From a virus (taxonomy: Duplodnaviria > Heunggongvirae > Uroviricota > Caudoviricetes), in the IMG/VR virus record IMGVR_UViG_3300028327_000833, positions 1 to 34,515 of that record: 34,515 nt of DNA. One strand, written 5' to 3'. Position numbers and translations under genes: made by a program. Below, one piece after another: positions 1-34,515 of the stretch (position 1 is its first letter; the number at the start of each line of letters is the position of its first letter). Under the pieces are notes generated by a model. It saw nothing but the letters and a program-made list of their open reading frames with translations, did not search any database and was not told where the DNA came from.

Positions 1-120
1 GATCTCGCCCTTCTGGGGCTTCTCCTTGGCGTTGTCCGGGATGATGATGCCGCCGGCGGTCTTCGCCTCCGCTTCCATGGACTTGAGAATAACGCGGTCT
101 TCCATTGGCTTGACGTTCAT
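1..120 (-). CDS. groES: Co-chaperonin GroES, N-terminal 40 aa (runs off window edge)
   Basis: Manual translation [40 protein letters not shown] is a canonical GroES N-terminus with mobile loop; AAGGAGG RBS upstream. Confidence 0.92.
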
Positions 121-331
121 GGTACTAGCCTCCTTATTATTGGTTTTGTTTAGAGTTAAAGTGTCGAATTAAAAACAGCTAACCGTCTTTGCGCGGAACG
201 CGATTTTTAACGAAATCGCTTATGCCCATAACGCCGCCTCCGTGAATAAGGTAAAAAACCCGCGCTTCGAGTTAAAGGTATTCAACTTCCAGAACTTTAA
301 CAAAACGCATCCCCGCCCGAACCGCGGCGGT

Positions 332-814
332 TCAGCCGTCGACAGCTTCGCCCAGAGTTTCCGGCGGTTCGCTCTTGCAATCAAGCTCGTTTTTACGCTT
401 AACCGCCTTATATTCGATAACAAGCCGCGCCTCTTTGCCTACGTCGCCGCAAACCAGAACCTCCGGGTTAAACTGATACGCCCCCGACCGCACACGTTGC
501 ATGAGGTTCGCCTTCTGCATACCTTTTAACGCCCCTATGACGGTCTTATTAGACGCCGGGATGGCTTTGGAAATTTCATCGACCGTGCCCAAAAACATAT
601 TGTCGGCAACCCTGACGTTTTTCAGCATATACTCGATGACTTTGAACTGCTTTTCGGTCAGAACCTGCCCTATCGCCCCGACAAGGTCTTTCAGCCTGAC
701 CCTGAAAAACATCTTTCCGCCGAAAATCTCTTTATGGATTTTGGTCTCGTTATAAACTTTCCCGTCGTCCCCGACAACGTCCTGATAGGTAACTACATAC
801 GAAGTGTCAGCCAT
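332..814 (-). CDS. RepL-like (plasmid replication/maintenance protein family) winged-HTH protein
   Basis: KQFKVIEYMLKNV..DNMFLGTVDEISKAI..SNKTVIGALKGMQKANLMQRVRSGAYQFNPEVL resembles RepL; start chosen at ATG 814 after GAGGAGAGG. Confidence 0.6.
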   Translation of the reverse strand: MADTSYVVTYQDVVGDDGKVYNETKIHKEIFGGKMFFRVRLKDLVGAIGQVLTEKQFKVIEYMLKNVRVADNMFLGTVDEISKAIPASNKTVIGALKGMQKANLMQRVRSGAYQFNPEVLVCGDVGKEARLVIEYKAVKRKNELDCKSEPPETLGEAVDG

Positions 815-839
815 ATCCTCTCCTCGGTTTAAGGTATCA

Positions 840-954
840 TGTAACAAAGATACACGATACTGTGTAAAAAAACAAGAAGAGTTTACATTAAATTGTGTAA
901 CCATTGTACACCGTTTGTTGTAGTATACTACACGATAACATGTAGCATACTACA
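840..954. promoter_or_regulatory. Four TGTA-N6/7-TACA inverted-repeat boxes upstream of RepL-like gene
   Basis: TGTAACAAAGATACA 840-854, TGTAACCATTGTACA 896-910, TGTAGTATACTACA 919-932 (perfect palindrome), TGTAGCATACTACA 941-954. Confidence 0.6.
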
Positions 955-1341
955 CCCTCTGAATTTACGTAAATCTTGGTCTGTTATGAAGTTACGGATA
1001 AAAATAAGCGTTCAGGTTATTCTATTGTCAGTTACTTCTAAAATACACCCCCGCCCGAACCCGCGATATTCTTCTTCGGTTATGCGTCGGACGGTTATGC
1101 GGACTTAATAAGGATTCAAAAAAAAATAAAAAATATTTGCATTTGATAAGGCTTTAATTTATTTTTATAACACTTACCCCCCACGCCTCCTAACAGTGCG
1201 CAAAACCGGGGGGCTTTTTTTTTGAGCGCCCCCTTGACGTCCCCAAGCATATAACTTCCAGAATTCAAACATGACCGCTCTTATCGCATAATATGCCGAC
1301 GCGTCCCGAAGAAGGCGCGTCGCGGCGGGTGCGGGGACGGC

Positions 1342-2373
1342 TCAGATTCGGTTCAGCATCGCGGACAGCTCCGCGCCGTCCCCGCTGTTCAGGCAATCCG
1401 AGACGGCCGCCTCAAGCGTCTTGACTTTGTCTGAATATTCGAGGTCTCCGGCCTCCCGCAGCTTCTTTACGGCGGCGGCCAGCCCCTTGACGCGAACCAT
1501 CGCCTGCGGGTGCGGAACCGCGACTCCGTCGGAGCGGACGTCGCTCATGCTTACGTGAAGCTCGACGTAGCCCCTGTCTATGGCGTACTGCATAGGCTCG
1601 GGCTTGTTCTTGTATATCCACCCCCACAGCCTGAACCGCTCGAAGAGGACGCTTCGGCGCAGGCCGAGCAGCTTGGCGGTCTCCGACATCGTCAGCCTGA
1701 AGGACGCGGCCTGCCCGTTCAGCCTCGCCGCGAGTTCCATATTCGGGAGGATGACCCCGCTGTAAAGCCTCTTGTGCTTGGCGATCCGCTCCGACAGGTC
1801 GTCGATCAGCGCTCTCTGCTCGGCCAGCACCTCGTTGGCGGCCAGAAGCCCCTGCGCCAGCCTCTCCTCGCGGGACAAGGCCGGCTGAACGGCGATCCGC
1901 GTCAGCTTCTCCTCGCATTGAATGAGGTACGTCCTGATCTGCTTCCCCCGATCCGTCCGCGCCAACTGACACAAGTGCTTCGCCATGAACGGGGTCAGGA
2001 GGTAGTCTTTGGCGGGTCTACCCCCTAAATTAGCGTCTAAATGGGTTTCGGTCACTTTTGACCGGCGAGTTTCATAGTCCTCGCCAACGCTCAAATTTGA
2101 GCGTTCAAGTTTAACATAGTCCTCGCCCTCGACAAAGTCCCCGAAGTTGCGGTCAACCCAGTGCCGAAAATCAGTCTGTACGCCCAACTCCTTATGTAAG
2201 GCACGGGCGTCGACCGTGAACTTGCCGTCGCCGGCAAACAGCCCCTTGAAAGAAACAACCGCGCCCTCCGCGGACATCGGGACGAGTTCCGCGGCTTCGA
2301 CGGCGGTCTGCGGGATGACGGTTTTAACTGGCGTTGCGGGTAAAGCTGGTACTGCCGGCGATTTTCCGCTCAT
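1342..2373 (-). CDS. Phage antirepressor, AntA/AntB N-terminal plus KilAC C-terminal domain
   Basis: VDARALHKELGVQTDFRHWV..FVEGEDY..DYLLTPFMAKHLC..RGKQIRTYLIQCE and LTMSETAKLLGLRRSVLFERFRLWGWI..PMQYAIDRGY; ATG 2373 after TAAGGAGG. Confidence 0.85.
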   Translation of the reverse strand: MSGKSPAVPALPATPVKTVIPQTAVEAAELVPMSAEGAVVSFKGLFAGDGKFTVDARALHKELGVQTDFRHWVDRNFGDFVEGEDYVKLERSNLSVGEDYETRRSKVTETHLDANLGGRPAKDYLLTPFMAKHLCQLARTDRGKQIRTYLIQCEEKLTRIAVQPALSREERLAQGLLAANEVLAEQRALIDDLSERIAKHKRLYSGVILPNMELAARLNGQAASFRLTMSETAKLLGLRRSVLFERFRLWGWIYKNKPEPMQYAIDRGYVELHVSMSDVRSDGVAVPHPQAMVRVKGLAAAVKKLREAGDLEYSDKVKTLEAAVSDCLNSGDGAELSAMLNRI

Positions 2374-2488
2374 TGCGGCCTCCTTATCTATTTGTTCAAC
2401 CCTACACATGCGGTAGAAACATTCGCTTCAGCCGCTTCCTTAGCTCTCTGCTTTTTTCAACCCCGCGCAGTCGGCGGAAGCTGCCCGT

Positions 2489-2502
2489 CTACTACAGTAC
2501 GC
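2489..2502 (-). promoter_or_regulatory. GCGTACTGTAGTAG motif copy 1 (upstream of antirepressor)
   Basis: Exact 14-mer found 5 times, each co-oriented with downstream genes. Confidence 0.6.
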
Positions 2503-3184
2503 TTCCCGTCTTCAAAATTTCTTCCCCCGCCCCCCGCCGGCTCCGCGGCGCGTCTTCAACTCCGTAAGCTCCGCGCGTCCGCGCGCCCTCCGCGGACGGC
2601 TCCGCCGCCCTCTCCGCCCGAAACCGTTATCCTTTCAGGATAATCCGCCTTCCGGCTCCGCGGCCCGATCCGCCGTCCGTACGCGGCTTCCGCCGCCCCG
2701 CGGACTCCGCGTCCGCCGAAAACCCGCAAAAAATCCGCAAGGTGCGCGCAAGGGGTCTCGCAAGAAGCCGTTTATAATATATAGGCGCGTCCGTCTATAG
2801 CGGCGCGGACTGATTTTCCGGAACAACCGGACGGTTTCGCGAGGGGCGCTCGGGGATCTCGGACGGCGGTTTCGAGGCGGTTTCGCCGCAAACGCAATCC
2901 AGAGGCGTCCCAGGCGCGCCGGACTGTTCGGGCGGGACTTTGGTCGACGCGGGCGCCGGAATCGTCCCGGTGAACGTCTGGTGCGTTCTGGCGGGGCGTC
3001 GCCGTAAACCCGCCGGGTCTGATTTCTGAATTCGGGGTCGGATTCGGGGGAAAAAATTTCTGTGAGCTACTATAGGACTCAAAGAGTATTTAAGCGTCTT
3101 CTTCAGCCGTCCGCGCGCCCGTCAAGGGCGCGTGCAAGCGTCCCCCCTCATACTCCCCCAGTATAGAAATAATATATTATTATT

Positions 3185-3415
3185 AAAGTCAAAAGAATTA
3201 GAAGACTAACTAGAGAATAAAAGATTTATATAATATAAACAAGAATTCTGCAAGAAGACTGCAAGAAGACTGTTATATATTATTATAATTATTATTATTA
3301 AGCCGTATAAAAGAATACTCTTAGTAATTCTGCGGAGATATAATAATATTATAAGGGCTTAAACAGATAAAGTCAAAAGAATTAGAAGATTAACTAGAGA
3401 ATAAAAGATTTATAT
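3185..3415 (+). repeat. 47-bp direct repeat (3185-3231, 3369-3415; 1 mismatch)
   Basis: AAAGTCAAAAGAATTAGAAGA(C/T)TAACTAGAGAATAAAAGATTTATAT. Confidence 0.9.
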
Positions 3416-3419
3416 TATT

Positions 3420-3482
3420 AAAGTCAAAACAGCCGAATATAATAATACAGACTTGCGTCTGTATATACACTAAAGAGATAAG
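3420..3482. repeat. Hairpin element copy A (stem ATACAGAC, loop TTGC)
   Basis: AAAGTCAAAAC-N14-ATACAGAC TTGC GTCTGTAT-N6-TAAAGAGATAAG. Confidence 0.85.
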
Positions 3483-3643
3483 TCAAAAGAAACGTACTAG
3501 GTATTCGCCGTATATTATAATAATATTATAAAAATTATCAATAATTATTCTCCGAAATATTCCTGATATATTCCGCGGAGAATTATTAATGCTGCGGCGA
3601 ACCGGAAAATTTTACGGATTTTACAGCCGCGTAAAAAAAACTA

Positions 3644-4043
3644 TTGACAAAACGCTTACGGTATTTAACTTACGGAATTTATAATCTCGAAATTCTGAAA
3701 ATTCCGAAAACCGACGTTAAAGTCAAAGTCAAAGTCGAAACATCCGGCAGAAACAGCCCGTGCTTGCGCACGGGCTTACGCTAAGGAAAAAGTCAAAGTC
3801 AAAAGCTGGAATCCGCCGCATATTATTATTATTATTAATAATAATGCCTGGAATTCGCGGTATGCCGGTAATCTCAAGAAATTATCCGTTATGCTTCGAA
3901 TTCCGAAAAATGCGGACGCTTCTTGAATTCCCGGAATGCCGCCTTCCGCAAAAAAAAATCGAATTTACAGCCTGTATGAAAAAAAAATAAAAATATGCCG
4001 TTGACAAAACGCTTACGGTATTTAACTTACGGAATTTATAATC
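3644..4043 (+). promoter_or_regulatory. Identical 43-bp repeat (3644-3686, 4001-4043) starting with TTGACA; putative sigma70-type promoters
   Basis: TTGACAAAACGCTTACGGTATTTAACTTACGGAATTTATAATC twice; TAACTT lies 16 bp after TTGACA. Repeat is certain, promoter role inferred. Confidence 0.65.
3731..3792. repeat. Hairpin element copy B (stem GCCCGTGC, loop TTGC)
   Basis: AAAGTCGAAAC-N14-GCCCGTGC TTGC GCACGGGC-N6-TAAGGAAAAAG. Confidence 0.85.
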
Positions 4044-4125
4044 CAGAACAACGCCGAAAAAGCCGAAACCGCGCGGAATCCCGAAAACTCCCGAAAACCG
4101 TCGATATGTAAAATATATAAAAGTC

Positions 4126-4187
4126 AAAGTCAAAACACCCGACACATATAGTTCGCGCTTGCGCGCGAACAAACATTAAGGAAAAAG
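4126..4187. repeat. Hairpin element copy C (stem GTTCGCGC, loop TTGC)
   Basis: AAAGTCAAAAC-N14-GTTCGCGC TTGC GCGCGAAC-N6-TAAGGAAAAAG. Confidence 0.85.
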
Positions 4188-4288
4188 CCGAATTCTGGAA
4201 TTCTCCGAAAAACGTCCCCGAATCCGAAACCCCGAAATTAAACTTTTTAAAATAAATTAAAAACCCCTATAAAAAAGTCAAACAAACG

Positions 4289-4302
4289 GCGTACTGTAGT
4301 AG
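4289..4302 (+). promoter_or_regulatory. GCGTACTGTAGTAG motif copy 2
   Basis: Exact copy ~105 bp upstream of the first plus-strand gene. Confidence 0.6.
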
Positions 4303-4407
4303 AGGGCGGAACTTGCCGGGTTTAAACCCATGCCGTAACAAACGCTTTCAAAAACGGCGCAATACACGCTGACCGAAGATAACCGAAACTGAAAAGGAAA
4401 CCTTAAA

Positions 4408-4716
4408 ATGAACAGAACCGAATCCGAAAACGACATCGAACAAATCCTGTCCGAAATCGAAAACAAAGCCGTTCACGAATACTGGGAAACCGTCAGAACT
4501 AAATACGCCGGCAACCCGGAATTCCAAGAAACCCTGGAGGACATGGAAACCCTGGTAAGAGTCCTCGAATCCGTCCTGGAAAGCGGAAGACCGCCCGAAC
4601 CCGGCTTACGCCAGTTAAACGGCGGCTGTAAAAACTCGATTACGGTTATAAGACAGAAACTGACAGATTTAACGCGAAACGCCGACAGGGAGACCGAAGA
4701 TGGATTGGTTGCTTAA
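4408..4716 (+). CDS. Hypothetical protein
   Basis: 102-aa acidic helical ORF, first of a tightly packed operon. Confidence 0.6.
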   Translation: MNRTESENDIEQILSEIENKAVHEYWETVRTKYAGNPEFQETLEDMETLVRVLESVLESGRPPEPGLRQLNGGCKNSITVIRQKLTDLTRNADRETEDGLVA

Positions 4717-5269
4717 TATCAACGCGCTGGTCAAAGTAGATTGCGAAAAAGTCGGCATGAAAGACGCGAACGAAGATTTCAAACGGCTGTTCACAGCCTT
4801 CGTCCACTCGCTGCACGACTTCGACGACGAACGGCTGTCCCTGTCGGGACTGTCGTTTAACTCGGCCCGCTTCTCTTCCGAACGGTTAGACGCAACGCTC
4901 AAACCTGCGAAAAAAAGCCGCGACGGAACGGACAGTCTTGAAAACGCCTGCTTCCGCATCTTCCAGTACGACAAAAAGCGCGATACATGGGAACATAAAA
5001 CATGCATTCGCGACCTGCCGTACAGCCCTTACAGGTCTGGATCGTATTCGGTCGCCCTTCCCGACAACGCGCTGGTCAACGTGAAATACGACCGGGAAAC
5101 AAAAAACCTGACCATGAACTATCCCATGTCTTACGGAATGATCTCTAAAGACGTAAAAGCCTGTATAATCGAATCTCCGCCCGAACACGCGAAACCTTTC
5201 GAACGCACGGACGCGGATTTTTACGCGCTGTATACTAAAGACGGCGACGAATATTTCGCCGTATGCTGA
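4700..5269 (+). CDS. Hypothetical protein
   Basis: 189-aa ORF, GGAG upstream, overlaps previous stop. Confidence 0.7.
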   Translation: MDWLLNINALVKVDCEKVGMKDANEDFKRLFTAFVHSLHDFDDERLSLSGLSFNSARFSSERLDATLKPAKKSRDGTDSLENACFRIFQYDKKRDTWEHKTCIRDLPYSPYRSGSYSVALPDNALVNVKYDRETKNLTMNYPMSYGMISKDVKACIIESPPEHAKPFERTDADFYALYTKDGDEYFAVC

Positions 5270-5306
5270 AAAGCGGCCGTATAAACTTTAACCGGGAAGG
5301 ATTGCG

Positions 5307-5540
5307 ATGACCCAATTCATACAGTTGATAAAGCCGCTGAAACCTGACGAAGAATACCCGTCCAATAATATAGACATCTCCGTGAACGGCGACAGCTTCG
5401 AGGCGATGTACTACACAGTATACGAAGCCGGAATCAATTCCGTAACCGACAGAATATGCCATAAAGAAACCTATGACGCGAGACAGCTCAACGCTTTCGT
5501 AGCCAGAAAACAAAGAGACGGATTTATAGCGTTGCTTTAA
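5307..5540 (+). CDS. Hypothetical protein
   Basis: 77-aa ORF with GGAAGG RBS. Confidence 0.6.
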   Translation: MTQFIQLIKPLKPDEEYPSNNIDISVNGDSFEAMYYTVYEAGINSVTDRICHKETYDARQLNAFVARKQRDGFIALL

Positions 5541-5574
5541 TAGCCAGAAAACAAAAAGACGGATTTATAGCGTT
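5500..5574 (+). repeat. 34-bp tandem duplication of the gene 3' end (5500-5533, 5541-5574)
   Basis: TAGCCAGAAAACAAA(G/A)AGACGGATTTATAGCGTT twice. Confidence 0.85.
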
Positions 5575-5615
5575 TAAACAAACAGTCTGCAAAAAACAAA
5601 CGACCGAGGAAATAG

Positions 5616-6035
5616 ATGAAAACTGAAAAAGAAGTGTCAGACGAATACTGGGAGAAGTTTAACGACCATCTCACGGAAAGCCGTAAATATACAGAAGACG
5701 AATGGGAGGCTAAATTGAATAATATCCTTAAAGCCGGTCAGGACGAATTGAAAAAGGCGAGAACCGAAAGAATTAAATACTTAACCGTCACAAGCCGCGA
5801 TCCGGACGAAGCGGACGGCGTTTTGTCCGCGGAAATCCCAGGATGGAGCGAAAAAACTTTTACGGATAAAATGAACTTCTTGAAGAATAACTTTAAATTT
5901 AACATGATTTCTGGTTTCACACAGGAAACAGATAAAGAAAAAATAGCCAAAGAAAATTACTACGCCACACTGCAATACTTGATCTCCGAAGCGAAAGACT
6001 TCGGAATTGTTTCGGTTATAAGAGCCGAAGCATGA
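5616..6035 (+). CDS. Hypothetical protein
   Basis: 139-aa ORF with GAGGA RBS. Confidence 0.7.
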   Translation: MKTEKEVSDEYWEKFNDHLTESRKYTEDEWEAKLNNILKAGQDELKKARTERIKYLTVTSRDPDEADGVLSAEIPGWSEKTFTDKMNFLKNNFKFNMISGFTQETDKEKIAKENYYATLQYLISEAKDFGIVSVIRAEA

Positions 6036-6070
6036 TTTACGCAAGCTATCACGGAAACCGAGGAGTTTAA

Positions 6071-6219
6071 ATGAAAACGAATTCTGAGACATTATTATGA
6101 TGTGAAAAGACAGGAACCACTTGTTTCTGTGCCACGAAACGCCATGCCAATTCTGCCACCGCCACTTGCTGCGATGGTGGATAAACAGCAAAGGCGTCCA
6201 ATGCGAGGAGTTTAAATAA
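6071..6219 (+). pseudogene. Small Cys/His-rich protein with apparent +1 A frameshift at 6074-6077
   Basis: GAGGAG RBS then ATG; removing one A gives MKRILRHYYDVKDRNHLFLCHETPCQFCHRHLLRWWINSKGVQCEEFK, ending 2 nt before the next ATG. Confidence 0.45.
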
Positions 6220-6284
6220 ATATGAAAACAAACTTTGAAGCCTTTAAAGAACGTCTGACCCTCACACTGAAAAGGAGATAAGCG

Positions 6285-6611
6285 ATGGGCGTCACAAAAA
6301 CTGAAAGCGGCGAGGATGTAACAACCGCATGGTTTATCAGCGACACCTTAACCGGTAATCTACTCTATGACGAGGAAGGCAGGTTATATTGCTTTGATAC
6401 GGATAAGCAAGCCTCTAAGAAATACGACGAATTAGACGGCGGTAATACTGGAATCAGTATAGTCGAACGATGTATCGTATGGTATGACGACAGAATCGAG
6501 TTTGAAGCCATAGGTTCTCACGACGAACGGTTTGACGCATGGCAACAAGAAATTGAACGCTATAATAAAGCGGAGGCGGCGCGTAAACGTTGGGGGTCTA
6601 TAAATGGCTAA
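6285..6611 (+). CDS. Hypothetical protein
   Basis: 108-aa ORF with AGGAG RBS. Confidence 0.7.
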   Translation: MGVTKTESGEDVTTAWFISDTLTGNLLYDEEGRLYCFDTDKQASKKYDELDGGNTGISIVERCIVWYDDRIEFEAIGSHDERFDAWQQEIERYNKAEAARKRWGSING

Positions 6612-7077
6612 CCACTGGGAATATATCAAATTCAGAGGCCGGACGACGGACGCCGCCGATCCTAAGTGGGTTTACGGCGACTATGTATACGAATGCTCCA
6701 GCAAGCACCACTACATCGTTACGACATTCAGCCCGTACACGGGCGATTTCGTTTACGTGCTTGTGGACGGCGAAACCGTCGGGCAATATATCAAACACAA
6801 AGACGACAACGGCTCCGAAATCTACGAAGGCGACGTCGTGGAAGGATTCATAGCCGACTCAGACGAGGGCGAATACGTGCAAGGCGAAATAATCTGGAAT
6901 TACAAAGGGGCGTTCGTGCTGGATCGCCGCGTCGAACCGCTGCGCGGCGACATACGCGAGCTTCGCGAGCTTGATTCGGTAAGAATCAAAGGAAACGTTC
7001 ACGACAGACCCGAAAACGTCAAAGAAGCCGTAAAAACCTGTTTCCGAAATAAAGGACTCGCGACAGATGACCGCTAA
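6604..7077 (+). CDS. YopX family protein
   Basis: IKFRG..KWVYGD..VDGETVGQY..KDDNGSEIYEGDVV..IKGNVHD signature. Confidence 0.88.
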   Translation: MANHWEYIKFRGRTTDAADPKWVYGDYVYECSSKHHYIVTTFSPYTGDFVYVLVDGETVGQYIKHKDDNGSEIYEGDVVEGFIADSDEGEYVQGEIIWNYKGAFVLDRRVEPLRGDIRELRELDSVRIKGNVHDRPENVKEAVKTCFRNKGLATDDR

Positions 7078-7540
7078 ACATCCCAAACAGTCGCGGGTCG
7101 TCGTTCTGAACTGGACGGAAGCCGAAGACTTATACAAAAACGGCGGGAAGACGGTTAAAGAGATCGCCCGCGAACTCGGCGTCGCCTATAACACCGTAGC
7201 GCACGCTTTCAAGAAGACGGGCGTGGTCTTGAAACCCCGCATACGGACGGCCGTCAAAGTCGGCGACAGATTCGGCAGGCTTACGGTCGTCGAAAGGGCG
7301 GGAAGCCGCCGCAACAGGGAAGCGCTATGGCGCTCGGTCTGCGACTGCGGAGGGGAGACGGTAGTCGGCAGCGCGTCCCTCCGCCGAGGGCACACCAAAT
7401 CCTGCGGATGCTTGTACAAAGAAACTTCGCCGAAAAATCTGACGGACGGGGACGGAAACCATATCTTGCGGCCTAGACCCGGGAGCGTGACGCACGCGCT
7501 TAAACATTTCACAAAGGTTTTGGAGGAGTCCGAATGCTAG
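7067..7540 (+). CDS. HTH protein fused to a GxRFGRLTV..CDCG..SCGC Cys domain
   Basis: N-terminal HTH (TVKEIARELGVAYNTV) plus the VGDRFGRLTVVER..CDCGG..HTKSCGC module common in phage HNH/AP2-associated proteins; no nuclease domain seen. Confidence 0.7.
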   Translation: MTAKHPKQSRVVVLNWTEAEDLYKNGGKTVKEIARELGVAYNTVAHAFKKTGVVLKPRIRTAVKVGDRFGRLTVVERAGSRRNREALWRSVCDCGGETVVGSASLRRGHTKSCGCLYKETSPKNLTDGDGNHILRPRPGSVTHALKHFTKVLEESEC

Positions 7541-8038
7541 ACGAAAAAGCGAAACAAAAAATCGCCGCGCTGTACAAACAAGGCGAAACCACGTACAGCA
7601 TCGCGCTTATGTACGGACTGTCGCACCAAGGCGTGAGTTACATCCTTAACCGCATGGACGCTCCTGTCCGCAAATCCCCTGATCTCGACGGCAAAACCGT
7701 GAAAGGTTTCAAAGTCCTGCGCAAAAACAAAAACTACAGCTATACATGCAAATGCCTGAAATGCGGACACGAAAAACTCTACCCGCCGTCGCAAATCAAA
7801 CGCGCGCGGCTTGCGTGCTCGGTCTGCGGCCGCGAACTCAAATACAAGTCTATAACCGGCCGCGTTATAACAATGTATAACTCAGGCATGAGTCTGATGC
7901 GGATAGCCGCCGAACTCCGCAAAAAAAAGGCTCGTCCGCAAGTCGATCAGCAATATGACGGTGCGCAAGATACTGATAGACAATAACGTTAAACGCAAAT
8001 CGAGAGGACGCCCGAAAGGAGCCAAGTCCGGTAAATGA
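7534..8038 (+). CDS. HTH - Cys domain - HTH protein, apparent +1 frameshift at A8 (7921-7928)
   Basis: Annotated frame stops at 7986; with one A removed it completes the second HTH (SISNMTVRKILIDNNVKRK) and stops at a TGA overlapping the next ATG (8035). Confidence 0.65.
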
Positions 8039-8241
8039 AGAAGAACTATTGCATAGCCGAAACCGCCGAAAAAGGATATTGCACCCTGCGATACCCTAAA
8101 GCTATGCGCAAATGCAGATACTACGTCATGTACCCGATGGCCGACGTCTGCAAATGCGCGGTAATCCATTGCGACTCCCGGAACGGGTGCGCGAACAAAT
8201 ACGCCGTTAAAAACGCTTATGAAAACAAAGGGAGGCGGTAA
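8035..8241 (+). CDS. Small Cys-rich hypothetical protein
   Basis: 68 aa, six Cys, in operon. Confidence 0.55.
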   Translation: MKKNYCIAETAEKGYCTLRYPKAMRKCRYYVMYPMADVCKCAVIHCDSRNGCANKYAVKNAYENKGRR

Positions 8242-8242
8242 T

Positions 8243-8359
8243 ATGGGAGGAGAGCTTGGTTTTCTCGAATTCGACAAGCCGAAAGACTGCGGCGAATGCG
8301 TCTTTCTGGAATCTGTTTACGACTTTGACGACAATACCGAGTATTTAATACATTTATAG
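8243..8359 (+). pseudogene. PxxCxxC protein fragment truncated at the IS left junction
   Basis: MGGELGFLEFDKPKDCGECVF resembles the N-terminus of the 10264 ORF (DWPERCLDC); GGAGG RBS. Confidence 0.5.
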
Positions 8360-9588
8360 GTTTTATTATCAAATATTGTTTTTTGTTATCAAAGGTGTTA
8401 TCTTTGAGTTATGAAACTATACAGTTATGTTAAAATTCTTAGAGTCTCTTAAAGGAACTTGAAAAATGAAGTTCAACAGAAGCGTCAAATGCCACTTCTC
8501 GAAGTGGATAACCGGAAGCAAGTCCGGCCGTATAAAAGACTTGCTTTCTGAATATGACGCCGTCGCGTCTTCCGCTATAGACGGTATAAAAAACCGTATA
8601 GAAGACGGTGCCTCTAAATTCAATGTCCTTAAAAATTACAAAGTACCGGAAACGTGGCTGACAGCTAGAGCGAAACAAGTCGTTTTAGCCGAAACCTACG
8701 GCATGGTAGACGGCCAGATTAAAAGTTGCAAAGAGTTAAAACAGCCGTATACGAAACCTAAACACTGCAAAACAAGGGCCGTTTTGTCTTGCAATTTAGT
8801 GTCTATAAATCTTAACCCTGATTTAGAAGCGTTCGACCTTTTAGTGGAGTTAAAATGTTTCGACAGCAGAAGGAAAGCGGTTAAAATAGCGATACCCTTG
8901 AAAAAGAACCGCTGTTTTGAAAAATGGAACACTAAAGGCAAACTTTCAAGTTCCGTTATTTTAACAGACAAATATATGCAGTTTTCTTTTGAAGCTGACG
9001 TCCCTAAGAAAACGGAAGGCAGCATTATAGGCTTAGACCCCGGAGCCACGAACCTTTTAACCTCTGACGAGGGCGTTGTTTACGGCGACCTGATAAAGCC
9101 GCTTTTACAGAAACTTAAACGTAAAAAACGCAACTCAAGGTCGTGGAAGAAATGTAAAAAAGAGATTAAATATTACATTTCTAAAACATGTAAAGAGTTG
9201 CCTTTTAAAGAAACTAAATTAATCTGTATTGAAAATAACAAGGATATTAAAAGGAACAGCAAAGTTAAAGGGCGCTTAACTAAAAATATGCGTTCAGTTC
9301 TCGACGGCTGGACAAGCGGGTTGCTGGATAGCAGGGTAGAAATGCTTGCCGAAGAAAACGGTGTTTCCTTACGGCGGGTACCTGCTTTCCACAACTCTAC
9401 TACTTGTCCGGTCTGCGGTCACGTTGAGAAGGGGAACCGGTTAAGTCAAGAGGCGTTCAGGTGTCTGTCTTGTGACTATGCAGGCAAAGCCGATACGGTC
9501 GGCGCTTTAAACGTCCTTGGCCGTTTCTCCCTCGGAAAATATGGTTCCGGGTTCAAAACCGAGTTTGTTAAAAAACATGCAGGTTATT
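8346..9588 (+). mobile_element. Non-autonomous tnpB-only IS (IS200/IS605 or IS607 superfamily); ends approximate
   Basis: Abrupt AT-rich segment containing tnpB, no tnpA; left-end direct repeats TTTTRTTATCAAA at 8361 and 8381. Confidence 0.75.
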
Positions 9589-9605
9589 ACGCCTGCAAGA
9601 TTTGA
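8466..9605 (+). CDS. tnpB: TnpB RNA-guided endonuclease
   Basis: RuvC-I IIGLDPG, RuvC-II ICIEN, Zn finger CPVCGH..FRCLSCDY, RuvC-III ADTVGALNV; D-E-D intact. Confidence 0.9.
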   Translation: MKFNRSVKCHFSKWITGSKSGRIKDLLSEYDAVASSAIDGIKNRIEDGASKFNVLKNYKVPETWLTARAKQVVLAETYGMVDGQIKSCKELKQPYTKPKHCKTRAVLSCNLVSINLNPDLEAFDLLVELKCFDSRRKAVKIAIPLKKNRCFEKWNTKGKLSSSVILTDKYMQFSFEADVPKKTEGSIIGLDPGATNLLTSDEGVVYGDLIKPLLQKLKRKKRNSRSWKKCKKEIKYYISKTCKELPFKETKLICIENNKDIKRNSKVKGRLTKNMRSVLDGWTSGLLDSRVEMLAEENGVSLRRVPAFHNSTTCPVCGHVEKGNRLSQEAFRCLSCDYAGKADTVGALNVLGRFSLGKYGSGFKTEFVKKHAGYYACKI

Positions 9606-9748
9606 TAACAAAAGAGGTAACTATGCGCGCGTTACGGCGGTTGCGTAGGCGTTTCAGACGAAATCTGCGAAGCGTTCGCATACCGCTTCAGAACCCGCGA
9701 CGCGGCCGGAGCGGCCGTAGCGGAAAACGCCGGAACCGAGACCGCGTA

Positions 9749-9770
9749 TCCGGGGTGACTCCGCTATATT
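9749..9770 (+). promoter_or_regulatory. TCCGGGGTGAC-N5-TATATT motif copy 1
   Basis: One of three copies with identical spacing, 46 bp before ATG 9817. Confidence 0.6.
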
Positions 9771-9816
9771 GTCTCCGTAAGCGGTAAATAATAACCTTAA
9801 GCGGGAGGGTGTGCAG

Positions 9817-10167
9817 ATGAGACGCAAAGACATAACGGAGGAGATGTGCCGCGAGTATGCGGCCGACAGGACGGCGGGCGCGTTGTCGTACCGCAGATAC
9901 GATGACGGCGGCAGCGTGGACGAACGCCGTAAGCCTTTAGAGACGGATCGCGCGATAGTGCGCGGCGCGATCACCGGCGCGCTGTACGCATGGCGCGGCG
10001 GATACTGCGACGCTAAGACGGCGGCCGACGTCGCCGAATTCGTGGCTTCCGCGATAGAATCGGCGCTCAAAGGGCAAGCGCCGTTACGCCATGAGGATTG
10101 GCGGATACAGAGCTACGACGACGTGTATACGCCGATTACGGCGTTCGCCGCAGACGTTAAAGAATGA
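9817..10167 (+). CDS. Hypothetical protein
   Basis: ORF with GGGAGG RBS (alternative GTG start 9811). Confidence 0.65.
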   Translation: MRRKDITEEMCREYAADRTAGALSYRRYDDGGSVDERRKPLETDRAIVRGAITGALYAWRGGYCDAKTAADVAEFVASAIESALKGQAPLRHEDWRIQSYDDVYTPITAFAADVKE

Positions 10168-10263
10168 ACCGTCAAATCCGAGCGGCTTGCGCAGACCGAA
10201 ACCGCCGTCACAGAAATTATTAACGCGATTATCGCGGAAACTCTAATAAGGAGGCGAAGCGGC

Positions 10264-10521
10264 ATGACGAACAAAGCCGCGTTTATTGTGGATTGGCCGG
10301 AGCGCTGTCTCGACTGCAAGTTGATTATGCGCGTAGAGACCGATATAGGTATTTTGCGGGGCGGGCCGGCCGTGCATTACGTGTGCCGCATAACCGAAAC
10401 GGCGTGCGCTACTATAGAAGACGCTGAAAGAAATCGCGGGTTGATTTGGGGAGATACCCGCAACGAGGACTGCCCGTTGATCGGCATAGAGATAGACGGG
10501 GAGGTTCTTGAAAATGCTTGA
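10264..10521 (+). CDS. Small Cys-rich phage protein (PxxCxxC..YxC..CPL)
   Basis: 85 aa, GAGG RBS. Confidence 0.7.
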   Translation: MTNKAAFIVDWPERCLDCKLIMRVETDIGILRGGPAVHYVCRITETACATIEDAERNRGLIWGDTRNEDCPLIGIEIDGEVLENA

Positions 10522-11077
10522 ACCTAAATATCGCGGCAAAACTATCGCCGAAAACAAATGGGTTTACGGCGGTTTCGCGTGGGGGCTTGACAGGCGCGGG
10601 ACGCGGTGCGCTTATATCGTGCGGCCTGACGAATATGAGGGGATAACCGGCGTGAAAGTCGATGAAGAAACCGTCGGGCAGTTCACGGGTCTGAAAGATG
10701 ACGAGGGCACGGGCGTCGAAATTTACGAAGGCGACACCGTCCGCGCCCATTATACAGCGGCCGGTATCGGGGAAGGCGGCGGGGTTGTATTCGACTGCGA
10801 CGAGGAGATTACGGGCGAAGTGTACTTCAACGGGCTGTCACTGGCGGTCAGAGGCATACGCGACAAGAACGGCAGGTGGCGGGAGTATACAGGGTATTCG
10901 CAAGGCGAGGGTAAAAGTACGATAAATGACTTTCTGAATATGCACGACATGCTGACAGATGCCGTTATGGAAATGGGCAATATATACAATGACACCCAAG
11001 AAGCTGAAGTCGGACTTACGGTAATCGGGAATAAGTGGGACGGTCTTAAAAGCGAGGAGGTCAGTCGTGAAACCTGA
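10514..11077 (+). CDS. YopX family protein (second paralogue)
   Basis: KYRGK..KWVYG..VDEETVGQFTGLKD..EIYEGDTV..VIGNKWD. Confidence 0.88.
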   Translation: MLEPKYRGKTIAENKWVYGGFAWGLDRRGTRCAYIVRPDEYEGITGVKVDEETVGQFTGLKDDEGTGVEIYEGDTVRAHYTAAGIGEGGGVVFDCDEEITGEVYFNGLSLAVRGIRDKNGRWREYTGYSQGEGKSTINDFLNMHDMLTDAVMEMGNIYNDTQEAEVGLTVIGNKWDGLKSEEVSRET

Positions 11078-11492
11078 GATTTGCGAGTTCAAATATGAAA
11101 AAGCTCCGCGTCGTAAGATATACCGTATCGGAAGATACGAGCCGGACGCTAAAAACATTTACGGCAAGACCCTTTATGACAAGACCACGTATCGCGTCGA
11201 ATGCTGCGTAACCACCGGCGGCCCTGCTGAATATACGGCGAAACATCCGAGCGGCATATTCATGCAAAGACTGCCCGCCCGCGATGAGGAAGGGTATTTT
11301 CTTCTTCCTGATGCGTGGATAGGCGGGGATTTTGATACAGACGCGCTATGTTTTGACGACGTTATCGCGGTACGCGAAGACGCGCCGCTGGCGCCTTGCA
11401 GTTGGCCGAGCGCGGCTCCGATAGACGCGGGCATATTCAACAAATCAACCTTAAAATGGGAGAAGGGAGAGATTGCCGATGGGACTGTATGA
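11067..11492 (+). CDS. Hypothetical protein
   Basis: 141 aa, GTG start after GAGGAGG. Confidence 0.7.
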   Translation: MKPEICEFKYEKAPRRKIYRIGRYEPDAKNIYGKTLYDKTTYRVECCVTTGGPAEYTAKHPSGIFMQRLPARDEEGYFLLPDAWIGGDFDTDALCFDDVIAVREDAPLAPCSWPSAAPIDAGIFNKSTLKWEKGEIADGTV

Positions 11493-11697
11493 TTTTGTTC
11501 TGATTCTGTCGTTTATAGCGGGAAGCGTGTTTTTGTTCGCTTGGGCGGTTCGTTACGAGTACGGATTGCGGACGGAAGAACTCAAAAGAAGCGGTTCGCG
11601 GCCGTACGTCTGGTGGGAAAGCACGGAAACCGTAACGCCGACGAAAGAAAACGCCGAGCGGCGGCAGGATGCGGAGGATCGGCATGACATACCGTGA
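11479..11697 (+). CDS. Small membrane protein
   Basis: One hydrophobic N-terminal segment FVLILSFIAGSVFLFAWAV. Confidence 0.6.
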   Translation: MGLYDFVLILSFIAGSVFLFAWAVRYEYGLRTEELKRSGSRPYVWWESTETVTPTKENAERRQDAEDRHDIP

Positions 11698-11857
11698 GGC
11701 GATGGACAGGCTTGATCAAGCAATATCTCTTGTCAACGGAATTCATCTCAATATTGACGAATTCGACGCATATATCGACGAGGCGGAGTCGTGCTTGAAT
11801 AACGCTTTTGACTTTGTCGCGGACATGGAAGCGAACGATGAACGATATCCGGGGTGA
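11684..11857 (+). CDS. Hypothetical acidic protein
   Basis: GGAGG RBS, 57 aa. Confidence 0.6.
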   Translation: MTYREAMDRLDQAISLVNGIHLNIDEFDAYIDEAESCLNNAFDFVADMEANDERYPG

Positions 11858-11869
11858 CTGCGATATATT
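11848..11869 (+). promoter_or_regulatory. TCCGGGGTGAC-N5-TATATT motif copy 2
   Basis: 44 bp before ATG 11914. Confidence 0.6.
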
Positions 11870-11913
11870 CTCCTTGCAAGCGGCGAACATCAACCCTAAC
11901 AAGGAGTCGGAGC

Positions 11914-12348
11914 ATGTTAAAACTTACCGAGACGGACGCGGCGCGTATAGCCAAGATGTACCGAGACGGCAAGCTGTCTACCCGTCAAATCGCTGAAATC
12001 TACGACATCAATCAGTCGACGGTCAGAGACGCGTTAGCGAAGACGGGCGTTCCGCTTAGAAACCATACGTGTTCGAAAGCGGCCGGCAGAACGATGCGCG
12101 AAGCACGACAGGAGGCCGCGAAACGGCGGGCGCAGATGACGCCGTTAATCGTAAAGTGGTACGGCGAAGGTTTGGGATGCCATGTAATAAAGCAGATGTT
12201 GCGCGGAGCCGGATTCACCGTAGGCACCGACCATACAGCGATTGTGAAGATGTTACATGCGGCTGGGGTTAAGGTAAGGCCTCAAGGAGCCGGTGGAACC
12301 CGCAGCCGAATACCGTTGTACATAGAAGATGGCGTATTTTGCGCGTAA
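11914..12348 (+). CDS. Tandem HTH protein
   Basis: IAKMYRDGKLSTRQIAEIYDINQSTVRDALAKTGVPLR plus a second degenerate repeat; AAGGAG RBS. Confidence 0.75.
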   Translation: MLKLTETDAARIAKMYRDGKLSTRQIAEIYDINQSTVRDALAKTGVPLRNHTCSKAAGRTMREARQEAAKRRAQMTPLIVKWYGEGLGCHVIKQMLRGAGFTVGTDHTAIVKMLHAAGVKVRPQGAGGTRSRIPLYIEDGVFCA

Positions 12349-12379
12349 CGCGCCGGATTCCGCAAGAATGCCGCCGCCG

Positions 12380-12401
12380 TCCGGGGTGACGCGGATATAT
12401 T
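12380..12401 (+). promoter_or_regulatory. TCCGGGGTGAC-N5-TATATT motif copy 3
   Basis: 58 bp before ATG 12460. Confidence 0.6.
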
Positions 12402-12459
12402 TGATCTCGAAAGGCGGCGGTTATTATTTTAACTAAAACTTTAACTTCGGAGGCGTATT

Positions 12460-12726
12460 ATGGATACGTTAAAAATTGCGGCGGATTCCCTTGCGGATAC
12501 GTTGGCGCGAATTGCGCAAAATGTGCCTGACGGCATTGATTGGGTTCAGGAGTGCATGTACAGACATGCGATGCTGATTGAGCGGATTAATTTGTGGATG
12601 GACATAATCGCGGCGATGTTTTGGATTTGCGGGTCGGCTTATGTCCTCTGCTTGATCGTAGGCGGAGTTTTTGATTTTCGAAAAAAAAATAAAAAACCGA
12701 ATCAACCCACGGAATCCGGCAAGTAA
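12460..12726 (+). CDS. Hypothetical membrane protein
   Basis: GGAGG RBS; hydrophobic segment IIAAMFWICGSAYVLCLIVGGVF. Confidence 0.7.
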   Translation: MDTLKIAADSLADTLARIAQNVPDGIDWVQECMYRHAMLIERINLWMDIIAAMFWICGSAYVLCLIVGGVFDFRKKNKKPNQPTESGK

Positions 12727-12736
12727 AACCTTGCTC

Positions 12737-12774
12737 TTGACGCGCTTTCCGCCCGAAAGCGGAAAGCGCGTCAA
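12737..12774. terminator. Probable bidirectional terminator between convergent genes
   Basis: Perfect 16-bp stem TTGACGCGCTTTCCGC / GCGGAAAGCGCGTCAA with 6-nt loop. Confidence 0.75.
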
Positions 12775-13124
12775 TTTGGATTGAACGCCCGTTTGATTTT
12801 AGCGCTCGCCGAATCCGCCAACTCGCTCCCTGTATCTTTAATATCCGACCATTTTTGTTTCAGCCATTTGTTCGAGCTGTTGCCGATTAAATTAGTAGTA
12901 CTGTAGGAGTTCTTTTGCGCACGGCCTTGGTGTTGGCAACCGATATGCGCCGCCGCGCCTAAAGCCGCTAAAGCAGTCGCCGTTTTCACAAGACGCCTTG
13001 TTTTGGGATGCTCGTCCCAGAAACCTTCGTCAATCCCGCCGTAACGCGTCGCTAACCAGTCGCAATAACACGTTTCGGCCGCGCTTTCGTTCGGCCGCGA
13101 TAAAAACTTTTGAAATCCGGTCAT
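12771..13124 (-). CDS. Hypothetical protein
   Basis: GGAGG RBS before ATG 13124. Confidence 0.65.
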   Translation of the reverse strand: MTGFQKFLSRPNESAAETCYCDWLATRYGGIDEGFWDEHPKTRRLVKTATALAALGAAAHIGCQHQGRAQKNSYSTTNLIGNSSNKWLKQKWSDIKDTGSELADSASAKIKRAFNPN

Positions 13125-13198
13125 CTCCGACACCTCCTGATTGCGTGTTCAATTATATGCGGATTTCTCAACCGCGCTCGGCGGCGTTGTCCGCGCGT

Positions 13199-13690
13199 TC
13201 AGACTTCTACGGCGTCCGCCGTCTCCGCGCCGTCGTCGGGCGTAAACCTTCGCATGGTTTCCACGGTCTGCATCAATCTTTGGCGGATGACCGTTTTCGT
13301 CTCTTTGGTCATGCCGTCGGTAGGTTTAACCTTGTCGTCGTTCATCAAAACGTCCGTCTGCAGTCTCTGCACGTCCACGCGCTCGCGGGCGTCTTTCAAA
13401 ATTCCGTGCTGATATTTGCCCAAATCCATTAAGGTGCGCGTCAGGACTATTTTTTGATCGAAAGTCAAAGCCGCCATCAATCCCGGATGTATGATCATGG
13501 TTTGAAGCTGCGACAGCGCCTTGTGCGTATCCCGCAGACTGCGGGCGCACTCGGTGGCCAGCCCCAAAAGCATTAAGTCATGCCCCGTGGCGGCGTTGGA
13601 CGTAACGAGGGACAGTTCTTCCGCGCTCGGAAAGCGGTTCTCCCGCAAAACAGTCTCGCCCGCCGCGATCAGGGCGTTTTCGTACTCCAT
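13199..13690 (-). CDS. Hypothetical helical protein
   Basis: 163 aa, GGAGG RBS. Confidence 0.7.
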   Translation of the reverse strand: MEYENALIAAGETVLRENRFPSAEELSLVTSNAATGHDLMLLGLATECARSLRDTHKALSQLQTMIIHPGLMAALTFDQKIVLTRTLMDLGKYQHGILKDARERVDVQRLQTDVLMNDDKVKPTDGMTKETKTVIRQRLMQTVETMRRFTPDDGAETADAVEV

Positions 13691-13834
13691 TGCCGAAACC
13701 TCCGTAAGTTAAAATAGTCCGAAACCTATGTCTATAATATAACACAATCGCGCTTTTTAATGCAAAAAAAAACGCGCGTCGGATCCGAATCCGCGAAACG
13801 CAAAGCAAGCCGCGATATTTTTCGGCCGCGGAAG

Positions 13835-13848
13835 GCGTACTGTAGTAG
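13835..13848 (+). promoter_or_regulatory. GCGTACTGTAGTAG motif copy 3
   Basis: 49 bp upstream of ATG 13898 at the head of the replication block. Confidence 0.6.
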
Positions 13849-13897
13849 GACGCCGTCGAGCCGCCGCTCCGCGTTTTTTTTTGCGAGGGAGTCTATA

Positions 13898-14431
13898 ATG
13901 CCGCAATATCGCGAAGCGAAGCTGCAAATGCTGCTCGAGCTGTCGGAGCTCGACCCGAACCTGATTTTTCTGGCGCGCGCGGCCGGTACGGAAACTTTCG
14001 GGAGGATGCTGAAAAGCCTTGCGGGAATGACGTTTACGATCCCGACGCGCGACCAGATTGAAGCGATCTCCGGTAAAGTTAAGAATTATCGGCGGTCTTT
14101 CGACAAAATGCTGAAGACGGACGGAAAGAATTCGACGCTGCGTCGTTTGGCGGAGCTGGGCAAACTGATCGACTGCAGAGACGTAAGAACCGCCGTGCGC
14201 GAAGCGGTAACGCAAACCGTCCTGTCGGAATATTTGAAAGGCTTGTTTGAAGACAACGAGTCGCTGAAATGGACTCTTGAGGAGATCGAAAACTTGCCGA
14301 ACGCGGATAAACTGGAATTGCTGAAACTAAGCGTCGAAGAGGCGGAACTGAAAGCCGCGATGCTTGACAGACTCGAAAAACTGAATAAGAAGAAGAAGCC
14401 GAAACAGCAAAATACGTTTGAAACACCCTAA
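13898..14431 (+). CDS. Hypothetical protein with a weak Mor/C-activator-like segment
   Basis: GAGGGAG RBS; FGRMLKSLAGMTFTIPT resembles the Mor-family L..FGG..IYIP motif (weak). Confidence 0.6.
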   Translation: MPQYREAKLQMLLELSELDPNLIFLARAAGTETFGRMLKSLAGMTFTIPTRDQIEAISGKVKNYRRSFDKMLKTDGKNSTLRRLAELGKLIDCRDVRTAVREAVTQTVLSEYLKGLFEDNESLKWTLEEIENLPNADKLELLKLSVEEAELKAAMLDRLEKLNKKKKPKQQNTFETP

Positions 14432-14457
14432 CACCAATTAAAAACAAAGGAGGCTTT

Positions 14458-15447
14458 ATGCCGTTATCGAGAGAAGGCGTAAAACAGTGTTTAACCAAGA
14501 TGTCCAATTCCGGTCAAAAACTGAATCAGGTCAAAGGACAGGGAGGCGCGCGCTTCGCGGACGGGGAAGCGGGAAAAGACTACCTGCCGCCGGTTTTCGT
14601 CTCGGGCGAATGCAAGTTCACCGCCCGTATAGTCGCGGACAAAAACGGCGCGCTCTGCAGGACGTATATGAGCTACAACGTGCCCGTCCCTACGTCGGAC
14701 GGAACCGAAGAGCGGGTGTTTTATACGGTCGAGGGCGTAGAGAAAACCCGCAACGGCGTGTCGTATACGGATTACCGCTCGAAAGACCCTATCGCGGAGT
14801 ACGCTTACGCCCTTGCGGAACAGACCGGCATCTGGCAGTACAAACCGCGCCTCACTTCGGCTTATTACGCGGAGATAGTGACCGTCAGCACGGCGGCCTC
14901 GCAGTATTTCAAGCCCGGCCCCTGCGTGCTGCTGTTCAACGGCGAGACCTTCAAAAACGCCTTCGAATCGATATGCAACACTCTGCTTGAGAAAAGAGAC
15001 AAAGACGGCAACGAGATCGGGCTTGAGCTGCTGCAGAGCACCCTCGACGCCGCATCGAGCGGTTTGCTGATCGACGTAGACTACCTCTCGGGCAAATCGG
15101 GCAGGTGCATAGTGGCGTTCGACACTATGGGCGGTTTGCAGCACGAGTTCGCGCCTGAAGTAGCCGCGAAATTCGTCAACATCCTTCAGGAGTACGCGCC
15201 CGTGCCCGGAACTCCGAAAAACGAGGCCAACGGCGTCAGAATTAAGGAGTTCTACAAGCGGAAGCTGGATTCCCTGCAGAAGTACGGGAGAGCGGACGAC
15301 CCTGAAGAACCGCCGGCGGCGCGTTTCGCGCCGAAGACTGCCCCGGCCGCGTCTTCCGCCGCCAAAAAGAAGCCCGCGCCGCCTCCCGCCTCGGCTGACG
15401 ACGAAATGGACGAGCTGGGAGCGGCTTTGACCGAGCTGGACGATTAG
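14458..15447 (+). CDS. Putative ssDNA-binding protein (gp32-like architecture)
   Basis: Aromatic-rich core, Pro/Ala/Lys linker, acidic tail; replication-gene context. CDS is secure, function inferred. Confidence 0.5.
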   Translation: MPLSREGVKQCLTKMSNSGQKLNQVKGQGGARFADGEAGKDYLPPVFVSGECKFTARIVADKNGALCRTYMSYNVPVPTSDGTEERVFYTVEGVEKTRNGVSYTDYRSKDPIAEYAYALAEQTGIWQYKPRLTSAYYAEIVTVSTAASQYFKPGPCVLLFNGETFKNAFESICNTLLEKRDKDGNEIGLELLQSTLDAASSGLLIDVDYLSGKSGRCIVAFDTMGGLQHEFAPEVAAKFVNILQEYAPVPGTPKNEANGVRIKEFYKRKLDSLQKYGRADDPEEPPAARFAPKTAPAASSAAKKKPAPPPASADDEMDELGAALTELDD

Positions 15448-15449
15448 CC

Positions 15450-16274
15450 GTGGTGATTGTCGACGGATCGCATTTGCTGCACCGTTGCAGATACCGAACG
15501 CCGGAAACGGATTGGAAAGTTTATTGCGCGTTGTTTTTCAATCTGTTTCTGGCGGTTTTGCGGGTTTTGAAAGACTTTGACGCGATCGCGCTTTGGAATG
15601 TCGGCGGTTCGTATAAAAAACGCGTCGCGCCTGAATTTGAAAACGGTCTTGTAAAACAACATTACGCGCTTGCCTCGGAGTGGCTGCGCCGTAAATTGCC
15701 GATAACGGGATTTCGTTCGCTGACTGCCGAAGGCGTGGAAACCGGCGAGGTTGCGTATTGGCTGGTGCATGATAAACTCGCGCAACTTAACGGCGTTGAA
15801 AATTATTTAGTCTCCGCCGATAAAAATTGGCGGCAGATTATCGCGGATAAGTGGACTTTATACGATCCGCTGAACGGCGAAGCGATGTCTTATGTCGACT
15901 TCTGGAAAAAATACGGTTCAAGGGCGTACTGTAGTAGGAGGGCGGCCCTTCTCGGAAACCCGCAGATGCCTAGATGCTACGGGGTGGACAAGTACAACGT
16001 CGAGAAGTATGTCGAGAAGATAGCCGAGGGTCAGGATTTAATGACGCGGGACGTTGAATCCGTGAATGTGCATGAATTTGTGGCGGACGGACAACTGACG
16101 CGGAATTTGGAAAGGCTTGATTTAAGCGGCTTATGCAGGGGCGAACGTCGTTGTCTGCACTTGAAATACGCCGAGTGTCTTAAAAAAGTCAGCCGGCCGT
16201 CGTTGACGGATTGGATCGAAACGGCGTGCGAAATCAATGCGCCGGCTTTAATAACTTACGGGCAGGGATTGTGA
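15450..16274 (+). CDS. 5'-3' exonuclease/FEN (T4 RNase H-like) homologue with degenerate active site
   Basis: VIVDGSHLLHR, GVETGEVA, LVSADKNWRQI, LYDP, LLGN align to the FEN motifs. Confidence 0.75.
   Translation: MVIVDGSHLLHRCRYRTPETDWKVYCALFFNLFLAVLRVLKDFDAIALWNVGGSYKKRVAPEFENGLVKQHYALASEWLRRKLPITGFRSLTAEGVETGEVAYWLVHDKLAQLNGVENYLVSADKNWRQIIADKWTLYDPLNGEAMSYVDFWKKYGSRAYCSRRAALLGNPQMPRCYGVDKYNVEKYVEKIAEGQDLMTRDVESVNVHEFVADGQLTRNLERLDLSGLCRGERRCLHLKYAECLKKVSRPSLTDWIETACEINAPALITYGQGL
15924..15937 (+). promoter_or_regulatory. GCGTACTGTAGTAG motif copy 4 (intragenic)
   Basis: Exact copy inside the exonuclease CDS. Confidence 0.45.
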
Positions 16275-16282
16275 GGCGCGAT

Positions 16283-16714
16283 ATGCCGCTGTTAGAGAGT
16301 GTTTTATTCTACCCGAAAAAACTTGGCGCCTCTTTTGGCGGGTTTTATAAATGTACTTTGCGGAACGAAAAGAAATTTGGGCTCGGCGACAACGTTTTCT
16401 TTTCGACAAGCCGTTATCAATGCGAGTACGAACGCGCTTTACTGTTAATGCGCGGACAGATTTGCGGCGTTTATATGACGGACGATGAAAATCCTGAATA
16501 TACGTACGACGTTAAAATACTTAGCGATCTTAACACCGACGCGGTTTTTCTTGAGCGCAAAGGGGATATTATCAAAGGTTTGTTCTGCGATACGATTTTC
16601 AGTTCGGTCGAGGAGGCTGAACAAAGCGCGCTATCCGCAGGCAAGGGATGGTATGAAGATTATCTGTCCGCGGTAGAACGATTTTTTAAAGATTTTAAAG
16701 AAACGGTAACGTGA
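16283..16714 (+). CDS. Hypothetical protein
   Basis: ORF with GAGG upstream of ATG 16283. Confidence 0.65.
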   Translation: MPLLESVLFYPKKLGASFGGFYKCTLRNEKKFGLGDNVFFSTSRYQCEYERALLLMRGQICGVYMTDDENPEYTYDVKILSDLNTDAVFLERKGDIIKGLFCDTIFSSVEEAEQSALSAGKGWYEDYLSAVERFFKDFKETVT

Positions 16715-16718
16715 TGTT

Positions 16719-16958
16719 ATGGCTACGAATTTTGAAACATGGAAAGCAAATCTAACCCTTGAGACTGCCGCTCATATACATAGAGCGCTGAGCAACGGTT
16801 GTTGCCATGAGTGTCCAGCAGTAGATAGTTGCAATCTGTCGGACGAAGAACGTGAACATAAGGATGACTATGATCACGCTAGTTTTAATCCATGCGTCTC
16901 TGAGTTTTGCGATTGGGGCCTTGAAGAATCAACAGACAATATATCATCAGCTACTTAA
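16719..16958 (+). CDS. Small Cys-rich hypothetical protein
   Basis: MATNFETWK..CCHECPAVDSC..CVSEFC. Confidence 0.65.
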   Translation: MATNFETWKANLTLETAAHIHRALSNGCCHECPAVDSCNLSDEEREHKDDYDHASFNPCVSEFCDWGLEESTDNISSAT

Positions 16959-16972
16959 CGCGGAGGTGGATT

Positions 16973-17185
16973 ATGACTGTAAGCACGTTTATCGACAAAG
17001 CTAACAAAGTTAGAAGCAATATGAGCCGCAGGTTGGTGACGCGGGAGTTACGGTACGCTAAAGTAAACGCCAATGTCGACGACCGTAAGATGGAGATCAT
17101 TATGCTTGACATGAAAGGCAATTATTTGAAACTCTCTCACGAGTTTAAGGAGGCTTCCGATGAATCTACATCAGCCGCAGATTAA
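16973..17185 (+). CDS. Hypothetical protein
   Basis: GGAGGT RBS, 70 aa. Confidence 0.65.
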   Translation: MTVSTFIDKANKVRSNMSRRLVTRELRYAKVNANVDDRKMEIIMLDMKGNYLKLSHEFKEASDESTSAAD

Positions 17186-18062
17186 ACGCGCGGCGAATAT
17201 TCAAGTTTACGGCGACATGGCCGCGGCGGTAAACCGCCGTCAGGCCGCGTCAGAGCGGATAGGCACGATACCGGTCGCCGAGTATAACGACGACTACGAG
17301 CCGATTGCGCCCGGTTACATAAAGAACAGGCATCGGCCTGCCGAAGCGCCCGTCGTAGGTATTGACGGGACTTTTGTAAACCCCGTCATGGACTACGGTT
17401 TGGATGATCTGTATAACAGTAGCGAAAAAGCGGCTCTTTCCAAGGCTACGAATCAAAGGGCGGCGTCGGGGGACACGCTGGCGTTTCAGCAGATGGGCGG
17501 AGCCGCGCCTCCGCCGGGAGTTATACAATCCGCGGGGAGGACGTTTCAGCCGTCCGACGGACAACGGCCGTCGGTAGGGGCTCCGCCGCAGTTCCCGCCG
17601 CAGCCTATGTCCCCCGAAGAGCTGGACTCTTACAACCGCCGCGCGCGGAAGGCGGCGACGCACCCGCGCCTGATCCGCGCCGACGTCTGCCTGAACTGCG
17701 AGTTTTTTCTCGCGTACACCCGCGGGACGGACAAGCGGCACTTTACGCTGTGCAAGTGGGACGGCGCGTCTCCGTGGGATAAAAACTTCACCTGCGGCAC
17801 AAGCAAATGCGGCAATTACTTGGAGTACGGCTCGGAGCCTGCGGCCGCCTCTGTAGACCAGCCCGCCGCGAAGCCGAAACGCAAGCGTAGAAGCCGCGCT
17901 GAAATAGAGGCCGCCGAGCCGCAAAAACCGGCCCCCGTCAAGGAATCGGCGGCGCTGTTTATGAAAACGCCGTACGCGGCGGCGGACGCGGAGCCGTCGG
18001 ACGAGTTAGGGGAAGCTTTAGCGAAACTGGACGCCTTCGTGGAGAGCGGGGACAGACGGTAA
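17160..18062 (+). CDS. Pro-rich protein with Cys cluster
   Basis: AGGAGG RBS; CLNCEFF..LCKW..TCGTSKC. Confidence 0.7.
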   Translation: MNLHQPQIKRAANIQVYGDMAAAVNRRQAASERIGTIPVAEYNDDYEPIAPGYIKNRHRPAEAPVVGIDGTFVNPVMDYGLDDLYNSSEKAALSKATNQRAASGDTLAFQQMGGAAPPPGVIQSAGRTFQPSDGQRPSVGAPPQFPPQPMSPEELDSYNRRARKAATHPRLIRADVCLNCEFFLAYTRGTDKRHFTLCKWDGASPWDKNFTCGTSKCGNYLEYGSEPAAASVDQPAAKPKRKRRSRAEIEAAEPQKPAPVKESAALFMKTPYAAADAEPSDELGEALAKLDAFVESGDRR

Positions 18063-18916
18063 TGCCGAATGCGCGTTGCACCGAAACATACAGCCGCCTT
18101 AAAAACGTCGCCGTCAACGCTGACGTTTTAGAGGCGTTAAAATACGTCCCGGACGAAAGCGTGCATTTGACGTTTACTTCGCCGCCGTACTACAACGCTC
18201 GCGAGTATTCCGCATATCCGAGCTATCAGGCTTATTTGGAGTTTTTAGAGAAAGTTTTTATCGAGACACGCAGAATCACCAAAGAAGGGCGTTTCTTGGT
18301 TGTCAATACGTCGCCGATACTTGTTCCGCGACTGAGCCGTCAGCATCAAAGCAAAAGGTACGGCATTCCTTTTGATCTGCATCCGCGCCTGTTAAAAAAC
18401 GGTTGGCTGTTTATCGACGACATTGTGTGGGTGAAGCCGGAAGCGTCCGTAAAAAACCGCATAGGCGGCTTTATGCAGCACCGCAAACCGTTAGGATATA
18501 AGCCGAACATCGTAACGGAATACTTAATGGTTTATCGAAAGGCGACGGAAAAGCTGTTAGACTGGAACATCAGAAGTTACGACGGCCGTACCGTCGAAGA
18601 AAGTTTGGTCGGAGACGGTTATGAAACGAGCAATGTTTGGAAACTGTCTCCGTGCTCCGACAAAGTTCACCCGGCGGTTTTTCCGGTCGAACTCGGTAAA
18701 AAAGTGATTCAATACTACTCTTACGCGGGCGACTTGGTTTTCGATCCGTTTGCGGGGAGCGGCACGGTCGGAAGAGCCGCCGAAACGCTAGGGCGTTCGT
18801 TTTTTATGACCGAACAAAACTCGAAATATTTCGAATACATGAAAACAAAACAAAATAAAACAAAATTTTTAACGCTAGAACAGTTTATAGCCGAGAAAGA
18901 GGCGGACGATGTCTAA
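18062..18916 (+). CDS. Orphan amino-DNA methyltransferase, beta class (SPPY, probably N4-C)
   Basis: Motif IV FTSPPY precedes motif I DPFAGSGT; HPAVFP; no neighbouring endonuclease. Confidence 0.9.
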   Translation: MPNARCTETYSRLKNVAVNADVLEALKYVPDESVHLTFTSPPYYNAREYSAYPSYQAYLEFLEKVFIETRRITKEGRFLVVNTSPILVPRLSRQHQSKRYGIPFDLHPRLLKNGWLFIDDIVWVKPEASVKNRIGGFMQHRKPLGYKPNIVTEYLMVYRKATEKLLDWNIRSYDGRTVEESLVGDGYETSNVWKLSPCSDKVHPAVFPVELGKKVIQYYSYAGDLVFDPFAGSGTVGRAAETLGRSFFMTEQNSKYFEYMKTKQNKTKFLTLEQFIAEKEADDV

Positions 18917-21674
18917 AGTTCTCATAACAGCCGATATTCACATGAAACAGTGGGCGCGGTACAATAAAACCGAAAACTTTAGGCTTGAGCAGTTCATCAA
19001 GCTTGCCGAACTGATGCGCGACGTTTGCCGCAAAAATTCGGCGAAGCACGTCGTGATCGCCGGGGATCTTCTCGACGAGCTCTCCCCTCCCCCGATTGTG
19101 TACCACTACCTGCACCGATTTCTTTCCATCCTTGCGGAAGTTTCGACGGTGTACATTGTGTCCGGTAATCACGACATGTCGAAGAACGTATACGACAAAC
19201 GGAACGCTTACTACCCCGTTCTGAAAGACAGCAATTTCGGAAGCCGCGTCGAATACCTGCACGACGAATTCAGAACCGTCGGAGGGAAACAGTTCTACTT
19301 TCGCGGGTGGGAACCGTCGTTGCGCCCGTTTCCAGACTGCGACGTGCTGATAACCCATGCATACATCGGCGGAGGCGTCCTTCCGACCGGATTGAAAATC
19401 AAAGAAGGCGACAAGATTAACGGAAAGTACGGCATAGCGTTTATCGGGGATATTCACTTGCATCAAGTGATCGGAAAAGCGGTCGTGCCCGGAACGCCGT
19501 TGCAGAACTCCTACTCGGACTCGGCGAACACGGGCTTCATCCTTTTCGACACCGATACCTTCGAGTGGGAACATGTCAGCACCGCCGGCGACAGCCGATT
19601 CCTGCGCTTCCGATATAGCGACGACGCCGAGGATATAGAAAAAGAGTGTTATGACGCTCTCGACTATCGCGGAGACGGCACTGACGACATTGTCGTACAT
19701 CCAGACAAGCTCTTAGAAAAGCATAACATAGTTTACCGCGAACGCGGAATCGAAAGGCCCGCTTTGTCGTTCGACATCAAAAGCGTCGGCTCCATAAGCG
19801 TCGGCGACATCCTGAACGAGCTCGTGAAAGACTTCCCGTACAAGGACGCACTCATGGCTTGTATAGGACAGGAAGGCCGCGCTCTGGAGAGTTTCATTCA
19901 TCAAGAACTAAAAGCCGCGCTCAAAGACATTGAGGTTACGAACTTCAAGTCGATTGAAAGCCTGAAATTGGATTTTACGGATTTGAAGAAACTCACGATC
20001 ATAACGGGACAGAACGGCGTCGGCAAATCGACTCTGCTTCAGTCGATAATATGGGCGCTTACGGGCAAAAGCCCAGCGGACGCGGACGACGTCATACAGT
20101 CGGGCAAACAATATTGCGAAGTCAAGCTCAGGATAGATTATCAAGGGCGGCGGTATTATATAGAGCGCAGCCGCGGCTCCAAGTTCGAGTTTGTCGTCAA
20201 GTCTTGCAATATCGCAGCTGGAGCCGATAACACGGATTCGGGCGAGCATTTCGTTACGGCAAGTTCTAAAGCCGAACTGCAGGAGCGTCTCGAAGAAACC
20301 CTGCCGATAATCAAAAAGCTGCATTTGCTGTACTTAAATCAATCTCGCGACGGTTTCTTGTCGGAATTGAACGACGCGGCCAGAGTATCGTTAATGTCCG
20401 AGTTGTCGGGGCAGTCCGTCGTCGCCGAAATGTCCGACAAAGTCGATAGATTCGTCGCGGGTCTGAAAAACGACTCCGATTCGGAGGACGCCAAGTATAG
20501 CGACGCGCGCAACAGATTGTCGGCGTTGAAAAACCAGTACGACGATAAAATCGCCGACCCTACGGACGAAATTAACGGCATCAACGCCGAGATCGCGGGA
20601 CTTGACGCCGAGATCGCGAAATTGACGAAGCGGAAGACGGAAATCGCGGACGAAAAGCGGAAAGCGTTCGAGGCTGTCGAAGCCGATCTCAGGGAGAAGA
20701 TTCAAAAAGTCGAGGATAAGAAATCCAAGACGCTTATAGAGCAAACCGAGACGGATAAAGACATCGCCGCATACGACAACATCGCGCGCAGGAAGACGTC
20801 GTGGGTGTGCCACGTCTGCAAAACCGTCATAAAAGCTACGGATATAACAGAAGAAGCCATAGAAGACGCCAAGCGGAAGCTGGTCGAACTGAACGCCAAA
20901 AAAGACGAAATCTTTAAGAAGCGCGACGAACAGATCGCGTTGATAGCCAAAGCCAATACTGTGTTAAAAAACGCGCGCGCGAAGATGCAGGACGGGATTG
21001 CAGAAGCGTCCAAAGAATGCGACGATCAGATCGGCAAGAAAACAACGGAGCGGAACGCCGTCAGAAACCGTTTGAACGAGCGCATGGAGCTTTTGGGCAG
21101 GTACAAGAAGAATCTGGAGATTAAAGACGCCGTTGCCGCGATGGAAGGCAAGTCGGCTCTGTTGCAGAAATCGGCGGAGGCCGCCAAGGAGAAGTTCACG
21201 GCGTTTAAAAAGATTAATTCTACGGTATTCGGCGACGACGGGCTGATGTCGGCGGCTATCCTTGAACGCATAGCTACGGCTATAAATAACGATCCCGAAG
21301 TTAAAATCCTGACCGCCAAGAAGCTTAAGAACGGCAAACTCCGGCCCACGCTCGATTTGGAGTTGAAAGTAAACAACGTGTTCCAGCCGTACAGCCGAAT
21401 GTCGGGTGGGGAGCGTTTGAGGGTCGACTTGTGGTTTCTGAATAAGATGGTAGGCCTTATTTCGGGGATGGGCTTCCTGCTCTGCGACGAATCTTTGAAG
21501 TACGCGGATCCTATAAACGCGGAGAAGATGCTTCAAAGTCTGTTGGACTCCGATATTAAGAACGTTCTCCTGACGTATCACGGCGTAGTTCCGGGCATGG
21601 TTCTGGAATCTCCGGACGTCAGCTTTATGCAAGTTTCCAAACTCGGCGGCGATTCCGTATACAGTCTCGCATGA
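18909..21674 (+). CDS. Mre11/SbcD nuclease - Rad50/SbcC ATPase fusion (gp47-gp46-like)
   Basis: ADIH, GDLLD, GNHD, THA, GDIH phosphoesterase motifs; Walker A GQNGVGKS, coiled coil with CHVC hook, MSGGE signature, Walker B LLCDES. Confidence 0.9.
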   Translation: MSKVLITADIHMKQWARYNKTENFRLEQFIKLAELMRDVCRKNSAKHVVIAGDLLDELSPPPIVYHYLHRFLSILAEVSTVYIVSGNHDMSKNVYDKRNAYYPVLKDSNFGSRVEYLHDEFRTVGGKQFYFRGWEPSLRPFPDCDVLITHAYIGGGVLPTGLKIKEGDKINGKYGIAFIGDIHLHQVIGKAVVPGTPLQNSYSDSANTGFILFDTDTFEWEHVSTAGDSRFLRFRYSDDAEDIEKECYDALDYRGDGTDDIVVHPDKLLEKHNIVYRERGIERPALSFDIKSVGSISVGDILNELVKDFPYKDALMACIGQEGRALESFIHQELKAALKDIEVTNFKSIESLKLDFTDLKKLTIITGQNGVGKSTLLQSIIWALTGKSPADADDVIQSGKQYCEVKLRIDYQGRRYYIERSRGSKFEFVVKSCNIAAGADNTDSGEHFVTASSKAELQERLEETLPIIKKLHLLYLNQSRDGFLSELNDAARVSLMSELSGQSVVAEMSDKVDRFVAGLKNDSDSEDAKYSDARNRLSALKNQYDDKIADPTDEINGINAEIAGLDAEIAKLTKRKTEIADEKRKAFEAVEADLREKIQKVEDKKSKTLIEQTETDKDIAAYDNIARRKTSWVCHVCKTVIKATDITEEAIEDAKRKLVELNAKKDEIFKKRDEQIALIAKANTVLKNARAKMQDGIAEASKECDDQIGKKTTERNAVRNRLNERMELLGRYKKNLEIKDAVAAMEGKSALLQKSAEAAKEKFTAFKKINSTVFGDDGLMSAAILERIATAINNDPEVKILTAKKLKNGKLRPTLDLELKVNNVFQPYSRMSGGERLRVDLWFLNKMVGLISGMGFLLCDESLKYADPINAEKMLQSLLDSDIKNVLLTYHGVVPGMVLESPDVSFMQVSKLGGDSVYSLA

Positions 21675-21686
21675 TGCGGAGGTTAA

Positions 21687-22323
21687 ATGATCAGCGTTAA
21701 AATAGCGTCGACTCTGCCCAACAACACGCTGTTTCCTGAGAGCGTGGAGCAGAATCTCAACCTCGTGTTATCGCAAGCGGCCTCTAAATATCGTTTGGGC
21801 TTCGATGTCGTTCAAGGTTTTGACTACGCTAAAAATTACAACGAATGCGTTTATAGGGATTTTTATCACGCCGCAGAGGTGCGTTTGGATTTCGATTTTT
21901 TGTTAATAGCCGACAGCGACATATTATGGCGGTCTGAAGATTTGGACAGGTTAATCTCCCGCGATTTGGACATCGTCGGAGGCGCTTATGCCGACAGATG
22001 GGCGCGGGGGCGGTTTTGCGCGGTTAAGGTCGACGATTTCGGGGCGTTTACGGAATCCGACTTTATTTCGCAAAGCAATGCCGGTTGCGGTCTAATTGAA
22101 GTGGACAGGGTAGGCTGCGGGTTTTTGCTGATAAAAAAAAAACGTGTTTGCGGCGATAACGCCTCCGTGGTTTATCGCGGATTACTTACGAGTAATTAAA
22201 GACGGCCGTCTTAAATTGCATTACGAAGGAGCCGATTTCCGGTTCTGCCGCGTAGCCAAAGAACATGGGTTTAAAATATATGCGGACACCGATACGGTAG
22301 TGCGGCACATGGGCGTAACCTAA
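21687..22323 (+). pseudogene. GT-A (GT2-like) glycosyltransferase split by a +1 frameshift at A10 (22133-22142)
   Basis: LLIADSD (DxD), IVGGAY, VDRVGCGFLLIKK; shifted frame continues NVFAAITPPWF..GADFRFCRVAKEHGFKIYADTDTVVRH to TAA at 22323. Confidence 0.8.
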
Positions 22324-22349
22324 GCGCTGAAAAATTTCTCAGCCCGCTA

Positions 22350-22378
22350 TTGACTTCAGTGGTGTAATTTACTAAATT
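22350..22378 (+). promoter_or_regulatory. Sigma70-like promoter
   Basis: TTGACT-N17-TAAATT in the intergenic gap. Confidence 0.55.
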
Positions 22379-22568
22379 TAAGATGTTAAGATACCCCCGC
22401 CGTCAGGCTTATAGGGATAAAAAACCGCGTTTCCGTTTAAATTAAGCGTTCCGGCTCAAAAAAAACTCCATTTACTTACACTATTTAACTTTTTGCCGTC
22501 GTACCTGTATTTAAATCGCGCGGTTTTTTTTTCGCGCCGGCCCGAAACCGTTTTGCCCGGAGCTTTTT

Positions 22569-23081
22569 ATGCCGATGGACAAGGACTACATTCTTGCTTT
22601 AAACCGTCTGCTCTTCAACACGTTCAGGGATAAGTATATCAAGGCGGCGTTCGACCAAATCAAGGAAGACGTCAGAAACGCCGAAACGCTGCCCGCAGGT
22701 CGAAAAGAACTCGCCAAGTTCGCGCAAAAACTTGTTTACGATGCTTTTAACGAAGACTTCATGCTGAGATTGACGGCGCACGTCACGCGGGCTCTCCGAA
22801 CCGCCCCTCCGATAACGTCGATAACCGCGAAAATCAACCGCTGGGAAGCGGCTTTGAAGTGCATCGCGAAGGCTTACGGGTGGAGCAACATGGTTAAGAT
22901 ATGGGCCGCCACAAGAGGGTTCGGCCTGTCGAACTCGGACAAAATTACGGCTAAGTACCGAAAGATCGGATCCGTCACGGAAAGCGAACTCGCGATAAGT
23001 TTTAAGGTCTTGAAAGAAGCCGAAGGGCTTGACGAGGAATTCTTGAATTATATAAAAAGCGCGATTAAGAACCAAAGGTGA
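22569..23081 (+). CDS. Hypothetical protein
   Basis: 170-aa ORF. Confidence 0.65.
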   Translation: MPMDKDYILALNRLLFNTFRDKYIKAAFDQIKEDVRNAETLPAGRKELAKFAQKLVYDAFNEDFMLRLTAHVTRALRTAPPITSITAKINRWEAALKCIAKAYGWSNMVKIWAATRGFGLSNSDKITAKYRKIGSVTESELAISFKVLKEAEGLDEEFLNYIKSAIKNQR

Positions 23082-23134
23082 CGGGCGGCGGAACCGCGCC
23101 GGCCGCCCGTTTCAACAAGTCGGAGGAATGTGTT

Positions 23135-23632
23135 ATGGGTGCATCGGTTAAAGCTAAACGAACCAAAAAGGACTACACCGGCGTTGCCGACCGTTACCGC
23201 CAAGGCGAGAGGCTTGTGGATTTAGCGGCGGAGTACGGCATAACCAGATCGGGCATGTACTTGCGGTTGAAGGACGAAGGCGTCGCGGAATTCCGCGACG
23301 AGCGCAGAAAGATAGATACCGCCGCGGTTATCGACTTGCACATGCAAGGCATGACCATGACCGACATCGCGAAAAGGTACGGTTGCACGGTTAGCGCGGT
23401 CAGCATGATGCTGAAAAAACACAACGTTACTTCAAGGCGTAAAGCGATTACGCCTGATCTGGAGAACATAGCCGTCGCCGTACCCGACGTTCCTAAAGAC
23501 ACTTTCGGAGCCTTTAAAGAATTCCAAAAAGACTTCGGCAGACAACTGACGGACGATCGTGTAAGCTTTACGACATGGTTCGGCGACGATGACAGCGATC
23601 TCGCGGAAATAAAAACACTCCTAGATCTGTAG
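23135..23632 (+). CDS. Tandem HTH protein
   Basis: RYRQGERLVDLAAEYGITRSGM.. and LHMQGMTMTDIAKRYGCTVSAVSMMLKKHNV; GGAGG RBS. Confidence 0.75.
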   Translation: MGASVKAKRTKKDYTGVADRYRQGERLVDLAAEYGITRSGMYLRLKDEGVAEFRDERRKIDTAAVIDLHMQGMTMTDIAKRYGCTVSAVSMMLKKHNVTSRRKAITPDLENIAVAVPDVPKDTFGAFKEFQKDFGRQLTDDRVSFTTWFGDDDSDLAEIKTLLDL

Positions 23633-23663
23633 ACAAGCCCCTGATAAATTTCCGCGATTAGAA

Positions 23664-23677
23664 GCGTACTGTAGTAG
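23664..23677 (+). promoter_or_regulatory. GCGTACTGTAGTAG motif copy 5
   Basis: Intergenic, abutting the RBS of the 23689 gene. Confidence 0.6.
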
Positions 23678-23688
23678 AGGAGGGTGGT

Positions 23689-24000
23689 ATGCGGTTTTTC
23701 GGAGGCGACAGCGATTTTCGGATACCCGAATCCGTAGACCGGCCTACGGCTCCGCTCGACTTGCTGTATTGGTCGATTTTCGCCTGTTTGAAGAGCCACG
23801 CCCGCGATACAGACCCTGACACGGAGCTGGAGATGGGCATGTACATCGGCAACGAAATCCTTGAGATTTTTGTCCCGGTTCGTTGCGCCGAGGCGGTCGT
23901 AAAAGCGTCCAAAGAGTGCTACATTCTGCGGCACGTGACCTGGAAGTTCCGCGTGAATATCGGAGACGCGGAGTTTAACCGTTTGAAAGGCAGAGTCTGA
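23689..24000 (+). CDS. Hypothetical protein
   Basis: GAGGAGG RBS, 103 aa. Confidence 0.7.
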   Translation: MRFFGGDSDFRIPESVDRPTAPLDLLYWSIFACLKSHARDTDPDTELEMGMYIGNEILEIFVPVRCAEAVVKASKECYILRHVTWKFRVNIGDAEFNRLKGRV

Positions 24001-24001
24001 C

Positions 24002-24328
24002 ATGAAAGTCGTTAAGGACAAGTCCAAAGACAACGCCGCCGAACCGACTTACAGCCTGTGCGGACTGTCCGTTAAAGAGTTGAAAAGCATCCGTACGGGG
24101 CTTGAAATGCTTTGGGCGCAGTACAACAATAATCGCATAAAGGTGATGATCGCCGATATAAACGCGGGAGCGTTGAAAGACCACGTAGATAAGTTTTGGA
24201 CTGAGATCGATCCCGAAGCCGTTAAAAAGCAGAATAAAGCGGTTTTGAAGGCGTTGGGACGGTTTATTCCGACAGCGGAGAATTCCGTGCCGATTCCGCC
24301 GTCTCTGTCGGGAAAAACTTATAAATGA
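24002..24328 (+). CDS. Hypothetical protein
   Basis: 108 aa, packed operon. Confidence 0.65.
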   Translation: MKVVKDKSKDNAAEPTYSLCGLSVKELKSIRTGLEMLWAQYNNNRIKVMIADINAGALKDHVDKFWTEIDPEAVKKQNKAVLKALGRFIPTAENSVPIPPSLSGKTYK

Positions 24329-24414
24329 ACGGCGTGTCGATTGAAACCGCCGAGACGCGTTTGGCCGTTTTTCACGAAAAAAAAAATACATACAACCGCT
24401 AAGGAGTTTTAAGA

Positions 24415-24726
24415 ATGAAACCGATCCGCAATAACGTCTTAGTCCGCCCGGAGGCTCCGAAGACAACTACCGCGTCAGGGCTTCTGATTCCGTTTCAGGC
24501 TATCAAGAAGAACAACAACCCTGAGCTGGTGCGGGCGAAGGTCGTTGCGGTAGGCTCCGGGTTTCGGAGCGTTGAGGGCGCGTGGATCGCTCCCGACGTC
24601 AAAGTCGGCGACATCGTTTATTTCGGCGGATTGAATTACACCGGTACGGTAATCGAAGAGGACGGAGTCGAATACCGCCTTTTGAGAGAGATCGACATTC
24701 TAATGAAAGAAGAGATCCCGACATGA
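24415..24726 (+). CDS. groES: GroES-like co-chaperonin (divergent, full length)
   Basis: MKPIRNNVLV..TTTASGLLIP..KVVAVGSG..PDVKVGDIVYF..IEEDGVEYRLLREIDIL; TAAGGAG RBS. Confidence 0.88.
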   Translation: MKPIRNNVLVRPEAPKTTTASGLLIPFQAIKKNNNPELVRAKVVAVGSGFRSVEGAWIAPDVKVGDIVYFGGLNYTGTVIEEDGVEYRLLREIDILMKEEIPT

Positions 24727-24983
24727 AACAAGTGCAGCAGGACAGGCTGACGCGTGTGAACGGGCAGGAAGTCAACATCGACGCTTGCCGAAATTTTGTG
24801 GCCGAAGCTATGAGCGACTACAAAGATTGGATGAAGCGGCTGTTTGCCGACGATGAAAATCTCGGCCGGCGATTAACCGCAGATTTCGCGTTCAAGTACT
24901 TCGCGGACTTCACGCAGTGGATAGAAGACAGCGGTTTCGGTCTAGCGGATACATATTTTTCCGAGCGAAGGAAAACGTCTTAG
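24723..24983 (+). CDS. Hypothetical protein
   Basis: ATGA overlap with groES stop. Confidence 0.65.
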   Translation: MKQVQQDRLTRVNGQEVNIDACRNFVAEAMSDYKDWMKRLFADDENLGRRLTADFAFKYFADFTQWIEDSGFGLADTYFSERRKTS

Positions 24984-25204
24984 TGAGCGAAAGACACGAT
25001 CTCGACGATTTGCCTATGAGCTGGGATATTACGCTCGGAGAGCTCAAGGTGGTTCGGAAAGGGCTGTCGGCTTACTTGGACGCGTGCGGATCCGTGCCGC
25101 CGAGCGACACGGTGTTTAGGCACGGCGACGAAGTCTTTATGTGCATGGATATGTTAAATAGAATAAGGCGAGTTATACAATTCACCGAAACACCGGAGGC
25201 TTGA
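24983..25204 (+). CDS. Hypothetical protein
   Basis: GTG start overlapping previous stop. Confidence 0.55.
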   Translation: MSERHDLDDLPMSWDITLGELKVVRKGLSAYLDACGSVPPSDTVFRHGDEVFMCMDMLNRIRRVIQFTETPEA

Positions 25205-25205
25205 C

Positions 25206-25490
25206 ATGGCGCAAAGCGAAGATACGGAACTTAAAATCGAGGCGGTTTGCACGAACCTCGGCAATCTCCTGAAAGCCAAGAACAAGGCTTACGGGGATTC
25301 AGCTTTATCTCCTAAACGCATTTTTTCCAAATCAAGCGGCGAAAGCTCGATTCTGTCGCGGATCGACGAAAAAATATCGCGCATAGAAAATTCGGAAGAG
25401 CTGCGGAAGAACGACGTCACCGATCTGACTGGATATCTTATCTTGCTGCTGATCGCCAAGAATTGGACGGATTTCACCGATTTAACTTAA
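25206..25490 (+). CDS. DUF1599-like (nucleotide-modification-associated, all-alpha) protein
   Basis: LLKAKNKAYGDS..ILSRIDEKISRI..DVTDLTGYLIL pattern; GGAGG RBS. Confidence 0.7.
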   Translation: MAQSEDTELKIEAVCTNLGNLLKAKNKAYGDSALSPKRIFSKSSGESSILSRIDEKISRIENSEELRKNDVTDLTGYLILLLIAKNWTDFTDLT

Positions 25491-25506
25491 CGGCGGACGG
25501 CGGACA

Positions 25507-25710
25507 GTGGAACAGATACCGTGTCCCGGGCTGAACCGCCTATATTGGGTGATCGAGTTCTCCCCTGTCGATCCATATAACGAGGCCGCGCCTTATGTCG
25601 GCCGCGGCTATATCGATTACTATGACAGTCTGGAAGAGGCGGCGGAAGCGTTGCATAAAATGGATAAACTTCCGCATGTGGTTTATAATCTAGCGCTGTT
25701 AGGAGTGTAG
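25507..25710 (+). CDS. Hypothetical protein
   Basis: 67 aa, in operon. Confidence 0.55.
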   Translation: MEQIPCPGLNRLYWVIEFSPVDPYNEAAPYVGRGYIDYYDSLEEAAEALHKMDKLPHVVYNLALLGV

Positions 25711-25713
25711 GCG

Positions 25714-25875
25714 ATGCTGAATAAAAACACCGAAAAACGAATCGACTTGATGATCAGGCTCGCTTACGGGCCCGACAATCCTGAACCGTCCGGCAGGGTC
25801 AAAAAGCCGTTGCGGAATCCGATCAAAGTCGGTAAGAACAGCGGTAAACGCAAACCCGCGTGGGGCGGGGTTTGA
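25714..25875 (+). CDS. Small basic hypothetical protein
   Basis: Manual translation MLNKNTEKRIDLMIRLAYG..PAWGGV; AGGAG RBS. Confidence 0.5.
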   Translation: MLNKNTEKRIDLMIRLAYGPDNPEPSGRVKKPLRNPIKVGKNSGKRKPAWGGV

Positions 25876-25905
25876 CCGAGTCTGAGACGAGGAGACTGAC
25901 GCGCT

Positions 25906-28900
25906 ATGTTGTTGCTTGACGAACTTGCTTACGAAGTTGTTCCCTGCGCGGGGATGGCGGCGGCTTTGCGGGCGTTCCCCGCAGGCGATTGCGCTTTCGA
26001 CTACGAAACATGGAATTCCCGCGACGGCGAACTCGCCAAAGAACCCTGGGACGAAGACACGCACCCGTTCATGTTTTCGGTATGCTCTCTCGACAACCCT
26101 GAGAACACCGTAAAGGTTTTTCTCGCCGACCGCGTAGGCCCCGCCGAGAAAGCGGCGCTGGACAAGTTTTTGTCGTCCCGCCGCGTATGGTCGTTCAACT
26201 GCAAATTTGAAGGCGGCATCACCTCCAAAATGCTCGGCAGGTTCATTTTTTTCGACGACATTCAGTGCTTTTACAAAATCGACGGGCGGTTCATTAACGG
26301 CCTGTCGCTGAAAAAGGGAACGTCGCAGCTTATGAACGTGCCGGAGTGGTCGGAAGCCACTTGGGAAACCTACGAGGCGCTTAAAGAGATCGTCGCGCGA
26401 TTGCAGGGGACTTGGGCCAAGAAACGCAAGACGGCGGATCTCTTGGCCGCGTTTCTCGACGGCGACGTCAGACGGGCGTACCGAATAATTGAAAGCAGAC
26501 TCGACGCGAAGGTCGTGATGTCGAAGAAAGACGCCGAATTCTACGACTTGCTGGTCAGGGTCAAACCGTATATGACGCCGCGACTGGTTTTAGACGCGCT
26601 GGTCGGCTCTCGGTTCGACCCCGCAAAAATAACCTTGCGGAACGTTACGCCCGAAATCGTGGAACGCTACGCCGCATACGACGCCTACGCCACGGCGTGC
26701 TGTTACGACAAACTGCATAGGGATTGCGAGGCGCAGTACGAATACTACATCAAGCAGTCGCATCTCGCGATGCTGATGGAGGCTTACGGCATGACCCGCG
26801 ACATGAAACGCGAGGCCGAGCTGGAAGAGCACTATAAAAGCCAAATTCTAAGTTACATGAAAAAGCTGCTGAAAATCAAACAGTTTTCGGACATGCTCAA
26901 AATCGACTACGCGGTTAAAGAGATCAATCCGGCGACCGGCCGTCTGAAGCAGATGCCGTATAGCAAGATCGGGCTGGACATCGAAGACGACATTAAAATA
27001 GACAGCGCGGTCGATTATACGGAGCTGAAAGAAAACTATTATAATTACGCGGCTACGCACGAAGACACCGTGAGGCTGTTTTACGACGCTCTGTTTTCGT
27101 CGGAAAAGGCGCAGTCCGCGATTATGGCGTACCATATTAAAAAAACGGCCGTCCAAGTTGAGGGTTTCACAGAGACCGTCAACGGGCAGGAGATGCACCG
27201 CGCAAGGAACATGACTTACGAAACGGACAGCGCTTTCGTAGCCGAAATTATAGCGCACATAGAGAACCGACAGGGAGAGGCTAAGGCCGCCTTAGACGCG
27301 AAAACCGGCAATAGCCGGCTTTCGTATGTAAAATCCAATTTAGACAAGCTCGGCCTTTCGGAAGACGATCCGCTTCTGCTTGAGTATAAAAAGTGGGATA
27401 AGATGCTGTTCAGTATGCAGAAAACCCTGGAAGACGCTTATGCGATGAAAGTGGCCCCTGCGGGCGAAGCTACTAAGAAAGAGGACAAAAACGCCACGAC
27501 CGAAGACGTCAGGCTGTCGCTGAGGAAGGAGAACCTGGAAATACTGTACAGCGCCCTCAGCGAATGCGCGGGCATGCAGGCGGACGTCCCGTGGGAAGAG
27601 ATGGAGTGGGAGATGCAGCTCGTGTTCTGCTGCAAACTGCTCAAGAAGTTAGACAAGGCTCTCAATTCGTACATACAGGGTAAAGTCGGGCGCGAAAGGG
27701 TGCGCCGATGTTCTTTCGGAAATAATCTGCTGGAAGTGCCCATACGGACTCTTAGCGGACAGAACCATCTATTTCAGACTTCGTTCAACGACTGTTCGGC
27801 GGATACTAAACGCTGGCGAAGCCCGATTCACGCGATCCCTCGCGGGTGCGAATTGAGCGAGATGATCGTGCCGAGGCTGATGGACTCGATTTTAGTGCAT
27901 TACGACTACTGCTGGCATAAAGATACGAGAATAAAGCTCATTAACGGGGTTACGCGGACGATTGAAGAGTTATATAATCAGAGACCGAGTGCAACAACGC
28001 ACTCCTATGATCCGTGGAGTAAGTTGTTCTGTGTAGGGACAATTAAAGAGGTAAGGAAAGTCAGAATAGAGCCGAAACTGTTAGAACTAACGCTCGATAC
28101 TGGGTTTACGCTGTGTTTAACGCCTGAGCATAATTTGTATAAAAGCGGTTACGTAAAGACACCGGCGTCTGACTTGAAGGTCGGTGATAGTCTGTTCTCA
28201 GGGTACGTTGCGTCCGACGCTAAAATCACAGCAATACGCGAAATCCCTTATTATGACTGGGTGTATACAATCGAGATTGTAGAACAGCACCATAACTATT
28301 TTGTGGCGGCTTCTGATGACACGTCCGCTGTAGTCCTATCCTCGAACTCGCAATCTGAAGTCCGCGTGATAGCCGCGTTGGCGCAAGAGCAAGAGCTGTT
28401 GAAGATGTTCAGAGACAATCCGAAGGCCGACGTTCATAGGCTGATGGCTTCCCGCGTGTGGAACAAGAAACCCGAAGAGGTCAGCGGCGAGGAACGCCGC
28501 GCGTCTAAGGGTATGGTGTTCGGCACTTTGTACGGCATGTCGCTGGAGTCTACGGCCGCAGGATACTTTGACTCCAATATCACGGTCGCGCGGGACGTCC
28601 GCGACAAATTTTTCGCGACCTACCCGAAGATCCTGCCTTGGTGCGAAGCGCAGCATAAGCAGATCGAGAAGTATAAATACGTAAACACGATATTCGGCGA
28701 TAAGATTTGGATCGAAGCCAAGAGTCGCGGCGAACTGCATCGCAGGAGCCAGAACTATCCCGTACAGTCGTCGTCTTCGTCGATCGCGGGTTACGGGATA
28801 TGGAACGTTTGGGAGCATTGCCGAAATGAAAAGATTGAGGCTATTCCGCAGTGCTTCATCCACGACTCGTCGGATTGGGACGTCAAACTTTCGCATTTAA

Positions 28901-29256
28901 TAAGATTTATTAAAGCCGTCAACAAGTGCGCCGTAGACGACTTGGCGAAACAATTCGGCATACCTATGAAGATCGACTTTGAAATCGGGGTCAATTTGAA
29001 TTTTACGATGCACGTCGAAAACCCGGAATTTGCGGACGGCGGGGTACGGTTCGAGTTTAAGTGTCCCGAAGTGTTCTACCGGCCGCTGATGGAGCGGCTG
29101 TCCTCGGCTTACGCTGTTGAAGTCGAAATCGCAAAAGAAGAAGAAGAAATCGAGTCCTGGAAGAGTCTTTTCGTCACTAAACGCCCGTATTCGATGTATA
29201 TTAACAGGCCGATAAAATTATTTTCGGGAGCTATTGCATTAACGCGGAAGTTTTAG
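25906..29256 (+). CDS. Phage family A DNA polymerase with 3'-5' exonuclease, intein-containing
   Basis: ExoI FDYET, ExoII FNCKFE, ExoIII YAAYDA; motif A HYDY|SQSEVR, motif B RRASKGMVFGTLYG, motif C FIHDS. Confidence 0.93.
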   Translation: MLLLDELAYEVVPCAGMAAALRAFPAGDCAFDYETWNSRDGELAKEPWDEDTHPFMFSVCSLDNPENTVKVFLADRVGPAEKAALDKFLSSRRVWSFNCKFEGGITSKMLGRFIFFDDIQCFYKIDGRFINGLSLKKGTSQLMNVPEWSEATWETYEALKEIVARLQGTWAKKRKTADLLAAFLDGDVRRAYRIIESRLDAKVVMSKKDAEFYDLLVRVKPYMTPRLVLDALVGSRFDPAKITLRNVTPEIVERYAAYDAYATACCYDKLHRDCEAQYEYYIKQSHLAMLMEAYGMTRDMKREAELEEHYKSQILSYMKKLLKIKQFSDMLKIDYAVKEINPATGRLKQMPYSKIGLDIEDDIKIDSAVDYTELKENYYNYAATHEDTVRLFYDALFSSEKAQSAIMAYHIKKTAVQVEGFTETVNGQEMHRARNMTYETDSAFVAEIIAHIENRQGEAKAALDAKTGNSRLSYVKSNLDKLGLSEDDPLLLEYKKWDKMLFSMQKTLEDAYAMKVAPAGEATKKEDKNATTEDVRLSLRKENLEILYSALSECAGMQADVPWEEMEWEMQLVFCCKLLKKLDKALNSYIQGKVGRERVRRCSFGNNLLEVPIRTLSGQNHLFQTSFNDCSADTKRWRSPIHAIPRGCELSEMIVPRLMDSILVHYDYCWHKDTRIKLINGVTRTIEELYNQRPSATTHSYDPWSKLFCVGTIKEVRKVRIEPKLLELTLDTGFTLCLTPEHNLYKSGYVKTPASDLKVGDSLFSGYVASDAKITAIREIPYYDWVYTIEIVEQHHNYFVAASDDTSAVVLSSNSQSEVRVIAALAQEQELLKMFRDNPKADVHRLMASRVWNKKPEEVSGEERRASKGMVFGTLYGMSLESTAAGYFDSNITVARDVRDKFFATYPKILPWCEAQHKQIEKYKYVNTIFGDKIWIEAKSRGELHRRSQNYPVQSSSSSIAGYGIWNVWEHCRNEKIEAIPQCFIHDSSDWDVKLSHLIRFIKAVNKCAVDDLAKQFGIPMKIDFEIGVNLNFTMHVENPEFADGGVRFEFKCPEVFYRPLMERLSSAYAVEVEIAKEEEEIESWKSLFVTKRPYSMYINRPIKLFSGAIALTRKF
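27910..28347 (+). mobile_element. 146-aa mini-intein in polymerase motif A
   Basis: Cys1 (CWHKDT), block B TPEH, block F VYTIEI..HNYFV, ends SSN before Ser+1; no endonuclease domain. Confidence 0.9.
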
Positions 29257-29294
29257 TAACTTTAGATAAATAACCTTTAAGAGAGGATGCGCGT

Positions 29295-29423
29295 GTGAAG
29301 CGAATCATAGGAGTGTTTGCGTTGCTGTTGGCCGGGGCGGTGATCATGGCCGTCGGGATGGCGGTTAAAAGGGCGACCGGAAAAAGGTCTTCGCAGGACG
29401 ATATTTGTTATGGAGATTACTAA
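29295..29423 (+). CDS. Small membrane peptide
   Basis: Manual translation MKRIIGVFALLLAGAVIMAVGMAVKR.. (GTG start). Confidence 0.45.
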   Translation: MKRIIGVFALLLAGAVIMAVGMAVKRATGKRSSQDDICYGDY

Positions 29424-29429
29424 ATTTGA

Positions 29430-29463
29430 GAATCCCCGCCCTTTACGGCGGGGACGGCGTTAA
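29430..29463 (+). mobile_element. Solo IS200/IS605-type right-end-like hairpin
   Basis: GAATCCCCGCCCTTTACGGCGGGGACGGCGTTAA resembles the common GAATCCCCG..CTTTA..CGGGGA..GTCAA end. Confidence 0.5.
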
Positions 29464-29538
29464 GAAACGTAGCTTCCAATTAATTTTAAATAAATTCTGT
29501 ATTTTAATCTTCTCACGCTATAAAGAGGGGATGTCATC

Positions 29539-31722
29539 GTGAACGCAAAAATTTTACCGGAACCGATTGCAGGATACCTCGCGAAGCTGAACGAGAGCTT
29601 TGCGCAAAACAAGCTGAGGAAACGTAACGGGCATACGGAAGCTTTCGACTTGACGAAAGTTTACCACGCCGTCAGTAAATGCTTCGGAAGCTCAGAGTGC
29701 GATTACGCGGCGGCTAACGCCACGTACTCTGTTTGCCACGAACTTTTGCACTTGAAAGATTACGCACCGGCTAAAGTTTTCGATCTCGAAGAAATACAGA
29801 ACGAGATTGAAGTCGTATTGATGAAGAATTATCCTGAGATCGCCAGGAAGTTTATCATCTATAGGGAACAGCGCGCAAAGGCTCGCGAAGACAAGAAAGC
29901 GTTCGACGTAAACAGCATTATCGGCGGATACATCGGTAAAGGCGACTGGCGCGTTAAGGAGAATGCTTCCGTTCCGTTTTCGATCGGCGGTTTAATTTTG
30001 CATAACAGCGGATCGATGAGTTCGCACTTCTGGCTCAGCAAGGTATACACTAAGGAGATCCGCGATGCGCATATCGGCGGGGCTGTCCACATACATGACC
30101 TCTGCATGATTGCGCCCTACTGTATGGGGTTATCTTTACGTAAGCTGATAGAGGAGGGCATTCCAGGCATCAACGGCAATCTGGCGTCAGCGCCGGCGCG
30201 GCATCTGTCTACAATTTGCCACCAAATTGTGAACTTCATCGGAATCCATCAGAACGAATCCGCCGGCGCGCAAGCCCTGAGCAGCGTAGATACCTGGTTA
30301 GCTCCGTTCGTACGTTACGACAACTTAAATTTCGACCAAGTTAAGCAATGCATACAATCCTTGGTATTTGGATTAAATACGCCGAGCCGGTGGGGCACTC
30401 AGTCTCCGTTCAGCAATTTTACGTTTGACACTAAACCGCCGAAAGATCTCAGGGACTATCCTGTAATAATCGGCGGCAAACCATGGGGTAGTTATACTTA
30501 CAAGGATTTCCAGCCCGAGATGGACTTGATAAACAAGGTCTTTATCGAAGTTATGACCGACGGCGACTACAACGGCAGGACGTTCTCCTACCCGATTCCG
30601 ACATATAATATCACTGAGGATTTTGACTGGGATTCCGACATCTCAAAAGCCTTGTTTAAACTGACGGGCAAATACGGGACTCCGTATTTTCAAAATTTTT
30701 TGAACAGCGAGTTAGACCCCAACGACGTGCGGAGTATGTGCTGTAGATTGATGTTAAATTTGAAAGACCTGCATAAGCGCGGCGGCGGTTTATTCGGTTC
30801 GTCGGATTTTACAGGTTCTTTAGGCGTTGTGACTATAAATTTACCTAGAATAGGTTACGCGGTGTATCAGGAACTGCGGGACAAGACTAATAGTCCTGAG
30901 TACGCGGATCTCGCCATTAACTCATATTTTGAAAAGCTGAAAGCGGTTATGGACATAGCGAGAGACAGCTTGGAACTGAAACGCAAAACTATCAAGCATC
31001 TGTCCGACCTGAACATGTACCCTTATATTATGCACCACATCAGGCATTGGAACAATCACTTTAACACTATAGGCATAGTCGGCATGAACGAAGCCGTCAG
31101 GAACGTTTTCCGGCATAAAGACGCGAGTATCGCCGAAGCGTCGGGTAGAGAGTTTGCGTTAAAAATTATGGATTTTATGCGGCAAACGATTATAGGTTAT
31201 CAGGAGGAGACCGGTAACTTGTACAACTTTGAGGCCACTCCTGCGGAAAGCACGTCGTATCGTTTAGCAAAAATCGATAAAAAATACATGCCCGACATCC
31301 TTACGGCGGGTACGGACGACAGTCCTTATTACACAAACTCGACCCAGCTGCCGGTAGATTTCACAGACGACATTTTTGAAGCCTTAGACCATCAGGAAGA
31401 GTTTCAGAAAAAGTACACCGGAGGCACAGTATTTCACGCTCATTTAGGAGAGTCTTTGAGAAGCGACGACGAGATTACGGCGTTAGGCAAGTTAGTAAAG
31501 TCTATAGCCTCAAACTACAAAATACCCTATTTTACAATATCGCCGACCTTCTCCATTTGCGAGGATCACGGGTATATGTCGGGCCATGTTGAGGTATGCC
31601 CTGAATGCGGAAAGACCGCTACCGTCTTCGCAAGGATAGTAGGTTATTATAGAGCGGTAAAAAATTGGAATCAGGGAAAAGTCCAGGAATTCGTAGAACG
31701 CGAGACATTCAAGGTGAATTAA
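29539..31722 (+). CDS. nrdD: Anaerobic (class III) ribonucleoside-triphosphate reductase with ATP cone
   Basis: KRNG..FDLTKV ATP cone, HIHDL, SMCCRL, ATPAESTSYR, C-terminal CEDHG..CPECG and glycyl-radical loop RIVGYY. Confidence 0.95.
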   Translation: MNAKILPEPIAGYLAKLNESFAQNKLRKRNGHTEAFDLTKVYHAVSKCFGSSECDYAAANATYSVCHELLHLKDYAPAKVFDLEEIQNEIEVVLMKNYPEIARKFIIYREQRAKAREDKKAFDVNSIIGGYIGKGDWRVKENASVPFSIGGLILHNSGSMSSHFWLSKVYTKEIRDAHIGGAVHIHDLCMIAPYCMGLSLRKLIEEGIPGINGNLASAPARHLSTICHQIVNFIGIHQNESAGAQALSSVDTWLAPFVRYDNLNFDQVKQCIQSLVFGLNTPSRWGTQSPFSNFTFDTKPPKDLRDYPVIIGGKPWGSYTYKDFQPEMDLINKVFIEVMTDGDYNGRTFSYPIPTYNITEDFDWDSDISKALFKLTGKYGTPYFQNFLNSELDPNDVRSMCCRLMLNLKDLHKRGGGLFGSSDFTGSLGVVTINLPRIGYAVYQELRDKTNSPEYADLAINSYFEKLKAVMDIARDSLELKRKTIKHLSDLNMYPYIMHHIRHWNNHFNTIGIVGMNEAVRNVFRHKDASIAEASGREFALKIMDFMRQTIIGYQEETGNLYNFEATPAESTSYRLAKIDKKYMPDILTAGTDDSPYYTNSTQLPVDFTDDIFEALDHQEEFQKKYTGGTVFHAHLGESLRSDDEITALGKLVKSIASNYKIPYFTISPTFSICEDHGYMSGHVEVCPECGKTATVFARIVGYYRAVKNWNQGKVQEFVERETFKVN

Positions 31723-31724
31723 AA

Positions 31725-32684
31725 ATGGCCCCACGTGTTCCCAAAACCCTCGCCTTCCTTGAAGACGCCGGCGAGCTGCGCAAAGCCTTCGACACCGCCG
31801 AAGGCGCGGCCTACTACTGTCCTTTTTGCTACGAAAAAGAGAAGAAGTATAACGTCCCGTGGCCGAAGCCGGATACGACGGGCAAACTTTTCATAAACGT
31901 CTCTAAAAACAAGGGGTATTGCTTTAGGTGCAACACAGCCGTAGTCAGTCACGCCGATTATGACAATCTGAAGTCATACATAACCGACTTTCTGAACGAC
32001 GGCGAGGAGCGGGTAGACTTGCAGAATCTCCCGGTAGTCGATTTAAGCGGCGTCCCGCCGGCGTCCAGATTTCAGGAAGCGATAGACTACTTAAAGTCCC
32101 GAAACGCTTTTTTCGACGAACAAAACGCCGACCGCTTAGATTTGCGCTGGGTCGATTCATACAGGACGGTGAATCACTGCATAGACGGCGTCGTAAAACT
32201 GCGCCGTAAAGGCATTATGGTGCCTCTGAAGTACAGGGGCCGGATCCGTTCCTACCAAATCCGCTATATCACGGATTCCAAGAAGTTCAGGTTTCACACG
32301 ATGGAGGGTAAGAGGCTGCTGACGGGCATTTCCGACATTCCCCCGTACTCGCCGATAACCCTGTGCGAAGGATTTTACGACGCCGTCGCGCTCAACTGCA
32401 TGGGCTTCCCGAACCCTGTGGCGATGCTCGGCAAGTCGCCGTCCGCGCTCCAAATCGCCCAACTGCAGGAGATTACGCCGTATCACGTAAACCTATGTCT
32501 TGACGAGCCTGCGCTGAATTACGGGCTTCTGCGCGGATTGCGGCGCAGACTGAAAACTATGGAATCCTACAAATCGTGGAGATTCAAAAATGCGAAGGAT
32601 CCGGAAGATTTTTTGAAAGCCAATCCCGATTATAGGTATAATTTGGATAACGTTAAACTTGTGGCGAAGGATTTAACGGCATGA
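31725..32684 (+). CDS. DNA primase (Zn finger plus TOPRIM)
   Basis: YCPFC..YCFRC; TLCEGFYDAVAL, LCLDE, KDPED. Confidence 0.85.
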   Translation: MAPRVPKTLAFLEDAGELRKAFDTAEGAAYYCPFCYEKEKKYNVPWPKPDTTGKLFINVSKNKGYCFRCNTAVVSHADYDNLKSYITDFLNDGEERVDLQNLPVVDLSGVPPASRFQEAIDYLKSRNAFFDEQNADRLDLRWVDSYRTVNHCIDGVVKLRRKGIMVPLKYRGRIRSYQIRYITDSKKFRFHTMEGKRLLTGISDIPPYSPITLCEGFYDAVALNCMGFPNPVAMLGKSPSALQIAQLQEITPYHVNLCLDEPALNYGLLRGLRRRLKTMESYKSWRFKNAKDPEDFLKANPDYRYNLDNVKLVAKDLTA

Positions 32685-32878
32685 CTGTCGCTTGCGAGAT
32701 TTTAGGCGCGCTGAACATCGCGCTCGTTACGCTCTTGCCGATAGGCTTGTTTTTAGCGGCGCGTCGCCAAGATCGCCGAGAAAAGAGATATTGGCGAGAT
32801 TATGCGGCTATGCGTGTTGCGGAATATGGGGCGTTTCTTAATGACGACGCGGTCAATTTTCTTAGGAGGCTGAAATGA
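32681..32878 (+). CDS. Small membrane protein
   Basis: Hydrophobic N-terminus; ATGA overlap. Confidence 0.6.
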   Translation: MTVACEILGALNIALVTLLPIGLFLAARRQDRREKRYWRDYAAMRVAEYGAFLNDDAVNFLRRLK

Positions 32879-33180
32879 CTGCGGGACTCTCGGCACGCAG
32901 CTGGAACCGCCGAATCGCTGTCGCGCGCAAGAACAAAAAAGAGGCGGACGCGATGTCGGCGGTTAAACCCGACGATTTCGCGGCGCAGCTTAATTCAAAG
33001 GCGGCGGCTAATCGGGTACTGATGCTTCAGGAGCGCGGAAAAGCCGCGATAGCGGATAAAAACACCTCTATGAAACCTGCGGTTAAGGCGCGGAATAGGT
33101 TTGACCGCGCTCTCGATAGGGCGGTTTTAAGCGCGGGAGGAATCCTCCGAGTCTGCAACTTAGACCTGCTATGGACTTGA
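32875..33180 (+). CDS. Hypothetical basic protein
   Basis: AGGAGG RBS, ATGA overlap. Confidence 0.65.
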   Translation: MTAGLSARSWNRRIAVARKNKKEADAMSAVKPDDFAAQLNSKAAANRVLMLQERGKAAIADKNTSMKPAVKARNRFDRALDRAVLSAGGILRVCNLDLLWT

Positions 33181-33183
33181 TTT

Positions 33184-33375
33184 ATGGACGATCTCGACTT
33201 CATGGACATGGATTGCGACGAAATCGACCGCCTCTTCCTCCCGCCCGGCGCATATAGGATTCCGCTTATCGCTCCCGTTTCCGACGCCGTCCCGCCGTCT
33301 TCAAGCAACCCGTTTTTAGGCCGCGTCGACAGCTTGTGCAACCTGCTTAAAAAGGCTCCGTTCGTATATAGGTAA
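33184..33375 (+). CDS. Hypothetical protein
   Basis: 63 aa, packed operon. Confidence 0.5.
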   Translation: MDDLDFMDMDCDEIDRLFLPPGAYRIPLIAPVSDAVPPSSSNPFLGRVDSLCNLLKKAPFVYR

Positions 33376-33395
33376 ATCCCGCGCCTTCGCGCGAA

Positions 33396-33647
33396 TCACT
33401 CCCCTGCCCACTCGATGCATCCGTCGGCGACGATTTCAAGTTCTTCGCAGTATTCCAGCGCGTTGACGTGATTGAGCATGGGATTGTCCTCGATTGGGCG
33501 TTTCTCAGGCTTTTTGGCGCGGCACGGGACGGCGATGAAGACGTCGCGGTATTCCACGCGGACGGTTTCTTTAGTAACGACTTTCGTACAGCTAGCGAGA
33601 CATAAAACGGCGAGTGACGCCGTCAAGATACCGCATCTGATCCTCAC
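33396..33647 (-). CDS. Putative o-spanin (Rz1-like lipoprotein)
   Basis: GTG after AGGAGG, signal peptide with lipobox LASC, Pro-containing ectodomain; overlaps the i-spanin 3' end. Confidence 0.7.
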   Translation of the reverse strand: MRIRCGILTASLAVLCLASCTKVVTKETVRVEYRDVFIAVPCRAKKPEKRPIEDNPMLNHVNALEYCEELEIVADGCIEWAGE

Positions 33648-33963
33648 AGGAAGCCTCCTTCTCAATCATTATTTTTACGGTGTCGCGTATATAGGCGTAT
33701 TTCGTGACGGTCTGACTCACCTGTTTCTCGATCAGAACGGTATCGACCGCCCTCCGCGCCAACGCCGCGTTCTGGCGCGCGACGGCGGTCGAGCAGGCCG
33801 TTTCGTTCGAGCGGGACAGGTTCAGTTCGGAGTCGAGTTTAGCCGTTGCCGCCACGAATTCGGCGAGTTCGGCCTTATGCTGGCGGTTTGACGCCCAAAA
33901 CAACGCTGACACGGCAATCAGGGCGGCAGCGAGCGCGACTATGACGGCGTGCGACAGTTTCAT
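33592..33963 (-). CDS. Putative i-spanin (Rz-like)
   Basis: N-terminal TM helix then coiled coil with QN motif and two Cys. Confidence 0.7.
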   Translation of the reverse strand: MKLSHAVIVALAAALIAVSALFWASNRQHKAELAEFVAATAKLDSELNLSRSNETACSTAVARQNAALARRAVDTVLIEKQVSQTVTKYAYIRDTVKIMIEKEASCEDQMRYLDGVTRRFMSR

Positions 33964-34511
33964 TTCGAGTCCCCCTGCGCTTCGTCCAGCGCCTTGATCT
34001 CTTCAGGCGTCATTCCTTTGGCAAGCAAACCGTCATAATAACTTCGCGGTTTTGCGTCAGGCGGTATTCCAAGATATTCGTCCCACTTGTTATTCTTTAT
34101 TATATCATCTACTGCTTCGGTAATGCTAAACTCCGCGCCGCCGCGAACTTCTTCTTTCTCAAGCGCGGCATCTTTCGCTTTACGGCTTTCAGGGGTGATT
34201 CCGAGCATCCTGTCTATCCAACCGGGTTTGCGCCATATTTTGTTAAAGCGTATATGAAACTCCCGCCATCGGATGTCGGCGGCTCTGCGGCGCATTTCGT
34301 AAGGCTTGTCCGCTTTGGATGCCTCCACGACGCACAGCCATCGGGATCCCGGAAGCTCCGCGCCGTCATCCGGGTCATATTCAAACATTTCATGGGGAAG
34401 ACCGTCAGTACGGTCGCCCATAGCCGTCGCCATTATCCGGTCAAAGTTTTCGTTCTCCTCAGCGGTAAGCGGCGAGAGCGGATTAGCCGCCAATTCCTTG
34501 AAAGTGCGCAT
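33960..34511 (-). CDS. Hypothetical protein
   Basis: 183-aa ORF overlapping the i-spanin start. Confidence 0.65.
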   Translation of the reverse strand: MRTFKELAANPLSPLTAEENENFDRIMATAMGDRTDGLPHEMFEYDPDDGAELPGSRWLCVVEASKADKPYEMRRRAADIRWREFHIRFNKIWRKPGWIDRMLGITPESRKAKDAALEKEEVRGGAEFSITEAVDDIIKNNKWDEYLGIPPDAKPRSYYDGLLAKGMTPEEIKALDEAQGDSK

Positions 34512-34515
34512 ATAG

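Follow-up and report, generated by a model that had tools for sequence, protein, structure and literature searches.

Covarying hairpin elements in the control hub of a large phage as candidate single-strand DNA initiation signals

Introduction

Three short hairpins with one loop and different stems lie close together in a non-coding region of a viral record (IMGVR_UViG_3300028327_000833), and the question they raise is what such structures are for. Signals that act as extruded DNA hairpins are, to our knowledge, rare and have been well studied only in N4 promoters, G4-type origins and the ssi sites of RSF1010, and we know of no cultured phage for the Fibrobacterota, the phylum to which the present locus appears to lead. 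The window analysed here is a stretch of 34,515 nucleotides from this record, which at 152,642 bp represents 74% of the ~205-kb genome of an uncultured termite-gut phage. Here, we ask whether the hairpins are real structure-dependent elements, on which strand and in which nucleic acid they would act, and how they compare with the hairpin signals already described.

Results

Three co-oriented elements of 59 nt, written here on the plus strand, occupy 3420-3478 (E1), 3731-3789 (E2) and 4126-4184 (E3), and the consensus that a preliminary description of this DNA had placed at 3420, 3731 and 4126 was found there as written. In E1 a 16-mer, AAAGTCRAAACANCCG (3420-3435), is followed by N8 and an A (3436-3444), the first arm of the stem (3445-3452), a TTGC loop (3453-3456), the second arm (3457-3464), N6 (3465-3470) and the octamer TAAAGAGA (3471-3478). 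E2 comprises the 16-mer at 3731-3746, a hairpin at 3755-3776 and the octamer TAAGGAAA at 3782-3789, and the latter also closes E3 at 4177-4184, after a 16-mer at 4126-4141 and a hairpin at 4151-4170. All of the stems pair perfectly, as had been reported, but that of E2 is 9 bp long rather than 8 bp; similarly, the 6-nt gap after the stem was correct, but a spacing of 14 nt was not reproduced, the distance from 16-mer to stem being 9 nt (N8 plus A). Nor is the loop-closing C all that the stems share, as two C-G pairs are invariant, at positions 4 and 8. Across the whole 152,642-bp record the 16-mer has exact matches at 3420, 3731 and 4126 only, and a scan of the whole record for TTGC/GCAA-loop hairpins with a perfect stem of at least 6 bp returned only 3445-3464, 3755-3776 and 4151-4170. 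A protein-coding reading of the element region was rejected, there being no credible open reading frame and none called on five independent assemblies.

A diverged relative, L139, whose early proteins are 49-58% identical, carries two of the three elements (E1' and E3'); E2 is absent there together with the repeat block that precedes it. L139 is the single diverged relative found for the first gene of the rightward block, whilst for the antirepressor no close homologue is on record and 189-aa and 921-aa protein seeds identified no relatives in viral contigs. A contig of 204,996 bp bears the same first gene. The L139 orthologue of E1 (268-287) shows one compensatory pair, A-T to T-A, and a TTAC loop, and E3' shows one compensatory pair, G-C to A-T. 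When the three copies and these two orthologues are aligned (n=5), 40 of 40 stem cells are Watson-Crick, with no G-T or G-U pair, and six of the eight stem pairs change on both sides from copy to copy. In 500 shuffles neither the pairing nor the covariation score of the real alignment was reached, and sliding the register drops the pairing to 10-57%. A covariance model, which had been proposed as a check, was built from the five sequences and run on the record and L139; it revealed no sixth copy in either, and stem pairing was retained in the relative. Since the hairpin shape and the loop stay constant while the stem sequence differs in each copy, E1-E3 are a real structure-dependent control element without a family name. 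The earlier view that this structure is under selection is supported by the orthologues, which stay paired through double changes, but templated correction of quasi-palindromes could also yield compensatory changes in the absence of pair-by-pair selection.

In the comparison with L139, conservation is highest in the hairpin and directly beside it, above the average for the surrounding non-coding hub, while hardly any is left in the 5' UTR of the first gene. The best-conserved stretch in the right half of the hub, 4110-4154, overlaps E3, with an identity to L139 of 0.93-0.97 over windows of 30 nt. All five copies share an A at positions -1 and -3 ahead of the stem and the dinucleotide AC at +3 and +4 behind it. 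The outer parts of the original consensus fared less well: L139 lacks the trailing TAARGARA, with TAGGGTAA and TATAGAAA in its place, and the 16-mer is not a flank of the element's own but the 3' end of (AAAGTC)n arrays, the conserved flanks being in part a hexamer repeat that the probable host lineage also has.

The two strands of the hairpin are not equivalent. On the minus strand the loop is of the GNRA/GNNA type with a C-G closing pair in all five copies (GCAA in four, GTAA in one); E1 has a stable C(GCAA)G loop, and the centre of E2, E3 and E3' reads GCGCAAGC. The minus-strand C(GCAA)G noted at the outset is strengthened by this, as the sole loop change in L139 gives GTAA, which is still GNRA, and both GCGCAAGC and GCGTAAGC are listed as ultra-stable (PMC13037366). 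The reported melting temperatures are 72 °C for d(GCGCAAGC) and 71.5 °C for d(GCGTAAGC), compared with 33 °C for d(GCTTTTGC), and such mini-hairpins have been reported at the primase start sites of G4, St-1 and alpha3, at RSF1010 ssiA and at N4 early promoters (PMC13037366). The minus-strand folds are also 1.4-2.6 kcal/mol more stable, with a short outer helix added that includes G-U pairs.

A minus-strand GNRA loop with a C-G closing pair in every copy, and the more stable minus-strand folds, would also suit small RNAs: short leftward transcripts ending in the hairpin as a 3' stem-loop with a GNRA cap, which would serve as terminator or stabiliser. The U/C-rich body of such an RNA (UUUCCUUA) could pair with AAGGA ribosome sites. 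E1, the only element to pass a loose terminator scan, was flagged as terminator-like on the minus strand, and TTGATA-N16-TATAAT lies ~50 nt upstream of it, with a TATAAT at a similar distance in L139. We nevertheless regard this explanation as improbable, given that there is no comparable promoter before E3, that the 16-mer and hexamer array, together the most strongly conserved block, would fall outside such an RNA, that no Rfam family matches, and that the tails are only moderately T-rich, with no run of four T, where the best terminator-like hairpins elsewhere are followed by TTTTT or more. An 8-9-bp, GC-containing stem and a minus-strand C(GNRA)G loop are features held in common with intrinsic terminators that have GNRA tetraloops, but the present elements differ from these in having no T-run, in not ending a transcription unit and in having conserved flanks at a fixed distance. 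Intrinsic terminators were rejected on either strand, given A-rich tails on the plus strand, no four consecutive T in those on the minus strand and no gene ending there; the record's best terminator-like hairpins, by comparison, have TTTTT or more after the stem.

Searches for known families were similarly negative. At the gathering threshold, the only Rfam matches in the window and the remainder of the record were four to tRNAs, three of them clustered at 77-81 kb and the fourth beside the Ro60 gene at 82.1 kb; at E up to 5 there was only noise, including a 16-bit partial match between the E2 hairpin and a Caulobacter sRNA model, so the statement that no named family applies still stands. No match to the hub was found by blastn among 50,697 phage records. 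In viral contigs the 16-mer pattern alone gave chance matches only, none with a hairpin, and stricter patterns of flank plus loop gave zero; in metagenome contigs the flank-plus-loop pattern gave chance matches only, again with no hairpin. A link to TnpB was considered and rejected, since the two-mismatch 16-mer matches inside six tnpB copies come without the hairpin.

The hub in which the elements lie (2410-4407) is the largest and most AT-rich non-coding gap of the record, with a GC-rich left part (~2410-3160) and an AT-rich right part (3160-4407). It divides leftward genes (RepL-like, antirepressor) from a long rightward gene block, the RepL-like gene being 2.5 kb to the left, and is rich in co-oriented direct repeats. 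E1-E3 sit between two divergent, outward-facing, phage-specific promoters: the core CGTACTGTAGTAG at 4290-4302 on the plus strand, at the right bound of the hub, points to the first plus-strand gene (4408), and a twin copy at 2489-2501 on the minus strand points left to the antirepressor gene (1342-2409). This core has 17 copies in the record, each with a ATAAATTT-like box upstream and each aimed along the genes. Given the most AT-rich and largest gap, the gene-strand switch, the GC-skew minimum, the outward promoters and the direct repeats, we infer that the hub may be a replication-origin and early-control region. The cumulative GC-skew minimum, at ~5 kb, coincides with the switch in transcription direction and so cannot count as separate evidence of an origin. 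Neither an initiator protein nor a HUH nuclease was recognised in the vicinity of the hub. In its GC-rich left half, three plus-strand CGCAAG hexamers 11-12 nt apart (2736-2764) make up the record's only cluster of three within 60 nt; this is the same hexamer as the minus-strand loop and closing pair of E1-E3.

Two repeats place promoter-like sequences ahead of the elements. D4, a plus-strand TTAACT-N17-TATTAT/TATAAT block, occurs at 3184-3234 and at 3368-3418, the second copy ending 1 nt ahead of E1. D3, also on the plus strand, carries two CTTACGGNATTTA units within the 30 nt that separate its TTGACA from its TATAAT, and its copies at 3633-3691 and 3990-4048 lie upstream of E2 and E3, respectively; it is this block that is missing with E2 from L139. 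A leftward sigma-70-like promoter is found at 3348-3376 on the minus strand (TTGACT-N17-TATAAT, 11 of 12 matches), its -35 hexamer being the complement of the AAAGTCAA box in the second copy of D4; by our own reading of the alignment, L139 retains TTGACT-N17-TAATAT with a diverged spacer. Assembled termite-gut contigs of the same phage contain no sequence variants and break at the D3 repeats, loose contig ends occur at 4234 and 4424, and depth differs between contigs.

Such an arrangement raises the possibility, which we consider rather unlikely, that D4 and D3 are tandem host-type early promoters of a plus-strand leader RNA. Here (AAAGUC)n, the hairpin and an SD-like UAAGGAAA without a start codon would form a protein or ribosome site that serves to bind, process, stabilise or antiterminate early transcripts entering the genes from 4408. 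The position of the elements counts against a DNA reading, as all five, three in this phage and two in L139, have a conserved plus-strand promoter-like block just upstream, for which an RNA leader would be the simpler explanation. D4 is nearly identical in L139 despite the 49-58% protein identity, its TTAACT-N17-TATAAT/TATTAT being almost unchanged between the lineages; moreover, the elements are co-oriented with the downstream genes, the plus strand is A-rich, as a coding sense strand would be, and AAGGA-type ribosome sites are in use in this phage. The leader RNA is less easily reconciled with the plus-strand loops, UUGC and UUAC, which fit no single stable tetraloop class whereas their complement is always GNRA, with the absence of any G-U pair in 40 cells, and with the loss of the SD-like octamer in the orthologues. 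The hairpins would also be separated by 18-70 nt from the predicted 5' ends, in our judgement too far for a 5'-terminal stabiliser, the 30-nt TTGACA-TATAAT spacing of D3 corresponds to no standard promoter, and the first gene already has a phage-type promoter at 4290. A lambda-type nut site was rejected, as the loop downstream of D3 and D4 is UUGC/UUAC and the GNRA loop is on the opposite strand.

The hexamer arrays connect this region to a possible host. An (AAAGTC)3 array (3719-3736, plus strand; complement TTGACT) runs into E2, further plus-strand AAAGTC units are found at 3185, 3369, 3420, 3480, 3789-3800, 4120-4131 and 4274, and E1, E2 and E3 are preceded by n = 1, 3 and 2 units, with 5 ahead of E3' in L139. 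Ten of the record's 13 plus-strand AAAGTCAAA copies fall within 3185-4274. Among termite-gut Fibrobacterota genomes, the (AAAGTC)n 12-mer is present in 287, 32, 23, 10 and 10 copies in five and at background in the other ~76; the genomes with 287 and 32 copies are Chitinispirillales MAGs, and the host arrays adjoin hairpins inside composite palindromic repeats. On the basis of this repeat, common to the phage and the Chitinispirillales MAGs, termite-gut Fibrobacterota (Chitinispirillales MAGs) are the probable hosts. A prophage in the candidate host MAGs was ruled out, the 14-mer promoter of the phage being missing from them.

The same sharing could mean that E1-E3 are themselves dispersed host-type repeats, REP/BIME- or MITE-like, which landed in or were copied into the hub and have at most an architectural role, with templated correction of quasi-palindromes keeping the stems perfect. 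(AAAGTC)n next to hairpins is indeed abundant in a few termite-gut Fibrobacterota genomes, and the presence of the D3-E2 unit here but not in L139 is as expected for insertion or duplication. There is likeness to REP/BIME units and MITEs in the palindromic units with short conserved motifs and in the hexamer array shared with dispersed repeats of the host clade. We nonetheless find this origin very doubtful: the covariance model detected no full element in three candidate host MAGs (best E 0.8), the elements are confined to the hub in a single orientation, and conservation between the lineages is higher in the hairpin region than in the hub on average. Membership of the REP, BIME or MITE classes was rejected because the whole unit is not dispersed, with three clustered copies in the phage and none in those three MAGs.

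Discussion

One system that resembles E1-E3 in layout is that of the N4 vRNAP promoters P1-P3, which likewise form three co-oriented copies before the first genes, have a stable loop on one strand, conserve loop and flanks while stem bases vary but stay paired, and for which supercoil extrusion is the expected trigger (PMC4496689). The inverted repeat, GC-rich centre, stems conserved only as pairs and stable, purine-type, G...A-closed loop on the would-be template strand are present in five of five copies here, in line with N4 (PMC4496689). If these were N4-type promoters, the extruded hairpin of the minus (template) strand would be bound by an RNA polymerase able to read it, one that either is not recognisable by sequence or has its gene in the quarter of the genome not covered here, and rightward early transcripts would start a few bases past the stem. 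This appears highly unlikely, as the geometry differs (stem 8-9 bp and loop 4 nt here versus 5-7 bp and 3 nt; PMC4496689) and, whereas N4 conserves -17 to +1, the main conserved block here precedes the hairpin instead of separating it from the start site, with the downstream octamer lost in L139. There is no match to PF00940 (T7-like RNA polymerase) in the available 74% of the genome, in a search that was equally silent in every control genome, and the longest open reading frame is no more than 1268 aa in 152.6 kb. Unlike N4, this phage carries a sigma-70-family gene, which together with the 17 sigma-type promoters points to use of the host core enzyme.

A second comparison is with the ssi and primase hairpins of G4, St-1 and alpha3 and with RSF1010 ssiA and ssiB, which are read by RepB'. 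In these too a stable, GCGNNAGC-type capped hairpin is formed on one strand with short flanks at a fixed distance in an origin-like non-coding region, and the minus-strand centre GCGCAAGC of E2, E3 and E3', with its fixed-distance flanks, corresponds to the GCGNNAGC- or CCGAAGG-type mini-hairpin that these signals have on the template strand. The phage has a DNA primase gene (31725-32684; phrog_47, E 4e-13) and also encodes a helicase (35431-36891 of the record) and a family-A DNA polymerase. The differences are considerable: three tandem copies on the same strand compared with one copy or an opposed pair, a dsDNA phage of ~205 kb compared with ssDNA phages or a small plasmid, and no sequence similarity. 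That all three hairpins are on one strand, when the two ssi sites of RSF1010 are on opposite strands, counts against an ssi role. A looser parallel is the untranslated region in the left terminal repeat of T5, which contains the injection stop signal and is defined by DnaA boxes (bioRxiv 10.1101/866236). It is likewise a long region of a large lytic-type phage, crowded with direct and inverted repeats and palindromes, beside the first-expressed genes and unsettled in function (bioRxiv 10.1101/866236), but no DnaA boxes were recognised in the present hub, the hairpins here covary where the T5 palindromes are conserved in sequence, and the T5 region lies in a terminal repeat.

Weighing these comparisons, the reading that we favour, albeit tentatively, is that E1-E3 are single-stranded DNA initiation signals of the minus strand, set in an origin or early-control hub. 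They would act as cis signals once the duplex opens and the palindrome extrudes, the unwinding being supplied by transcription from the promoter-like blocks or by a factor of the host lineage acting on (AAAGTC)n. The minus strand would then fold into the very stable C(GYAA)G mini-hairpin on an 8-9-bp stem of arbitrary sequence, and an initiation enzyme of the phage or host would recognise the hairpin and its immediate flanks. Of the possible readers, the primase of the phage or a helicase loader would be the likeliest, and the elements would then be ssi-like sites. Pairing by Watson-Crick pairs only is what is predicted for a hairpin that needs to form in DNA on either strand, and the preference for DNA over RNA draws on this lack of wobble pairs and on loop chemistry, in five sequences only. 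RNA readings appear to fit less well, as there is no Rfam match, no T-run tail and no consistent minus-strand promoter before E3.

A more speculative proposal, which we would not put forward as likely, is that promoter block, (AAAGTC)n and mini-hairpin together make up, in a jumbo-size phage, a type of initiation site not described before, in which a hexamer-binding host factor or transcription opens the duplex and the GCGCAAGC hairpin recruits the primase or an unrecognised polymerase. The job of the element is most likely to start DNA or RNA synthesis on an unwound strand.

If the elements were instead RNA hairpins or captured host repeats, the finding would be an ordinary one. The locus offers a cleanly delimited case, combining natural compensatory 'mutants' with a strand-asymmetric core that is a published ultra-stable mini-hairpin, and it yields three short sequences amenable to in vitro tests that need no cultured host, as well as a host prediction for the phage and a map of its control hub. 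Should the initiation reading be true, hairpin-dependent initiation would extend from N4-like podophages, small ssDNA phages and RSF1010 to a large phage of an uncultured phylum, where it would be wired to a host-specific repeat.

Results and discussion

The record derives from a large phage. The window covers the first 34.5 kb of its 152,642 bp, for which completeness is estimated at 74%; the same first gene also occurs on a 204,996-bp contig, and several studies of termite guts have metagenome runs with near-identical DNA. The phage encodes a family-A DNA polymerase with an intein-like insert, an anaerobic ribonucleotide reductase, a fused Mre11/Rad50-like protein, a DNA methylase, a primase and a helicase, as well as a tail-fibre protein and one with BNR repeats that carries a Fibrobacter 'major paralogous' domain. 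Within the polymerase frame (25906-29256, 1116 aa) the intein-splicing-domain match is sub-threshold and falls at residues 679-764, directly before the polymerase domain. There are six copies of tnpB (Cas12f-like TNB domain) in the record, one at 8466-9605 and five more elsewhere.

The largest and most AT-rich non-coding stretch of the record, here called the hub (2410-4407), has leftward genes (RepL-like, antirepressor) on one side and a long rightward block on the other. Within it lie three 59-nt elements, E1 (3420-3478), E2 (3731-3789) and E3 (4126-4184), with exactly the consensus given in the preliminary description: a 16-mer, a hairpin stem closed by a TTGC loop, six further nucleotides and TAARGARA. 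The 16-mer has only these three exact copies in 152.6 kb. Matches with two mismatches sit within tnpB copies, have no hairpin and bear no relation to E1-E3, so a link to tnpB was rejected. A scan of the whole record for TTGC or GCAA loops closed by a perfect stem of 6 bp or more yielded the three hairpins and no others. The stems carry the same base at only two of eight positions and are paired throughout. Only small details had to be amended: the stems share two C-G pairs rather than one, E2 has a ninth pair beyond the uniform eight, and the spacing from 16-mer to stem is 9 nt. The sequence CGCAAG, which is the minus-strand loop plus closing pair, also occurs three times on the plus strand at 2736-2764, spaced by 11-12 nt and just upstream of TTTATAAT, the sole such cluster in the record.

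The product of the first downstream gene (102 aa) has one diverged relative among 5.8 billion proteins, and the 2.2-kb contig that encodes it (L139) spans the AT-rich part of the hub. Early proteins of the two lineages share 49-58% identity. E1 and E3 are kept in L139 (as E1' and E3'), and E2 and one promoter-like D3 block are absent. E1' has one stem pair changed from A-T to T-A and its loop from TTGC to TTAC, and E3' has one pair changed from G-C to A-T. Across the five sequences all 40 stem pairs are Watson-Crick, with six of the eight pair positions differing on both sides; no shuffle reached the observed pairing score, which collapses in shifted registers, and a covariance model found these five copies only. 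Orthologues that kept the flanks and lost the pairing had been named as counter-evidence to structural constraint, and this comparison came out in favour of structure. Perfect stems can also be regenerated by templated correction of quasi-palindromes, so that selection need not lie behind every double change, but the hairpin would then still have to form in vivo.

Conservation is highest right next to the hairpin, in A at -1 and -3, AC at +3 and +4, and the six nucleotides after the stem, which are identical between orthologues. In 30-nt windows across 4110-4154 the lineages are 93-97% identical; for the right half of the hub the figure is 75%, and for the first gene's 5' UTR it is below 45%. 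The trailing TAARGARA, previously counted as part of the conserved element, is not conserved in L139.

The loops bear on which strand is read. On the minus strand all are GNRA loops closed by a C-G pair (four GCAA, one GTAA), the single substitution falling on the one freely variable GNRA position, and no single tetraloop class fits the plus-strand loops UUGC and UUAC. E2, E3 and E3' all have GCGCAAGC at their minus-strand centre. As DNA mini-hairpins, d(GCGCAAGC) melts at 72 C, d(GCGTAAGC) at 71.5 C and d(GCTTTTGC) at 33 C, and such motifs occur at primase start sites of phages G4, St-1 and alpha3, in RSF1010 ssiA and in N4 early promoters (2026 review, PMC13037366). The stems contain no G-T pairs; this agrees with a hairpin of DNA, or in any case gives no indication of RNA. 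Folded as RNA, the minus strand is slightly more stable than the plus, with an extra short outer helix that includes G-U pairs; this helix is AU-rich and its covariation is not clear.

Every element belongs to a module in which a promoter-like block is followed by an (AAAGTC)n array and then the hairpin. The D4 block (TTAACT-N17-TATAAT/TATTAT) stops 1 nt short of E1, and D3 (3633-3691, 3990-4048) sits ahead of E2 and of E3. D4 is among the most strongly conserved sequences of the region, its copies (3184-3234 and 3368-3418; L139:1-50 and 196-243) being almost identical across both lineages. On the plus strand, 10 of the 13 record copies of AAAGTCAAA lie within 3185-4274. A promoter-like block ahead of every element would suit a plus-strand leader RNA, a reading that we consider unlikely given that the loop is on the wrong strand for it, wobble pairs are absent and the SD-like tail is not conserved. 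Less probable again are minus-strand small RNAs: the GNRA loop would suit them and a TATAAT lies upstream of E1, but E3 lacks a promoter and their tails are without the T-runs of the record's best terminator-like hairpins, found elsewhere.

The hub is bounded by two copies of the 13-mer CGTACTGTAGTAG, at 2489-2501 (minus strand) and 4290-4302 (plus strand), and as these face outward the hairpin elements lie between divergent phage-type promoters and outside their transcripts. The 13-mer has 17 copies in the record, each preceded at about 13 nt by a ATAAATTT-like box and always along the gene direction; besides the two at the hub there are three on the plus strand of the window, at 13836, 15925 and 23665, and 12 in the remainder of the record (L125-L130). 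In several cases AGGAGG and a start codon come directly after it, and one copy precedes a tRNA. We take it to be a phage-specific promoter class, and a candidate to read it is the phage sigma-70-family protein encoded at 58.3 kb, where a 313-aa open frame contains a 69-bit sigma-70 region-2 match (L140:1501-1710; record 58254-58463). One of the copies, at record 81752, is near a gene for a Ro60/TROVE and vWA protein (L127:8222-10075; Pfam E 3e-36), just upstream of which is a 47.6-bit match to the Rfam tRNA model (L127:8110-8175); gene and match together span record 82110-84075 and may form a phage Ro60/Y-RNA-like pair. A few nucleotides from the leftward hub promoter, position 2509 or thereabouts is the common first base of two independent assemblies (ENA L135, JGI L137), perhaps because assembly broke at a repeat or because the DNA physically ends there.

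The hexamer array has 1, 3 and 2 units in this phage and 5 in L139. When 185,579 species genomes were scanned, an 18-mer of the array matched several contigs of two termite-gut Chitinispirillales MAGs. The 12-mer AAAGTCAAAGTC occurs 287 times in one of these (2.0 Mb) and 32 times in the other, the reversed control being absent, and is above background in only 5 of 81 sampled Fibrobacterota genomes. One array locus is clearly chromosomal, carrying flhA, flhF, flhG and fliA. The MAG arrays, (AAAGTC)n or (AACGTC)n (contigs L191, L193, L208, L209, L224, L229, L241 and L307-L336), lie within composite palindromic repeats and beside multi-copy elements. Part of the conserved flank of E1-E3 is thus a host-lineage repeat, and this clade is the likely host, as predicted from the common array; the pattern also hints at a lineage-specific host factor that may bind it. 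There is only a slim chance that the elements themselves are captured host-type repeats; neither the full 59-nt element nor the phage 13-mer was found in these MAGs. In one Chitinispirillales MAG (L191, L208, L209, L229, L321, L327, L329) a multi-copy element follows the arrays. It is flanked by conserved TCCCCCTCGCT.C and TCCGCT.CCCCC and has between them a hairpin whose stem is wholly different between copies; it looks like the non-coding RNA or the terminus of a mobile element, and shows covariation of its own.

A role at the DNA level ranks first among the readings, and we hold it tentatively. The AT-rich hub would open and the palindromes extrude; the minus-strand mini-hairpin would withstand melting and, with the bases directly beside it, could show the phage replication proteins where to prime or to load a helicase. 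In favour of this are the loop chemistry, stems held by Watson-Crick pairs only, a location and repeat architecture like those of an origin, and the primase gene; against it count the three copies all lying on the same strand and a GC skew confounded with transcription direction. N4-type hairpin promoters, an improbable reading, share the underlying logic (PMC4496689), but the geometry is unlike that of N4 and no hairpin-reading polymerase was recognised in the available 74% of the genome. E1-E3 may at most work in a manner similar to single-strand initiation signals or N4 promoters, a likeness that cannot assign them to either class.

The covarying hairpin elements are a real and well-supported observation, and no Rfam family or terminator model fits them. 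In the collections searched they are known from two uncultured phage lineages only, in termite-gut-type metagenomes. We rate them as structure-plus-sequence hairpin signals that would be read in single-stranded form; in these general terms the preliminary interpretation was sound. They are a clean feature, amenable to in vitro testing, for which the conceptual precedents are close.
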